From Candidatus Spongiisociaceae bacterium (GTDB lineage: Bacteria; Actinomycetota; Acidimicrobiia; Spongiisociales; Spongiisociaceae): 64,000 nt of DNA. The notes below the pieces were generated by a model that had not been told where the DNA came from, made no database searches, and saw nothing but the letters and a program-made list of their open reading frames with translations. Positions 1 through 64,000 of this stretch are shown in pieces. The stretch is taken from assembly GCA_965219685.1 (NCBI GenBank), contig CBDCOH010000002.1, positions 1,600,001 through 1,664,000 of the forward strand, read 5' to 3'. Made by a program: the position numbers and the translations under genes. Each line of letters begins with the position of its first letter. Within the stretch, counting starts at the first letter, position 1.

Positions 1-346
1 CCCGCTCCGACATGATGGGCCTCGGGTACTCATCCACAGCCAGGTACTTGTGGGACAGCGCATCGATGTGCGACCGCGCCACCGGCCCGGTGACGGTTTC
101 GGTGACCTCGCCCCGCACCTCCACGTAGGACCAGGGATCGTCACAATGGACGATCAACACGGTGACTGTGGGATCGGCCATCATGTTCTTGAACTTGCGG
201 CGATGCACCTCCGTGTTGATCAGGATGTGTTCGTCGTCGGCGTCCACCCACATCACATGCACCTGCAACGTTCCGTCCGGCATGATCGTCGCCAGGGATG
301 CGAAGTTCGGACCGCTTGCCAGTTGCCGCGCCATCTCGTCGAGCAT
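1..346 (-). CDS. PPOX-class F420-dependent oxidoreductase (runs off the window's left edge)
   Basis: Hand-translated (not in ORF track): MLDEMARQLASGPNFASLATIMPDGTLQVHVMWVDADDEHILINTEVHRRKFKNM...DPWSYVEVRG...HIDALSHKYL. GGAGGT RBS at 351-356. Confidence 0.85.
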   Translation of the reverse strand, partial: MLDEMARQLASGPNFASLATIMPDGTLQVHVMWVDADDEHILINTEVHRRKFKNMMADPTVTVLIVHCDDPWSYVEVRGEVTETVTGPVARSHIDALSHKYLAVDEYPRPIMSER

Positions 347-491
347 TGTCACCTCCAGCAGGCTGAGTTCTCGGTGGTGATCATCCCCAACGGCTCATGC
401 AGAGGCCGGGAGATCACCGGCTGATCCTTACCGCAAGCCCCTCCGAGAGCAAACCGGCCGATCACGAACGCCGGGTCCTAGAGTACGGCCG

Positions 492-902
492 ATGGACCAT
501 GATCAAGCCCGAACGTTCATAAGAGCAAACCACCGCGGGATCCTCCTCACCCACCGCACGGGCGGCGCCCCGCAGATGTCCCCGATCGTCGCCGGGGTCG
601 ACGGCGACGGCTTCGTGGTGGTGTCGAGCAGGGAGACCGCGTACAAGGTCAGGAACCTACGCCGGGAGCCACGCGCTTCGCTGTGCATGTTCACCGACGG
701 CTTCTACGGTGAGTGGTTGCAGGTCGACGGCGTCGCGGATGTGCTGAGCCTTCCTGAAGCCATGGAACCGCTCGTCGACTACTACCGGGACCTCTCGGGA
801 GAGCATCCCGACTGGGACGACTACCGGACCGCTATGCGCAGGGAGCGCAGGGTCCTCATACGGATCACCATCGAGCGCGCAGGTCCGACCCGGTTCGGAT
901 AG
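492..902 (+). CDS. PPOX-class F420-dependent oxidoreductase
   Basis: HRGILLT..GAPQMSP...KVRNLRREPRASL...EHPDWDDYRTAM..ERRV, typical of Rv1155-like split-barrel proteins. Confidence 0.9.
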   Translation: MDHDQARTFIRANHRGILLTHRTGGAPQMSPIVAGVDGDGFVVVSSRETAYKVRNLRREPRASLCMFTDGFYGEWLQVDGVADVLSLPEAMEPLVDYYRDLSGEHPDWDDYRTAMRRERRVLIRITIERAGPTRFG

Positions 903-951
903 ACTCGCCGACCGGTCCGGTCCCCGCTCCACCGGATGCCGGCAACGGAGG

Positions 952-1830
952 TCAGAGACCCTTCGGATCCCGGATCAGGTTGTAGATGGCGGTCCAGTCC
1001 TTGCGGCCCATTCCATGGTCCTGGGCGGACTCGTAGAAGGGGATCGCCGCTATCCCCATCGAACTGGAGGAACCCGACTCGGCGCTCATGCGCAGGGCCA
1101 AACCCAGGTCCTTGCGGGCCAGGTCCACCATGAATCCCGGTTCCAGGTCGTCGGCCAGTACCTTGGCCGGGTACGTCGTGGCCAGATGCCCGCGTCCGGC
1201 CGTGGTGCCCATCAGCACGTCGATGGCGATGTCGCGGTCCACGCCGGCGCCCTCCGCCAATGCCAGCGCCTCGGCGACCACCACGTTGGAGACAATGGAC
1301 AGATAGTTGTTTACGAGCTTGGTCCTTATCCCCGCGCCTGCCGGACCACAGTGGACGATGGTGTCCCCCATGCACTCCAGGACCGGCCCTGCCCGGGCCA
1401 CGTCCTCGGTGTCACCGCCAACCATGATCAGCAGGGTCCCTTCCTCGGCCTCCCGGGACGTGCGACCGACGGGCGCGTCGATCATCCTGCGGCCCTCCGA
1501 CTCCAGGCGCCGAGCCGTCGTGTCGAAGTGAGCGGGCAGGCCGGTGCTCATGTCTATCAGGAGGGAGTCCCGACCGAGGCTCCCGGCGATCCCGTCCACC
1601 CCGAAGACCGCCTCCGCAACATGGTCACCGGTGGGGAGCATCGTGATGACGAAGTCGGCCCCGAGGGCCGCATCCCCGGCGGACCGTGCCTGAGCGGCCC
1701 CGTCCTGCCCTATCGCCTCGAGGGCCCCAGAGTCAACGTCGAAAGCCCGCACACGGTGACCGCCCCCGATCAGGTTCCGGGCCATGGGCATTCCCATCAC
1801 TCCGACGCCGATGAAACCGACCTTGCTCAT
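952..1830 (-). CDS. yihU: Sulfolactaldehyde 3-reductase-like beta-hydroxyacid dehydrogenase
   Basis: GFIGVGVMGMPMA Rossmann motif. DAPVGRTS, KLVNNYLS, GTTAGRGH..TYPAKVL..DLEPGFMVDLARKDLG and GRKDW follow E. coli YihU as I recall it. Start set at the MSKV ATG with upstream RBS. Confidence 0.75.
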   Translation of the reverse strand: MSKVGFIGVGVMGMPMARNLIGGGHRVRAFDVDSGALEAIGQDGAAQARSAGDAALGADFVITMLPTGDHVAEAVFGVDGIAGSLGRDSLLIDMSTGLPAHFDTTARRLESEGRRMIDAPVGRTSREAEEGTLLIMVGGDTEDVARAGPVLECMGDTIVHCGPAGAGIRTKLVNNYLSIVSNVVVAEALALAEGAGVDRDIAIDVLMGTTAGRGHLATTYPAKVLADDLEPGFMVDLARKDLGLALRMSAESGSSSSMGIAAIPFYESAQDHGMGRKDWTAIYNLIRDPKGL

Positions 1831-1941
1831 CCCGATCCCTTCCTGTGGAGTGTCCGAATGACGATCGCCCGCCCAGCCGGGTAGGCGGCCGACGCATCCG
1901 GCTGGCATGAGGCGGTCTGTCCGGTGTAGTTTCATCGGTCG

Positions 1942-2865
1942 ATGATCGAATCGCCAGACCACGAGCAGGTGATGATCCCCGGTGGGGAATTCGTCATGGG
2001 TTCCGACCGCCACTACCCGGAAGAACGCCCGGCCCGGACCGTTCGCGTCGACTCGTTCCGGATCGATGCCCACCCGGTGACCAACCGGCGCTTCCGGCGG
2101 TTCGTAGCCGACACGGGCTACACGACCATCGCGGAGCGACCCCTCGATGCTGCCCTGTACGCAGGGGCGCGGCCCCAGGACCTGGTGCCGGGCTCCCTGG
2201 TGTTCGTGCCGAGCGGTGGCCCGGTGGACCTGGGCGACTTCCGCAACTGGTGGGCATGGGTACCGGGAACCAACTGGCGCCGGCCCTTAGGCCCGAGGTC
2301 GACGCTGGACGGTCTGGAGGATCACCCGGTCGTGCATGTCGCCTACCCCGATGCGGCCGCTTACACCCGCTGGGCGGGCATGCACCTGCCTACGGAGGCG
2401 GAGTGGGAGTACGCGGCCCGGGGCGGGCTGGACGGCGCCGAGTTCGAGTGGGGCGACGAGGATGTCCAGGAGACCGCGCCTCGAGCCAACACCTGGCAGG
2501 GACGCTTCCCGTACGAGAACACCGAACTCGACGGTTGGACCCGGACCAGCCCCGTCGGTCACTACGAGCCCAACGGCTACGGCCTCCACGACATGGCGGG
2601 CAACGTCTGGGAATGGACCTCCACCCGCTACCGCGAACCTCCATCGCACGACGTGGACAAACGCTGCTGCGGCCCTCCCAAGCCCCGCGCCGCGAGCCCC
2701 GAGGGCCGGTCGGGACCCCTGCCGTCCCGGACCATCAAGGGCGGATCGCACCTGTGCACCATCCAGTACTGCTTCCGCTACCGGCCGGCGGCCCGCCAAC
2801 CCCAGACGATCGACACCTCCACCAGCCACCTCGGTTTCCGCTGCGTCGCCCGGGACCGTCCATGA
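1942..2865 (+). CDS. Formylglycine-generating enzyme (sulfatase maturase, SUMF1 family)
   Basis: F.MGS, HPVVHV, LPTEAEWEYAARGG, NGYGLHDMAGNVWEW, KGGSHLC...YCFRYRPAAR, HLGFRC. Confidence 0.93.
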   Translation: MIESPDHEQVMIPGGEFVMGSDRHYPEERPARTVRVDSFRIDAHPVTNRRFRRFVADTGYTTIAERPLDAALYAGARPQDLVPGSLVFVPSGGPVDLGDFRNWWAWVPGTNWRRPLGPRSTLDGLEDHPVVHVAYPDAAAYTRWAGMHLPTEAEWEYAARGGLDGAEFEWGDEDVQETAPRANTWQGRFPYENTELDGWTRTSPVGHYEPNGYGLHDMAGNVWEWTSTRYREPPSHDVDKRCCGPPKPRAASPEGRSGPLPSRTIKGGSHLCTIQYCFRYRPAARQPQTIDTSTSHLGFRCVARDRP

Positions 2866-2914
2866 TGCCCGCCGCGCAGGAGCGTAGACGTCAGACCTCT
2901 ACACTCCAGGCCTC

Positions 2915-4546
2915 ATGAGACTGTTCGACACCGATCTGCTCGGGTTCGGAAGCTACGAGGCGCTGGTCGGGGGCTTCGAGTGGGACGTCCCGGAGCGTAT
3001 GAACATCGCCTCGGAGGTCTTCGACCGCTGGAGCCGGGACCGCCGCCGGATCGCCCTGTTCGTGGAGAGACCGGACGGCCGCCGCGACGTGTGGTCCTAC
3101 TGGGAGTTGATCCGCCTCGCCAAGCGGTATGCCAACTTCCTCGTGTCGCTGGGCGTGGAACGGGGCGACCGGGTCTCGCTGGTCATGCCGCAGGGGGCGG
3201 AGGTTGCAGCCCTACATCTGGCTGTCTACGCGGTCGGCGCCACGGTGCTGCCGATGTCCAGCCTGTACGGCCCCGACTCCTACCGCCACATCCTGTCGGA
3301 CTCGGGCACCGGAACGATCGTCGTCGCAGAGGACTACGCCGACCGCATCCGCATGGTCAGGGACGATCTTCCCGATCTCCGGACGGTGGTGATCCACGGC
3401 GAGCCCGCCGAGGGTGAGCGAGCCCTGGCCGAAGCGGGACGCTTCCCGGCCGGCTTCGATCCCGTCGCCACCTCTTGCATGGACCCGGCCATGCTGCTCT
3501 ACACCTCGGGTAGCACCGGCCATCCGAAGGGTGCCCTTCACGGGCATCGCATCATCGAGGGCTACCTGCTGACCTTCAAGCTCTTCTTCAATGTCGAGTT
3601 CGACGAGTCGACCGTCTTCTACACCCCCTCCGACTGGGCGTGGGTGGGAGGTTTGCTCGACATACTCCTGCCGGCTCTCGTTTTCGGCCATCCGGTGGTC
3701 GCCGACCAGAAGCGATTCTCGGCCGAACGGGCCTTCGAGGTGATCGGCCGCAACGGCGTCACCCACGCCTTCCTGACCCCCACCGCCCTCAAGATGATGG
3801 CCCAGGTGGCCGACCCGGCGTCGCGATTCGACCTCGACCTTCGGGTCATCGCCAGCGGGGGCGAATCGGTGGCCGACGAACTCCACAAGTGGAGCGAGCG
3901 CGACCTCGGGGCGGTGATCAACGAGTTCTACGGACTCACCGAGGTGAACCACCTCGTGGGAGGCTGCGAAGCCCTGTGGCCGGGGATTCCGGGATGGATG
4001 GGTCTCCCCTACCCCGGCAGGACCGTAGCGGTGCTGGACGAAGGCGGGAACCCGATCGAGCCCGGAGGGATCGGCGAGATCGCGGTCCGGCCGGGTGATC
4101 CCACCCAGATGATCGAGTACTGGCGCAACCCGGTGGCTACGGAAGGGCAGTTCCGTGACGGCTGGATCATGACCGGCGACCAGGGCACCGTCGACGCACG
4201 GGGCTACATACGGTTCCTCGGGCGCGACGACGACATGATCTCCAGTGCCGGCTACCGGATCGGCCCGGCCGAGGTGGAGGAGTCGCTGGTGCGACATCCG
4301 CAGGTGGCGGAGGTGGCGGTCATACCCTCCCCCGACCCGATCCGGGGCCAGGTGGTGAAGGCGGTGGTAGTCCTTGCCGACGGGCACACCGGCTGCGACG
4401 GCCTGACCACCGAGTTGCAGGCACAGGTCAAGACTCAACTCGCCGCCTACAAGTATCCCCGGATCGTCGAGTACGTGGACAGCTTGCCGAAGACCACTAC
4501 CGGAAAGCTCAACCGGAAGCTGCTTGCCTCCCTCGAGCGGGGCTGA
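2915..4546 (+). CDS. AMP-dependent acyl-CoA synthetase
   Basis: YTSGSTGHPKG, FYGLTE, TGD, GRDDDMI.SAGYRIGPAEVE, LPKTTTGK. Confidence 0.92.
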   Translation: MRLFDTDLLGFGSYEALVGGFEWDVPERMNIASEVFDRWSRDRRRIALFVERPDGRRDVWSYWELIRLAKRYANFLVSLGVERGDRVSLVMPQGAEVAALHLAVYAVGATVLPMSSLYGPDSYRHILSDSGTGTIVVAEDYADRIRMVRDDLPDLRTVVIHGEPAEGERALAEAGRFPAGFDPVATSCMDPAMLLYTSGSTGHPKGALHGHRIIEGYLLTFKLFFNVEFDESTVFYTPSDWAWVGGLLDILLPALVFGHPVVADQKRFSAERAFEVIGRNGVTHAFLTPTALKMMAQVADPASRFDLDLRVIASGGESVADELHKWSERDLGAVINEFYGLTEVNHLVGGCEALWPGIPGWMGLPYPGRTVAVLDEGGNPIEPGGIGEIAVRPGDPTQMIEYWRNPVATEGQFRDGWIMTGDQGTVDARGYIRFLGRDDDMISSAGYRIGPAEVEESLVRHPQVAEVAVIPSPDPIRGQVVKAVVVLADGHTGCDGLTTELQAQVKTQLAAYKYPRIVEYVDSLPKTTTGKLNRKLLASLERG

Positions 4547-5620
4547 GAGCACCCACTCCAGCCGCGGCCCCGATCGTCTCCGCCACCTCGGCCGCCTCCT
4601 GGCCCACCGTGTACAAGTCCCTGGCCCGCACCGCATCGCCGATGACGTACACGTCCGCGCGGAGCCCGGACCTGTGCAACCCTTCTGCCAACCCGTTGTC
4701 GGCCACGCGCCCTCCCGCAACCACCGCCCGACCTCGAGGCAGTCCTCCTCGCCCCTGGTCTGGATCGCCAGCCGGTGGTTGACGATCCTCTCCGCGGTGG
4801 TCTCCCGGTAGATGTGAACTCCCTCGTCAGCCTCCAACTCCATCTCTACCAGCAGCAGTCCGTTGAACTCGCCGTCGCCGGCAAGCGAAGCACTCGCCTC
4901 CACGAGGTGGACCACGGCTCCCGCACGTCGCAGGTGCCGGACCACCGTGCAGGCGGCGAAGTCTCCACCCAGGATGGCGACCTCGGATTCCCACCGATCG
5001 GGAGGGCGGTCCAGGGCTGACAGGACATCGAACACCGGAACCGTGAGATCCTCCCCGTCCGCCCGCATGTGGCCGCCGCGGGCGCCCGTGGCGACGATCA
5101 CCGCGTCCGGATCCAGCTCACGCACATCCTCCACGCCCACGGGACACGACAGCTCCACCCGCACCCCCAGCCTTCCGAGCCCCACCTCCAGCCACTCGAC
5201 CAGGGTCCCGTACTCCGGCAGGGCCTTGCGCAGGTGGTGGAGCTGGCCGCCCAGCCGGGCGGTCGCCTCGCGCAGCACAACCTCGTGGCCCTGCAGACCG
5301 AGGAAACGGGCCGCGTGCATACCGGCCACGCCGCCACCGGCGACGAGGATTCGCTTCGACGTCGAGGCTCTGGCGGAGTCGGTGCTCGACATCTCGAAGG
5401 TGGTGGTGGGGTTGGCCGCGCAACCGGCAGGCGTCCGGGCCACGGTCAGATTGACGCAGGTGTTGCAGCCGATGCACGGCAGGATCTCGCCGGGCCGTCC
5501 CCGCTCCAGCTTCCGCACGTAGTCGGGGTCGGAGTGGAAGGCCCGGGCCAGGGTGACGTACTCGAAACCTCCCTCGCCATAACCGCGTCGGCGAACAGCG
5601 TCTTATGGCACATAATGGAG
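4509..5620 (-). pseudogene. Truncated, frameshifted NADH:flavin oxidoreductase (OYE/FadH-like, C-terminal part only)
   Basis: ARAFHSDPD..CIGCNTC..CAANP, VAGGGVAG, VIVATGA and VIGDA motifs are spread over frames, with shifts near 4725 and 5575. The N-terminal TIM barrel is absent. Confidence 0.8.
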
Positions 5621-5705
5621 TACGGTCCTCCTGTCAGATCCCCTTGGAACCACTCGTCCATAGAGCCGCGGGGGCGGGGCCGGGTTGGGACGGCGGAGGG
5701 ATAAG

Positions 5706-6446
5706 ATGGCTCCCGTGGAACCCATGAGAGTCGGCTCCGGGAGGGTGTCGAGGCTGGCAACGCTCCTTATCGTGCTCGGCCTGCTCGCTGCCGGATGTGG
5801 TGACCGGGCCTCCGAGCCGGCCGGAACCTCCGAAGCCCCCTCGACCACTTCAGCCACTGCGACCACTACCCGCACGGAGACCACTACCGCAGCGCCCGCA
5901 AGCACCGCAGCCGCCCCGACGACCACCGTCGCGACCGTCCCGACCCCCACCACGATGGCGCCGGTCCCGCCCACCACCATTGCCGCTCCCCCGGTGCTGC
6001 GCGAGGACACTCCCCCGCTGGTGGACATCGACGGCTGGCTGGCCTCGGACGTGACTTCGCTGGAGGAGTTGCGCGGCATGGTGGTGGTGGTCGAGTTCTG
6101 GACCTTCGGTTGTTATAACTGCAAGAACCGTATCCCATACACCCAGGACCTCTACGCCGCATACAAGGATCGGGGACTGGAGATAGTCGGCATCCACTCC
6201 CCCGAGTTCGGCTACGAACGCGAGGTGGCCAACATCGAGCAGGCAATGGTGGACCTCGGCGTCACATGGCCGGTCGTGCTCGACACCGACCGCCGGACCT
6301 TCCGTGAGTGGCAGGGACGTCCCGCCTACTGGCCCCGGACCTACGTCCTCGACCGCCAGGGCCGCATCCGCTTCGACCACATCGGCGAAGGCGCCTACGA
6401 CGAACTGTTCGAGGTGGTCGACTACCTGCTGACCGAAAGCGTGTGA
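5706..6446 (+). CDS. Thioredoxin-like (redoxin/DipZ-type) lipoprotein with Thr/Pro-rich linker
   Basis: LAAGC lipobox, T/A/P-rich stalk, EFWTFGCYNC, GIHSPEF, YWP, HIGEGAY. Start codon uncertain (5706 or 5724). Confidence 0.85.
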   Translation: MAPVEPMRVGSGRVSRLATLLIVLGLLAAGCGDRASEPAGTSEAPSTTSATATTTRTETTTAAPASTAAAPTTTVATVPTPTTMAPVPPTTIAAPPVLREDTPPLVDIDGWLASDVTSLEELRGMVVVVEFWTFGCYNCKNRIPYTQDLYAAYKDRGLEIVGIHSPEFGYEREVANIEQAMVDLGVTWPVVLDTDRRTFREWQGRPAYWPRTYVLDRQGRIRFDHIGEGAYDELFEVVDYLLTESV

Positions 6447-7042
6447 GGCTGGTAGGCGAGGCTCTACGCGCCGGCCTCCAGCCCTGCTCCTACTCGCTCC
6501 TCATCCTGGCCGTGGTGGTGCTCGGCATCCGCGCCCCGCGCCGGCGGCTACCGGCGTTCGGGGTGTACTTCGCGGCCACCGCCCTTTTCGCATGGATTCC
6601 CTTCGTCGGCGTGAATCCGCTGCTGGACGGCCGGTTCGCCGGAACCGCCGGGCTGCTGGCCGGCCTCATCCTGGCCGGATGGCACACGTATGGGAGGACG
6701 GCGCCGGGTTGGCTCGGGATGGCGGGGGTGGCCCTGGTGGGCGCCTTCGCCGGCGCGACCTGGCTCCCCTGTGTCGGTCGCGAACTCGGGACGGTCCTGA
6801 CCGCCGCTACCAGAGACCCCTGGCCGGGCCTGGCCGGCCTCGCCCCTTACCTGCTGGGTGCGATGTGGATCGCACTGGTGGCGGCCATCGTCGCCGACTT
6901 CGCTCCCCCGGTCCGCAGGGCACTCGAAACGGCGGCGGCGATCAACACCTTCCGGGTGCTGGGCGGGCTTCTGGTCCTGGCAGTCGCGGCCGATCTCTAC
7001 CCCCTGCTACTGAGCAGCCTGGCGCGCCTCTCCTCTCTCTGA
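6443..7042 (+). CDS. CcdA/DsbD-like disulfide-exchange membrane protein
   Basis: GTG start overlaps the upstream stop (GTGA). Multiple TM segments carry two PC motifs (LQPCS, WLPCVG). Confidence 0.75.
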   Translation: MRLVGEALRAGLQPCSYSLLILAVVVLGIRAPRRRLPAFGVYFAATALFAWIPFVGVNPLLDGRFAGTAGLLAGLILAGWHTYGRTAPGWLGMAGVALVGAFAGATWLPCVGRELGTVLTAATRDPWPGLAGLAPYLLGAMWIALVAAIVADFAPPVRRALETAAAINTFRVLGGLLVLAVAADLYPLLLSSLARLSSL

Positions 7043-7155
7043 CCACCCAGTCGGACCGACCGATACCCGTTTCTGGTCGCCGGACCCGCCGGTAGACTTC
7101 AGCAGGCGGTGGGAACCGCGCGAGACACCTCTCCCCCGGCGGAGCGAGACGCAGC

Positions 7156-7548
7156 ATGGACGTGACCATCACCGCCAACACGCTCGCACGTTACGTACCC
7201 ACGCTCCGGCAGTCAGACGACGAGTTCCGCCTGCGCATCGTGCTCCACGACTTCGGCATGGTCTTCCAGCACGCGGACAGCCGGGAGCGAACGTTCCTGG
7301 TCGCAGAGGAACCGGAACTGTTCGACCCCCACTGGGACGCGTTCCTCGCCGCCTATGTCGAGTATCTGTGTCACCATGCAGGCATCCCGACACCCGCTTG
7401 GGTGTTCACCTCCGAACGTCACCTTCCGCGCTTCTGGTACGCAGGCGGCCGGTTCCCGCGGGAGCGGGCTGCCACGATTCTGACAACGCCCGCAACCTTC
7501 GAGGTCCATGGGATCTGGTTTCCCGAGCGTGAACTCGAGGTGGTCTGA
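7156..7548 (+). CDS. Conserved actinobacterial protein, partner of the downstream nucleotidyltransferase
   Basis: EP...DPHWDAFLAAYVEYL...PAW...FW...PATF..HGIW pattern. Abuts the next gene. Confidence 0.6.
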   Translation: MDVTITANTLARYVPTLRQSDDEFRLRIVLHDFGMVFQHADSRERTFLVAEEPELFDPHWDAFLAAYVEYLCHHAGIPTPAWVFTSERHLPRFWYAGGRFPRERAATILTTPATFEVHGIWFPERELEVV

Positions 7549-8082
7549 TTGGACCTGCTGACCGGTGCCGAGATCCGTGAAGCCCTGGGCGAACTCGCCC
7601 AACAGCTATCCGCCCGGCGAGCGCATGGACGCGTCTACATTGCGGGAGGGGCCGCGATGGCCCTCGCCTACGACAGCGAGAAGCTGACGCGCGACATCGA
7701 CCCGGCGATCGTCGAGGGTCATGGCGTCGTCATCCAGGCCGTGCAGGCCATCGCCAGCGCCCGGCAATGGCCCAGCACCTGGCTGAACGAACAGGCAACC
7801 CCTTACATGCCGACCATCCCGGACCGGCGCGGCCGCGTGCTGTTCGACCATCCGGCGCTGAAGGTGGTGGTCGCCTCCCGGGAACACATGCTGGCCATGA
7901 AGGTGAGGGCGGCGCGGTCATCCGACATCTCCGACACTCGACGCCTCCTCCGGCAGACAGGTCTAGCCGCAGTCGACGAGGTGGAGACCCTCGTCGCGTC
8001 GGTCTTTCCGGGAGAAGCCCTCGGCGAGCGGCCGAGGAGGTGGATCGAAGACATCTTGGCTGGGGTATCGACCGAACCCTAG
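7549..8082 (+). CDS. DUF6036-like nucleotidyltransferase
   Basis: YIAGGAAM...TRDID (GG..DxD), WLNEQA, MLAMK..A.R..DI.D. Confidence 0.75.
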   Translation: MDLLTGAEIREALGELAQQLSARRAHGRVYIAGGAAMALAYDSEKLTRDIDPAIVEGHGVVIQAVQAIASARQWPSTWLNEQATPYMPTIPDRRGRVLFDHPALKVVVASREHMLAMKVRAARSSDISDTRRLLRQTGLAAVDEVETLVASVFPGEALGERPRRWIEDILAGVSTEP

Positions 8083-8143
8083 AGGAGCGTTGCCCCGGGC
8101 AGCGCCGCAGCGAGGGCCCGTGGTCGGAGCTTGTCCCGGCGGG

Positions 8144-8899
8144 TCACCGAGCAAGCGTGATATCGAGGGCAGCCTCGAAGACTGCTTCGTTCGCTCGGTC
8201 CAGGGCGGCCAGTTCGTCGGGGCTCAAGGGGTCGAGAAAGCTCCGGTCGGCGTCGAGTTGATCCCACACCGCCAGGAGGGCGGTGGCGTCGAACCCGAAG
8301 TGGCGGGCGACCGCGTAGAGGGTTGCGGCCTCCATGTCGACCGATCCGTAGCCGAGGCCCCGCCACTCCTCCACCATCGCCCCGCTCTGAGCGAAGATCG
8401 AACTCCAGGTCAGATGGAGGGAGTCCGCCGCCCTGACACCCCTGGCCTCCAGGTTGATTTTTCCGAGTTCGGTGAGGGTGGGGTCGGCGCCGACCGTGTC
8501 GCCGACTCCGTACAGATGGGCCACTCCCTCCCGGGCGACCGCGGTGGCGGGCACGACCACGTCTCCGGTGGCGAGTCCCGGGTCGATGGCGCCGCAGGTC
8601 CCGATCATGACCATCCGTGGGGTTCCGAGCACCCCGAACAGGTGCGCCAATTCCACCGCTCTCGGCGCCCCGTAGACGCACGAGTAGACGACGGGCAACC
8701 CCTGCCACCGCCCGTGGAACATGTCGGGGAACGGCAGTTCCCTCACGTCGTCCAGCAGGCCCAGCCTCCAGGCCGTGCGTTCCTCGCGCCACCACGAGCC
8801 CTCCATGATCACCGCGCGGGGGATGTCCGGCCGGTCCATCCCGAGCGCCGCCAACCAGTCCTCGGGGCCGAGGTCCATCACGGCCTTGCGGGCGCTCAC
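8144..8899 (-). CDS. Nucleoside (purine/uridine) phosphorylase family protein
   Basis: YGAP, IGTCGA, GDVVV..AV.REG, VDMEAA. GTG start overlaps the MFS stop. Confidence 0.85.
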   Translation of the reverse strand: MSARKAVMDLGPEDWLAALGMDRPDIPRAVIMEGSWWREERTAWRLGLLDDVRELPFPDMFHGRWQGLPVVYSCVYGAPRAVELAHLFGVLGTPRMVMIGTCGAIDPGLATGDVVVPATAVAREGVAHLYGVGDTVGADPTLTELGKINLEARGVRAADSLHLTWSSIFAQSGAMVEEWRGLGYGSVDMEAATLYAVARHFGFDATALLAVWDQLDADRSFLDPLSPDELAALDRANEAVFEAALDITLAR

Positions 8900-10110
8900 G
8901 TGTAGCCCCTGCCGGCCGGCTGGCCGCGGCGACCACGGGCGAACCATCCGTAGGTCCAGAGCGCGCCTGCCATGACGCACGCGGCCAGGAACACGAAGAC
9001 CAGATCCCACTGTTCCCGACCCACCAGCCGACCGAGCACCGGCGACCCGGCGCCGCCTCCCAGGTTGAATGCCAGGGCGAAGATGCCGCTGGCCAGCGCC
9101 ACCCGCCCGGGCGCGGTAATGCGCGGGTAGATGCCGAGGACCAGCGATGAGGATGCACCCACCAGCGCGGTGGCAGTGGCGATGGTCGCGAACCCGGTCG
9201 CCAGATCCGGCGCACGGCTGACCGTGAACAGCATGACCGCGGTCACCGTTAGCATGATCCCCCCGCGCAGGCTTGCCGAGGCGGCGTCGAGTTTGCGGAA
9301 CATCCGACCGACCAGGATGGTCGCCACGATGGAACAGGCCGGAAGGGCCGCGGCCAGGAGCCCGGAACGACCCACCGAGACCGAGTGGACCTCGACGAAG
9401 TAGGCCGGTGTCCAGACGATAAGGGCGACGTAGGCGACACCGATGGCGGCGGAAGGTGGAAGCAACCCGACAACCCCGGAAATCGAACCCGCCGGAGGCC
9501 CACCGGGCTTGGCGGAGGGAACCGGGTCGCGGACCCCGATCCACCAGACGACGCCGACCGGAAGAAGGACCGCAGCCGCGGCGAAGAACACCGCTTCCAC
9601 CCCGCTCCGCTCGACGATGAACCCACCGACCGCGAAGGTGAGGGCGGTGCCGGCCACGAAGCAGGAGCCGAACGACGCTATCACCCGTCCTGCCCGTCTC
9701 CCGCGCACCCACCGGCCCAGCCCGCCGGCCAGGGGTGTCCACCCCATGGCCTGGAAGACACCGTTGGCGGACCAGACGACCAGGGCGATGGCGAAATGGT
9801 GGGAGAAGAGGATGAACAGCACGTTCATGATCCCACTGCCCACCAGGCCCAGGCCCACCAGCAGGCGCGCGCCGTACCGGTCAGCCAGCCGACCGACCGG
9901 CAACGCGGACAGGGAGTAGACCCAGAAGAAGCCGGCTGCCAGAGCGCCGATCTCGGTGGCCTCCAAGCCGACCTCCTCGCCCAGGCGCGGAACGGCCACC
10001 GAGAAGTTGATCCTACCCAGCTTGTAGATCGCGTAGACGGACCATGCCGACGCTATCAGCGCCCAACGCGTCTCTGATTCAGAGCCGGTCGGTCGGGACG
10101 TGGCCCTCAA
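8896..10110 (-). CDS. MFS transporter (OPA/GlpT-like)
   Basis: YKLGRINFSVA, GRLADRYGAR motif A, NGVFQAMGW, about 12 TM segments. TTG start overlaps the ATPase stop. Confidence 0.88.
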   Translation of the reverse strand: MRATSRPTGSESETRWALIASAWSVYAIYKLGRINFSVAVPRLGEEVGLEATEIGALAAGFFWVYSLSALPVGRLADRYGARLLVGLGLVGSGIMNVLFILFSHHFAIALVVWSANGVFQAMGWTPLAGGLGRWVRGRRAGRVIASFGSCFVAGTALTFAVGGFIVERSGVEAVFFAAAAVLLPVGVVWWIGVRDPVPSAKPGGPPAGSISGVVGLLPPSAAIGVAYVALIVWTPAYFVEVHSVSVGRSGLLAAALPACSIVATILVGRMFRKLDAASASLRGGIMLTVTAVMLFTVSRAPDLATGFATIATATALVGASSSLVLGIYPRITAPGRVALASGIFALAFNLGGGAGSPVLGRLVGREQWDLVFVFLAACVMAGALWTYGWFARGRRGQPAGRGYT

Positions 10111-11174
10111 CCGCCGTCCTGGCCGCCGGTGGACGACGGCGCCACGACCCAGATCTTGTCCGGATCGAACCGCACCGAAACCTCGTCCCCGTCGCTGAAC
10201 TCCCTCACCCGGCCCGGATCGGTTATGGCTTCGATCTCGGTGTCCCCGATGGCGACCCGGAAACGGGCATAGCGTCCGACGTAGACATGGGAACGGACCG
10301 TCCCCCGGACGCTGTTCTCCCCCTCGGAACCCAGGTCCAGCGCCTCCGGACGGATGCTGAGCACCGCGTCGCCGCGAGCCACCGAGGAGCGCGGCGCCCG
10401 GAACCTGCCGACCGCGGTGGTGATCGCACCCTCGGCGTACTCGCCGGGGATGAAGTTGGTACCCCCGAAGAATTTGGCGATCTCGGTGGTCCTGGGAGTC
10501 TCGAAGAACGCGTCCGGAACGTCGAACTGCTGGAGGCGGCCGTCGAACAGAAGGGCGATCCTGTCGGCTAGGACCACCGCCTCCTCCTGGTCGTGGGTGA
10601 CGAACACGGTGGTGATGCCCATCTCGGTCTGGATGCGGCGGATCAGCTCGCGCATCTCGTCCCGCAGGTGAGCGTCGAGGTTGCTGAGCGGCTCGTCGAG
10701 CAGCAGCACATTGGGCTGCACGATCAGGGCGCGGGCCAGCGCGATCCGTTGCTGCTGCCCACCGGAGAGCTGGCGGGGCTTGCGCTCCTCGAAACCCGGC
10801 AACTGGACGAGGTCCAGCATGTCGCGCACCCGGGACTTGATCTCCTGGCGGTCCACCTTTCGCATCTTGAGACCGAAGCCGATGTTCTCGGCGATGGTCA
10901 TGTAGGGGAAGAGGAGATAGTTCTGGAAGACCATCACCGCTCCCCGGTCCTCGGGAGGGATGCTGAGGATCGAGCGACCGCTGAAGCTGATGTCGCCCGA
11001 GGTGGGCCGGAGCAGGCCCGCGATCATCTTCATGGTGGTGGTCTTGCCGCATCCGGACGGCCCGAGGAGAGCGGTGAGCTTGCCGGACTCGATCTCCAGA
11101 TCCAGCCGGTCGACCGCCGGAGGGGACTTCTCGTCGAACCGCTTGGTCAGCGCGCTGAGGGTTACCTGGGTCAT
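10107..11174 (-). CDS. ABC transporter ATP-binding subunit (PotA/YnjD-like)
   Basis: [29 protein letters not shown]-terminal TOBE domain. Confidence 0.95.
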
Positions 11175-12049
11175 ATGTTTCCAATACCTCCTACGGCGGC
11201 GTTGTCTCCGGACAGGTAGCGGGAACTCAGTAGCAGGACGATCACCGCCGGCAGGATGAAGACCACGCTCAGCGCTCCGGCTATAGCCGGGTCCGAGCGA
11301 ACGAATCCGAACAGCAGTAGCGGCAGGGTCTGTACCTGCCCTCCCCCGATGAGCAGCGTCAGCACGTACTGGCTCCACGAGATTATGAACGCGAACAGGG
11401 CTCCCACCACCACGCCCGGGAAAATGGCCGGCAACGTGATGTGCAACTGGGTGGCCCACCGGCTCGCCCCCAGAGAGCGCGCCTGCAATTCGAAGTCGGT
11501 GTCGTAGTTGGCGAACACCCCGGACATCACCAGCGTCATGTAGGGGAGGGTGGGCACCAGGTGCACCAGGATGACACCGGGGATGCTGTTGGACAGTCCG
11601 GCTCTGATGAACAGCACGTGGATGCCAAGCACGACGGCCAGTCCCGGGACGATTATCGGGGCCAGGATCATCCACTCCACCAGCCGCTTGCCCCGGAACT
11701 CGTACAGGCCCAAGGCTCGGCCGGCCGGGACCCCTAGCAGGATGGACAGCACCGTCACCACCAGCGCGATGAGGGCGGTGTTCCACGCCACGCCGAGCAC
11801 GTCATTGTGAGGCGTGATCACCTCGGTCCAGGCACGGGCGCTGTACTCGGTGGGGAGGATGGCCGGATAGAACCACCGGAAACTGATCGACCAGATGAAC
11901 AGGGGAACTATGGGCGCGATCAGGAAGGCCAGCAAGCCGGTGATTCCCACCCACCGGCCGGTTATCCGCCAGCTGAAGCGGCGCTCCGAGGCTTCCGGTG
12001 CGACGGCACCTGCCGCGGCGCCGGGCGGCTCGATCCGAATGTCCGCCAT
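11171..12049 (-). CDS. ABC transporter permease
   Basis: EAA loop ELQARSLGAS and TM segments. Start at MADIR. Confidence 0.92.
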   Translation of the reverse strand: MADIRIEPPGAAAGAVAPEASERRFSWRITGRWVGITGLLAFLIAPIVPLFIWSISFRWFYPAILPTEYSARAWTEVITPHNDVLGVAWNTALIALVVTVLSILLGVPAGRALGLYEFRGKRLVEWMILAPIIVPGLAVVLGIHVLFIRAGLSNSIPGVILVHLVPTLPYMTLVMSGVFANYDTDFELQARSLGASRWATQLHITLPAIFPGVVVGALFAFIISWSQYVLTLLIGGGQVQTLPLLLFGFVRSDPAIAGALSVVFILPAVIVLLLSSRYLSGDNAAVGGIGNI

Positions 12050-12054
12050 CAGCC

Positions 12055-12975
12055 CTAACTCCGCACGTACCGGCGAGACACCTTCATGTACGCCAGGATC
12101 ATCAGGCTGCTCATCACCGCGATGACCATCGCCATCGCCATGGCCTGCGGCCGGGCGGCCAGATCGACATCGGTGTAGCTCTCGAAGGCCAGTACCGGCA
12201 GGGCCTTGGGGAAGGTGGCGCCGAGCAACCACGGGATCTCGAAGGCGCCGAACGTGAAGGCGAAGACGATGACCGAGGCGGACACCACCCCGGGCATGAT
12301 CAACGGCAGGGTCACGTTGCGGAAGGCCTGCCATCGGTTGGCGCCCAGCGAACGGGCCACCGACTCGTAGTCCTCCCCCACCGACAGGAGGATCGCCAGG
12401 ACGATCACCCCGATGAACGGGATCTCCTTCCACACGTACTGGATGATGATGCCGATCGCCCAGGGATCGTTGACCATGGCCGGGAAACCCTGCGGGCTGT
12501 CTATCAGGCCGGCCCCCGTGGCCAGGCGGGAGACGAGGCCGCTACCAGAGAACAGGTAGAGAACGCCCACCGCCCCCACCAGGTGGGGAATGGTGAGGTT
12601 GAGGGAGAAGATGAACTGGACGAAGCGCTTCCCCCGGAAGGCGGGCCGGAGGAGCATCGCCGAAGCCACCGCCAGGATGCTGGCGATGAGCGTGGATGTG
12701 AAGGCGATGTGGAAGGTGAGGACGAAGCTCCGGATGAACCCGTTGTCGGTGAAGATGGTGGTGTAGGCCTCGAAGTTGAAGTCGTTCAGTCCGATCAGAG
12801 GGAAATAACCCAGGCTACGCAGGAAGCCGGTGATCAGGCCCCCCATGAACAGGAGAAGGATCACCAGGATGGCGGGCGTCAGGAGCAGCGCGATGGTGAG
12901 GCGCTGCGCGGCCTTCTCCGACAGGCTCGCACGCCTCAGCCGAGGTGTCTTAGACACCGGCTTCGGCCATTTCAT
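12055..12975 (-). CDS. ABC transporter permease (YnjC-like)
   Basis: WKEIPF, ESVARSLGANRWQ, FTFGAFEIP. Confidence 0.92.
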   Translation of the reverse strand: MKWPKPVSKTPRLRRASLSEKAAQRLTIALLLTPAILVILLLFMGGLITGFLRSLGYFPLIGLNDFNFEAYTTIFTDNGFIRSFVLTFHIAFTSTLIASILAVASAMLLRPAFRGKRFVQFIFSLNLTIPHLVGAVGVLYLFSGSGLVSRLATGAGLIDSPQGFPAMVNDPWAIGIIIQYVWKEIPFIGVIVLAILLSVGEDYESVARSLGANRWQAFRNVTLPLIMPGVVSASVIVFAFTFGAFEIPWLLGATFPKALPVLAFESYTDVDLAARPQAMAMAMVIAVMSSLMILAYMKVSRRYVRS

Positions 12976-13045
12976 GCTCCATGATGCACGGGGCGCTTCC
13001 TCGCTCCACGTCAGGGACGGTTAGTAATTGAGGTTCGGGCGGGAC

Positions 13046-13081
13046 GGGGGGCCGGCGAGGCGTTACCAACCGCCGACCCCC
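13046..13081 (-). terminator. GC-rich stem-loop between the SBP and permease genes
   Basis: GGGGGCCGGCG ... CGCCGACCCCC inverted repeat just downstream of the SBP stop. Confidence 0.5.
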
Positions 13082-13098
13082 AGTCTCCGAACCGCTCG

Positions 13099-14562
13099 TT
13101 ATTGCTGGGCTACGTTCGCGTTCCAGCCTTCCTCGATGGCCGGTACCCAGTCGCCGAGGAGTTCACCCAGCGAGCTGATCTGTCCCGGATCGACCACCGA
13201 CGGGTGTCGGGGCACGTCGGCGAAGTGCGACTGCGCCGCCGAGTTCAGCACGTTGATCTGACCCCAGACGTCGGGATAGGCCTTCTCCAGCTGACCGTCA
13301 ATGCTCAGCAACAGGTCCGCCACCACCAACGCCGCCGCCTTGTTGGGCGAGTTGTAGGGGATGGTCACGAAGTTGGTGTTACCGATCTGGCCGCTGTCCA
13401 AGCCGTACGTACGGGTCGACTCGGGGAACAGGCCGCTGTCGACCTTGGAACCGGCCGACGCCGGTCCGTAGGCCAGGAAGTGGCTGACTTCCTGGTTGGC
13501 GTACAGCTGCTCGAGGGCAGGCTGGTCCACCGGGTAGGTCTCTCCACCGCGCCACAGGCAGGGCTCGACCGCGTTGAGGGTCGCCCATGTGGCAGGCGCC
13601 ACCTGGTCGTAGAGCGCCTGGTCGAACGGGATCCCGATCATGTCGGCGTGCCCACCGGGCAGGATCTTGTCTGCCTCGTTGTAGAACACGTGCCGCACGA
13701 ACACGCTGCCGGTGAAGTCCGGCGGCGCCGGGTACGTGAACGTTCCCGGGTTATCGCAGGCATAGGCCAGCAAGGCGTCCATGTCGGCCGGCGGATTGGG
13801 CAGCAAGGCGCTGTTGTAGAACACCGCCGACTGGGCCTGGTTCCACGGAACCTCGCACTCGTCCACCGGGGTCCCGAAGTCGAAGGCGATTGGTCCTGCT
13901 TGCTGGTCCACGTTGGCCATGCTGGGCATGATGTCCCAGTAGCCGCAGAACAGCAGACCGGCGTTCTTCATCGTCTTGAAGTTCTCGCCGTTGATCCAGA
14001 TCAGGTCCACGGAACCGCTGGCGAACTCACCGGCCTCGGTCTCGCTGATCACAGTGTCCACCGCGTTGACGGTGTCGGTGATGCGCACCTGGTTCAGGTC
14101 GATGCCGTAGCGTGCGGCGGCCTGCTCCTTGACCCAACCGTTGATGTAGGCGTTGATGACCGCGCTACCGCCCCACATGAACCAGTTGAGCCGCGTGCCT
14201 TCGGCCTCGGCCACGATCTCGTCCCACGACATGCCGGCCAACCGGGAGTCACCCAGGTCCAGAAGACCAGGTCCGGAGGGTCCCATCGGCTCGGCCTCGA
14301 CCGGAACCTCGACCTCGACCGTCTCGGTGACGACCACTTCCTCGGTCACGATGACTTCGACTTCCTCGGTCACGATGGAGGTAACCACGACCTCCTCGGT
14401 CACGACCACTTCCTCGGTGACAACCTCGGTCTCGGTCACGATCGAGGTCACCACAATCGTCTCCGGAGCGGCTTCCTCGGTACCACACGCCGCCGCTACC
14501 AGTGCCATCACGGATATAAGAACGGCTAGGCGCGGGAGTGTCTTGCGTAGTGTTGACTTCAT
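13099..14562 (-). CDS. ABC substrate-binding lipoprotein (YnjB-like) with V/T/E-rich N-terminal stalk
   Basis: LVAAAC lipobox, WFMWGGS, DLIWINGENF, FTYPAPPDFTG, GNTNFVTIP.NS. Confidence 0.9.
   Translation of the reverse strand: MKSTLRKTLPRLAVLISVMALVAAACGTEEAAPETIVVTSIVTETEVVTEEVVVTEEVVVTSIVTEEVEVIVTEEVVVTETVEVEVPVEAEPMGPSGPGLLDLGDSRLAGMSWDEIVAEAEGTRLNWFMWGGSAVINAYINGWVKEQAAARYGIDLNQVRITDTVNAVDTVISETEAGEFASGSVDLIWINGENFKTMKNAGLLFCGYWDIMPSMANVDQQAGPIAFDFGTPVDECEVPWNQAQSAVFYNSALLPNPPADMDALLAYACDNPGTFTYPAPPDFTGSVFVRHVFYNEADKILPGGHADMIGIPFDQALYDQVAPATWATLNAVEPCLWRGGETYPVDQPALEQLYANQEVSHFLAYGPASAGSKVDSGLFPESTRTYGLDSGQIGNTNFVTIPYNSPNKAAALVVADLLLSIDGQLEKAYPDVWGQINVLNSAAQSHFADVPRHPSVVDPGQISSLGELLGDWVPAIEEGWNANVAQQ
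14290..14460 (-). repeat. Intragenic imperfect tandem repeat encoding (V)VTEEV
   Basis: Recurrent CTTCCTCGGTCACGA-like units. Protein reads VVTEEVVVTEEVVVTSIVTEEVEVIVTEEVVVTETVEVEV. Confidence 0.8.
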
Positions 14563-14729
14563 TTAGGGGTATCCCTCCTTGTCTGGTTCCTGCTCCGGCT
14601 GTGTTGCCCTTCTGAGTTCTCGGGGGTAGTCGTCGGCTCGCACGGATCCGGCTGGACCGCCCTCGTTCCTCTGTGGATTGCGCTCGGCCGGTGTGTCGGC
14701 GGCACGTATCGAATTGTCGCCGTCCGGCC

Positions 14730-15739
14730 TCAGACCGGCCTCGCGTCGCCTTCCTCCGGTATCCGGCCCAGAATGCGATAGAGGCGTCGCTCCGCGGCCC
14801 GCAACTCGTGGCCCATGTTCAGGTCTCTCACCCGTTCGAACTCGGGGAAACCGGCCTGCTGCTCGGCAGCCCACTCCCGGGCGAAGGAACCGTCCTGAAT
14901 GTGGGAGACGATGCCTCGCAGCCTCGCCCTCTCAGCCTCCTCGTCCTCCGGAGACAGACGGGCGGTTACTTCCTGCCCGTACTGGCTGGTCCGTGAATGT
15001 AGCGTTATCTGGTCCCAAAGGCCAATGTCACGGTATGCCTTGGCGGTTTCGATACCCTCGCCCGACGCGTAGAACTCGAGCATGGCCACCTCCGGGCTGC
15101 ACCCGGCCTCGACCAGCACCTCGCAGTAGCGCCGCACCGCGTACAGATACCCGACCTGCTCGGCGAACAGGTCGACCGTTGCCTCCTCGAGAAACTCGAT
15201 TCGATCACGCCCATGGTGGTCGAACCGATACCCTTGCAGAGAGCCAGGGTGCGTTGGCGGGCGAGGCCGGAGGCGTCCTGGTGAACGGCGATCAGGCTCG
15301 GGAAGCCCTCGCCACTGATGAAGGTCTCGCGCACTCCAGACCCGATCATGCGGGGTGCGATCAACACGACATCAACGTCGGCGGGAGGCGTTATCAGGTC
15401 GAAGGCGATGTTGTAGCCGCTGGCGAACACCAGCATGTCGTCGCGGCGCAGACCGGGTGCGATGTCCCGCTCGAAGACGTCCGGCATCACCTCGTCGGGT
15501 ACGAGGAAGAACACAACCTGCGCCTTCCCCACCGTCTCGGCGACCGGGAACACGTCGAAGCCGTCCGCCAAGGCTGTCTCGTAGGAGCGGTCGCGGCGGC
15601 TGCCCACGATGACGCCCACCCCGCTGTCCCGCAGGTTCAGAGCCTGGGACCGACCCTGGTTGCCGTAGCCGACGATACAGACCTCCCGGGCGTCGAGATG
15701 ACGGAGGTCGGCGTCGCCGTCGAAATACATCCGGGCCAT
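14730..15739 (-). pseudogene. ilvC: Ketol-acid reductoisomerase (IlvC/KARI) family protein with a single-base frameshift near 15190
   Basis: GYGNQGRSQALNLRDSG and APRMIG in one frame. EEATVDLFAEQ, EFYASGE, HSRTSQYG and IQDGSFAREW in another. Adding one base at AGT TTC ^TC GAG fuses them; could be a sequencing error. Confidence 0.8.
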
Positions 15740-16791
15740 CAGCCGGATCCCCCGCTGTCTGCGCCGGCCCGGATCATCACTTTGACGGCCCCCGTGTTGG
15801 CGTCCAGCGAGGCCTCCATCGCCTCCGCGGCCCGCTCGAGCGGGAAACGGTGGGTTATGAGGAGTTCCCCGTCGATCTGCCCCGACGCCAGCAGGTCGAT
15901 GGCCTCGGGAAAGGCGTCCCGGCCGAGGTACACCGGAACCACCGTGGCTTCCTTCGACTGGGAGAGCATCAGGTTGAACGGGATCCGCTCCGCGATGTTG
16001 ACCCCCACCGCCACCACCGTTCCACCGGGCCGGACGAGACGCATAGCGGTCTCGAGAGTTCCGGGAGTCCCCACCGCCTCGAATGAGATGTCGGCTCCCA
16101 GCGGATCGGTCAAGCCCAGTATTTCGGTGTGATCCAGCCCGCCCACGTTTATGGCGGCCGTCGCTCCCAACCGCGTGGCAAGGTCAAGACGGCCCTGGTT
16201 GAGATCGGTGCAGTAGACGGCGCCGGCGCCGTAGGCCCGGGCCACCGCCAGCGTCAGCAGACCGATCGGCCCGGCGCCGACGATCATCACCGTGTCGCCC
16301 ACCCGGAGGCCGCTGCGACGCACCGCGTGCACCGCGATGGAGGTGGGCTCGACCAGAGCCCCGAGGGAGAACGGCATGCCCGGCGGAAGCCGGTGCGCTC
16401 CGCGGGCGGGCACCGCCACCAGCTGCTGCAGCGCCCCGTCGGTGTGGGGCGACCCGGTGAAGCGGATGTTCGGACACACGTTGTAGATCCCGCGCCTGCA
16501 CGCGTCGCAGTCGCCGCACGGGATGATCGGCTCGACGGCGATACGGTCACCCACCTCGACGTTCTCGACGTTCAAACCGACGGCAACCACGACGCCCGCG
16601 AACTCGTGGCCCAGCACGTGCGGCCGGAGGATGCGCCAGTCGCCGATCCGTCCGTCCTTGTAGTAGTGCAGGTCGGAACCGCAGACCCCCACCAGCCGGG
16701 GCGCCACCAGGACCTGGTCCGGTCCCGGTGCGGGCTCCGGACGCTCCTCGATCTCGAGTCCCCCCTCGGGAAGTAGAACCGCTGCCTTCAT
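15739..16791 (-). CDS. Zn-dependent polyol (sorbitol/xylitol-type) dehydrogenase
   Basis: GVCGSDLHY, GHEFAG, C..C..C.......C, GAGPIG. Confidence 0.9.
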   Translation of the reverse strand: MKAAVLLPEGGLEIEERPEPAPGPDQVLVAPRLVGVCGSDLHYYKDGRIGDWRILRPHVLGHEFAGVVVAVGLNVENVEVGDRIAVEPIIPCGDCDACRRGIYNVCPNIRFTGSPHTDGALQQLVAVPARGAHRLPPGMPFSLGALVEPTSIAVHAVRRSGLRVGDTVMIVGAGPIGLLTLAVARAYGAGAVYCTDLNQGRLDLATRLGATAAINVGGLDHTEILGLTDPLGADISFEAVGTPGTLETAMRLVRPGGTVVAVGVNIAERIPFNLMLSQSKEATVVPVYLGRDAFPEAIDLLASGQIDGELLITHRFPLERAAEAMEASLDANTGAVKVMIRAGADSGGSG

Positions 16792-16804
16792 ATCGATCGT
16801 TCTC

Positions 16805-17923
16805 TCAAGAGTCGCCCGGACCCGCCGTCCGACCCGAAAGGATCCGCTCTCGCTCGTCCAGCTTCATGATCAGGTCGTGGTAGATGGCGTCCCGGTCGAT
16901 GCCGACCGCTTCGAGCATCAAGGGCCCGTCCGGCCTCGCCCTCCAATAGAGGCCTCTGTCGAGCCGCGGGGTGGGCGCGGCCCTCGTCGGAACCCAGTCC
17001 CGGTCGATCAACCAAGCCACGTTGATGAGGTCCCAGATCACCCAGGACTGGCCGGGGAAAGACGTCACGCCTCGCTGGATGTGGATGGGGTTGTTGGTGT
17101 AGAGGTGATGCAGGTACTCCCCTATCTCGCCCTTGTCCCTGATCCAGGCCTCCATCTCCGGCAGGGAGAAGCGGAGTTGCGCCCCGATGTGGTAACCGGG
17201 CAGGTAGACGAGCGGAACTCCCGATGAGAAAAGGAGCCGGGACGCGTGGGGATCCTGCACCAGGTTGAGGGAGGGCCTGTTGGAGAGGTCCGTCCACGTG
17301 GGATACCCCGACGTCCAGGTGACCACCATGCGAGCGGCGATCTCAGGCGCCATGAGAAGCGCCGAGGCGACGTTGGTTACCGCCCCGATGGCCACCACGA
17401 ACAGGACCCGTTCATCGTCGGAGAGCGCCGCTTCGATGATCCGCTCAGCGCCCTCGCTCTCGACCGGCGTGTCGGCATCCGGCATGTACCGGTCGGAGCC
17501 GCGGTATACGAGGCCGTCCGCCCCCAATCCCATCTTGTCGAAGACCGTGATTATCTCCGCGTAGGAGAGCTCCATACCTTCGGCGGGACCGGTCAACTCC
17601 AGCGTGTCCGGGTCGATGCCTTCGGCAATCAGGTGCGTGACCCAGGTCTCGTACTTGTCCTCCACCAGGTCGGTACCGGTGTCCTCCTGCCGGGCCCTGA
17701 TCTCGGCGACGAGCTCCTCCCTCATGTGGAGGTGACCGTAGGGCGCGGCCACGATCGCCTCGACATCCATGCGGTCGGGGGACAGCATCGCCCAAGCGAT
17801 GGCGAACTGGTCGTCGATCTCGTTGGCGGCGTCGGTGTCGATCAGCACCCGCGCCGGACCGGGGCGGTCGGCGAACATCGCCATCCGGCGCGCGTCGGTA
17901 ACGCCAGGGAACTCGGTCATCAA
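16805..17923 (-). CDS. Inosine/uridine-preferring nucleoside hydrolase family protein
   Basis: IDTDAANEIDDQFAI, GAVTNVASA, NL.QD..A, VIWD. Confidence 0.88.
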   Translation of the reverse strand: MMTEFPGVTDARRMAMFADRPGPARVLIDTDAANEIDDQFAIAWAMLSPDRMDVEAIVAAPYGHLHMREELVAEIRARQEDTGTDLVEDKYETWVTHLIAEGIDPDTLELTGPAEGMELSYAEIITVFDKMGLGADGLVYRGSDRYMPDADTPVESEGAERIIEAALSDDERVLFVVAIGAVTNVASALLMAPEIAARMVVTWTSGYPTWTDLSNRPSLNLVQDPHASRLLFSSGVPLVYLPGYHIGAQLRFSLPEMEAWIRDKGEIGEYLHHLYTNNPIHIQRGVTSFPGQSWVIWDLINVAWLIDRDWVPTRAAPTPRLDRGLYWRARPDGPLMLEAVGIDRDAIYHDLIMKLDERERILSGRTAGPGDS

Positions 17924-18072
17924 TACACCTTCCAGGATCTGTGGTCGGATCTCCGCCGTGCGGGAAAGCCCAATCTACACCGTCCGAATTGCCCGACCTC
18001 CGAACCGATCAGGAACGAGGTCAGCAGAACTGAGCGTCTACGAGAGGCGGGCGAGCACCGTCGGTCTCGTAT

Positions 18073-18849
18073 TCATGGCATGCCTTCCGTTCCGGTTCTG
18101 GAGCCGATAGAAGCTCGTTCTGACAGCACCCCCGCCAGCAAGTGCTCGCCGCACCCGTCGCCGTCTCCCGGAAGCGGGAGCACCTCCGTTTCGAAACCGG
18201 CCTCTTCCAGGAACCGTACCCAGGTGGGGAGCGGGAACAGCCCGGTGTGGTGGACATCGGTCTCGACCCGCCTCCGCCCGCCCTGCTTAATGGTGTAGGT
18301 GATGACCGATTCGATCATGGTGTCGGTCGGGTCCGGGTCGGTGATCCGCTCCTGTACCTGCACCTCGATCCCGCCGGAGGTCGGCGGAATCGGCCATTGC
18401 AGCACCATCCCGTCCCGGAAGTTCTCACGCACCAGGTCGGGGGCGACGAGCAGCAGACCGCCCGGGCGCAGATGGGCGCGGGCCGTGGCGAAGGCGGCGC
18501 CCAGGTCGTCCTCGGTCACCATGTACGAGATGGCGTCGTGGATGAGAACCGCGTCGAAGACGGAGTCCAGCCGGATGGTTCTCATGTCGCCCTGGTGGTG
18601 CCGCACATCCGGGTTCAGGCGCCGGGAGTGTTCGAGCATGCGGGGCGACAGGTCCACGGCCTCCGCCTCGAAGTCGGCGGTCAAATGCGAGAGGTTGTGC
18701 CCCCCGCCCGCTCCGAGTTCCAGGATCCGGTGCCTGCCGGGACCCAGGCGGTTCCGGATGGCCCGGCGCCAGTAGCCGGCCTCCTCGGCGTAGTCCTCCG
18801 GCGGGCTCACGAGGGGCCAGAGGTAGGCGAGGTCGTCGTAGAGCCTCAT
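18073..18849 (-). CDS. Class I SAM-dependent methyltransferase
   Basis: ILELGAGGG, VDLSPRML, QGDMR, FDAV, HLRPGG. Confidence 0.9.
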   Translation of the reverse strand: MRLYDDLAYLWPLVSPPEDYAEEAGYWRRAIRNRLGPGRHRILELGAGGGHNLSHLTADFEAEAVDLSPRMLEHSRRLNPDVRHHQGDMRTIRLDSVFDAVLIHDAISYMVTEDDLGAAFATARAHLRPGGLLLVAPDLVRENFRDGMVLQWPIPPTSGGIEVQVQERITDPDPTDTMIESVITYTIKQGGRRRVETDVHHTGLFPLPTWVRFLEEAGFETEVLPLPGDGDGCGEHLLAGVLSERASIGSRTGTEGMP

Positions 18850-18892
18850 CCCCAGGTCCGGGAGACAGGAAGGGTCATGTTCTCGACCCCTT

Positions 18893-19804
18893 CTAACTCT
18901 TCCCGTGTGCGGAGCGGTCCGGCCAGGGGACGCCCTCCGATAAGGCGATTCCCCGTAGTTCGTCCAGCCGATCGGTGCCGCTCGACAGGCCCGCCTCGCC
19001 GGTGGCGGCCTCCCGCCAGACAGCCCGACCGGCCAGGAACCCCGAAGCGCCGGCGCGGCAGGCCGTTCGCAACTGCTCGCTGAACAGGCCGTAGTCGCCG
19101 CCTTCCGACAGGATCGTCCAGGGGACCGAGCTGAGCCGGTCGATCTCCCGGCAGGACTCGACCCACTCCCGGCCGGTCGCCGTTCGAGGACCCGGTTCGG
19201 GGAACTGGAGCTTCAGGACATCGGCGCCGAGAGGTCCGAAGATCCGCACTCCCTCCAGCACCGCCCGCTTCCTGTCAGCCGGCCTCCCGTACAGGGCCAG
19301 CGGCTCGCAGAACAGCGGCATCCCGGTCGCCTCGCACTGGGCCGCCACGTCGGTTACGAAACCCTCCGCCGCTGCGGTGTCGCGGTCGGGATCGAAGTAG
19401 ACCGAGATCTTCACGGCGTCCACATCCAACTCGGAGGCCCTTCGCACGTCCCACCCCGGCAGGAGACGTGGGGCGGTGATCACATCCTCGTAGTCGCCGT
19501 CCTCCATCCCGAGGATCAGGCCCGTACCGCTGAGGGCTTCCCTCTGGCCGGGGTCCAGGCCGGCGAGGAACGCTGGATCCACGAGTACCGCGCCCGCGTG
19601 GGCCGCCAGACCCTCCACGAGGGCCAGCTTGGCCGAGCGTATGTCGTCCGGGGTGAGCGCGTCGGGGTCGTCGGGCCGGACCGTGGTGGCGAAGGAGCGG
19701 ACATGGTCGATGGCCAGGACCGAAAAGTGGCCCGTGCCGGTGGCGACTCGGGCGAGGCGCGTGGAGCGGACTCCGTCACGCTCGCGGGTAGCACCTCCGC
19801 TCAC
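18893..19804 (-). CDS. Class I tagatose-1,6-bisphosphate/sulfofructosephosphate aldolase family (LacD/YihT-like)
   Basis: LAIDH, AVK, P.FCEPL, ADVLKLQFP, PW.ILSEG, GASGFLAGRAVW. Confidence 0.85.
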   Translation of the reverse strand: MSGGATRERDGVRSTRLARVATGTGHFSVLAIDHVRSFATTVRPDDPDALTPDDIRSAKLALVEGLAAHAGAVLVDPAFLAGLDPGQREALSGTGLILGMEDGDYEDVITAPRLLPGWDVRRASELDVDAVKISVYFDPDRDTAAAEGFVTDVAAQCEATGMPLFCEPLALYGRPADRKRAVLEGVRIFGPLGADVLKLQFPEPGPRTATGREWVESCREIDRLSSVPWTILSEGGDYGLFSEQLRTACRAGASGFLAGRAVWREAATGEAGLSSGTDRLDELRGIALSEGVPWPDRSAHGKS

Positions 19805-21288
19805 GCGTTCAAGCCGTCGATCTGCAGGTAGTCACGCATCGGAACCGGTCGCGTGGTGCGCATTCCCAGCCAGGCAGCGACTTCCGCCAGTTCCGACGAA
19901 AGGTCCCCCTGGGCCACCGCGAAGTGATGCTCGTGTCCCTGCACGACCGACGTGTTCACCAGGTCGATCAGGCCGATCGGCTCCCCGTTGAGACGGAACC
20001 CGGAGAACCAGCCTCGGGTACCGTCGAACCCGGCGTGGCCGGTCTCGACGACCTCGGCGGTCGCTATGAACATCTCGCTGAACTCGTCTCCGGCATAGGC
20101 GATGGTCGTCTTCTGCGGAGCGAAGCGCAGGTCGCCCGACACCCCGTACCGCACGTCCGACTTGCGACCGAGCGTCACGTGGTCGACCCAGCGGATGCCG
20201 TTGTCCCCGCCGAAGTGCCGGGGCGAGACGCCGCAGTGCCACAACAGCGCCGCGTCCGCTTCGAAGTCGACGGTGGTCAGGTCGAGGAGGGTCGACGACC
20301 CATGGGCAGGCGACATGGCGTTCATCAGCAGCATCGTCACCGCGCCGGGCACGTCTCCCTCGCACGAGACAGCCAGCCCGTCCTCCGAACCGAGCAGGCT
20401 GTAGGCCATGCACGGGGCCACATGGAAGTCGTCCTGGAAGCTCGGCCAGCACTGGACGGCCAGCGCGTCGTAGCCTTCCTCCTCGATCAGCCGTCCGAGG
20501 GCCAGGTAGATTCGTGCGTTGCGGTCCATTCCCAGGCTCGGGGCGGTGACCTCGGTTGCGACCGCGGTGGCGTGGCGGACGACTGCGACGGCCTCGTCCT
20601 CGCCGATGGCGCGGGCCCGATCGACCACCTCGGCGATGGTGTGGTGGCCGATGGTGGTGCCGAATCGGGCCGCCAGGTTGGCCTCCTCGAACTGCATGTT
20701 GTAGAAACCCGGCGAGATGCCCCCGATCCACCCGATGCGGGCGGACGCCATCGTCGTGATCCCCTGCAGAGCGCGGATCGTGACCCGCAGCCTCCGGTCG
20801 GTGTCCGGCTCGTCGATGTGACCGTAGAACCACTTGAACGGTGTTCCCCGCTCCCTCAGGTAGCGGCGGATGATCGACGCGTAGTGGTTGATCGAGACCA
20901 GCGAGTGGAGTTGGATCGATCCTTCAAGGACCGGTTCCGGAGTGGCCCAGAGCCCCAGCCGCGGAGCGACGCGTGCGAGTGGCTCCACCAACTCGCCGGA
21001 AGCGCAGGCGGCGGCCTGCAGCATGAGGAAGTCGACGTTCGCCGACGCCAGCCGCGATGCCGCGTCCTGAGCCGCTTCGAGATCTTCGACTCCCCTGTCG
21101 ATGGCGACCAGGTCGAAGTCCATCTCTCCGGCCAGGCGCCGGAGGCCGCCGATGGCCCGCCCGTACTGGTCGTGCTCGTCGGCGTAGTAGCTACCGAAGG
21201 CAACTCCGACGTAACCGACCCGGAGCCGCCGGTCCTCGGCCACCACCCGACTCCCGTCGGACGGTCCCTGCAACTCGCTCGATGTCAT
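19801..21288 (-). CDS. L-fucose/D-arabinose isomerase-family protein
   Basis: ALAVQCWP, SCEGD..GA, WHCG, EHHFA. Confidence 0.82.
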   Translation of the reverse strand: MTSSELQGPSDGSRVVAEDRRLRVGYVGVAFGSYYADEHDQYGRAIGGLRRLAGEMDFDLVAIDRGVEDLEAAQDAASRLASANVDFLMLQAAACASGELVEPLARVAPRLGLWATPEPVLEGSIQLHSLVSINHYASIIRRYLRERGTPFKWFYGHIDEPDTDRRLRVTIRALQGITTMASARIGWIGGISPGFYNMQFEEANLAARFGTTIGHHTIAEVVDRARAIGEDEAVAVVRHATAVATEVTAPSLGMDRNARIYLALGRLIEEEGYDALAVQCWPSFQDDFHVAPCMAYSLLGSEDGLAVSCEGDVPGAVTMLLMNAMSPAHGSSTLLDLTTVDFEADAALLWHCGVSPRHFGGDNGIRWVDHVTLGRKSDVRYGVSGDLRFAPQKTTIAYAGDEFSEMFIATAEVVETGHAGFDGTRGWFSGFRLNGEPIGLIDLVNTSVVQGHEHHFAVAQGDLSSELAEVAAWLGMRTTRPVPMRDYLQIDGLNA

Positions 21289-21324
21289 CCTCTAGCCCCT
21301 CCATTCCATTGGCCACTGACTGCG

Positions 21325-22983
21325 CTACCGGTCACTGAGCTCCTCGGCCCAAGCCTCGAACATGAGCGCCACGGTGATTGCGCCGGGATCCGCGGACCCG
21401 ACGCTGCTCTCGGGCGAGTACCGAGCCCTGCCCGCCTTGGGATACATGGCCGCCGTAGCGTCGGCCCCCGTCCTGGCGGCCTCCGCGGCGGCCGCCATCA
21501 CCCGGGTGAGCGACGCCCTCCTCGCGACCATGTCCTCGGCGGCCTCCAAGGCAGGGGACAGGGCATCGACCATCGTCTTGTGTCCCGGCACCGCCCCTCC
21601 CAGTCTGGTGACACGGTCCAGGCCCTTGCGCAGTCCCGCAACGAGATCGGCCGTTTCCGGGACGGCCACCTTGGCGAGCCACGAGGACAGTGCACCGAAG
21701 AACGCACCGAACAGAGCCCCGGCGGAACCGCCGACGGTCTGGTGGAAGGACCGGCCCGCTGCCTCGAACACCGCGGCCGCGGTGGCCCGGGTCGGATCGC
21801 CGGCTCTGCGCTCCGCCTCTGCAAAGGCGACCGACATGTTGACCCCGTGGTCACCGTCTCCCGCCACCGCGTCGAGACGGGACAGCTCATCCTTGTGCTC
21901 TCCGATCGACCGAGCCGTCGCGACTATCAGCCGCTTGGCCATCTCGCGGTCGACGGGTGTGGAATCCTCCTCCCGCCCGAGTAGCGTGAGGCCGGCCCCC
22001 CTCGCCGGTGCGTCGTACAGTTCCAACAACTCGTCGTCCATGTCGCATACGGCGAATGCAAAACCGGCCATGTCCAGCGTGGTCGCATAGGGTCCGATCC
22101 ACGAACGTACCGTCTCGATGCCCCGACCGGCCAGTGCCGCCGCCGCGCCGCGGTAGAGGATCGACATCTCCATCAGGGTGAGGGATCCGGCGTTGTTGAG
22201 CAGGAGGCCGACCCGGTCGCCGTCGGAGAGTACCGCGTCGTCGACGAGCCGGCCGATCATCATCTCCGCGATCTCGTCCGCTTGGACGTCCTCGCCCAGA
22301 CGGGCCCCCGGCTCACCGTGAACACCCATCCCCACCGACACCGAAGCGTCCGACGGATCGCCCAGCGGTTGCCCGCTGATCGGGTGGGCTACGGTGCCGA
22401 CCGCAGCGGACAGCGACCGGGTCCTGTCCCTTGTCTTGCGAGCGATCCGCGCGCAATCGTGCAGCGAGCCGCCCCGCTCGGCCATGGCGCCCACCGTCTT
22501 CCACACGAAGAAAAGGCCGGCCCCGCCCCGGCGGTCGGTGATCCGGTCCTTGGGGGCAGAGGCCACGTCGTCGTAGAGGACCACCATCTCCACGTTCCGG
22601 ATACCCTCGTCTTCGGCTTCGGCGATGGCGAGGGTGGCGTTCATGATGTCACCGGCGTGGCTGGAGACCAGCAGCAGGACCCCACCGCCGCGGTCGGCTG
22701 CTTTGATACCCGCCAGGATGCCTGCCGGTCCCGGTGAGGAGAAGACCGGTCCGGGGACGTTCACGTCGAACAGCCCCTCCCCCACCCAGCCGATCATGGC
22801 GGGTTCGTGTCCGGAGCCGTTGCCGATCACCAGCCCTACATGGCCCTGCGGTTTGGGGACCGCCCGGACCACCAGGCCGTCCGACAGGCTGATGATGTCG
22901 GAGTGGGCGGCGGCGTAGCCTTCCAGCATCTCCTCCACGGCGCGTCCGGGAATGTTGAGAAACCGTCTCGTGCGGATGTTCAT
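21325..22983 (-). CDS. Fused DAK1-DAK2 dihydroxyacetone/triose/tetrulose kinase
   Basis: GNGSGHEP, RRGGAG, GMGVHGEPG (DhaK). LDAVAGDGDHG, GHKTMVDAL, GRA, DPGA (DhaL). Confidence 0.92.
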   Translation of the reverse strand: MNIRTRRFLNIPGRAVEEMLEGYAAAHSDIISLSDGLVVRAVPKPQGHVGLVIGNGSGHEPAMIGWVGEGLFDVNVPGPVFSSPGPAGILAGIKAADRGGGVLLLVSSHAGDIMNATLAIAEAEDEGIRNVEMVVLYDDVASAPKDRITDRRGGAGLFFVWKTVGAMAERGGSLHDCARIARKTRDRTRSLSAAVGTVAHPISGQPLGDPSDASVSVGMGVHGEPGARLGEDVQADEIAEMMIGRLVDDAVLSDGDRVGLLLNNAGSLTLMEMSILYRGAAAALAGRGIETVRSWIGPYATTLDMAGFAFAVCDMDDELLELYDAPARGAGLTLLGREEDSTPVDREMAKRLIVATARSIGEHKDELSRLDAVAGDGDHGVNMSVAFAEAERRAGDPTRATAAAVFEAAGRSFHQTVGGSAGALFGAFFGALSSWLAKVAVPETADLVAGLRKGLDRVTRLGGAVPGHKTMVDALSPALEAAEDMVARRASLTRVMAAAAEAARTGADATAAMYPKAGRARYSPESSVGSADPGAITVALMFEAWAEELSDR

Positions 22984-23822
22984 GCGATGTGCTCCCTGAT
23001 GAAGGCCGCCGCGTCGGCTGCGTCACGGTCGGGATCGTCGGTGAGGTCCCGCCAGGCATAGGTGGCCCGGCCGGTCTCGACCTTCGAGTTCGGAAAGGTC
23101 TCGAACACCACCCAGCCGTCGTAGCCGGCGTCATCGAGAGCCTCGCTGAAGGACGCCCAGTCGATATGCCCGTACTGGGGGGCTCGCCGGTTGTTGGCGG
23201 CCACCTGGACGTGCCCGATCCTCCCGGCTGCCTTACGGACCGCGCCGGCCAGGTCGTCCTCCTCCATGTTCATGTGAAACGTGTCGAGTTCGACCTTGAC
23301 GGCGGGATGATCGACGCTGTCGATGAAGTCCAGGCAGTCGGACACGGTGTTGAACATGAAACTCTCGAAGCGGTTGAGCACCTCGAGGCATATGTCGATC
23401 CCGAGTGTGGACGCGTAGCCGGCGACCTCGTTGAGGGCGGCGGCGGAGCGTTGCCGGTAGCCGTCGTGGTCACCCTCCGGGAAACCCATCCAGGTGGCGT
23501 AGGTGACCCCTCCCAGGATCGGGCTGCCCAGTTCCGCTGCATCGTCGAGGCAGCGCCGCAGGTGGTCCATCCCCGCGGCCCGCACCCCGGCGTCCGGACT
23601 CGATATGTCCATGCTCGGGCTCAGGCCGGTGCTGCACAGTACGTCGAGCCCGAGCGAGGAGGCGGTGCGAGCCATGCGGTCGACTCCCACGTCCAGCCCG
23701 GCCACGAGCGATATCTCGACCCCCTGGTAACCGGCCTCGGCCGCCTTGGCGAACACGGAGGATTGGTCGTCGGACCATTTGTCCAGCCAGTAGAAGATCT
23801 CGATTCCGACCGGACGGGTCAT
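22980..23822 (-). CDS. Ketose 3-epimerase family (D-psicose/D-tagatose 3-epimerase-like TIM barrel)
   Basis: EVLNRFE, LDTFHMNMEE, HVQ...NRR.P..GHIDW, W..FE. Confidence 0.88.
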   Translation of the reverse strand: MTRPVGIEIFYWLDKWSDDQSSVFAKAAEAGYQGVEISLVAGLDVGVDRMARTASSLGLDVLCSTGLSPSMDISSPDAGVRAAGMDHLRRCLDDAAELGSPILGGVTYATWMGFPEGDHDGYRQRSAAALNEVAGYASTLGIDICLEVLNRFESFMFNTVSDCLDFIDSVDHPAVKVELDTFHMNMEEDDLAGAVRKAAGRIGHVQVAANNRRAPQYGHIDWASFSEALDDAGYDGWVVFETFPNSKVETGRATYAWRDLTDDPDRDAADAAAFIREHIA

Positions 23823-24295
23823 GTGGCGGCCCTGTCGACCGCGAACACCACCCGCAGCAGCGGATGGGCCGGAACCCCCTCCACAAACCTCACGTTGACC
23901 ACCGCTCCTTTCTCAGGTGTCTCGTCGCCGAGCACCCTGTGTATGATGCCTCCTTCGACCCCGTCGAGGCGGATCGAAGCGAGAATGTAGGGCGCCTCGA
24001 CACCGCCGAAAGGCGGGGGACTGTGAACCCTCGTCGCGGACACGACCCGCCCGCTTCCCGGGAGGTCGTACCACTCCGTTTCTTCCAAGTCGGCGTCGCA
24101 ATACCGCCGGGGCGGGAACCACGAGCGTCCACACCCGTCGCACCGGGTAGCTCGCAGGACACCCTGCTCGACACCCTGGTAGAACGGGTCGGAATAGCCT
24201 ACGGCATGGCGGTAGCGTTGCCACATTTCGATATGCAGCAACGTGGTGGATGGCCCGGAGGACTCCCCGGAGCGCTCGACCCGGACTATCCGCAT
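23819..24295 (-). CDS. DUF35 Zn-ribbon/OB-fold protein (thiolase partner)
   Basis: ATRCDGCGRSWFPPRRYC, G.V.S.T.V, PY..A.I.LDG. Start uncertain. Confidence 0.85.
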   Translation of the reverse strand: MRIVRVERSGESSGPSTTLLHIEMWQRYRHAVGYSDPFYQGVEQGVLRATRCDGCGRSWFPPRRYCDADLEETEWYDLPGSGRVVSATRVHSPPPFGGVEAPYILASIRLDGVEGGIIHRVLGDETPEKGAVVNVRFVEGVPAHPLLRVVFAVDRAAT

Positions 24296-24674
24296 CGGCA
24301 AACCTGATCGCCGGCTCGATCCGACTCCCGGCCCGACTCCGGCCTCGCGAAAACACCGCCGACCGAGGGGGTTGAACCTGTCACAGCGGTGCTGCATGAT
24401 CGGGTATTACCAAGCACCTGCGCGGTCGTGATAGTCGACGTCGGCTCGACCGCCAACGGGATCAGGAAGCCATGGAGCGATAACCCCCGACAAGTCGGGC
24501 GTGCCGCGCTCCGGACCCAGGAGAGGTGGTGGCGGGGGCGGGCCCTGAGGGTCGGAAGGAATCGGGGATTTTCGCGACCTTGGCCTCCCTCCGCGGTTCC
24601 GCCCAGGGGTGCGGATCCGGCCTCCACCACCACAGGCCGGCGGCCCGACCCGCAATTCGCAGTGCCGCACAGCC

Positions 24675-25874
24675 TCACTTCACCCTCCCGAACACGTTCA
24701 CGACACTCAGCGAACCGACGCCCGCGTGCGTGTCGGTGATACCGATGCGCGCACCTTGGACGGCCCGGGGTCCGGTCACATCGCCGCGGAGCTGCGACAC
24801 GATCTCGACAGCCTGCGCGATTCCGGTGGCACCCACGGCCGAGCCTCGCCCCATCAGGCCCCCCGACGTGTTCACCGGGACCTGCCCGCCCAGGTCGAAG
24901 CGTCCTTCAGCGGCGGCCGGCCCGCCGTAGCCGCCCGGGCACAGGCCCAGGTCCTCGTATGCCTGCAGTTCGGCGCCGCTGAACGAGTCGTACAACTCGG
25001 CTACGTCGATCTGTACGGCCGGATCGTCGATGCCCGCCTCACGGTAGGCGTCGGCGGCTGCCCTCCGCTTGGCGGCGAAGTGGGGGAACATCTCCTTTGT
25101 ACGGTCGGACAGGCGCGGGTGATCGGTGGATGATCCGCTGCCCAGAATCGCAACGGGGGGCCGTTCCGGGAAAGTGGACGAGTGCTGTTCGGCCCACTCC
25201 CGGGTCGACAGGAGTACCGCCGCCGCCCCGTCGCTGAGCAGGCTGGCGTCGAAGAGGCGGTACGGATCTGCGAGGGGGGTCGAGGCGCGGACATCCTCGA
25301 TCGTGATCGACATGCCCTTGTGGGCGAGGGGATTGTCGAGGGCCAGACGCCTGTTCTTGACGGCTATCTCGGCGAACTGCTCCGCAGTGGTGCCATACCG
25401 GCGCATGTGTTCGGTGATCATCAACGCGTAAGGAGCCGCGAAGGTGCCGAACACCGGCGTCTCCCATTCGAAGTCGGCAGACATGGAAAGTATCTCGGTG
25501 GCGGTGGCCCGGTCCACCGACTTTCCGTTGGTCTCCCCCCCGAACACCAGCACGGACCGAGCCGCCCCGGCCCGGAGGGCCATCACCGCCGTGCGGATGG
25601 CCAGAGCACCGGTCGCGCCGCCACCCTCTACCCGGAGCGTGGGCTTGCCGACCAGCCCGACGCTGTCCTGGAGAACGTGGCCGAGACTCAGCTGACGGTT
25701 GAAGTGGTCGCTCTCGTAGCCGGAAACCGCCATGTCGATCGGGGATGCCGTGGTTCCGGCGTCGATCAGGACCTCGCGGACAGCTTCGGTCACCATGTCC
25801 CGAACCGTGGCATCGTCCCGGAACCCCACGAATGGGATCATGCCAACCCCCACAACAAACACGTCTTCCGTCAT
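24675..25874 (-). CDS. SCP2-type thiolase family protein
   Basis: VGVGM, RVEGGGATG (Gly at the usual Cys position), AVKNR, SDGAAA, ELYDSFS, VNTSGGL..G..VGATG. Confidence 0.88.
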   Translation of the reverse strand: MTEDVFVVGVGMIPFVGFRDDATVRDMVTEAVREVLIDAGTTASPIDMAVSGYESDHFNRQLSLGHVLQDSVGLVGKPTLRVEGGGATGALAIRTAVMALRAGAARSVLVFGGETNGKSVDRATATEILSMSADFEWETPVFGTFAAPYALMITEHMRRYGTTAEQFAEIAVKNRRLALDNPLAHKGMSITIEDVRASTPLADPYRLFDASLLSDGAAAVLLSTREWAEQHSSTFPERPPVAILGSGSSTDHPRLSDRTKEMFPHFAAKRRAAADAYREAGIDDPAVQIDVAELYDSFSGAELQAYEDLGLCPGGYGGPAAAEGRFDLGGQVPVNTSGGLMGRGSAVGATGIAQAVEIVSQLRGDVTGPRAVQGARIGITDTHAGVGSLSVVNVFGRVK

Positions 25875-25930
25875 AGTCCCCCGTCCGCAGGAATCCGGGC
25901 ACACATGATGCGAGTAGAACCTTCGTTGGC

Positions 25931-28204
25931 CTAGCCCCAGTGGTTTGACATGTAGTCGACCATGTCCTCCCCATGCAATTGCTTGGTCGCGTTGCCAACC
26001 CGAACCCAGAACTCGCTATGCTTGGATCCACCGCCGTGTGGTTTCGAGAAGACCGGCTTGCCTGACGCAGCAACCGTTACTACGCACACGATCGCCTCCT
26101 TAACCCGCTCGAATCCGATCTGGACGATTTCGGCTGTCGGCACAGAGAGGCCTGTATCGAGACGTTGCCGAAGGAACAATTCGTACGCATCTATGGTCCC
26201 CTTACTGAGCGTCTTGAGATCGTCGTCAAGACCGAGCACCCTACCATCGTCGTCCACTCCGATGAGGAGTTTGCCGCCTTCTGCGTTCAGGTACCCGCAG
26301 ACCGTCTTGACAACGACGTGTTCCATCTTCTTGTCCGCCCGACCAGCACGTACGTTCCAACGCGCCGTCGACTTGAATTCGACCCTCTGTGACTCTCCGA
26401 TACTGAGCAAGTCCCTCAGAGTGGAAGGAAGCCTACCAACGCTCTCGTTCTCCCAGAGGTATTCAAACCCATCACGGACCACCTTGGCGATGTGATGACG
26501 ACGCCGTTCCAGAAATGTCGGGTAGTCGAGTTGCTCCCACCCAATAGGAAGGGCATGCCAGTAGACCTGCTGCTTCAACCGCTCACGGTCAAACCCTCCG
26601 GCCAGTACCGGCCAGTACTCTAGAGGTCCGTCCTTCCCGATCTTCACGTTGTCGGGCCAGTCTACAAATGCCATGTTGCCGATAGCGTTCTGCTCGCGAA
26701 CCGTGGCGAAGCCGTTAGCTGCAAGGTAGGCCTTAGGAAAGAGATGGTGCCGCTCGATCGAACGAGGCGGAGTAACTTGCGGATCGAGAAGATCCCGAAC
26801 GCGAAGATCGCTGAACAGTAGCTCTGCATCTAGTAAGATCAGCGCTGCCCAATATGCGCAGAGTGGCGGAGATTTGGGCGCCGCGGTATCCAACCGATTC
26901 GGGAGGGTGATATCCCAATAGTCGCCGGTGAAGGTCGAACGAATGATACGATCTAGCTCGTGGCAGAACCCCTTACCATCGCCGTGTTCCAGCATATTGA
27001 TACGACCAAAATCGGCTTCGAACTGGCTCTCAAATGATCCTGTATAGCGACCAGTGACATGTGCCATAAAGAACCATCGTCCTACAACACCCCGGAGTAT
27101 TTGAAGGTCGAGCCCGAAGTCCCGTCTACCGATTAGCCACAGTATGTAAGAGAATAGGATGGCGTTCTTGGATGTAATCATTCGGCTACTACGGAACCCG
27201 GCATGCGTAAGGCACTTCAGAAACTCGTGCCAGTTAGTCAAGTCGATTACCTCGTCTTGGGCACGCCTTAATGCGTCGAACTGGGCGTTGCGTCGCTCTG
27301 AAGAAACGCTTCCGGTCTCGAAGTCCTTGCCCCGCAGTATGTTGTACACGTGCCGGAGCCGTCCTCGCCGGAATGCCAAACCGACTCCGACGCGAAGTAA
27401 CTGATCGGGGGCAGGATCGATGAACGGGTTTCTTGGTGAAGGTCCGTTCATCGTTGCGGTTACGGCATCTCTGCAGAACGCTTCGAGTTGTCGACGACCC
27501 TTCTCCCAGTGCACGGACATCAGAGTTAGGATAAAGTCTGCCTGATTGAGTTGAACTGCCTTGGAGTTGGTACGGACGAAGATTTCGGCTACTTGCTCCT
27601 CGTCGGCATCGGTGTTGAGTTCGATAACCTGGAATCGGAAGTTCTGGAGGTCTCGTACGCGATCGATTCGGTCTTCCAATTCGTCTTTCTCAGCTTCGTC
27701 CAACTCGACACTGCGCCCTTCTATGAGGCGGGTAAAGAACTTGCGAACTGTCGGCCGGTATCCGTCGTTCCACAGAGCATTGATATCGGGAATGAACTCT
27801 GGATCTCTCTCGATCGCCGCATCGGTGACCTCGAATACCTGGTCACCGGGACAAAAAGCGATCCTAATGTGCTTTTTGTCGAAAGACTTCGTCAGGATCG
27901 GCCTACCAGTTAGCACCGCATACAGGGAGGTCAACCGTTGCTGGCCGTCGACGATCAGAAGTTTTGCCACCTTTTCGTTCTCGCCACCTCCCACTTGGCG
28001 AACTCCTGTATCGGTGCCGGTTTCCCAGAACAGTAGGGTTCCGACCGGATAGCCTCGATACAGAGAATCGAAGAGATCGCGTACCTGTGATGCTTTCCAG
28101 ACGAATGGACGCTGAATGTCTGGGAGCGCGATGTTTCCGTGCTTGATGTCCTCGATGAGATGAGTCAAGGAGTAACCGGTGTCTCTGTACAATGTCGGGG
28201 TCAA
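25931..28204 (-). CDS. GmrSD-type (DUF262 + HNH/DUF1524-like) restriction protein fused to a C-terminal Schlafen/AlbA_2 domain
   Basis: LPDIQRPFVW, DGQQRLTSL, IFVRTN; ERHHLFP...NAIGN...N; ESQRVEFKS, GYLNAEGG.LLIGVDDDG. Visibly more AT-rich than its flanks. Confidence 0.85.
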   Translation of the reverse strand: MTPTLYRDTGYSLTHLIEDIKHGNIALPDIQRPFVWKASQVRDLFDSLYRGYPVGTLLFWETGTDTGVRQVGGGENEKVAKLLIVDGQQRLTSLYAVLTGRPILTKSFDKKHIRIAFCPGDQVFEVTDAAIERDPEFIPDINALWNDGYRPTVRKFFTRLIEGRSVELDEAEKDELEDRIDRVRDLQNFRFQVIELNTDADEEQVAEIFVRTNSKAVQLNQADFILTLMSVHWEKGRRQLEAFCRDAVTATMNGPSPRNPFIDPAPDQLLRVGVGLAFRRGRLRHVYNILRGKDFETGSVSSERRNAQFDALRRAQDEVIDLTNWHEFLKCLTHAGFRSSRMITSKNAILFSYILWLIGRRDFGLDLQILRGVVGRWFFMAHVTGRYTGSFESQFEADFGRINMLEHGDGKGFCHELDRIIRSTFTGDYWDITLPNRLDTAAPKSPPLCAYWAALILLDAELLFSDLRVRDLLDPQVTPPRSIERHHLFPKAYLAANGFATVREQNAIGNMAFVDWPDNVKIGKDGPLEYWPVLAGGFDRERLKQQVYWHALPIGWEQLDYPTFLERRRHHIAKVVRDGFEYLWENESVGRLPSTLRDLLSIGESQRVEFKSTARWNVRAGRADKKMEHVVVKTVCGYLNAEGGKLLIGVDDDGRVLGLDDDLKTLSKGTIDAYELFLRQRLDTGLSVPTAEIVQIGFERVKEAIVCVVTVAASGKPVFSKPHGGGSKHSEFWVRVGNATKQLHGEDMVDYMSNHWG

Positions 28205-28300
28205 CGTGGCCTCCTAGTCAAAAGTAGCTGTTGAGCGCTGGTCAGAACCGTGGCAAGAGGCTAGCCAGCCGCGCCGGTAGTTCTCGATCGATCCGATCGC

Positions 28301-30571
28301 TCACGGCTTGCCGAGTTCGAAGTCGACTCGCTCCAGATGGCCGGTGAACGGGAAGTCCCCCTTGTAGGAGGTGCTGACCGGAGACAGGGTGTCCGCTCCT
28401 ACGCTCAGCGATCCCCAGGAGAGCATTCCCCGGGCCATATCGAGCAACTCCACTTCGCATAGGACAGATCCGTCCACGACCAAGCGGCCCACTCCGCGGT
28501 AATCGCCCGTCTTCTCGAATCGGACGGACAGTTCTGTGGCTCCCGGCACCAAGGTCGACTCCGAGACGAGAGTCTGGCGGTCGCCCAGGTAGGAGTACTC
28601 GAACACGACGCGCCCGTCCATCACGTAGAGGACGTAGCCGCCGCTCACGTCGCCTACCGCCACCAGGACCCCTTCGTCGCTCTCCTTGAGGGGAGCGATT
28701 CGGACGTTGATCGAGAAGTCACGGTTGAACACGAGCGGGGTGGCGGCGCCGGGGACCCTGACCGCTCCGCCCAGATAGGAGAAGCTATCTCGCGCCCGGG
28801 GGGAGCCGGGCGTCGTGAACGTGGAGGCCCGCACCGCCAGGTACCGGTCGTCCAGGGGGAACACCGAGTAGCGGGCGGCCTCCTCCGACCACTGGCGGAC
28901 CAGGTCGACGAGCTTGTCGGGGTGCTCGGACGCCACGTCGTTGCACTCGGAGAAGTCCGCGTCGATGTGGTACAGCTCCCACGGGTCATCCTCGAACGGC
29001 TCGTTGCGCCGGTGCCTGGTGAGCGCCTTCCACCCCCCGTCCCACATGGCCCGGTGGCCGATCATCTCGAAGTACTGGCGGCTGCGCGCCGGCGGCGCGC
29101 CGGAGTCGACCAGCACCTCCCGGATGGTGGCGCCGTGGAGCGGCATCTGGTCGGTACCCCGGTAGGAGGAGCGCGGCTCCACCCCGACCAGGTCGAAGAG
29201 GGTCGGGGCGATGTCTATGGCGTGCACGAACTGGGTGCGAACCCCGCCGCTGGCGGAGATCCCCTCCGGCCAGGAGACGATCAGGGGCGTGCGGACGCCT
29301 CCCGCGTAGGTGTTCTGCTTGTACCACCGCAGCGGCGTGTTGGCGGCCTGTGCCCATCCCCAAGGGATGTTGGTCTGCGAGTGCGGACCGCCGATGGTGT
29401 CGAACCGCTCCATGTTGAACTCCACCGTGCAGAACCGGTCCTCCTCGTAGGTAACGATGTCGGCGCCCCCGTCGGGCCCGCCCTCCTGGCTGGCCCCGTT
29501 GTCCGACAGGACGACCACGATCGTGTTGTCGAGCCGGTCGATGGAGTCGAGGAACTCGAACAGGCGCCCCATCTGGGCGTCGGTGTGGTCCAGCATGGCC
29601 GCGTAGGCCTCCTGGAACCGGGCGAACAGCTTCTGCTGGTCGGCGGTCAGGTCGTCCCACTCCTCCACGCCGGGGTTGAGGGGCGCGAGGACCGCGTCCT
29701 CGGGGACGATCCCCAACTCCTTCTGGCGGGCGAATCGGCGCTCGCGGATCACGTCCCAGCCCTCGTCGTAGCGACCCCGGTACTTGTCCAGGTACTCCTG
29801 CGGCGCCTGGTGAGGGCAGTGGGCCGTCCCGAACGCCGCGTACAGGAAGAATGGCTGCTCCGGCTTGACCGAGACCTGGTCGCGGACGTAGGAGATGGCG
29901 TGGTCGACCAAGTCCTCCGTCAGGTGGTAACCGTCCTCGGGCCTGCCGGGGGGTTCGACCCGGTGGTTGTCCTCGACCACGTCCGGGTAGAAATGGTCGG
30001 TGAGGGCGTCGAGGAACCCGTAGTAGCGGCCGAATCCCCGACCCAGCGGCCACTCGTCGTAGGGACCGGCGGCGGTGGTCTCCTCCAGAGGCGCCAGGTG
30101 CCACTTCCCGATCGCCATCGTCGCGTAACCGGCGTCCTGAAGGACCTCGGCGATGGTGCCGGCCGAGCGGGTCACCCGGCCTCGATGTCCGGGGAAGCCG
30201 GAGTCGACGTTCGACAGGTAGGCCATTCCCACGCTGTGGTGGTTGCGCCCGGTGAGCACGCAGGCGCGGGTCGGGGAGCAGAGCGGGGTGACGTTGAAGT
30301 CGTTGAAGCGCAGCCCCCGCTCCGCGAGGGCGTCCATCACCGGCGTCTCCACCTCGGCTCCGTAGCAGCCCAGGCCGGCGAAGCCCACATCGTCGAGCAC
30401 CACCAGCACCACATCGGGCTTGCCGCGGGCGTCGGCGGCCATCGGGGGCCACCATGGCACCGAATCCCTGAAGTCCGGTCCGATCACCCCCTTGAAGCCA
30501 GGCTCCGGATGGCTCGGCGGAGTCTGCTCTCCCGCCCCGGGGGTTCCGCTCAGGTCAGTGCTGGATTCCAT
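28301..30571 (-). CDS. Arylsulfatase (Cys-type, FGly-dependent) with C-terminal LamG-like domain
   Basis: LDDVG, CSPTRACVLTGR, GKWHL, HCPHQ, SDNG, WELY. Confidence 0.93.
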   Translation of the reverse strand: MESSTDLSGTPGAGEQTPPSHPEPGFKGVIGPDFRDSVPWWPPMAADARGKPDVVLVVLDDVGFAGLGCYGAEVETPVMDALAERGLRFNDFNVTPLCSPTRACVLTGRNHHSVGMAYLSNVDSGFPGHRGRVTRSAGTIAEVLQDAGYATMAIGKWHLAPLEETTAAGPYDEWPLGRGFGRYYGFLDALTDHFYPDVVEDNHRVEPPGRPEDGYHLTEDLVDHAISYVRDQVSVKPEQPFFLYAAFGTAHCPHQAPQEYLDKYRGRYDEGWDVIRERRFARQKELGIVPEDAVLAPLNPGVEEWDDLTADQQKLFARFQEAYAAMLDHTDAQMGRLFEFLDSIDRLDNTIVVVLSDNGASQEGGPDGGADIVTYEEDRFCTVEFNMERFDTIGGPHSQTNIPWGWAQAANTPLRWYKQNTYAGGVRTPLIVSWPEGISASGGVRTQFVHAIDIAPTLFDLVGVEPRSSYRGTDQMPLHGATIREVLVDSGAPPARSRQYFEMIGHRAMWDGGWKALTRHRRNEPFEDDPWELYHIDADFSECNDVASEHPDKLVDLVRQWSEEAARYSVFPLDDRYLAVRASTFTTPGSPRARDSFSYLGGAVRVPGAATPLVFNRDFSINVRIAPLKESDEGVLVAVGDVSGGYVLYVMDGRVVFEYSYLGDRQTLVSESTLVPGATELSVRFEKTGDYRGVGRLVVDGSVLCEVELLDMARGMLSWGSLSVGADTLSPVSTSYKGDFPFTGHLERVDFELGKP

Positions 30572-30679
30572 CGACTTGCCGGCCTTTCTCGCTACCGAGG
30601 CTCCTCTTCACGATGAACCTGAGTCGGTACAGGCCCATCCGCCTAGCCTTCTGCGACGGCGGTAACCATACTCGCGCCC

Positions 30680-31855
30680 ATGGCAGCCATCGACGTGGCG
30701 GGCGACTCCCCCCTGGGTCTTCCGGTCACCGATCCCTTCACCATCGACTCGCTGACCGTCCATGTCTACCGCGCCCCGATCACGCGGCCTGTCCGCACCG
30801 CGTTCGGGAAGATGGCCGACCGCCCGGCGGTGGTGGTGGAGGCCCGCTCCAGGGACGGTTTCACCGGCTACGGGGAGGTGTGGTGCAACTTCCCCTCCCC
30901 CGCGGCCGGGTACCGGGCCCGGCTGATCGACTCCGTGCTCGGACCCGAAGTTGCGGGAGGAACGTGGACCGGCCCGAGGGAGGTGTTCGACCATCTCTCG
31001 GAGCGAACCCGTGTATTGGCCCTCCAGGCCGCCGAACCCGGACCGTTCTCGCAAGCCATAGCGGGGATCGACATCGCTCTCTGGGACCTGGTGGCGCGGC
31101 GGGACAGACGACCGCTCTGGCACCTCCTCGGACGGGAGGGCACCGGGCGCGTGCCGGCCTATGCCAGCGGCATCGGGCCGGACGGCGCGGCGGCCCAGGC
31201 CCGGGAAGCGCGATCGGCGGGCCACCGGGCCTTCAAGCTGAAGATCGGGTTCGACCCGGAAACCGACCTGGCCAACCTCCGGCAAATGCGCCTGGAACTC
31301 GGCCCGGCCGCGGTCATCGCGGTGGACGCCAACCAGGCCTGGACTCCTGCGGAGGCAGCCCGTAGGAGCCGTGAACTGGCCCCGCATCATCCGGTCTGGC
31401 TGGAGGAACCGATCCGTGCGGACCAACCGGCCGACGAGTGGCGACGGCTGGCGGACATGTCCCCCGTGCCGCTGGCGGGCGGAGAGAACATCTATGGGCA
31501 GGAAGGCTTCGAGGGGGCCCTCCGGCGGCCGGCGCTGGCGGTCCTGCAGCCCGACATCACCAAGTGGGGCGGGTTCTCGGGATGCCTTCCGCTCGCCCGG
31601 CGCATCCTCGAAGCGGGGAGGCGTTTCTGCCCCCACCACCTGGGCGGCGGTATCGGCCTGGTCGCCTCGGCCCACCTCCTCGCCGCCGCGGGGGGAGACG
31701 GCCTGCTGGAGGTCGACTGCAATCCGAACCCGTTACGCGGGGGACTGGCCCGACCGTTTCCCCCGCTCGTGGCGGGTCACCTGATCCTCGGGGATGGGCC
31801 CGGACTCGGTGTGAGACCGGACGTTTCGGTCCGCTCCCTGCGGACCGGCTGGTAG
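30680..31855 (+). CDS. Mandelate racemase/muconate lactonizing enzyme family protein
   Basis: GIDIALWD, KLKIG, VDANQ, WLEEP, GGEN, QPD..K.GG, PHH. Confidence 0.9.
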   Translation: MAAIDVAGDSPLGLPVTDPFTIDSLTVHVYRAPITRPVRTAFGKMADRPAVVVEARSRDGFTGYGEVWCNFPSPAAGYRARLIDSVLGPEVAGGTWTGPREVFDHLSERTRVLALQAAEPGPFSQAIAGIDIALWDLVARRDRRPLWHLLGREGTGRVPAYASGIGPDGAAAQAREARSAGHRAFKLKIGFDPETDLANLRQMRLELGPAAVIAVDANQAWTPAEAARRSRELAPHHPVWLEEPIRADQPADEWRRLADMSPVPLAGGENIYGQEGFEGALRRPALAVLQPDITKWGGFSGCLPLARRILEAGRRFCPHHLGGGIGLVASAHLLAAAGGDGLLEVDCNPNPLRGGLARPFPPLVAGHLILGDGPGLGVRPDVSVRSLRTGW

Positions 31856-31918
31856 GCGGCGAGCCGGAGCGGCTTCAGGGGTCCGGTCCGCGGCGCTTCC
31901 AGGTAGGTGCCCCACTGA

Positions 31919-33145
31919 CTACCGGTCGGGCCTGTCGCCGCCTCCGGTCGGACGGTGCTCCGCCCAGATCGACGCGTACACATCCGTGCGGCCCTTGTTC
32001 AGGGCGAACACGGGACCACTGGCCAGCCCCCGCTCCGAGGACAGCCGCAGCGCAGCCTCGGCGAAGGGCCTGCCGCCGATAGCGCCTGATTGCGAGCGGG
32101 CCATCCGGACCAGCGCCTCGTACTCCTCGATGCGGCGTCCGGCCGCGGCGCGGAGTTCACGGACCGCCGCGTCGTACCACGGCCAGAACTCCTCGGGAAG
32201 GCCGGCTCGCAGCCCGTTCACCGGATCCGGGGTCCGTTTCGCGATCGCCTCCACCGTCGCGGGTTCCATCCGCAGCCGCCTCGACATGGTGGTGATGTCA
32301 AGCCCGCGGTCGACGGCATCGGCCACGGCGGCCACCTCCCACACGCGCAGCGAGGTCAGACCGGTCACGATCCGGTGGGCGACCACGTACTCGGGAAACT
32401 TGAACTTGAAACGCACGTGCGGCCGCCCGCTTCCCGTGTCGAACCGGACCACGTAGCCCTCTCTCGCCGACTCGGCGCTGGTGGCGACGTGGTCGGCCAA
32501 CTCGGCGAACGAACCGACTTCGTGAGTGGCTGCCACCGGGCCCGGCCAGTCGAGACATCCGAGCGGCAGGTCCGCGCCGGTCCTGATGTCGATAACGGCC
32601 AGCAACACCAGGTCTCGCATGGATCCGTAGTCCACCACCACCCGGTTGTCCGGGTAGATGATCTCGAACAGGGGGGTGACGTCCTCGCCGAACCGGACAT
32701 GGCTGTACCTGTCCTGCCAGATCCCGGTCGCTTCCTCGGCCTGCTCCGAGGACAGAGAGCCGCGGGTGGCGAGCCGTACCCCGCCGGCGGGATGGTGGTA
32801 GGCGATCCCCAGCGAGCCGTCGAGCTTATCGTGCACCACCATGGGCACGCCTTCGGGGACGGGTGGAGCATCCGGCTCGGACGGGCCGAAGAACTTGGGG
32901 AAGGGGCGGGCCACCACCCGGTCGCCGTCATCCACGATCAGCCCGCGACACACCTGCGTCGCCCGGTTCCAGGATCTCGAGTAGGTCGCCCGGGGCGTGT
33001 AGTTGAGAACCCGCAGGGGGCCCTCGCCGCGTACCGATACCAGACCCCCTGCCATGGCGTCGGATAGCAGGTCCCGGTCGACCAGATCGTCGAGATGCAG
33101 CCTCGGGGTGGCCCGCCCGGGACCCTTGCCTGCCGGCTCCTTCAT
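31919..33145 (-). CDS. T4 Rnl1-type ATP-dependent RNA ligase
   Basis: LNYT, CRGLI, ARPFPKFF, KLDGSLG (motif I), ATRGS, FEIIYP, EGYVV, KFKF.EY. Confidence 0.85.
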   Translation of the reverse strand: MKEPAGKGPGRATPRLHLDDLVDRDLLSDAMAGGLVSVRGEGPLRVLNYTPRATYSRSWNRATQVCRGLIVDDGDRVVARPFPKFFGPSEPDAPPVPEGVPMVVHDKLDGSLGIAYHHPAGGVRLATRGSLSSEQAEEATGIWQDRYSHVRFGEDVTPLFEIIYPDNRVVVDYGSMRDLVLLAVIDIRTGADLPLGCLDWPGPVAATHEVGSFAELADHVATSAESAREGYVVRFDTGSGRPHVRFKFKFPEYVVAHRIVTGLTSLRVWEVAAVADAVDRGLDITTMSRRLRMEPATVEAIAKRTPDPVNGLRAGLPEEFWPWYDAAVRELRAAAGRRIEEYEALVRMARSQSGAIGGRPFAEAALRLSSERGLASGPVFALNKGRTDVYASIWAEHRPTGGGDRPDR

Positions 33146-33257
33146 CGCGCCGTAATACCTCCCGTCACCGGGCCGCCCCGGAAGCTCGAGGCCGCGCTCC
33201 TGCGGCCCGTGGGCGACGGTACCCTGCGACGGGAATTATGCGCCGGCCACGCCGGGC

Positions 33258-34556
33258 GTGCCGACCCAGACCAGCCGTACACCCAGGCACCGTGCCCGGC
33301 CTTTTTCGAGCAGTGGAGAGTCCGATATCGACCAGCCCCCCGACCTAGAGCACAGCTCCCGCCCGACCGGACGGGTGCGCCTGGCGATCGTGCTCGCCAC
33401 CGGAATGGCCGTGTGCATGTCTCCCGGCCCGATAATCGGGATCTTCTCCCGCTTCTTCATCGACGATCTGGGCCTCACCCGGACCGAGCTGGGAGCGGTC
33501 GCCACCGGCCACGCCTTCGCGATCATGGCCTGCAGCGTCCCGCTCGGCTACCTGGCCGACCGGATCGGAGGCCGGCGGATGCTGGCCCTGATGTTGGGCT
33601 TCGTGTTCCTCGGTCTGGGAACGATGTCCCTGTCGTGGGGACTGTGGTCGCTGTTCGTCTTCGGAATGATCGCCGGCGTACCCGCTGCCGGCGGCAACTC
33701 GGCCACCAACGGCATCATCGTCGAGAACGTGAGAGCAGGCTCGCGTGGATGGATCACCGGCATCAAGCAGTCGGGCGTCCAGATCGGGGTATTCGCAGCC
33801 GGGGCGGTGCTGCCGGTTGCGGCCGAGCTTCTCGGCTGGCGCCAGGCCCTGGTGCTGGCCTCACTGGTCGCCGTAGTCCTGGTCGTGGTCACCCTGCTGG
33901 CCGTCCCGACCTCGTCGCGGCCTCGGTCGGTGCAGCAGGTGATCGGATCCCGTGCCGGGGTCCCGAGGGCGGTGTGGTGGCTGTCCGCGTACGGGGTCAC
34001 CATGGGAATCGGCGTAGGTGTGTACCACGCGTTCGTCCCGCTCTACGTCCAGGAGGAGGTCGGGATGAGCGTGGGGCTGGCCGGATCGGTGATAGCCGCT
34101 TCCGGGGCGACGGGAGCCGCGGCGCGGATCGTGTGGGGGCGGATCGCGGAGCGGGCAGGGGACCCGGCCCTTCCTCTTGCCTCCATCGGGGTCCTCAGCA
34201 TGGGATCGATCGCCCTCACGTGGATGGCATCCCCTGCCGTGTCCCTGCTCGTGTGGGGTGGAGCGGTCCTCATGGGGGTGGGTGCCGGCGCCTGGATGTC
34301 GGTGGGAATGTTCGCCGCCCTCACGTTGGCCGGGCCGCAACGCATCGGGCGGGGAACCGCGTTCGTCATGCTCGGGTTCGGTCTGGGACTGACCGTGGGG
34401 CCGGTTTTGTTCGGGTGGGGCGTCGACACGTCCGGAAGCTACGACCCCGCCCTGGCCGCCACGCTTCTCAACTTCGCAGCCTCGGTGGTTCTGATGCTGG
34501 TGTGGAAGGTGCTCCGGATCCGCTCGACAGCCCTCTCCTCCCCCACGGCTGGATGA
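33258..34556 (+). CDS. MFS transporter
   Basis: GYLADRIGGRR, RG...GIKQSG, WGRIAER, about 12 TM segments. Start uncertain. Confidence 0.85.
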   Translation: MPTQTSRTPRHRARPFSSSGESDIDQPPDLEHSSRPTGRVRLAIVLATGMAVCMSPGPIIGIFSRFFIDDLGLTRTELGAVATGHAFAIMACSVPLGYLADRIGGRRMLALMLGFVFLGLGTMSLSWGLWSLFVFGMIAGVPAAGGNSATNGIIVENVRAGSRGWITGIKQSGVQIGVFAAGAVLPVAAELLGWRQALVLASLVAVVLVVVTLLAVPTSSRPRSVQQVIGSRAGVPRAVWWLSAYGVTMGIGVGVYHAFVPLYVQEEVGMSVGLAGSVIAASGATGAAARIVWGRIAERAGDPALPLASIGVLSMGSIALTWMASPAVSLLVWGGAVLMGVGAGAWMSVGMFAALTLAGPQRIGRGTAFVMLGFGLGLTVGPVLFGWGVDTSGSYDPALAATLLNFAASVVLMLVWKVLRIRSTALSSPTAG

Positions 34557-34615
34557 TCCACCCGGCCGACCTGCCAGAATGGGTCACCGGTAGCAGTTTC
34601 GGGTGGCCTCACGCT

Positions 34616-34873
34616 ATGGATGGAAGCGAACAGACCGCGGGCCGGGTTCCACTGACCGTCCCGCACATGGGCGTGGTCGAGGAAGTGGTCGTCATCGAGT
34701 GGCTGGTCGACACCGGCAGCCCGGTGTCCGCCGGCCAGGAGGTGGTGATCGTCGAGACCGAGAAGGCGGAGGTCGCCCTGGAAGCTCCCGCCGCGGGGAC
34801 CATCGACGTAACCGTGACCGCATCGGACCTCGAGGTTCCTGTCGGAGCCATCCTCGCCTACATCGCTCCGTGA
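34616..34873 (+). CDS. Stand-alone lipoyl-carrier domain protein
   Basis: PHMG....V..EWLV..G..V..GQ....VETEKA......P..G........VPVG..LA with the lipoyl Lys. Confidence 0.85.
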   Translation: MDGSEQTAGRVPLTVPHMGVVEEVVVIEWLVDTGSPVSAGQEVVIVETEKAEVALEAPAAGTIDVTVTASDLEVPVGAILAYIAP

Positions 34874-35622
34874 CCCCTCCCCCGTTCCGTCTCGACGGGA
34901 AGAAGGCATTGGTCACCGGAGCCGCCAGCGGCCTCGGGAGGGCGATCGCCTACGCGCTCGCCGCGACCGGAGCACAGGTCGCGTGCATCGACGTATCGGT
35001 CGAACCCAACCGCCGGGTAGCCGCCGCGACCGGGGGGATCGCTGTCAAGCTCGACGTGACCGACCCGCCGATGGTCGAATCGGCCGTGGAGGAGGTGGCC
35101 GACCGGTTCGGCTCGATCGACATACTCGTCAACAGCGCCGGTGTCGGCGGCCGCGGGCCGGCCGCCAACTATCCCGATGAACTGCTGGAGCGGGTCATCG
35201 CGGTCAACCTTCGGGGTACGTTCCTCATGTGCCGGTCGGTGGGACAGCGGATGATCGAGGCCGGCGGAGGCTCGATCGTCAACATCGCCTCGATCGGAGG
35301 ACTGGTCGCGTTCCCGGGAAGCGCCGGCTACCAGGCAAGCAAGGGCGGCGTGGTCCAGTTGACGAGAGCCCTGGCCGTCGAGTGGGCCGGCGCCGGTGTG
35401 CGCGTAAACGCCGTCGCGCCCGGACACATCGCAACCGAGTTGGTGCGGCGCCAGTGGGAGACCGAACCGGAACTGAGGGAGTTCTTCCTGTCGCGCACCC
35501 CGATGAACCGGCTGGGGACGCCCGAGGACGTGGCGGGCGCGGTCGTCTTCCTGGCCGGGGACGCCTCGGCGATGGTCACCGGGCAGATACTCGCCGTCGA
35601 CGGGGGGTACACCGCCCAATGA
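34870..35622 (+). CDS. SDR family oxidoreductase
   Basis: TGAASGLG, NSAG, NIAS, YQASK, VNAVAPG, VDGG. GTGA overlap with the lipoyl gene. Confidence 0.92.
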   Translation: MTPPPFRLDGKKALVTGAASGLGRAIAYALAATGAQVACIDVSVEPNRRVAAATGGIAVKLDVTDPPMVESAVEEVADRFGSIDILVNSAGVGGRGPAANYPDELLERVIAVNLRGTFLMCRSVGQRMIEAGGGSIVNIASIGGLVAFPGSAGYQASKGGVVQLTRALAVEWAGAGVRVNAVAPGHIATELVRRQWETEPELREFFLSRTPMNRLGTPEDVAGAVVFLAGDASAMVTGQILAVDGGYTAQ

Positions 35623-35635
35623 GCCTCCCCCGACG

Positions 35636-36598
35636 ATGACGCCGGAGATCGCCCTCGGGATCCACCGCACGATGGTGCGCATTCGGGTCTTCGAGTCCCG
35701 CATCGAGGAGTTGTTCAAGGCCGGGAGGCTTCCGGGCTTCGTCCACACCTATCTCGGCCAGGAAGCCATTGCGGCCGGGGCGTGTGCGGTTCTAGGCCGC
35801 GACGACTACATAACCTCCACCCACCGGGGGCACGGGCACGCCATCGCCAAGGGCATCGAGCTCGGCCCGATCATGGCGGAGCTGTACGGCAAGGAGACCG
35901 GCACGTGCCGGGGGCGGGGCGGCTCGATGCACGTGGCCGACTTCTCGATCGGGATGCTGGGCGCCAACGGCATCGTCGGCGGCGGGCTGGGTATCGCGGC
36001 GGGGGCCGCCCTGTCGGCACGCCACCGGGGCACCGACCAGGTGGCGGTCGCCTTCTTCGGTGATGGAGGCATCAACAAGGGCACGTTCCACGAGGCCCTC
36101 AACTTCGCCGCCACCCACCGCCTGGGCGTGGTCTACGTGTGCGAGAACAACCAGTACGCACAGTTCACGTCCCGCCTGCGGACCACCTCGGTCGAGGATC
36201 TGTCGGTGCGGGCTGCCGCCTACGGCATCCCAGGTCACACGGTGGACGGGAACGATGCCGCCGCCGTGTACGAAACCACGCGCGAGGCGGTCGGGCGAGC
36301 ACGGGCGGGAGGTGGGCCGACCCTGCTCAACATGGAGACCTACCGCCTGGGCGGCCACTACGTCGGGGACGCCGAGGTGTACCGGGACACGGCGGAGGTC
36401 GAGGATCGGCGCCGGTCGGATCCGATCATACGTTGGGAGAACCTGCTGGTCGCCGAGGGGATGCTGACCGGGAGGCGCCGGTCCGGGGTGTGGGACGAGG
36501 CGACCGGGGCTGTGTCGGAGGCGGTCCGGTTCGCGGAGGAGAGCCCCCTGCCGGAGGCCGACTCGGCGATGGAAGCGGTGTTCACGGACGCCCGCTGA
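35636..36598 (+). CDS. TPP-dependent dehydrogenase E1 alpha (AcoA/PdhA-like)
   Basis: GQEA, STHRGHGH, GRGGSMH, FFGDG...N, CENNQY, TYR..GH. Confidence 0.93.
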   Translation: MTPEIALGIHRTMVRIRVFESRIEELFKAGRLPGFVHTYLGQEAIAAGACAVLGRDDYITSTHRGHGHAIAKGIELGPIMAELYGKETGTCRGRGGSMHVADFSIGMLGANGIVGGGLGIAAGAALSARHRGTDQVAVAFFGDGGINKGTFHEALNFAATHRLGVVYVCENNQYAQFTSRLRTTSVEDLSVRAAAYGIPGHTVDGNDAAAVYETTREAVGRARAGGGPTLLNMETYRLGGHYVGDAEVYRDTAEVEDRRRSDPIIRWENLLVAEGMLTGRRRSGVWDEATGAVSEAVRFAEESPLPEADSAMEAVFTDAR

Positions 36599-37593
36599 TG
36601 TCCGGGAGTGCGGCCTCTGCGCGGCGCATGTCGTTCGGGCAGGCCACCGTCGACGCCATGCGCATCGCCATGCGAGAGGACGACCGGGTGATCGTGCTGG
36701 GGGAGGACATCAGTTGGGGCGGCAACTTCGGCCAGTTCAGAGGCCTCGTCGACGAGTTCGGGCCGGAGCGGGTGATCGACATGCCGATCTCGGAGGCCAT
36801 CATCATGGCGGCGAGCATCGGAGCCGCGGTCACCGGTCTCAGGCCGGTGGCGTCGATGAGCTTCGTCGAGTTCACCCTGGGCGCGATGGACGAGATCGTC
36901 AACCAGGCTTCCAAGTTCCGTTACATGTTCGGCGGCCAGGTATCCGTGCCGCTCGTGCTCAGAGCGTCCGACGGGATCCTCAGATCCTCGGCGGGCCAGC
37001 ACTCGTCGAGCCTCGAGGGGCTGTTCACCCACCTCCCCGGCCTCAAGGTGGTCGCCCCTTCCAACCCGGCCGATGCCAAAGGGCTGCTAAGAGCCGCCAT
37101 CGCCGACAACGACCCCGTCGTGTACCTGGAGAACAAGCGCATCACCGCCAAGCGGGGACCCACCCCGCTCGGCGACCACCTGGTACCGCTCGGCTCGGCC
37201 GCCCTCCGCCGCCCGGGATCCGACCTGACCATCGTCAGCTATTCGGCAATGGCTCTCGAGGCCGAGGTGGCGTGCCGGCGGTTGTCCGAGCAGGGGATCG
37301 AAGCGGAACTGATCGACCTGCGCTCCCTGGTACCCCTCGACCTCGAAACCGTGCTGGAGTCGGTGCGCAGGACCGGCCGGGTCGTCGTCGCCCACGAGGG
37401 CTGGGAGTTCGGAGGATTCGGCGCCGAGCTGGCAGCTTCCATCACCAGCCGGGCCTTCGACCGCCTGCGGGCCGCGCCGGTCCGGGTAGGCGCCGCCCAG
37501 GCGCCCATCCCGTTCAGTCCTCCGCTGGAACGGGCGGTCGTGCCCGGAGCGGACGAGATCGTCGGCGCGGCCCGGAGGCTGATGACCACCTGA
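36598..37593 (+). CDS. TPP-dependent dehydrogenase E1 beta (AcoB/PdhB-like)
   Basis: LGEDI, DMPISE, GLRPV, QHS, PGLKVVAPS, IDLRSL.PLD. Confidence 0.93.
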   Translation: MSGSAASARRMSFGQATVDAMRIAMREDDRVIVLGEDISWGGNFGQFRGLVDEFGPERVIDMPISEAIIMAASIGAAVTGLRPVASMSFVEFTLGAMDEIVNQASKFRYMFGGQVSVPLVLRASDGILRSSAGQHSSSLEGLFTHLPGLKVVAPSNPADAKGLLRAAIADNDPVVYLENKRITAKRGPTPLGDHLVPLGSAALRRPGSDLTIVSYSAMALEAEVACRRLSEQGIEAELIDLRSLVPLDLETVLESVRRTGRVVVAHEGWEFGGFGAELAASITSRAFDRLRAAPVRVGAAQAPIPFSPPLERAVVPGADEIVGAARRLMTT

Positions 37594-38412
37594 TCACTCT
37601 CCCGTCGGGCCGGCCTCCAACCATTCGACCGATCGAGGGCCGTGCATGCGATGGAAGGCGATGGCGAGATCCGATGAGGCCGAGCCGGGTCCGGCGTGCG
37701 GCCGGCCGGCCATCCGGAAGGTGTAGGTCCCGGGACCGCTCCGGAAGGCCTCCTCCCGGAAGTCGGCGCCTTTGCTGTCCCCCTCCGCCGCCGGTATCCG
37801 TTCGGCCACGGTGAACTCGCCTTCCAGGATGAACACCTCCTCCGCCGCCCCATGAAGGTGCCAGGGTCCGTCATCGTTGGCCCAATCACGGGCGCCCGCC
37901 AGCCACACCGGCCCGTGGAGGCCGTCGACCAGCGGGCGGACGTATCGACCCGGCAGTTCGGGTACGGCGGACCATGGGACCGCGGTGCCCAGACCCACCA
38001 GGGGCTTGGAGAGCATTCCACCGGCCGACGTGTCGTAGCGGATGGGCGCCGAGGTCATGACCAGCGCCAGAGTGTCCGATCGGGCACGGAGGCCGCTGAT
38101 CACGTCCCCGGCCGGTACGGCCGCGTAGTCGTATTGCCCGATACGCTCCCCCGCCACCACCAACTCCCCCCTTATCACGAACAGCTCGAGATCGGCGGTG
38201 AAGGCCCCGACCACGCCGGACCCCCAGCCCTCGGGTATCAGAGCGAGCCGGGTGGCCGGGCCGGACAGATCCTTCGAGAGAATCCGGGCTTCGATACGGC
38301 CCTCGCAGCCGGAGATCGTCATGGTCCGGCTGGGCAGGTCTCCCTCCTGGATCGCCCGAAACGACCGACTCCGCCTGTCGACGAGTGCGGGATCCATGAT
38401 CGAACCGTTCAC
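37594..38412 (-). CDS. Bicupin protein (DUF4437/ChrR-like)
   Basis: T.L..IP.GW, ELFV..G.L, WHLH...EE.F.LEG, G.Y.FR.AG.PH.GP. Confidence 0.6.
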   Translation of the reverse strand: MNGSIMDPALVDRRSRSFRAIQEGDLPSRTMTISGCEGRIEARILSKDLSGPATRLALIPEGWGSGVVGAFTADLELFVIRGELVVAGERIGQYDYAAVPAGDVISGLRARSDTLALVMTSAPIRYDTSAGGMLSKPLVGLGTAVPWSAVPELPGRYVRPLVDGLHGPVWLAGARDWANDDGPWHLHGAAEEVFILEGEFTVAERIPAAEGDSKGADFREEAFRSGPGTYTFRMAGRPHAGPGSASSDLAIAFHRMHGPRSVEWLEAGPTGE

Positions 38413-38712
38413 GGCAACCGTCCCTCCAAGCCCCGAGACACGACCGCCGCGGCCATGCCGACACCCCCTTACCCCACCTTCCGGCCCTACGGACCATCTG
38501 GATCATAAGGTACCCGCGCCGGTCTTGTGGCCGGACCGAGTGGGACGACGGACGGGGAGGGCAATCTCCCCCCTGATCCGCACCGGACTCGGAACGCGAC
38601 CATCCGGGCCCGATTCCCCGCCCTTGAGAGTTGGGCGAGTAGGCTCGTAAAACGTCCGATGGCGTCTCGCCGACATAGGAAACCGACCGTCGACTCCAGG
38701 AGTAACTTCAAG

Positions 38713-41232
38713 ATGCTGTTCGATCAGATGTCGCCGGGTCATCCCACTGGGAAAACCGGTCCTACACACTCCAGGATCGCACCGGCCGCCGCGGGCGTCG
38801 CGCTGGTTCTCGCCATTTCGCTACTCGGCCCATGGCCGTGGACTCACGCAGGGTCCGGGATAGCAGCCGCGGCGTCCGGCGATCGCCACGCCCTGGTCAC
38901 GTTGTACCACGCCACGAACGGAGCCGGGTGGTCGAACTCCCGCAACTGGCTGAGCGAGACGCCGCTGGGCGACTGGGAGGGTGTAGCCACCGACGGCGCC
39001 GGCCGGGTAATCGAACTGGACCTTCGGTCGAACGGGCTCACAGGGGAGTTGCCCACCGAGCTGGGTCATCTCGCCGAACTGCAGGTGCTGAATCTCGAGG
39101 ACAACTACCTGTCCGGAGACCTGCCATCGGGGCTCGGAGATCTGACCGGGTTACGGGTGTTGAATCTCGGGGACAATCTGCTGTCCGGCCCGCTTCCGGC
39201 CCATCTGGCCCGACTGGCCGGATTGACCGACCTGAACCTCCATTTCAACCGGATCTCCGGACCGGTGCCGGCCTATTTGGGGTCGCTGAGCAAGCTCAGG
39301 GTTGTGGACCTGCGCAACAACGAGTTCTCCGGCGCGATTCCCATCGAGTTGGGTGCGCTGGCTGACCTGACCCATCTATTGCTCCGCAGCAACGCACTGG
39401 AGGGGCCTGTCCCCGCGGCGCTCGGGAAGCTCGAGAACCTCGCATGGTTGGATCTCAGCTTCAACCGGCTGACGGGAGGTATCCCGCCCGGACTGGGAGA
39501 GTTGGACGACCTCACCGTCCTGTACCTGAGTGGAAACCGGCTTTCAGGGGAGATCCCCTCGGAACTCGGGAAGCTGGAGAACCTGCGGATACTGAACCTG
39601 CGCCTCAACCGGTTGGGAGGGGAGATCCCCTCGGAACTCGGTGACCTGCGCAAGCTGCGGATAATGAATCTCTGGAACAACGATCTGTCCGGGGAGATCC
39701 CACCGGAGTTGGGTCGGCTCACGAACCTCAGACGGTTGGACCTCGATCAGAACGGACTGTCCGGGGAGATACCCTCCGAACTCGCCAATCTCACTGACCT
39801 CAGGGTGTTGTGGCTCCAGGGCAACCAACTCTCCGGTGACCTCCCAGCCTGGATTGGAGAACTCTCACAACTGGAGAGGGTGTACCTCCAGAACAACCGA
39901 CTGTCAGGGGAGATACCGGCCGAGTTCCGCAAACTAGCCAAGCTGGAACGGCTGTGGCTCGCCGGCAACCGCCTCTCCGGTGAGATACCTTCATGGCTCG
40001 GTGATCTCACCGGGCTGACACAGCTCAACCTGGGCGCCAACGACCTCTCCGGAGTAATCCCGGCCCAACTCGGCAGCCTCACGAAGCTCCGGCTGCTGAA
40101 CCTCGGGAACAACAACCTCGCCGGTGGCATCCCCCGAGAGGTGGGCAACCTCGCGGCTCTGGAGCAACTGGTGCTGGAAGGAAACGACCTGTCGGGAACC
40201 CTGCCCGACGAACTGGCGAAGCTCACCAGCCTGGAACAGGTGAGGGTCGGTCACAACCGCCTGTCAGGCGAGATACCCGCCTGGATGAGCGGATTCACCA
40301 AACTCGAGAGACTTCACCTCAACGACAATCGCTTCTCAGGGCCGATACACCCCGAGCTGGCCACCCTTAGCCGGCTGGAAGACGTCGATCTCGGTGGCAA
40401 CCGGCTGTCCGGTCCAATCCCTGACCGCGGCAATCTACCCAACCTGACCCGGCTGCGTCTCGCCGGCAACCAACTGTCCGGACAGATTCCTGCGGCTATC
40501 GGCCGGTTGGAGAATCTGGTCCATCTCAGCCTCGAAGGCAACCGCTTGTCCGGGGGAATACCCGCCGAACTGGGGAAGCTCTCCAAGTTGACCAACCTGA
40601 CGCTCGGCGACAACTACCTGACGGGCGAGATACCCGCGGAACTCGGTCAACTCACCAACCTCGCACGCCTCGACCTCGCCGGCAACTGGTTGTGGGGTGA
40701 GATCCCCGTCGAACTCGGCCGGCTCACCAATCTCGAGTACCTGAACCTGTACCACAACGAACTGACCGAACACATACCGGCGCAGCTCGGGAACCTCACC
40801 GACCTCAGGGTGCTGAATCTGGGCAGCAACCGGCTGGACAGACGGATCCCCGCGGAACTCGGCGGGTTGGTCAAGCTCACGACGCTCAACCTCGAGCACA
40901 ATGCCCTCTGGGGTGAGATCCCCGAAGAACTCGGCCAACTCACCAACCTGGTACGCCTGCATCTCGGGGGCAACGGCTTCAGGGGAGGGATCCCCACCGA
41001 GTTCGGACGTCTGACCGGACTGCAGGAGTTGGACCTCAGCCGCAACCGTCTGACAGGTGAGGTCCCCGCCGAGTTGGGCAACCTCTCAGCCCTCACCCAC
41101 CTGTACCTGGCGGGCAACCAGTTGAGCGGATGCCTTCCCGCGGGTTGGCAGGGCTTGGACCCCACGGGCGACGATCTGTTCCTGCTCGAACTCGAGTTCT
41201 GCCCCGCGCTCCGAACCGTTGACCACCACTAG
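38713..41232 (+). CDS. Secreted plant-type leucine-rich-repeat protein (30 x 24-aa repeats)
   Basis: Hydrophobic signal, N-cap DR.AL..LY.ATNG..W....NWL...PL..W.GV, then 30 counted LxxLxLxxNxLSGxIPxELG repeats. AGGAG RBS before ATG 38713. Confidence 0.9.
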   Translation: MLFDQMSPGHPTGKTGPTHSRIAPAAAGVALVLAISLLGPWPWTHAGSGIAAAASGDRHALVTLYHATNGAGWSNSRNWLSETPLGDWEGVATDGAGRVIELDLRSNGLTGELPTELGHLAELQVLNLEDNYLSGDLPSGLGDLTGLRVLNLGDNLLSGPLPAHLARLAGLTDLNLHFNRISGPVPAYLGSLSKLRVVDLRNNEFSGAIPIELGALADLTHLLLRSNALEGPVPAALGKLENLAWLDLSFNRLTGGIPPGLGELDDLTVLYLSGNRLSGEIPSELGKLENLRILNLRLNRLGGEIPSELGDLRKLRIMNLWNNDLSGEIPPELGRLTNLRRLDLDQNGLSGEIPSELANLTDLRVLWLQGNQLSGDLPAWIGELSQLERVYLQNNRLSGEIPAEFRKLAKLERLWLAGNRLSGEIPSWLGDLTGLTQLNLGANDLSGVIPAQLGSLTKLRLLNLGNNNLAGGIPREVGNLAALEQLVLEGNDLSGTLPDELAKLTSLEQVRVGHNRLSGEIPAWMSGFTKLERLHLNDNRFSGPIHPELATLSRLEDVDLGGNRLSGPIPDRGNLPNLTRLRLAGNQLSGQIPAAIGRLENLVHLSLEGNRLSGGIPAELGKLSKLTNLTLGDNYLTGEIPAELGQLTNLARLDLAGNWLWGEIPVELGRLTNLEYLNLYHNELTEHIPAQLGNLTDLRVLNLGSNRLDRRIPAELGGLVKLTTLNLEHNALWGEIPEELGQLTNLVRLHLGGNGFRGGIPTEFGRLTGLQELDLSRNRLTGEVPAELGNLSALTHLYLAGNQLSGCLPAGWQGLDPTGDDLFLLELEFCPALRTVDHH

Positions 41233-41266
41233 CAACTAGCAACTAGCAACTAGCAACTAGCAACTA
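41228..41266. repeat. Heptamer microsatellite (ACTAGCA)5 + ACTA
   Basis: Read directly. Fills the gap between convergent stop codons. Confidence 0.97.
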
Positions 41267-41267
41267 T

Positions 41268-42011
41268 TCATGGTCCTCCGGTCACGTATAGAACCTGGCC
41301 GGTCACGTAACTGCTGGCTTCGCTCACCAGGAAGTCCACCACCGAAGCTACCTCCTCTGGTCGCCCGATCCTTCCCAGCGCGGCTTCGGCGGCTGCCGCT
41401 CCGGCGAACTCCTCCCAGGTGATGCGATCGCGTACGGCATGGTCTCGGGTCATCCTGGTGTCTATGAACCCGGGCGCCACGGCGTTGACGCGGATCCCCT
41501 CCGGGCCGAGTTCGAGAGCCAGGGAGCGTGTCAAGCCGATGATCCCGGCCTTGGCGGCGCCGTAGTTGGCGTGTCCGCCGATCCCGCGCGCAGCTATGGA
41601 CGCCGTAAGAACCACGCTCGCGGCCGGGGACCTCCGCAATGCGGGCAGAGCGGCCTGCACCACGGAGAACGACCCCGTCAGATGGACTTCGAGAACCGAG
41701 GACCACGCCGCCGGGGACATCTCGTCGAGTCCTGCACCGTCCATGTTGCCCGCCGCGGCCACCACCGCGTCCAGGCCTCCCAAGCTCGACACCAGCCGGT
41801 CGACGGTCTCCCCCACCGCTCCCACATCGGCCACGTCCACCACTCCGGCCTCGGCCGCCACACCCATGTGAACCAGTTCCTCCGCTACCCGCTCGGCCGG
41901 TCCCCGGTCACGGTCGATCACCCCGATCCCACGGAAGCTCCCGGCCAGTCTGCGGCACGTGGCGGCTCCTATCCCGCGGCCTCCCCCGGACACGATGGCG
42001 ACCCTACTCAT
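41268..42011 (-). CDS. SDR family oxidoreductase (FabG-like)
   Basis: SGGGRGIG, AAG, NYGAAKAG, VNAVAPGFIDT, YVTGQ. Confidence 0.92.
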   Translation of the reverse strand: MSRVAIVSGGGRGIGAATCRRLAGSFRGIGVIDRDRGPAERVAEELVHMGVAAEAGVVDVADVGAVGETVDRLVSSLGGLDAVVAAAGNMDGAGLDEMSPAAWSSVLEVHLTGSFSVVQAALPALRRSPAASVVLTASIAARGIGGHANYGAAKAGIIGLTRSLALELGPEGIRVNAVAPGFIDTRMTRDHAVRDRITWEEFAGAAAAEAALGRIGRPEEVASVVDFLVSEASSYVTGQVLYVTGGP

Positions 42012-42300
42012 CGCAGGGACCACCCGCAGTCCACCACCAGCGTCTGGCCGGAGATCCATCGGGCCCGCTCGGACGCCAGGAACACCACCGCATCGACCAC
42101 ATCGTCGACGGCGCCATGTCCGAGCGGCATCGGGACCCCGGGCTGTTCCGCCGGGTTCCGTACAGGTTGGTGGGCACCGGTCCGCGCACAACCGCATCCA
42201 CCCGAACCCCGTCCGGGACGAGTTCGTAGGCGGCCGAGCGGATCGTCCGGGCGTCGATGACTCCCTCGGGCACGATGTCCCTCACCCCGGTCATCGCCTG
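42008..42300 (-). pseudogene. C-terminal remnant of a second SDR
   Basis: AAYELVPDGVRVDAV..GPV.T, then after a frameshift MPLGHGAVDDVVDAVVFLASERARWISGQTLVVDCGWSLR*. Rossmann half missing. Confidence 0.75.
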
Positions 42301-42451
42301 ACCCGGCGGTCGCCGAGGTCTCCGGTCATCCACCCTCCCTCCGCTGGGCTCGTGCGGGCTACCGGGAGGTTACCGAACAACGACGACCCCGGCGGTTGAC
42401 CACCGTTGGTCTCGCGTCCTGGCACAACCGTCGCTCAGCCGGTTCGGGTGC

Positions 42452-44890
42452 TCAAACGAGGCCGAGAGATCTTGCGAGGAACGTTGCCATCTCGGCCCGG
42501 GTAACCCGTCGGGCGGGGCAGTACCGGAGCGGATACTCCTCGCACCCGGCGGTGATCCCGGCTGCGTAGAGGGCATCGATGTCCGCCTCGTGGTAGTTGC
42601 CATCGATGTCGCCGAATCCTGCAGGTAGCCCCGGCCCGAGATCGAAGGACCTCACCAGAAACGACGCCATCTGAGCCCGCGTGACCCGGGCCTCGGGGCA
42701 GAAGCGCAGCGGCCGGGTCGCGCACCCCGCGGTGATCTCTAGGGCCGCAAGGCGTTCGACGTAGGGCATCCACCACACGTCTTCGTCTACATCCTCGAAG
42801 ACCGTTCCGTCCACCGCGGTCGGTTCCCTTCCGTCGATCGCCCGCACGAGCCACACCGCCACGGTCCATCGCTCTATCGGCTCGTCGGGACAGATGCGGT
42901 AGTCGGCACATCCGGTATCGGCCAGGATTCCTCTCTCGGCGAGGGCTTCGAGCGCTCCCGCATGAACACTCCCCGTCGTGTCTATGAACGATTGGCAGCC
43001 GCCCACTCCCGCATCTCGCAAGTCTCCGAAGAGAGCCTCCAGAGACCGAAGGGAATGGGGCACGCACAGCCTGGTGCCGGAGAGACTCAGGTCGGTGAGC
43101 TTTGCCAAGTCGGAGATCCGGTCGGGAAGGCTGCCGCTCAAGTCGTTGCCGGAGAGGTCGAGCTTCCGGAGTTCGGCCAGCTGACCGATCTCTTCGGGTA
43201 TCGAACCCCTCAGACCGTTGCCGAACGGACCACCGAGGTCGATCCCGGTTACGCGCCCGGCGGCGTCCGTGTCCACACCGTGCCATTGGCCCAAGGGCGC
43301 GTCGGTCTTCCAGCGCCAGGTATTGAACCAGGCGTCTCCGCCTGTGACGTCGTACAACGCCAAGAGTGCCGCTCGGTCTCCCTCATGGACAGGAACGCCC
43401 GACGGGGCGGGACCGTAGGTGTAGTTGGCGGCGGCGTCCAGAAGCGTCCTGTGCAGGCGGCTGCAGCTTCCGAACAGAATGATGTCGGGTTTGTTCACGA
43501 TCATCGCAAATGTGAGCGTCTCGCCGTTGGCCGCCACGGTCGTGCCAGCCAGAGCCGTCACATGGTTCAACGTGCCTGTCTTGGCTCTCACCGTGAGGAG
43601 CCGATCGTCTCCGCCGGGACGCCGAGCCGGGGCACAGGTTCGCAATGTTCCCGTCTCGCCCGCCACGGACAGGCCCTCCACCAGCGGTGAACCCGGACCA
43701 GCCTCCAGCAGGAATCCGGCGACGGCCGCACACGTCAGACGGTTCGCGTAGGAGAGGCCCGAGCCGTCGGCGATCACCAGCCCGTCAGCAGTCGGCCCTA
43801 GCTTGTCGCGCAGGAACGCCTGAAGGCTTGCCGCCGCGGAGGCGCGGTCCGAGCCCCCGCTCCGGCGGCCTATCTCCTTGAGCAGCATCTCGGCGATGGT
43901 GTTGTCTGAGCGGGTCAGCATGCGCGCCAGGATCTCGGACAGTGGAGGCGACTCCACCGCTCCCAGCATCGTTCGTCGGCTCGGAACCGGGGCCATGCCC
44001 GCTCCGGGCCGCTGGGTGATCACCATTCCCCGCGCCTCGAGGAGGTCGTCGAATACCGAGGCTGCGTGCTGCGCCGGGTCTGCCGCTCGCACGTTTCGGT
44101 GGACAGCCGGGCCCGACACCGTCCAGGAGTAGGAGGAATACCCGCTGTTTAGAAGTAGGCCCGACAGCGGCCCGGCACTGTTCGAAGTCACGAAGGAGCG
44201 CTTCCATACAGGGTCTGCACCTTCGGATGTCAGCTCGCGGGAGTAGTCGCGCTGTTTGTCGGGGAACCAGGACTCGTCTCCCACCACCCGGCCTTCGATT
44301 CTCGTGACGCCGCCGGCCGCAAGCGTTGCAAACACCCGGTCAGCCAGGCTCGTGATGTCGGTGTGGGCGACAGGCTCCGGATACCGACCGGCGTAGCGCG
44401 GCGTGGACAGCACGGGATCGCCCTGACCGACGAGGTAAATGTCGCCTCTCAACACGCCGTCGGCTATCGACTCGAAGTCGTCGTCACGAGCAAACACTTC
44501 CGTGGAGAAGACATCGTCGGGGCGAATGATCTCGAGGGCGGCGGCGGCCGTGGCCACCTTCATCAAGGACGCGGGGGTGAGTGCCGTACCGGATCGAGAC
44601 TCGAAGATCGTCTCGCCGTCGAGCATGACCGAGAGACACATCGAGTCGGATGCCTCACGCAGAGTGAGCACGGTCGAGAACTCCTCCGCGAGACGGTCCC
44701 TCGCCTCCTGGACTGCCGATGTCGATCCATCCTGGGTCGCGCCGGACGCGGCGAGAGACGGTGCCGCAGGCACGAGGACCATCACCAGCGCGAGGATGGT
44801 CAGACATCTGACCGACCGATGCCCAGCGGTCAGTGTCCGCCGCCGTTCAGGACGGTCATCCAAGCGGCGGTCCGGACTCTTCTGAGCCAT
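42452..44890 (-). CDS. dacB: D-Ala-D-Ala carboxypeptidase/endopeptidase (PBP4, S13) fused to LRR and SLH domains
   Basis: Signal peptide. ASLMK (SxxK), GDP, SDN, DGSGLS, AKTGTL. LRR N-cap plus about 3 LRRs. Three SLH-like repeats (GITAGC....FCP...VTRAQMA). Confidence 0.85.
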   Translation of the reverse strand: MAQKSPDRRLDDRPERRRTLTAGHRSVRCLTILALVMVLVPAAPSLAASGATQDGSTSAVQEARDRLAEEFSTVLTLREASDSMCLSVMLDGETIFESRSGTALTPASLMKVATAAAALEIIRPDDVFSTEVFARDDDFESIADGVLRGDIYLVGQGDPVLSTPRYAGRYPEPVAHTDITSLADRVFATLAAGGVTRIEGRVVGDESWFPDKQRDYSRELTSEGADPVWKRSFVTSNSAGPLSGLLLNSGYSSYSWTVSGPAVHRNVRAADPAQHAASVFDDLLEARGMVITQRPGAGMAPVPSRRTMLGAVESPPLSEILARMLTRSDNTIAEMLLKEIGRRSGGSDRASAAASLQAFLRDKLGPTADGLVIADGSGLSYANRLTCAAVAGFLLEAGPGSPLVEGLSVAGETGTLRTCAPARRPGGDDRLLTVRAKTGTLNHVTALAGTTVAANGETLTFAMIVNKPDIILFGSCSRLHRTLLDAAANYTYGPAPSGVPVHEGDRAALLALYDVTGGDAWFNTWRWKTDAPLGQWHGVDTDAAGRVTGIDLGGPFGNGLRGSIPEEIGQLAELRKLDLSGNDLSGSLPDRISDLAKLTDLSLSGTRLCVPHSLRSLEALFGDLRDAGVGGCQSFIDTTGSVHAGALEALAERGILADTGCADYRICPDEPIERWTVAVWLVRAIDGREPTAVDGTVFEDVDEDVWWMPYVERLAALEITAGCATRPLRFCPEARVTRAQMASFLVRSFDLGPGLPAGFGDIDGNYHEADIDALYAAGITAGCEEYPLRYCPARRVTRAEMATFLARSLGLV

Positions 44891-45047
44891 CCAAGGGAAG
44901 ACCTGGGGCTAGCCGGCAGCGTGACGAATGGCCTTCGTAGAGATCTTCATCTTCTTGCCCATTCGCCCCTCCCCCAACTCGGTCCTGCGCGGGTGACTGT
45001 AGCCCACCACCGACCGGTGCCGTGCTCAGCCCGAGGCGGGCAGAACC

Positions 45048-45155
45048 TCACTTGCGCCACAGCTTCTGGAGGATCGTCCATGCACCCAGCAGCATGACCG
45101 CGCACAGGACCGCTATGAACAGCCACACCAGGATCCCCAACACCCATCCAAGCAT
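45048..45155 (-). CDS. Possible 35-aa single-pass membrane protein
   Basis: MLGWVLGILVWLFIAVLCAVMLLGAWTILQKLWRK with a G-rich RBS upstream. Confidence 0.4.
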   Translation of the reverse strand: MLGWVLGILVWLFIAVLCAVMLLGAWTILQKLWRK

Positions 45156-45869
45156 CAGGCTGTCCCCCCTCTGGCCGACTTGGGTCGGCCCGGGGAGAGA
45201 GGTACAGGCCGGGCCGGAACCCGGTGGAACGAAACGCAGGCCATGGCCGCGACCATACTTCGCCCGCCCCGGTCGTGCGACACCAGGCACCGCCTTGCTG
45301 CCACATGACCCTGCAACCGCTTGGAGTATCTACATCACGCATCTATATGAGACGCTCCTTTCCCTGCATCAGATGAGTGGGAGAAGAAGGTGACGAGCGA
45401 GCCGCCGAGCAGAGGACGAGTGGTCGCGCTCCGTGCCGACGTACCGTACGAGAGTGGTCGGTCCCCATTTCGAGTCGAGCCGTCGCCGCTGGGATTAGCC
45501 GCTACGCTCCCCTCCCCCCCGGGAGGCTCTGGGCGGATCACCGGCCCGGCACACCGCCTAAAGGTCAACGACCGTAGCCGCCGCTCCTTGAAGTTGGCCG
45601 TGTCGGCCGGGTCCGAACCGATACAGAATGCGTCGGCACGCCCTCCCCGCAACGAGCACGTCGCCATCTGTGAAGATCCGGTGCATCGAACGACTCGACA
45701 GTGACGACACAGCTAGCCTTATCCCGGTTGGAACTAGCGAGGCGATATCGAAGGTATCGCTGGGTCGAGCCCAACGGGAGTTGTGAAACGTACTCTGGCT
45801 TGTGCGACTAATCAGTTTGCGTCAAGCACACCCTGACAGATCGGGAATTGAGGAGTGAGCGGAAGAGCC

Positions 45870-47273
45870 ATGTCCAGCTACGACTATGACTTGGTGGTCA
45901 TCGGATCCGGACCCGCTGGCCAGCGGGCGGCGATCCAAGCCTCGAAGCTGGGGAAGCGAGTTGTTGTGGTCGAGCGGGAACCGCAGGTCGGAGGTCTCAA
46001 CGTCACCGCGGGCACGGTCAGCAAGACCATGCGGGACGCCGCCCTGTACTTGACGGGCTACCGGGAACGTAACTTCTACGGCGAGTCGTACGCCGTGAAG
46101 GACAACATCACGATGAGTGACCTGATGGTGAGGACTCGCTACGTGATGCAGCAGCAGTCGGACATCCTGCGTAGCCATCTGGCGAAGAACCGGGTGGAAG
46201 TGATCATCGCGGAGGGGTCGTTCGTCGATCGCCACACCATCAACCTCTCCTCGCACGACGGCACCTCCAACCGCACGATCACCACCGACAAGGTCGTAAT
46301 CGCGGTGGGAACCTACTCCACCACCCCTCCCGTAGTGTACGCGGACGGCAGGATGATCTTCGTCAGTGACTACATTCTCGGCCTCGACAACCTGCCTCGC
46401 ACCTTGAGCATCGTCGGAGCCGGCGCGATCGGGCTGGAGTACTGCAGTACCTTCGCCGCACTGGGCATCCGGGTTACCCTCGTGGACCGCAACGATCGGC
46501 TTCTCACCTTCGCCGACGAGGAACTGGCCGACGCGCTGGCCTTCCACTTCCGGCAGAGAGGTGTGACGCTACGCCTCCGCGAAGTCGTCCACGACATCGA
46601 GTACCTGACCGATCAGCCGAGCCCTCGGGTGCGGGTCAAGCTCGACAGCGGCAAGCAGATCATCAGCGACTCGGTAATGTACTGCGTGGGGCGCACCGGC
46701 TCGACCGACGCGCTCAACCTGGCCGCTATCGGCTTGGAGGCCGACGGGCGAAGCCGGCTGAGCGTCGACGAACATTGCCAGACGAGTGTGGACGGCGTAT
46801 ACGCGGCCGGGGGTATCGTCGGCTTCCCAGATCTTGTCTCGACATCGCGGATGCAGGGCCGCTTGGCCGCCCGCCATGCCTTCGGGGCGCCGTGCGACAC
46901 CCAACACAACCTGTTGCCGTACACCATCAAGACGATTCCCGAAGTGGCGATGGTCGGCAAGACCGAAGCCCAGCTCACCGACGAGGGTATTCCCTACGAG
47001 ATCGGAAAGGCCCAGTACCGGGACACCGAGAGCAGCATGGTCAGGGGCGACGATGTCGGCTTCCTGAAACTGATCTTCAATCTCGAAACCAGGGAACTGC
47101 TCGGTGTCCACATCATCGGGGAGGAGGCCGCCGAACTGATCCACATCGGCCAGGCTGTCATCGCCCATGGCGGCACGATCGACTACTTCGTGGACGCCGT
47201 GATCGGCTATCCCACCTTGGCCGAGTGCTACACGACTGCGGCCCTCGACGGGATGACGAGGCTCGGACTGTGA
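45870..47273 (+). CDS. sthA: Soluble pyridine nucleotide transhydrogenase-like flavoprotein (divergent)
   Basis: GSGPAGQRAAIQA.KLGK, SKT.R.A.LYLTG...R.FYG, GAGAIGLEY, TIPE, ELIHIGQAV, YPTLAECY..AA. Confidence 0.8.
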   Translation: MSSYDYDLVVIGSGPAGQRAAIQASKLGKRVVVVEREPQVGGLNVTAGTVSKTMRDAALYLTGYRERNFYGESYAVKDNITMSDLMVRTRYVMQQQSDILRSHLAKNRVEVIIAEGSFVDRHTINLSSHDGTSNRTITTDKVVIAVGTYSTTPPVVYADGRMIFVSDYILGLDNLPRTLSIVGAGAIGLEYCSTFAALGIRVTLVDRNDRLLTFADEELADALAFHFRQRGVTLRLREVVHDIEYLTDQPSPRVRVKLDSGKQIISDSVMYCVGRTGSTDALNLAAIGLEADGRSRLSVDEHCQTSVDGVYAAGGIVGFPDLVSTSRMQGRLAARHAFGAPCDTQHNLLPYTIKTIPEVAMVGKTEAQLTDEGIPYEIGKAQYRDTESSMVRGDDVGFLKLIFNLETRELLGVHIIGEEAAELIHIGQAVIAHGGTIDYFVDAVIGYPTLAECYTTAALDGMTRLGL

Positions 47274-47412
47274 GTCCTACCCATCTGACTGCCACCAAGC
47301 GGCTGGGAGGGTGCTGAGGAACGAGGACCATGGTTGGCGTTCCGTCCGCTGAGTTGGGAGTTTGTAAGCGGCCGGAGGGGGCTTCTCCGCACCCCTTCGA
47401 CGATGCCGTGAA

Positions 47413-47832
47413 TCAGCTGATCACTCCCGCTACTACTAGGTAGACGGCAAGTACGGTGAGCAGTACCACTCCATGGAACACTGCGAGGGAGCGAGAGAAG
47501 GTAGACGACAGCCATGTGGCCGCAGACTCTTGCTGACGGACAACCGCGACATCCATCGAGTAGTCCACGAGTCTTTCGTCCAGTTCACTAACGTGATCGT
47601 ATAGGGCTCGGAACGACCGATCCAGCCGGAGAAAGTGACCGTCGAGTCCCCAGAACACCAGGACCGGTAGGAGGGCAACCAGCAGAATCATCTTCTCGGA
47701 ACTAGCGGCACCCGACACCAGCAACGCCGAGACCAACAGAACGCTCCACCCCTTCAACAGGATCGAGTTCTGTCCGAGCCGAGACACCACGCCTTGGATC
47801 ATGGCGAGATGGGCTTCCTTCTTGGCCGTCAT
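47413..47832 (-). CDS. Small multi-TM protein of a family often found in defence islands
   Basis: HLAMIQGVVSRL..NS..LKGWSV, FWGLD..FL...R.FRALYD.V, DYSMD. Family association is from recall only. Confidence 0.55.
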   Translation of the reverse strand: MTAKKEAHLAMIQGVVSRLGQNSILLKGWSVLLVSALLVSGAASSEKMILLVALLPVLVFWGLDGHFLRLDRSFRALYDHVSELDERLVDYSMDVAVVRQQESAATWLSSTFSRSLAVFHGVVLLTVLAVYLVVAGVIS

Positions 47833-47930
47833 AATGACGGGGATCCTACTACCCGCACGTTATTGCTCTCATTGGCCGGCCACCGTCGGGCGCTGGTCGC
47901 AGTCCCGTCAGCTTCTGCTCAGGAAGGAAC

Positions 47931-48380
47931 CTACAGGGCGAACTCCTCGGGGTCACGGCTCACCATGTCGTAGCCCTCGTTGTTGTGAGGCATCTCCTGT
48001 GGCTCCCGATCGAGAGACCGCTCGGTTTCCAGGACAGCGTCAACCGCCCTGCGATCCACCTCTGCCGCGTCTCGAGCGAGGAAGGTAGGGGCCCCGCGTG
48101 TCGTGGTCAGGTAAGGCGGTCCAGCAGTCCCTGGGACACCACGATCGCGCCTCCCACTATGTCGGGCGGTCGGTTCGAGATTTGGAGTTCGCGGTCGAGT
48201 TCGAGATTCCGTTGCTCCAACCTCGCCGCCAGTTCGTCGGCGAAGTTCCGAGCGTGTGCGGCCGTGAAACCGCCTTTCGGGCGGTTCCCCTGGCCTGTCT
48301 CGCCTTGGCCTTGAACTGGTACGCGTCCCAGTAGCGGATCCGGGCTGGCACGCGGTGTTCCACGGCCACGTAGGGGTCGG
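47931..48380 (-). pseudogene. Degraded C-terminus of an SNF2-helicase/DUF3883 protein
   Basis: IRYWD, ADELAARLEQR..ELDRELQISNRPPDIVGGAIVV.QGLL and AVDAVLETER......EMPHNNEGYD..SRDP in three different frames. Confidence 0.65.
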
Positions 48381-48389
48381 AACAGGTGA

Positions 48390-49077
48390 GCCGACTTGAT
48401 GCGGCGGGCCTCCGACGCCAGCTTGATTAGCCATTCTCGTGATGAGGAACGGCATCGTACGACAGGCAACGAACCGGGCTCTGAAAGTCGATGAGTTCCG
48501 GGGATTCTCGATCACCGACCCGATGGCGCCGGTCATATTCATGAACGACGCTGATAGCAACGCGGCCCAGGTATTCACACTGGCTCATGAGCTGGCTGAC
48601 GTCTGGATCGCCGAGGGTGGAGTGTCCGATGCGGACTTGACCGTGATGCGTAGAGACCGAGATGACGTCGAAGCGTCTTGTAACGAAGCAGCCGGGGAGT
48701 TGCTGCTTCCGTGGTCGCAGCTGAGACAGCCGTGGAGCACGCGGTCCGTGTCGAAAACCCGATTGGTGCGGTCCATATCCAGGAGATTCCACCTCTCGAC
48801 CGTAATGGTCGCCCGTCAGCTCTGGACGCACGGCGCTATCGACAGGGGACGAGTTCTTCGAACAATACGAAGCTGAACGGGAGAACTGGTTACCCAGCCA
48901 GGGAACAAACTCGGGCGGCGACCACTACCGGATGGTGCCCATACGCAACAGCCGACTCCTGACCGAGACGCTTCTCGAGAGCGCGGCCGCTGCAGAGACT
49001 TGATCCGTGATGCGTCCCGGATGCTCGGAGTCAAGCCCGGAAGGCTCCCGAAGCTGCGTGAGGCGATACGCGCGTAG
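48390..49077 (+). pseudogene. Degraded ImmA/IrrE-family metallopeptidase
   Basis: ILVMRNGIV....R.L.V.EFRGF...D..AP.IF.N..D...AQ.FTLAHELAD (HExxH changed to HExxD), E..CN..A. Frameshifted tail RDASRMLGVK. N-terminal HTH missing. Confidence 0.75.
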
Positions 49078-49128
49078 TGCTGCGGCAGAGTACGGCCCAT
49101 ACGTCGTCAGCGGGGCTGCCCGGAGCTA

Positions 49129-49932
49129 TCAACCCTTCTTGGCTGCTTTCGTGTAGCGGCGGACGGCCAGGGGCGCGAAGACCGCGATGATGATCCCCGC
49201 CCATATGATCGTGTAGAGGACCGCGTTCTGTAGGGGCCAGGCGGTCGGTTCCGGGGTTCCGGGTGGGATGTTGCCGAATAGGGTCCGGGTGGCGTGGGCG
49301 ACGGAGGAGACCGGGTTCCACTCCGCGAACACCCTGAGGACGGTCGGGAAGTTCTCCGACGGCACGAACGTGTTCGCGATGAACGTGATCGGGAAGATCA
49401 CCATGAAGGAAGCGTTGTTGACCACCTCCGGGCTGGGAACCGAGAGCCCTACCAGCGCCATCATCCAGGAGACTGCGTAGGAGAACAGCAGCAGGAGGCC
49501 GAAACCCGCCAGCGCGTCGATGAGGCTGCCCCGAATCCGCCAGCCGACCACCAGACCGGTGAGGGCCATGATTAGGAGGGACAGAAGGTTGTAGATCACG
49601 TCGCTGGCGGTGCGGCCCATCACCACGGCCGCCCTGGACATGGGCAACGAGCGGAAACGGTCGATGATCCCCTTCTGCATGTCCTCGGCGAGCCCTGCTC
49701 CGGTGAACGTCGCCCCGAAGATCACGGTCTGGGCGAATATCCCCGCCATCAGGAACTCGCGGTAGGAACCACCGGCGATTGGGATGGCGCTCCCGAACAC
49801 GTACGCGAACAGCAGCACGAACATGATCGGGGACAGAAGGACGAACACCAGCACCTCGGGCACCCGCTTGATCTTGATGATGTTGCGCCGGGCTATCACC
49901 AGACCGTCGCTGATGGCATACAGAGTGTTCAC
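49129..49932 (-). CDS. DrrB-type ABC-2 exporter permease
   Basis: P.MFVLLF.YVFG, D...GIIDRFRSLP, EWNPVS. Confidence 0.92.
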   Translation of the reverse strand: MNTLYAISDGLVIARRNIIKIKRVPEVLVFVLLSPIMFVLLFAYVFGSAIPIAGGSYREFLMAGIFAQTVIFGATFTGAGLAEDMQKGIIDRFRSLPMSRAAVVMGRTASDVIYNLLSLLIMALTGLVVGWRIRGSLIDALAGFGLLLLFSYAVSWMMALVGLSVPSPEVVNNASFMVIFPITFIANTFVPSENFPTVLRVFAEWNPVSSVAHATRTLFGNIPPGTPEPTAWPLQNAVLYTIIWAGIIIAVFAPLAVRRYTKAAKKG

Positions 49933-50921
49933 GCCTGTCCCCTCTTCCTCGTGGTTGCCTTCTCGGAGCGGTCCTCCTCCGGCTCGGTCGCGTGTCCGGT
50001 GAGCGCCAGGAAGACGTCATCCAGAGTGGGACGTCTCAGCACGACATCGGTCACCTCGACGTCTTCGGCCTCGAGATCGGCCAGTACGCGGGCCAGTACC
50101 CTTGCGCCTCCCGTGATCGGCGCCACCACCACCCGGGGCCGCTCGTCATCGTGTAGCTCTCCGACCGCCACCCGGCCCAGCACCTCACGGGCTGCCGGGA
50201 CCTTCTCGGACACCTTCACCTTGACCTCTATGCGTTGCCCGCCCACCAGGTCCTTCAGATCGTCCGTGGTTCCCTGGGCGATCGCCTTGCCGTTATCTAT
50301 GACGAGAACATCATCCGCCAGCCGATCGGCCTCCTCCAGGTACTGGGTGGTGAGCAGAAGGGTGGATCCTCGCTTCACGAGGTCGCGGATGATCCTCCAC
50401 AGCTCCCGGCGGCTGGGAAGATCGAGACCGGTGGTCGGCTCGTCGAGGAAGAGCACGGGAGACTCGGCCACCAGCGCACCCGCCAGGTCCAACCGGCGGC
50501 GCATACCCCCTGAGTAGGTCTTGACGGAGCGGTCGGCGGCATCGGTCAGATCGAAGCGTTCGAGCAGCTCGCGGGCCCTCGTCCTGGCCTTCTTGCGGCC
50601 CAGCCTGTAGAGGCGACCGATCATGTCGAGGTTCTCGAAACCGCTCAGATGCTCGTCCACGGCCGCGTACTGGCCGGACAACCCGATCAGCTTGCGTACC
50701 TCCGCCGGCTCGGCAAGCACGTCCACCCCGGCGACGGTTGCGGTTCCGTCGTCCGGTTCGATAAGCGTGGTGAGGATCGAGACGGCGGTGGTCTTGCCCG
50801 CCCCGTTCGGTCCGAGCAGAGCAACGACGGTGCCTTCCCGAACCGACAGGTCGAGACCGTCCAGTGCGACCACCTCGCCGTACCGCTTGACGAGGCCCGT
50901 GGCCTCGATGATGTTCTGCAT
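49929..50921 (-). CDS. DrrA-type ABC exporter ATP-binding protein
   Basis: GPNGAGKTT, YSGGMRRRLDLA, LDEPTTGLD, TTQYLEEA, PTLDDVFL. Confidence 0.95.
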   Translation of the reverse strand: MQNIIEATGLVKRYGEVVALDGLDLSVREGTVVALLGPNGAGKTTAVSILTTLIEPDDGTATVAGVDVLAEPAEVRKLIGLSGQYAAVDEHLSGFENLDMIGRLYRLGRKKARTRARELLERFDLTDAADRSVKTYSGGMRRRLDLAGALVAESPVLFLDEPTTGLDLPSRRELWRIIRDLVKRGSTLLLTTQYLEEADRLADDVLVIDNGKAIAQGTTDDLKDLVGGQRIEVKVKVSEKVPAAREVLGRVAVGELHDDERPRVVVAPITGGARVLARVLADLEAEDVEVTDVVLRRPTLDDVFLALTGHATEPEEDRSEKATTRKRGQA

Positions 50922-51185
50922 GGTCTACCAATCTCGCCGGCTGTCTGCGCGGACCGACCCGCGCCAACTTCACATCTCCCCCGAACGTGCCTCCGGGGAT
51001 CCTTAAATGACCCAACCGAGTCATGAGCATAACCGACCTGTAGGACTAGTCGTCCGACGGCTCGCTCCCGCCGTTGCTCGTCAAACAACACACCGTCTCG
51101 GAGTCCACTCTGGCCATCGGATCTCCCCTCGTCTTGGTTCTTGCGGGCATCGTCGGGTTGCCTATGCACCCTTGTCAACTACTGG

Positions 51186-51203
51186 CTAGTCTCGATAGAC
51201 TAG
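51186..51203. promoter_or_regulatory. Palindromic operator upstream of hicA
   Basis: CTAGTCT-CGAT-AGACTAG, ending 6 bp before the GTG start. Confidence 0.6.
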
Positions 51204-51209
51204 AACTTC

Positions 51210-51412
51210 GTGAGAAGAGCTGTGCTGCTGACCAGGCTCCGGAGGATCGCAAAAGAAAACGGCGTGGAGATGAGGTTGGTGAGGCAAGGCAGACACGAAG
51301 TATGGGAATGTGGTGGATTCAGGTTTCCGATCCCGCGCCACCGGGAGATCAACGAATACACCGCCCGCAACATCATCAAGACCTTCGCAAACGTCTGGAG
51401 ACGAGTTCATGA
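51210..51412 (+). pseudogene. hicA: HicA-family toxin with a frameshift near 51380
   Basis: RQGRHEVW....FPIPRHREINEYTA. One added base gives ...IIKDLRKRLETSS* with an ATGA overlap to hicB. Confidence 0.75.
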
Positions 51413-51804
51413 TCTACAAGGCTGTCGCTTCCCACCGTCCGCCTTGGTGGGCGATCGAGATCACCGAAGGCCTACCGGACCACATGTTCGCTCATACCCA
51501 GGTCCGCCGACTCACTGCGGTCGATCAGACGGCCCGCGAGGTGATTGCAGCCCTTACCGAGGTCGATCCGGACGAGGTCGACGTGGAGATCACGATCCGG
51601 ATGTCAGCGGCCCTCGCCGACGCGTATGCAGCGCTCACCGAAGCGGAGCAAATCGCCCGGAACACCGCCCGAGACGCTCGGCGACAAAGAGTTCGCGCGG
51701 CGCGGATGGCCCGAGATGAAGGGCTCACGACCAGGGAGTCGGCGTTGCTTTTTGGCGTTTCCCACCAGCGGATCAGCCAACTCATCAACGAGCAATCCGT
51801 TTGA
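51409..51804 (+). CDS. hicB: HicB-like antitoxin with C-terminal HTH
   Basis: WWAIEI......HTQ.RRL......AREVIA; GLT.RE.A.L.GVSHQRISQL. Confidence 0.8.
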   Translation: MIYKAVASHRPPWWAIEITEGLPDHMFAHTQVRRLTAVDQTAREVIAALTEVDPDEVDVEITIRMSAALADAYAALTEAEQIARNTARDARRQRVRAARMARDEGLTTRESALLFGVSHQRISQLINEQSV

Positions 51805-51837
51805 TCCTTCGGAGTAGATCGTGTCAGGCTCCGACGC

Positions 51838-52218
51838 TCAAACGAAAACAACCTCGATGGCGGGATCGAGGTGGCGCAGATCGTCGGGATCGGACGTGAC
51901 GACCCGCTGACCGTTACGGCGTGCACACACCACAACGTGGGCATCCGCTATGTCGGCGGTACCGCTCGCTGCCAGCAACCGGCCGACGTTCACCGCATCG
52001 ACCCTGTCCAAGGCAGCAACACGTGTTCCGGGACTGCGGACGAGGCGCGCCAGGCGGACCTGGCGCTCGGGTCTGCGGATCGCCTGTGCCAGCGCCGCCG
52101 CGGGGACCGTCACCACAGCGCCTGTCTCGAAGGCTCGGGCAAGCAGCGCGATCACCCGCCTGTCTCCGCGATCCAGTGCGATCAAGCCACCGGCGTCGAA
52201 CGTGACGCCCGGCTTCAG
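51838..52218 (-). CDS. vapC: PIN-domain (VapC) toxin, apparent CTG start
   Basis: VTFDAGGLIA, DIADAHVV, VVTSDPDDL. The first conserved Asp lies upstream of the track's TTG, and CTG overlaps the antitoxin's TGA. Confidence 0.78.
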   Translation of the reverse strand: MKPGVTFDAGGLIALDRGDRRVIALLARAFETGAVVTVPAAALAQAIRRPERQVRLARLVRSPGTRVAALDRVDAVNVGRLLAASGTADIADAHVVVCARRNGQRVVTSDPDDLRHLDPAIEVVFV

Positions 52219-52475
52219 GCGACCGCCCGATCCTGCCGTGGCGATCCCTGCAATACCTCGTCAGCCCAGGCTCTCTCCTCCGATGTGAGCGGACCGCCCG
52301 ACTCCTCCAGCGCCCGCCCCAGCATCGCTCCCCAACCTGCAACATCGTCGAGGGCCATACCCACCGCATGCCTCACGAAACCTGACACGCTGGTCGCCTG
52401 ACCCTCTTCCACGAGGACCTTGATCCGGTCCACGTGTTCGACCGGCAGGGTGATCGTGAGCTTCCTCGTTGCCAT
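52215..52475 (-). CDS. RHH-type antitoxin (VapB/ParD-like)
   Basis: KLTITLP......V..G...SVS.FV..AV ... GP.T.EE.AWA. Confidence 0.75.
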   Translation of the reverse strand: MATRKLTITLPVEHVDRIKVLVEEGQATSVSGFVRHAVGMALDDVAGWGAMLGRALEESGGPLTSEERAWADEVLQGSPRQDRAVA

Positions 52476-52583
52476 ACCATCGCTAGACCTTTGCCAGCGC
52501 CGCAACCTCATCCGTACCGACACACCAACCGGAACATGTGACAGGCCGGACGCGTCTGGAATACCAAGTGGACGGGCGTTGTA

Positions 52584-52602
52584 TTAGGCTACCCTAACCC
52601 TT
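52584..52602. promoter_or_regulatory. IdeR/DtxR-like iron box upstream of the iron ABC ATPase
   Basis: TTAGGCTACCCTAACCCTT versus consensus TTAGGTTAGCCTAACCTAA. Confidence 0.7.
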
Positions 52603-52665
52603 TGGATCAGGTATCCGTGAGTTGGACGAGTAGCTGTCCGAGACAATCCCCGCCCAGGAACCCTT

Positions 52666-53694
52666 ATGGCGTATCTGCAGGCAAGTGACATCACCAAACG
52701 CTTCAACGGCACCACCGCTCTGGCCGGTGTCGACCTCACCGTGGAACGGGGCGAATCGCTGGCATTGCTGGGACCCAGCGGCTGCGGGAAGACCACGCTG
52801 CTAAGGATACTGGCCGGCCTTGAGATTCCCGACCGCGGCACCATCGCGGTCGAGGGAGCCTGCCTGACCGCTGCGGAGACATTCGTACCGCCCGAGAAGA
52901 GGCGTATCGGGATGGTGTTCCAGGATTGGGCCCTGTTCCCCCATCTGACGGTGGCGAGGAACGTCGCCTTCGGGCTCGACCGGACCGAGATAATGCGGGG
53001 CCGGGTGGGGGAGACGCTTGAGTTGGTCGGCCTGTCGCATCTGGCCGACCGGTACCCCGAAGAGTTGTCGGGCGGCCAGGCCCAGAGGGTGGCCCTCGCC
53101 AGGGCCCTCGCCCCGCGCCCGCGGGTGCTCCTGTTCGACGAGCCCTTCTCGAACCTCGACAGCGCGCTCCGTGCCCGAGTCCGGGCCGACGTGGCGGCGC
53201 TGATGCGCGACGTGGGAATGACATCGATCTTCGTCACCCACGACCAGGAGGAGTCGTTCGTGGTCGGCCACCGGGTAGCCGTGATGCGTGAAGGACGGAT
53301 CGTGCAGATAGGCCGCCCAGCCGAGGTCTACCAGTATCCGGTGTCGCCATGGGTGGCGACCTTCCTTGGAGAGGCCAACGTTCTGGACGGGATCGCCACC
53401 AACGGCCACGTGTCCACGACGGTCGGGAATGTACCTCTCGCCGACCCCGTGCACGGACCCTGCCGGGTCGTGGTCCGGCCCGAGCATCTGACGGTTGGAT
53501 ACGGTGACCAAGGTGTGGTCTCGTCGGTGGAGTTCTACGGGCACGACACCTCGTACGAACTAGCTGTCAACGGAACAACCCTGCTGGCTCGGGTGATCGC
53601 AGCCCCACGGTTCATGACCGGTGACCGCGTCGAGGTGGGCTATGCGGGACCCGAAGCGGTCGCCTTCGAGGCCGCTTCTCAACCCGCGGGCTAG
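52666..53694 (+). CDS. fbpC: Fe3+ ABC transporter ATP-binding protein
   Basis: [32 protein letters not shown], plus iron-locus context. Confidence 0.82.
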   Translation: MAYLQASDITKRFNGTTALAGVDLTVERGESLALLGPSGCGKTTLLRILAGLEIPDRGTIAVEGACLTAAETFVPPEKRRIGMVFQDWALFPHLTVARNVAFGLDRTEIMRGRVGETLELVGLSHLADRYPEELSGGQAQRVALARALAPRPRVLLFDEPFSNLDSALRARVRADVAALMRDVGMTSIFVTHDQEESFVVGHRVAVMREGRIVQIGRPAEVYQYPVSPWVATFLGEANVLDGIATNGHVSTTVGNVPLADPVHGPCRVVVRPEHLTVGYGDQGVVSSVEFYGHDTSYELAVNGTTLLARVIAAPRFMTGDRVEVGYAGPEAVAFEAASQPAG

Positions 53695-53706
53695 CCGGGG
53701 AGCGGT

Positions 53707-54207
53707 CTACTCCGCGGCCGGCCGGGCGCCGAGTTCGGCCTCGATCAACGCCAACCCGACTTCGTTGCCAGCTACGCGGCGCAGTCGCTCGCAGATACTG
53801 CCGACGACCGACTCCTCCTCCACCTGCTCGGCAAGGAAACTCTGCAGGAAGGGAAGGCTCTCGAGATCGTTGAGGTCCGTAGCCAACTCGTACAGAGCGC
53901 GGATCCGTTCGGTAACACGCCGCTCGTGCCGCAGAGACTCCTCGAACACGTGCACGGGGCTGTCGAACTTGCTCGCCGGCGCGGTTATATCCCCGATCTC
54001 GACCCGACCATCGCGCGCCAGTACGAAGTCGATGAACATCCGGGCGTGGGCGGCCTCTTCGCCGGATTGGCTGCTCATCCATGCGGCCATGCCGGGGCGG
54101 TCATCCCATTCCAGGTGCGCAGCCATCTGTAGATAAGTGAGCGACGCCTCCAACTCGCAGGTGATCTGGTCGTTGAGTGCGCTTTCCATCTGCTCGCTCA
54201 GGGACAT
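53707..54207 (-). CDS. ftnA: Non-heme ferritin
   Basis: LNDQI..E..AS..YL.MA, QS.EE..HA, HE..VT..I, FL..F..EQVEEE. GGAGGG RBS about 7 nt before the ATG. Confidence 0.9.
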   Translation of the reverse strand: MSLSEQMESALNDQITCELEASLTYLQMAAHLEWDDRPGMAAWMSSQSGEEAAHARMFIDFVLARDGRVEIGDITAPASKFDSPVHVFEESLRHERRVTERIRALYELATDLNDLESLPFLQSFLAEQVEEESVVGSICERLRRVAGNEVGLALIEAELGARPAAE

Positions 54208-54413
54208 CGGCATGCCCTCCTGCTCGGGGTCTAGGACGTCCATCCGATCCTACCTGCCAGGCTCGGGTAACGAACCCTTCGCGCTCGCCACCGATTAGAG
54301 GACGCGGTACGGATTCGACACCGCTCATCCTGCGGTCTCTCACGCGGTCCTGCCTGATATCACCGATTGCCCACCGAGGGTGGGAGCTAAACGGATGGCG
54401 CCGCTCGCGTTGT

Positions 54414-54429
54414 CTTAGGGTACCCTAAG
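54414..54429. promoter_or_regulatory. IdeR/DtxR-like iron box (perfect palindrome)
   Basis: CTTAGGGTACCCTAAG between the divergent ferritin and iron-SBP genes. Confidence 0.75.
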
Positions 54430-54447
54430 GTCTATCTATAGGTTAAC

Positions 54448-54477
54448 TTGACAGCAAACATATTGGCTTCCTACTCT
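54448..54477 (+). promoter_or_regulatory. Sigma70-type promoter for the iron SBP operon
   Basis: TTGACA-N18-TACTCT in an AT-rich patch. Confidence 0.6.
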
Positions 54478-54538
54478 CCCTGTGAGATCGGTGAGGCACA
54501 TGCTCCCGACAACTCCCGAGGACAGGAATGGACGTGAC

Positions 54539-55543
54539 ATGAGACGATCGATAGTCGCCGCCGTGGCAGCGGTCCTCGGCTTGGTGGGTGTCTCCTGTGC
54601 CGGCGGGGATGAGGCGATAACGGTCTACTCGGGCCGGACGGAGAACCTCATCGGGCCCATCCTCGAGGACTTCACCGAGGCCACAGGAATCGATGTAGAG
54701 GTCCGCTACGGGAAATCGGCCGACCTAGCCCTGCTCATACATGAGGAGGGGGACCGGAGCCCGGCGGACCTGTTCATCTCCCAGAGCCCCGGAGCCATCG
54801 GCTTCCTGGCTGGCGAGGACCGCCTCCGGCCCATCGACCGGGATACGCTCGCCGCAGTCTCCGAGGAGTTCCGCAACGCCGGTGGTCTCTGGGTGGGGAT
54901 GTCCGGCCGGGTCCGCGTCATCGTTTACAACCGCGAGCTGGTGAGTCCTGCCGAACTCCCGACCTCGGTCTTCGAACTGACCGAGGAGCGCTTCCGGGCT
55001 CGGGTCGGGGTAGCACCCGCCAATAGCTCCTTCCAGGACTTCGTAACCGCCATGCGGGAGATTCACGGCGACGACGTGACGCTTGGGTGGCTGGAAGGGT
55101 TGGTGGCCAACGATGCCCGTACCTACGCCAACAACACCGCCATTGTACAAGCCGTGGGCCGCGGTGATGTCCCCATGGGCCTCGTCAACCACTACTACAA
55201 CCTTCGCGCCAAGGCGGAGGACCCTGCAACGCCGTCCGAGAATTACTTCCTCCCCGGCGGAGACATAGGCTCACTGCTGATCGTCACCGCGATCGGGGTC
55301 CTCTCCACGTCCGGCCAGCCCCAACTCGCCGAACGCCTGGTGGAGTTCATGCTGAGCGAGGCCGCCCAGCGTTTCTACAGCGAGCAGACCTTCGAGTATC
55401 CGCTGGCTTCGGGTGTCGAACCGTCCCCGGGATTGCCGCCGCTCGCCGGCATCGAGGTCGCCACCTACGATTTCGATCGGCTGGGAGGAGGTCTGGAACG
55501 AACCAAGGAACTGATCGATGAGAGTGGGCTGGAAGGATCCTGA
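54539..55543 (+). CDS. fbpA: Fe3+ ABC substrate-binding lipoprotein (FbpA/FutA-like)
   Basis: GVSC lipobox, VYSGR, EG.RSPAD, R.RVIVYN, NSSFQ, LVNHYY (Tyr-Tyr iron ligands), EYPL. Confidence 0.88.
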   Translation: MRRSIVAAVAAVLGLVGVSCAGGDEAITVYSGRTENLIGPILEDFTEATGIDVEVRYGKSADLALLIHEEGDRSPADLFISQSPGAIGFLAGEDRLRPIDRDTLAAVSEEFRNAGGLWVGMSGRVRVIVYNRELVSPAELPTSVFELTEERFRARVGVAPANSSFQDFVTAMREIHGDDVTLGWLEGLVANDARTYANNTAIVQAVGRGDVPMGLVNHYYNLRAKAEDPATPSENYFLPGGDIGSLLIVTAIGVLSTSGQPQLAERLVEFMLSEAAQRFYSEQTFEYPLASGVEPSPGLPPLAGIEVATYDFDRLGGGLERTKELIDESGLEGS

Positions 55544-57125
55544 AAGGACGGACGAGGTCGCATCCAGACGGGCTCGACGCCAGCCCGGTCTTCAGGCGAC
55601 GGTGCTGCTGCTCGGACTGCTGTTCTTCTTTCCTACCGCCTACCTGACCTGGGGAACGCTGAGCCTGGGAGCCGACTTCTGGGAGGCCCTACCGAGTCTG
55701 GACACGCTGCGACCCCTCGGCAACTCGCTGCTGATCGCGACTGCTACCGCCCTGTCCTGCATGTTCCTCGGTACGACACTGGCCTGGCTCGTGGCCAGGA
55801 CGGACCTTCCGGGCCGGAGGTACTGGAGGGTTGTGTTGCCTCTGCCGCTGGTCATTCCGTCCTTCGTGGGCGCCACCGCCATGCTGTCGGCCCTGGGTCC
55901 GGGAGGTCTCGTACCGTTCGTGCCCAGGATCGAGGGTTTCTGGGGAGCGTTCCTGGTCCTGACGCTGCTCGGCTATCCCTTCGTTTACTTGCCAGTGCTA
56001 GCCCGGTTGGCGACCACATCCCCCTCCCTCGAGGAGGCCGCCCGTCTGCTCCGCGATCGGCCCGTTCGCAACATTCGGACGGTGGTCCTGCCGGAGATAA
56101 GGGACACCGTGATGGCCGGAGCGATGCTGGTCTTCCTGTACGGCCTGAGCGACTTCGGCGCCGTAGCCCTCATGCGATACGACACCATCACCAGGGCTAT
56201 CTTCTCGGCGCGCCTCTTCGATCGCGCTACCTCGCTCACACTGGGCCTGGTCCTGGCCATCCTGGCGCTCGCCGTGGTCACCATCGAGCGCACCTGCATA
56301 CCCGTTCGCAAGGTCTCCCCCTCCATCGGCAAGAGACAGGTTCGTTACGGGCTGGGCCGAGCCAAGGCAGCCGGCGTCGGCCTGCCGACGGTCGTGGTGG
56401 CACTGGCGCTCGTGGCGCCCATCGCGGTGTTCGGCCTTTGGGTCCTGCGCGGCTCCTCGACAGTAGGAGTCGGGTACTCAGGGATCGGAGACGGCCTGGG
56501 ATTCCTGATCCGGCCTTCCCTGAACTCGGTCCTCGCATCGTTGGCGGCGGGAGCGTGTGCGGCTCTGATAACCCTGCCCGTGGCACACGCCGTGGCACGG
56601 CGCCGGAGCCGGATGTCGGTTGCCGCTGCCGCCTCGGTGACATCGGTCTTCGCCCTTCCGGGGCTTGTGGTGGCATTGGCCATCGTGTTCTGGGCGATCC
56701 AGGCTCCCGGACCGCTGGCCGCTGTGTACCAGAGCTTCCCCCTGCTGATCTTCGCCTACGTTCTCCACTTCGGAGCCCAGTCGATGCGGGCTGCCCAGGC
56801 GGCGATCGCCGACATACCCCGCCGCTACGAGGACGCGGCCCGCACGCTGGGTGTCAAGGCCGGCCGGCGGTTCCTCTCGATTGACCTGCCGCTGGTCATG
56901 CCCGGGGTGCTCACGGGGGGAGGTCTCGTGCTGCTATCCACCCTCAAGGAGTTACCGGCCACGCTCCTCCTCGCACCGATAGGATTCCAGACCCTGGCCA
57001 CCAGGATCTGGAACGCTGCCGAGGACGGGTTCTTCGCCGAGGTCGGGATCACTTCGCTCGTGCTCATCGTGTTGTCGGGCATCCTGACGTGGATGTTGAT
57101 CCTCCGGCGCGAAACCACTACATGA
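55518..57125 (+). CDS. fbpB: Fe3+ ABC permease (duplicated domain)
   Basis: RTDLPGR, LEEAARL, DFG; EDAARTLG, KELPATLLL. Confidence 0.88.
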   Translation: MRVGWKDPERTDEVASRRARRQPGLQATVLLLGLLFFFPTAYLTWGTLSLGADFWEALPSLDTLRPLGNSLLIATATALSCMFLGTTLAWLVARTDLPGRRYWRVVLPLPLVIPSFVGATAMLSALGPGGLVPFVPRIEGFWGAFLVLTLLGYPFVYLPVLARLATTSPSLEEAARLLRDRPVRNIRTVVLPEIRDTVMAGAMLVFLYGLSDFGAVALMRYDTITRAIFSARLFDRATSLTLGLVLAILALAVVTIERTCIPVRKVSPSIGKRQVRYGLGRAKAAGVGLPTVVVALALVAPIAVFGLWVLRGSSTVGVGYSGIGDGLGFLIRPSLNSVLASLAAGACAALITLPVAHAVARRRSRMSVAAAASVTSVFALPGLVVALAIVFWAIQAPGPLAAVYQSFPLLIFAYVLHFGAQSMRAAQAAIADIPRRYEDAARTLGVKAGRRFLSIDLPLVMPGVLTGGGLVLLSTLKELPATLLLAPIGFQTLATRIWNAAEDGFFAEVGITSLVLIVLSGILTWMLILRRETTT

Positions 57126-57212
57126 GCGTGTACAAGAAACCCCGCCCGAATCCACTCAAGCAGGTGGCCGTGCGTAGCGCCCGGCTACAAGCACGGCCTG
57201 CCGGCTGTCCTT

Positions 57213-60011
57213 CTAGTCGCTCGGAGTCTCGGTCTGGTCGGTCTGCGCCACAGCCGATGGCGGGACCGGGGCGAAGTAGCCGACGACGATGAGGAGCACG
57301 CCCACACCGAGGAACGACACCACACGAGCCACGGTCCCGGTGTTGGCCAGGTCGAACAGGAACAGCTTGACGACCACGACCGCCATCAGCGATGCTCCAC
57401 CGATCCAGACGGCCCGTCGCACGAGGCGCACGCCGGCCACCATGCCCGAGAGCCCGGCGATACTCCAGACGATTGACAGGGACGCATGCAACACGGTGGA
57501 GTCGATCATCGCGTCGAAGTCGAATGGAACGTCCAGCCAGTGGTGAACGGTCCGGGCTACGGCCATAGTCAGCAGGATGATCCCCACGACCGTCAGCCCC
57601 GGGATCCAGGACCGTCCTATGACGTCTTCGAGTGGATTGTTCTCCTGCGCGTCGGCCAGCCTCTTCCACATGAGCGCCACCACGACCACGAGGGCGGTGA
57701 GTATCTCCAGCGGGTTGAACAGCGGCACGTAGGCGAGGGGCGGCGAAGCACCGTCCGACGTGAGGTTGGTCGCAAGCGCCATGATCGCCACCACCAGGAG
57801 CGCGGGGCCTGCGCAGGCCATCAGGTAGGTATGCCAATGCGTTCCCAGAGGCCAGGTCGCCGCCCGGCGTGCGACCAGCGTGCCGACCACGACCGCGAGC
57901 ATCGTCGCCAGGGCCGCAGTGATCGGCCACACATCGGAGGCAACCTGGCCGACCTGCCAGTGGATCTCCCTCCCCGCCACGATCACCAATACCCAGTAAC
58001 CGACGGTGTGCATGACCGACACTGCCCAAGGGAAGGCGCCCTCCCGCCAGCGGAGCACCGAGTAGTACGACGCCATGGCAACGATCCAACCGGCCCATCC
58101 GTGCATCCCGAATGGATGGCTCTGGACGATCAGCGCCAGGGCCAGGAACAGCACCAGGGCGGGCGCGAGAGCCACCCCTACGGTTCGTAGTCGCATCCAG
58201 CCGATCATCGGAGCCGCCAGGGCCAGACCGCCGAGCGAGACCGTGACGAACACGATCGAGACGGTCAAGCGGCCGTCCGGCGGGACGTGGAGCATCGTCT
58301 CCATGAGCCCACCGACGATCCACCACCCGGTGCTCCATACGAGCGCGAGCCAGCACAGGGCTCGGGTGGTGTCATCCCGGTCGTCCCCTCTCAGGTCGAG
58401 GGATCGACCTGAGAGCAGACCCACGACCGCTAACAGCGCCGCTCCGAGGAAGTACCCGTTCAGAACCGGAGTCAGACCGGTTGCGTCAAAGTCCGACGCG
58501 ATGAGGTAGCCGAGGAAAGCGAGCCCGCCCATAGCCTGAAGCCCACTGCCCGCGTAGGTGGCGAGACGACGCTGGTGCCGAACGCCGAACCAGACGAGGA
58601 CTCCACCCTGCAGCACCCACGCCACAGAAATGTACTGTGCCTCGAGTGCGAGCGGCACGGTGATCGCCACAAATGCCACCGAGAGACCCGCGTAGGCATC
58701 TCGAAGCGATCCGGACTCCTTGCCGTACCGGTGAGCCACCCACGCGAACAGCGCCAGGATTACGGCCAGGATCCCGGAACTGAGCGCCGCCCCGTATTCG
58801 AAGTGGTCGGTGAGGACCAGTTGCAGGCCGAGGGCGGCAAACGGAAGACCGAAGACCAAGGGACTGGTCATCCATGCCTTCACGTCCGGCGGTTGGCGGG
58901 CGGCGAATAGGACAGGGATGGTCATATACAGCAGGACGAGCAGCGCGATCAGGGGCTGGGTGGTGGCCCAGTCCTGCTCCGAGTACCGGGTGAACACCCA
59001 GAACGCCGACACAGCAAGCGTGAAACCCAGGCCGAGCAGGTTGAGTTCGGGCCAGATCTTGAATCGGGCGACCGCGACTATGGCCGCGCTGAGAATCAGG
59101 TAGAAGCCGAACACGACTACGTGGTCCCTGGCATCGGAGTAGGCGAGAACGGGAGCGAGGAAACCGCCGATGATGCCCAGCACCGCGAGCGAACGTGCGT
59201 CTTCGAGCACCGCCAGCACTCCGGCCCCCACGGTGACAATCACGACCGCCGCGGCCGCCGCCGATGCCGGGAGGAGATCGTAAACCGCATGGGCCACGTA
59301 GGTCGTCAGGTAGAGAACCGCGATTCCGCCCCCCTGCAGGCTCAGTCCGTAGATCGGGTTGCGGCCCCGGACGCGCCATCCCACCACCAACAGGAGCACA
59401 CCGAATGCGGCGACCAGGACATGTCGCACCTCGATGCTGAGAGTGATCCAACCCTGATCGAGAGCCACACCGAGCAGGAAGCCCAACCCGATGAGCGACA
59501 GCAGCACCCCTATCTTGACCGGTACGTTGCCGGTGGTGACCCAGGTTCTGATCATACGGATGACTCGTCCATCGAGCGACGGTCCCTGGTGGGCGAGGGG
59601 TGCTACCCGGACGACCTCGGCGTCGGAGCGAGCCGGCGGTCCTGCCGTCGGCGATTCGAGTCCTAAAGCCGGCTGGGGCTCGATCGGTGATGCTGCGGTT
59701 GGAGCCGGCGTCCCGGAGCGTGGGGACGGGACCAGGATGTCCGGCGCCGGCGCGGCAGGAGCAGGCGCTGGTGGCTTCTCTCTCACCGTTTCGGGCGGCC
59801 GTTCGGGTTCGGCCGTGGCGGGGAATCGCCTCTCCTCGATGGGTTCACGTCCGGATTGCGCCAGCCGGCGCCGGAGTCCGATCACGTCTGCGACCAAGAA
59901 CCCGACCAGCCCACCGAAGATGAACCCGCCGTCCCCCTCGAGCATCCGGGCGCCAAGCGCGACACCCAGCACGATGAAAAGCACCGTCATTACTACATGT
60001 GAGCGGTTCAT
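57213..60011 (-). CDS. DUF2339 family polytopic membrane protein
   Basis: GN...KIG...L.GL.FL, LQGGG...LYL, LG..GGF.AP.L, KLFL.DL......RVVSF.GVG. Confidence 0.88.
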   Translation of the reverse strand: MNRSHVVMTVLFIVLGVALGARMLEGDGGFIFGGLVGFLVADVIGLRRRLAQSGREPIEERRFPATAEPERPPETVREKPPAPAPAAPAPDILVPSPRSGTPAPTAASPIEPQPALGLESPTAGPPARSDAEVVRVAPLAHQGPSLDGRVIRMIRTWVTTGNVPVKIGVLLSLIGLGFLLGVALDQGWITLSIEVRHVLVAAFGVLLLVVGWRVRGRNPIYGLSLQGGGIAVLYLTTYVAHAVYDLLPASAAAAAVVIVTVGAGVLAVLEDARSLAVLGIIGGFLAPVLAYSDARDHVVVFGFYLILSAAIVAVARFKIWPELNLLGLGFTLAVSAFWVFTRYSEQDWATTQPLIALLVLLYMTIPVLFAARQPPDVKAWMTSPLVFGLPFAALGLQLVLTDHFEYGAALSSGILAVILALFAWVAHRYGKESGSLRDAYAGLSVAFVAITVPLALEAQYISVAWVLQGGVLVWFGVRHQRRLATYAGSGLQAMGGLAFLGYLIASDFDATGLTPVLNGYFLGAALLAVVGLLSGRSLDLRGDDRDDTTRALCWLALVWSTGWWIVGGLMETMLHVPPDGRLTVSIVFVTVSLGGLALAAPMIGWMRLRTVGVALAPALVLFLALALIVQSHPFGMHGWAGWIVAMASYYSVLRWREGAFPWAVSVMHTVGYWVLVIVAGREIHWQVGQVASDVWPITAALATMLAVVVGTLVARRAATWPLGTHWHTYLMACAGPALLVVAIMALATNLTSDGASPPLAYVPLFNPLEILTALVVVVALMWKRLADAQENNPLEDVIGRSWIPGLTVVGIILLTMAVARTVHHWLDVPFDFDAMIDSTVLHASLSIVWSIAGLSGMVAGVRLVRRAVWIGGASLMAVVVVKLFLFDLANTGTVARVVSFLGVGVLLIVVGYFAPVPPSAVAQTDQTETPSD

Positions 60012-60178
60012 GGCCAGATCCTTGTCAGTGGCCTCGATGACTCTCTGTTCGTCCCGGCCACATTAACGACAGGGGTAGGCCGCGTCCCGACCGCAGCAGT
60101 GGGGTGCTACAGCCTTACGTCGGGGTATTGGGGCCCTTGGTCCAAGTGGTTTCGTGGGAGCGCCGATGTGGCCCCACC

Positions 60179-60207
60179 TTGACACGGTCGGGAGCCCGTG
60201 CAAGCAT
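60179..60207 (+). promoter_or_regulatory. Candidate promoter for the riboswitch leader
   Basis: TTGACA-N17-AAGCAT about 15 nt before the aptamer. Confidence 0.45.
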
Positions 60208-60221
60208 CCCTCAGCGACAAC

Positions 60222-60306
60222 GCGCTTATCGAGAGTGGTGGAGGGACAGGCCCTGTGAAGCCACGGCAACCGATCCGTTCGGTGCCAATGCCTGATCGAT
60301 GAGGCA
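60222..60306 (+). ncRNA. SAM-I (S-box) family riboswitch aptamer
   Basis: CTTATCGAGAG-TGGTGGAGGGACAGGCCCTGTGAAGCCAC-GGCAACC...GGTGCCAA...GATGAG matches the SAM-I P1/P2/P3 consensus. P4 is very short. Confidence 0.88.
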
Positions 60307-60375
60307 GCCAACGGCGGACTCCGCTGTCGGCGCTCAACCCCGGAGCGCGTAACGACAAAGGAGAGAACGCCAATC

Positions 60376-60495
60376 ATGTCCCTATTCGGAACTCCCTGCG
60401 GCCCAACGTCGGTACGCGTCCGCCCTTCCTTCGCCACTCATGCCTGTCCGCGCTCTCGGGTGAATAGCCCGGGACAGCCCGGCTCGTCCCGCTGA
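60376..60495 (+). CDS. Possible 39-aa leader ORF
   Basis: AAAGGAGAG RBS upstream. MSLFGTPCGPTSVRVRPSFATHACPRSRVNSPGQPGSSR*. Confidence 0.3.
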   Translation: MSLFGTPCGPTSVRVRPSFATHACPRSRVNSPGQPGSSR

Positions 60496-60593
60496 TCGCC
60501 ACCACCCGAGAGCCCAGGACCGGCGTCAGCTACCAGCCCATCCGGATTGTCAACGCGCACCCGGACGGCCCCCACACGACGAAAGGACCATCC

Positions 60594-61115
60594 ATGACAA
60601 CCCAGACCAAAGACCAACTCAACGATGTGAACCTCAACGCCGTCGGCGCCCTCGTGTCAGCCGTCGCGGAGGATCCGGATAAGGGCCAGACCGAGTGGCA
60701 GGCGACCGTGAACTGGACAGGCGCCTTCCGGTCAGAGGTTTCGATCCGGGACTTCGACCCGATCCCCTCCGACGAGCCGGCCGGACTCGGCGGGTCCGAC
60801 ACCGCCCCCAACCCGGTGGAGCAGGTGCTCGGAGCGCTCGGCAATTGCCTGGCGGTGGGATACGCGGCCAACGCCACCGCGGCCGGGGTCGAGATCAACG
60901 ATCTCAAGATCGACCTGAGCGGTGACCTGGACCTGCAGGCCTTCCTGGGCCTCAAGCCGGGCCACGCCGGATACGGGGGCCTGTCGGTGAAGGTCCACCT
61001 GGACTCCGACGCAACCGACGAGCAGCTGGCGGCACTCCACGACAAGGTGGTCAACAGCTCCCCCGTCGGTCACACGCTCAGCAACCCGGTACCCCTGAGG
61101 ATCGAACTCGCCTGA
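60594..61115 (+). CDS. OsmC/Ohr family protein
   Basis: DEP..LGG.D.APNPVE..L.ALG.CL, DL..FLGL, SPV..TL.NPV. AAAGGA RBS. Confidence 0.9.
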   Translation: MTTQTKDQLNDVNLNAVGALVSAVAEDPDKGQTEWQATVNWTGAFRSEVSIRDFDPIPSDEPAGLGGSDTAPNPVEQVLGALGNCLAVGYAANATAAGVEINDLKIDLSGDLDLQAFLGLKPGHAGYGGLSVKVHLDSDATDEQLAALHDKVVNSSPVGHTLSNPVPLRIELA

Positions 61116-61451
61116 CCCATCGACCCGTACGCCGGATCTGTCCCCGCTCCTGCACACCCGAACGTCGGGAAACCTGCCGGAGCGGGGACAGCGGCGCGGG
61201 CGGCCACCGTCCAGATGACAGGAGGGATGTCTCGCTATATACCGATCAATAGCCAGGCGGGTCGTTCCAAGCCATCCGACCGCAAGCGATCGCACCGAAC
61301 GCTCGGCGCGCGATAACGCGGAACACAGCTGCGACTCGCACAGATCAGTGTCTCCGGCCACGGGTCCTCCATCCTCTGTTTCGTCAGGGCTCCCTTGGCG
61401 GGAACATGGAACTCGGACGTTGACCGGGACCGCAAACGACCCGACCTAGCG

Positions 61452-61486
61452 CCAATCACCAATCACCAATCACCAATCACCAATAA
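61452..61486. repeat. Heptamer microsatellite (CCAATCA)4 + CCAATAA
   Basis: Read directly. Overlaps the stop codon of the VOC gene. Confidence 0.95.
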
Positions 61487-61829
61487 TGGCCAGGGTATGG
61501 CGGGGCTCGTAGATCATCACCTCGACGCCTCCGGGAAGAACTGCTGTGGCGGCGACCCCCCAGCCCGTTTCCACCGGCGGACCCGCGAACGCGAGACCCT
61601 TGGCGCGTAGCTCGGCCACAGTGGACCGGATATCGTCACACATGAACGAGATGGCGTGGCCGGTGGTCCCGTCGCTGGGATGGACACCGAGCTCGGCCGG
61701 CGGAAGGCGGAAGATCAGCCAGCCGTCTCCGCTGTCGACGTTCCCGAAGCCGAACACGTCGGCCAGGACCGAGCGCGCCTCTTCGGCTTGGGGGGTATAG
61801 ATGAGCAGATGGGTTCCGACAATGATCAT
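61470..61829 (-). CDS. VOC/glyoxalase family protein
   Basis: G.H.L.Y...AE..R....DV.G...VD.G.GWLIF.LPPAE..VHP, MCDD, GWG, YEP.H. Confidence 0.85.
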   Translation of the reverse strand: MIIVGTHLLIYTPQAEEARSVLADVFGFGNVDSGDGWLIFRLPPAELGVHPSDGTTGHAISFMCDDIRSTVAELRAKGLAFAGPPVETGWGVAATAVLPGGVEVMIYEPRHTLAIIGDW

Positions 61830-62251
61830 CCGGACCTCCCGGAGTTCGATCACGCTGCTTGCTGTGGGTATGTGGATCGTACCGATCGCAAACTCGCGGT
61901 TCCGTACCCCCACTTGGACGCGTGTTTCCGAGCCATCCGACCGAACGATCGCACTGACCCATTGGTACACAACGATTCACAACACAGCCGTGATCCGAGA
62001 TGTCTGTCTCTGTTCCCCGGGTCCCTAGACCTTCGGTTTGTGAGGTTCCCCCCGTCGGCGCCTAGGTAAACCCGGACAGCCTTTCCAAGGCCGGAAACGA
62101 TGTGATCTAAAGCTAACCATCGAATACCACTACAAACTACCGACTAGCCTAGGAACTAATCAGTTCGGCCTGTGGCTGCCGGGCCATCGGGTTAGGCTCA
62201 TCGGACGAGAGCACACCGGCAGGTGCCCGCCCAGTCCGGTCGGAGGAGTTG

Positions 62252-63304
62252 ATGGCGCATGTGATGACGGTCCGTGGCCCGGTCGACCCGTCCGAACTGG
62301 GCCCGACGATGACCCATGAGCACATTTTCCTGGACTTTCGCCATGCCTGGAGTCCGTCGGCTGAAATCCTCGATGCGGAGGCGGGCACGAGACCGTTCGA
62401 GACCCGGCTGGCGGGAGTGAGTCGCTGGAACCAGTCTGCCTACCGCAACAACCTGGTGCAGAGTCCCGAGCACGACTACGAGCTGATCTCCGAGGAGGTC
62501 GGCCAGTATGTGCGTGCCGGTGGCGGCGCCATCGTGGAGTTGACGGTGATCGGCCTCAACCCGGAGCCCGAGGCTCTCGCAAGGCTCTCGGAAGACCTGG
62601 GGGTGCACATCGTCGCCGGCGTCGGGTTCTACGTGGGTGCTCTGCACCCGCCATGGGTGGAAGGAATGAGCGTCACCGAACTGACCGACTTCCTCCGTAC
62701 GGAGGTCACGGACGGCATAGGGGGAACGTCGGTGCGGCCCGGGATCATCGGTGAGATCGGAACCTCCGAGACTCTGTTGGACGTCGAGGAACGGGTGCTG
62801 CGGGCATCCGCTCGGGTAGCGGTCGAGACCGGCACCCCTATCAACGTCCATTGCCACCCACCCCCCCTCGAGGTCGTGCAACGCATCCTCGACATCCTCG
62901 AGGAGGAGGGCCATCCTCTGGATCGAACCTCCCTGTCACACCTCGACGAGATCACGGACCTCGACTACCACCGCGCCGTGCTCGGTCGAGGCCCCCTGGT
63001 CGGGTTCGACAGCTTCGGCCAGGACGGATACTTCGAACCGACCTGGAAGTCGAAGAGCGACCAGGCGAAGCTCGAGACCATGCTCGCCCTGGTGGAGGCC
63101 GGTTTCGAGGACCAACTGCTGATGTCCCAGGACATGCACAAGAAGCACTACCTGCTCCGCTACGGCGGGCTCGGTTACAACCACGTGCTGGCCAGGGTCA
63201 TCCCTCGGATGAAGGTGACCTACGGCGCCGACGACGCCCTGGTCGAGAAACTGCTGGTCACCAACCCCGCCAGGTTACTGACGCGAGACCCGGATCCGGA
63301 ATAG
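62252..63304 (+). CDS. Phosphotriesterase-related amidohydrolase (PTE/PHP)
   Basis: TV.GP....LG.T..HEH, G.IGEIG, HC, SHLD, FD.FG, SQD, NP.R. Confidence 0.9.
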   Translation: MAHVMTVRGPVDPSELGPTMTHEHIFLDFRHAWSPSAEILDAEAGTRPFETRLAGVSRWNQSAYRNNLVQSPEHDYELISEEVGQYVRAGGGAIVELTVIGLNPEPEALARLSEDLGVHIVAGVGFYVGALHPPWVEGMSVTELTDFLRTEVTDGIGGTSVRPGIIGEIGTSETLLDVEERVLRASARVAVETGTPINVHCHPPPLEVVQRILDILEEEGHPLDRTSLSHLDEITDLDYHRAVLGRGPLVGFDSFGQDGYFEPTWKSKSDQAKLETMLALVEAGFEDQLLMSQDMHKKHYLLRYGGLGYNHVLARVIPRMKVTYGADDALVEKLLVTNPARLLTRDPDPE

Positions 63305-63406
63305 AGTCACACGGACGGGGACCCGAACCGGTTACCCACCGATCGCCTCTCGGGCGCTCGACCGGACCGTCGGGGGCCCGATGGCGGTGACGAGATCGGA
63401 GACTGC

Positions 63407-64000
63407 ATGATGCTGGTCGGATACGTGAGCGACGAGTTCTACGTCGCCATACCCAACGTCGAACTCGAATTCACGCAGGGGGATGTGTCCGTCGCATCCC
63501 GATCCCGGGCCTCCGGATCCGTCCACGCGACCCTCGAGCCGGGTCCCTACCGGGTGTACCTCAGCTGTGACGGGTACACACCGAAATGGGTCGACGTGGA
63601 GGTCCGCCCGGGCACGATCCACCACTTCCGGCTGCTCTCCGACACTCTCTGCGGCTACGTATGGCCCAAATGGACCAGATCGGGCGAGACCGGCCAGGTT
63701 CGGCTCCACTCACCACATGATTCGGTGGTGACCCTGTGGCGGTACGGGTGGGAGCGCGAGTTCGTCTCGAAACTGGGTCACTTCGACGACGAGCCACGCG
63801 GGGCGTACGCGCAGATCCTCCCGGACGGCGATGTCACCCAGTCCGGCGTGAAGTGGAGCGACCACGGTTACTCTTACCCGGAGGTCGACCCGCGGGTGTA
63901 CGTGGAAGCGCCCGAGCGATCCGGCCTGTACTACTTCCACGCCAAGGACGCGACGGGCGCCTTCTTCTCGTTCCCCTGGATCGTCGCCCCCCGGGAACCA
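63407..64000 (+). CDS. N,N-dimethylformamidase large-subunit-like protein (partial)
   Basis: Hand-translated, open to the window end: MMLVGYVSDEFYVA...FRLLSD.L.GYVWPKW..SGE...LWRYG...QILPDGD.TQ.GV.W...AP.RSGLYYFH...FFSFPWIVAP. Confidence 0.6.
   Translation, partial: MMLVGYVSDEFYVAIPNVELEFTQGDVSVASRSRASGSVHATLEPGPYRVYLSCDGYTPKWVDVEVRPGTIHHFRLLSDTLCGYVWPKWTRSGETGQVRLHSPHDSVVTLWRYGWEREFVSKLGHFDDEPRGAYAQILPDGDVTQSGVKWSDHGYSYPEVDPRVYVEAPERSGLYYFHAKDATGAFFSFPWIVAPREP

Follow-up and report, generated by a model that had tools for sequence, protein, structure and literature searches.

A BrxU/GmrSD-like protein with a C-terminal Schlafen domain encoded by a probable stand-alone defence gene of a Spongiisociaceae bacterium

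BrxU of Escherichia fergusonii pEFER (PDB 7p9k/7p9m) is a GmrSD-family type IV restriction enzyme encoded by a single gene, as is the 757-amino-acid (aa) protein described here. It is reported to cleave modified DNA and to pass through an NTP-driven dimer-to-monomer cycle, and the same work supplied the definitions of the RLFDS-type and DGQQR nucleotide-binding motifs (PMC8565348). C-terminal DUF4357, DUF4268, and AlbA_2 domains on DUF262-DUF1524 proteins were listed by Machnicka et al. 2015 and Jablonska et al. 2017; the latter place such GmrSD proteins in His-Me finger group 3 and describe AlbA_2, which they list as an addition to the C terminus of DUF1524/GmrSD proteins, as binding DNA/RNA (PMC5714182). 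As presented in these surveys, AlbA_2 was taken as DNA/RNA-binding without an RNase being considered, and none of the proteins listed was tested.

Fusions of DUF262 to a Schlafen (Slfn) domain form class pSlfn7, a group of 109 members whose defence-neighbourhood score is 0.76 (Perez Taboada et al., Nat Microbiol 2026, PMC13056530). According to that report, EcoSlfn7 (E. coli UC4224, WP_028985442.1) and EluSlfn7 are the only members tested, and EluSlfn7 gave no protection. For EcoSlfn7, the supplement of PMC13056530 gives -log10 EOP values of 2.75 for T7, a cut in plating of about 540-fold, 1.25 for T5, 1.16 for T4, and 1.0 for T2. Among the pSlfn work presented there, defence was shown for EcoSlfn7 and tRNA cleavage for RorSlfn5, a Mn2+-dependent tRNase that needs its Ex4(E/D)xK residues and belongs to a class other than pSlfn7. 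The terms GmrSD, HNH, DUF1524, and BrxU have 0 occurrences in the main text of the Nature Microbiology article, and our literature search found neither a DUF262-HNH-Slfn protein nor an HsdR-Slfn fusion that had been studied biochemically. An earlier note on this DNA, made from the sequence alone, knew of no characterised protein with this architecture; that statement is outdated, as the AlbA_2 add-on was noted in 2017 and DUF262-Slfn is pSlfn7. The domain combination is already described, in a published anti-phage class; the find is thus well founded, but its kind is not new.

The gene was found in a window of 64,000 nucleotides (the whole stretch of DNA that was analysed), and its features are as follows.

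25931..28204, minus strand: whole gene, a BrxU/GmrSD-like core plus a C-terminal Schlafen domain (757 aa plus stop)
28210..28215, minus strand: Shine-Dalgarno sequence AGGAGG, 5 nt upstream of the TTG start (read from the sequence)
27527..28165, minus strand: DUF262/GmrSD_N domain (ParB/Srx-type NTPase), residues 14-226 (Pfam, 4e-34)
27935-27949, minus strand: DGQQR, residues 86-90, within DUF262
26888..27526, minus strand: alpha-helical linker, residues 227-439 (secondary structure of the model; co-linear with the BrxU/SspE linker)
26450..26887, minus strand: DUF1524-type His-Me finger (HNH) nuclease domain, residues 440-585 (fold and motif)
26735-26749, minus strand: HHLFP, residues 486-490, the HNH motif, to which N510 and N519 also belong
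25934..26419, minus strand: Schlafen/AlbA_2 domain, residues 596-757 (Pfam SLFN_AlbA_2, residues 604-743, 3.1e-15)
26372-26395, minus strand: Ex4ExK, residues 604-611 (E604-x4-E609-F-K611), with D652 completing the set

The frame is intact and opens with TTG (28204-28202, minus strand) behind a good ribosome-binding site; an in-frame TAG can be read just ahead of the start, and close homologues share the start residue. With a GC content of 0.53-0.58 against 0.64-0.72 in the flanks, the gene is AT-richer, as the earlier note had said. The motifs that it had named (QRPFVW, DGQQR, an HNH-like motif, and the AlbA_2 motifs) are all found in the protein: QRPFVW at residues 31-36, RDLFDS at 42-47, DGQQR at 86-90, ERHHLFP at 484-490 with N506/N510/N519, ESQRVEFKS at 604-612, and GGKLLIGVDDDG at 643-654. 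Purifying selection is seen on all three domains (DUF262, HNH, and Schlafen). Judging from the full-length structure model (pLDDT, 83.8), residues 1-585 would make up a complete BrxU/GmrSD-type enzyme and residues 596-757 a single-lobe Schlafen RNase domain of predicted activity.

The core resembles BrxU in having a DUF262 domain with RLFDS-like and DGQQR motifs followed by a DUF1524-type HNH domain, and the two are co-linear throughout (model residues 7-581 against chain residues 1-579; Z, 15.6; 488 residues aligned; rmsd, 18.2 Å, with the domains differently oriented). The PADLOC match is HEC-05 (2.2e-33), which is the BrxU type (naming per 10.1101/2024.01.29.577857), and SspE_CTD matches residues 216-586 of the full-length model (Z, 11.1). 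Unlike BrxU, with which it shares only about 15% identity, the protein has HHLFP in place of DHIYP and an extra 160-aa C-terminal Schlafen domain, and its locus is not embedded in BREX. The DGQQR residues are retained in 78 to 80 of 86 representatives.

While Pfam matched GmrSD_N and SLFN_AlbA_2, the GmrSD_C/DUF1524 model (PF07510) had no match to the protein at E<=0.1; the HNH domain was recognised by fold and motif only and thus represents a divergent DUF1524-like branch. When it was folded alone (pLDDT, 93.3) and compared without bias against 48,161 chains, the BrxU C-domain (residues 437-583) ranked first (Z, 9.3; rmsd, 4.0; 134 residues aligned), followed by DndI, SspE_CTD, and Cas9 HNH domains. 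A Foldseek search with the HNH domain alone returned no match at E<=0.001, whereas the exhaustive VIA search did. Residues 440-585 combine the DUF1524 fold with the (D/H)H(I/L)(Y/F)P motif and conserved Asn residues typical of GmrSD/BrxU. H487, P490, N510, and N519 never vary in an alignment of 43 sequences with identities down to 25%; among the 86 representatives, H486 is kept in 81, H487 in 78, N510 in 82, and N519 in 76.

The C-terminal domain carries the Ex4(E/D)xK nuclease motif of pSlfn proteins at residues 604-611. In a profile comparison with SLFN14 (6.7e-9), E609 aligns to the column of the catalytic E211, and the closest structures are DIP2311 (Z, 13.8) and SAMD9 (Z, 13.4/12.7), with SLFN5/11/13/14 at Z values of about 10. 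E604, E609, K611, and D652 are retained in 17/17 sequences and in 26/26 diverged representatives (<=50% identity), three of which have degenerate HNH residues; the HNH catalytic residues themselves are intact in 19 of the 22 Slfn-bearing representatives. Of the two nucleases of the protein, the Schlafen domain is conserved more strictly, and so the role of RNase "backup" proposed in the earlier note may understate it. A census of the closest Schlafen modules gave 764 Slfn-domain matches, and the 120 listed all belong to the same family or to shorter Slfn-only proteins (63-100% identity). Pfam, fold searches, and residue conservation agree on the reading as DUF262, HNH, and Schlafen/AlbA_2.

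Membership in pSlfn7 follows from the fusion of DUF262 in one polypeptide and from a close homologue in the published class list: a Euzebya protein (P0022) 73% identical to the 757-aa protein, which we equate, by species and length, with the listed Euzebya pacifica NZ_CP031165.1_279 (770 aa). Like EcoSlfn7, the 757-aa protein has an N-terminal DUF262 and a C-terminal Schlafen domain with Ex4ExK, and both are encoded by a single gene in a variable slot, which for EcoSlfn7 is a P2-like prophage hotspot. However, EcoSlfn7 has 589 aa, its identity to the 757-aa protein is 27% over 92 DUF262 residues only, and it has DGLQR where the latter has DGQQR. Comparisons by eye, BLASTP, and Pfam revealed no HHLFP or HNH-like motif in EcoSlfn7, whose Schlafen domain occupies the place of the HNH and Schlafen domains together. 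From the sequences, pSlfn7 appears to mix forms with and without HNH, in two designs: a full BrxU-like DNase followed by Slfn, as here, and Slfn replacing the DNase, as in EcoSlfn7. Results obtained with EcoSlfn7 are therefore not simply transferable to the 757-aa protein.

The gene had been described as a singleton in a metabolic region, and this stands. Its neighbours encode thiolase-like, ChsH2-OB, xylose-isomerase-like TIM barrel, dihydroxyacetone kinase, and sulfatase proteins, and PADLOC matched 0/9 neighbouring ORFs. In a genome of the same genus (G004) the slot is empty, the thiolase and sulfatase genes being only 458 bp apart, and in three others (G005, G006, and G007) the corresponding intergenic slot is occupied by a RosmerTA-like RmrA gene. 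The insertion site is a strain-variable defence hotspot in the genus. A search for flanking direct or inverted repeats marking the insertion gave only short, chance-level matches. Homologues with 60-76% identity are found in Actinomycetota, Acidobacteria, Thiotrichales, and Thermomicrobiales. In 54 of 80 homologous loci, the GC content of the gene is more than 3 points below that of the flanks; neighbours across these loci include Fic, HsdM, SNF2, AAA_21, UvrD, and type ISP genes, with no conserved partner gene (the commonest neighbour family is present in only 7/80 loci). The variable genomic context and the published defence class support the reading as an acquired defence gene.

Sister proteins share the core (residues 1-585). 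It occurs alone (about 590 aa), with a C-terminal RAMA domain (P0140, P0160, P0162, and P0166) or DUF4268 (P0131 and P0137), and with an N-terminal Mrr_N or MrcB_N domain. The C-terminal position of the core is a swappable slot, in which the DUF4268 and AlbA_2 alternatives of the GmrSD surveys recur. RAMA, DUF4268, Mrr_N, and MrcB_N act in DNA binding or as readers and not as effectors, and by that token the Schlafen domain could also sit in a binding slot. Weak matches to HEPN, an RNase domain, at the C termini of two sisters (P0144, 4.7e-4; P0157, 3.3e-4) indicate that the slot can hold effectors.

We consider it likely that this is a horizontally acquired, stand-alone anti-phage gene whose product joins a BrxU/GmrSD-type NTPase-linker-HNH DNase to a Schlafen RNase, with one NTP cycle gating both. 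By analogy with BrxU, binding and hydrolysis of NTP by DUF262 would drive a cycle of changes in conformation or oligomeric state on foreign DNA, the target probably being base modified if BrxU and GmrSD are a guide. This cycle would license cleavage of DNA by the HNH domain and would also gate the Schlafen domain, whose predicted metal-dependent cleavage of tRNA would shut down translation, so that a single polypeptide could deliver direct DNA restriction together with an abortive-infection-type RNA strike. The two-layer or guard mechanism of the earlier note, in which modification-dependent restriction would be backed by an RNase set off once restriction is engaged or inhibited, much as with PrrC, is an inference. 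Specificity for modified DNA is an assumption carried over from BrxU/GmrSD, and EcoSlfn7 is strongest against T7, the DNA of which is unmodified. The Schlafen RNase is probably a principal effector and not a mere backup, because its residues are kept more strictly than those of the HNH domain and because the apparently HNH-less EcoSlfn7 defends.

A different weighting of the same evidence would make the GmrSD-like part, including HNH, only a sensor of phage DNA or protein and the Schlafen domain the sole relevant effector, so that the protein would act by pure abortive infection. Fused pSlfn domains are generically read as sensors in the preprint of Perez Taboada et al., EcoSlfn7 is active although no HNH was found in it, and HNH residues are lost in 3/22 Slfn-bearing representatives, Slfn residues never. 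Yet the invariance of H487, N510, and N519 in 43 sequences, and the intact HNH in 19/22, are not as expected for a disused nuclease site, and we regard a sensor without its own DNA cleavage as rather unlikely. Less probable still is a plain type IV enzyme in which AlbA_2 does not cut RNA but, by binding to DNA or RNA, targets or tethers a BrxU-like nuclease. It would fit the sisters that have the core alone or with RAMA, DUF4268, Mrr_N, or MrcB_N, the description of AlbA_2 as a DNA/RNA-binding GmrSD add-on (PMC5714182), and the presence among the top structural matches of the SAMD9 domain at Z 13.4, a structure solved with DNA. Against it stand the retention of all four catalytic residues (E604, E609, K611, and D652) in 26/26 representatives, the three HNH-degenerate ones included, the weak HEPN matches at sister C termini, and the defence by EcoSlfn7 despite its apparent lack of HNH.

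It is very improbable that the gene has no part in defence and either encodes a nuclease for housekeeping or repair or was acquired and is now decaying, with no function. The neighbours in the window are all metabolic (PADLOC, 0/9), and a scan of 25700-28500 gave 0 promoter-like and 0 terminator-like sites, a scan that is uninformative for a high-GC actinobacterium. Against such a reading stand the intact frame with all catalytic sets, the patchy distribution, the varied context with defence genes near other loci, and the RosmerTA-like gene as the alternative occupant of the slot. To these may be added the published defence phenotype and defence-neighbourhood score of pSlfn7 (PMC13056530).

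By itself, the gene is one further member of a large and already catalogued defence class. With the HNH-bearing design, the coupling of a DNA-restriction cycle with an RNase could be addressed cleanly in one protein. The source genome also encodes two HsdR-Slfn fusions, and one Schlafen subfamily (ESxxVE[FY]K...RWN...GGxLLIGV) ends these two HsdR subunits, which are of type I, as well as the BrxU-like enzyme. That the module turns up again on HsdR suggests a general habit of equipping restriction enzymes with a nuclease that shuts off translation. In PrrC/EcoprrI, a type I restriction enzyme keeps an anticodon nuclease latent. The likeness to it is functional only: an RNase is tied physically to an enzyme that restricts DNA. 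There is no sequence relation, and the PrrC model gave no match in the PADLOC scan of the 757-aa protein; in the latter the link is covalent, and its activation by an anti-restriction factor is an analogy. The HsdR-Slfn fusions would be an in-cis analogue of PrrC. This raises the possibility, which we put forward tentatively and think doubtful, of a covalent Schlafen guard across restriction classes, in which an anti-restriction factor or DNA mimic would stall the NTP-driven cycle, release the RNase, and abort the infection.

An RNA_lig_T4_1 gene (31919-33145) was considered as a tRNA-repair partner and rejected. In G005, where a copy of the DUF262-HNH-Slfn gene is present, no ligase gene was found; in G007 the ligase gene is syntenic, but the slot holds the RosmerTA-like gene, and the search for a full-length copy of the DUF262-HNH-Slfn gene gave just one match, to DUF262 only and elsewhere in the genome. 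The single tRNA-like call in the whole window lies about 31 kb from the gene.

The 757-aa protein is very probably a BrxU-like + Slfn defense protein of class pSlfn7, and its gene lies between metabolic genes.

25931-28204, minus strand: BrxU-like + Slfn ORF, 757 aa, TTG start
Thiolase side, same direction, metabolic: unknown protein of 495 aa, dihydroxyacetone kinase (DAK), xylose isomerase-like TIM barrel, ChsH2-type OB protein, thiolase-like protein
Other side, same direction, metabolic: sulfatase, unknown protein of 355 aa, RNA_lig_T4_1 protein

The motifs that the earlier note had read are all found where it placed them, and its observation of an intact, AT-richer single gene amid metabolic genes holds (GC of 0.53 to 0.58, versus 0.64 to 0.72 in both flanks). 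AGGAGG stands 5 bases 5' of the TTG start, with an in-frame TAG just before, and the aligned homologs start at the same residue.

The Pfam and PADLOC searches proposed by the earlier note recovered GmrSD_N/DUF262 at residues 14 to 226 (4e-34) and SLFN_AlbA_2 at residues 604 to 743 (3.1e-15), but not GmrSD_C/DUF1524, and gave as best defense model HEC-05 (2.2e-33), which is BrxU according to its authors (10.1101/2024.01.29.577857). With the full-length AlphaFold2 model (17-sequence alignment; mean pLDDT, 83.8), Foldseek ranked BrxU at the top (E, 2e-13), ahead of DIP2311, DndI, SspE, SLFN13/14/11, and SAMD9. VIA-align placed model residues 7 to 581 on BrxU chain residues 1 to 579 (Z, 15.6; 488 aligned), so that the first 585 residues run co-linear with BrxU in its entirety; the whole-chain rmsd of 18.2 Å reflects a different domain orientation. 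SspE_CTD aligned over model residues 216 to 586 (Z, 11.1). The motifs that define BrxU are RLFDS, DGQQR, and DHIYP, together with Asn residues (PMC8565348); the 757-aa protein carries RDLFDS, DGQQR, and HHLFP. Because Pfam missed the HNH domain, residues 430 to 590 were folded alone (43-sequence alignment; pLDDT, 93.3) and compared with 48,161 representative chains without Foldseek prefiltering. The top match was the BrxU C-terminal domain, residues 437 to 583 (Z, 9.3; rmsd, 4.0; 134 aligned), followed by DndI (Z, 5.9), SspE_CTD (5.8), and then a series of Cas9 HNH domains (4.0 to 4.7); Foldseek alone returned nothing for this domain at an E of ≤0.001. H487, P490, N510, and N519 are invariant across the 43 sequences.

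The last 160 residues matched DIP2311 (VIA-align Z, 13.8), a SAMD9 domain structure that contains DNA (13.4), the SAMD9 tRNase domain (12.7), and SLFN5/11/13/14 (about 10). The family profile matched SLFN14 at 6.7e-9, with the E609 column at the alanine of the SLFN14 E211A mutant chain. E604, E609, K611, and D652 are invariant in 17/17 homologs, down to 27% identity, and E604/E609/K611 form the Ex4(E/D)xK catalytic signature of Perez Taboada et al. (preprint 10.1101/2025.07.24.666596), which was mutated in their inactivated RorSlfn5 control (E15A, D20A); tRNA cleavage by RorSlfn5 in vitro was seen with added Mn2+ (PMC13056530).

Conservation counts over the 86 representatives no shorter than 560 aa are 81 for H486, 78 for H487, 82 for N510, and 76 for N519; the residues of DGQQR reach 78 to 80. 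The Slfn-bearing representatives keep E604/E609/K611/D652 in 26/26, versus 19/22 for the HNH residues and 20/22 for DGQQR where both other regions aligned (one of the two DGQQR exceptions, reading DWQQR, is probably a translation artifact); of the three sites, conservation is thus strictest at the RNase site. Representatives without Slfn keep the HNH residues in 51/56 and DGQQR in 54/56. P0205, P0207, and P0261 read W at the family's invariant G (DWQQR; NWWTLLIW for GGTLLIG), which suggests organisms using TGA for Gly (code 25) whose genes were translated with TGA as W.

Extra C-terminal domains on GmrSD proteins were described by Machnicka et al. in 2015 (PMC4619093), and Jablonska et al. in 2017 named AlbA_2, DUF4268, and DUF4357 as the usual additions, regarding AlbA_2 as DNA/RNA-binding (PMC5714182). 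A Slfn domain that is a mere binding module would fit that description, but its invariant catalytic set makes this quite improbable. Perez Taboada et al. (Nat Microbiol 2026, PMC13056530) classified 5,930 prokaryotic Slfn proteins, of which 109 (1.8%) form the DUF262-Slfn class pSlfn7 (defense-neighborhood score, 0.76); the main text mentions none of GmrSD, HNH, DUF1524, or BrxU. The pSlfn7 table contains Euzebya pacifica NZ_CP031165.1_279 (2,313 nt), which by species and length (770 aa) we take to be P0022, a relative 73% identical to the window's protein, and the studied family therefore lies inside the published class. This relative and the AlbA_2 additions named in 2017 make outdated the earlier note's statement that it knew no characterized protein of such architecture. 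EcoSlfn7, from E. coli UC4224, lowered T7 plating 538-fold and T2, T4, and T5 plating about 10-fold, and EluSlfn7 had no effect (PMC13056530); through EcoSlfn7, the gene's class has a demonstrated defense phenotype. EcoSlfn7 (589 aa; Pfam DUF262 at 19 to 168, Slfn at 423 to 573) is encoded in a P2-like prophage between a replication gene and a portal gene. It shares Ex4ExK with the 757-aa protein but aligns at 27% identity over 92 residues only, and no HHLFP/HNH-like motif was seen in its sequence; pSlfn7 therefore mixes two designs, DUF262-helical-Slfn and DUF262-helical-HNH-Slfn.

The family is very large. All 8,000 candidates scored fell within an E of 0.001 (at least 8,000 relatives), and when the 50%-identity representatives were searched exhaustively, 14,850 matched at an E of ≤0.001 and 649 at ≤1e-30. 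The best 120 of the at least 8,000 relatives are 67 to 100% identical along their full length and have the same two Pfam domains; many relatives of ~590 aa align to residues 4 to 585 only (40 to 50% identity). A Pfam scan of 35 relatives gave the following ends on the BrxU-like core.

C-terminal DUF4268: P0131, P0137
C-terminal RAMA: P0140, P0160, P0162, P0166
C-terminal HEPN, weak matches: P0144, P0157
C-terminal tails without Pfam assignment: some relatives
Slfn, then RAMA and DUF4268: P0125
N-terminal Mrr_N: five proteins
N-terminal MrcB_N: P0206

Slfn is therefore one of several modules filling a swappable terminal slot on this core. P0076, P0085, P0093, and P0094 (~1,004 aa, ~69 to 70% identical) have an N-terminal extension of ~245 aa with the database tag PF28530, which the Pfam scan did not report.

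In species-representative genomes, a gene 60 to 76% identical was present at 80 loci. Besides Acidimicrobiia, Streptomyces, Mycobacterium, Micromonospora, and others, their hosts include Acidobacteria, Thiotrichales, and Thermomicrobiales. Gene GC is more than 3 points under flank GC in 54/80. No neighbor is conserved among the 80; the commonest family is Fic (7/80), others being SNF2 helicase (6), HsdM (4), and AAA_21, UvrD, and type ISP (few each), and plain metabolic genes also adjoin. None of the 9 ORFs neighboring the window's gene matched PADLOC at 1e-5. Genomes of the genus share the metabolic cluster, in which two slots vary.

Thiolase/sulfatase slot, window genome (25905-28300): BrxU-like + Slfn gene
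Same slot, G004: empty (458 bp)
Same slot, G005 (L094:4066-5782), G006, and G007 (L096:4414-5616): HTH + Peptidase_M78 gene, RosmerTA-like (PADLOC RmrA, 1.3e-22); in G005 also a PDC-S70-like ORF, 222 aa
DAK/unknown-495 slot, window genome: closed
Same slot, G005: another member of the family, 60% identical
Same slot, G006 (L095:3236-6436): 58 to 65% identical copy interrupted by a transposase gene of the IS4/5 family (DUF4096 + DDE_Tnp_1)

This is the behavior of a mobile defense gene in a hotspot, and the thiolase/sulfatase slot is a small defense hotspot inside a conserved metabolic cluster. A role outside defense, which the metabolic neighbors might favor, is highly improbable beside this slot behavior and the EcoSlfn7 phenotype. 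Of the earlier interpretation, modification-dependent restriction with an RNase backup, the part that stands is a mobile defense-class gene with BrxU-like and Slfn domains.

This stand-alone mobile gene combines three folds, each with its catalytic set intact and under purifying selection. By analogy with BrxU, NTP binding and hydrolysis by DUF262 would drive a dimer-monomer cycle leading to HNH cleavage of (modified) DNA; the Slfn domain, as in RorSlfn5 and eukaryotic SLFNs, would be a metal-dependent tRNase that stops translation; and the NTP/DNA cycle of the core would gate this RNase. We consider it fairly likely that the two nucleases are both active, with the cycle gating the RNase. A core acting as a sensor only would suit EcoSlfn7, which showed no HNH-like motif, but is unlikely with HNH residues so widely kept.

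The window's genome (4.42 Mb, 2 contigs) holds six AlbA_2 ORFs, among them the following.

L098:3696-7508, minus strand: HsdR-Slfn fusion, 1,270 aa, HSDR_N + SWI2_SNF2/ResIII + T1R, ending in SLFN_AlbA_2
L099:912-4445, plus strand: HsdR-Slfn fusion, 1,177 aa, same domains and end
L100:2151-4316, minus strand: Slfn + HATPase_c_4 (+ wHTH), common type
L092:1444-3114, plus strand: same type
L093:142-2022, minus strand: same type

The HsdR-Slfn Slfn domains are 39% (1,270 aa) and 34% (1,177 aa) identical to the studied one, and all three have the signature ESxxVE[FY]K...GGxLLIGV; the literature searches made found no paper on such fusions. Fusion of an RNase to a subunit of a type I restriction enzyme is reminiscent of PrrC/EcoprrI and bears on the guard idea of the earlier note. 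That the Slfn module is a covalent guard of restriction enzymes of this kind, HsdR fusions included, is doubtful.

The RNA_lig_T4_1 gene (31919-33145, minus strand, 408 aa, 3.7 kb away) was considered as a partner of the Slfn gene and rejected because its distribution differs: it lies in synteny in G007, a genome that gave no full-length copy of the Slfn gene's family, is placed elsewhere in G002, and was not found in G004 to G006. At 59740-59823 (plus strand), ARAGORN reports a tRNA-like gene with a four-base anticodon (tctc).
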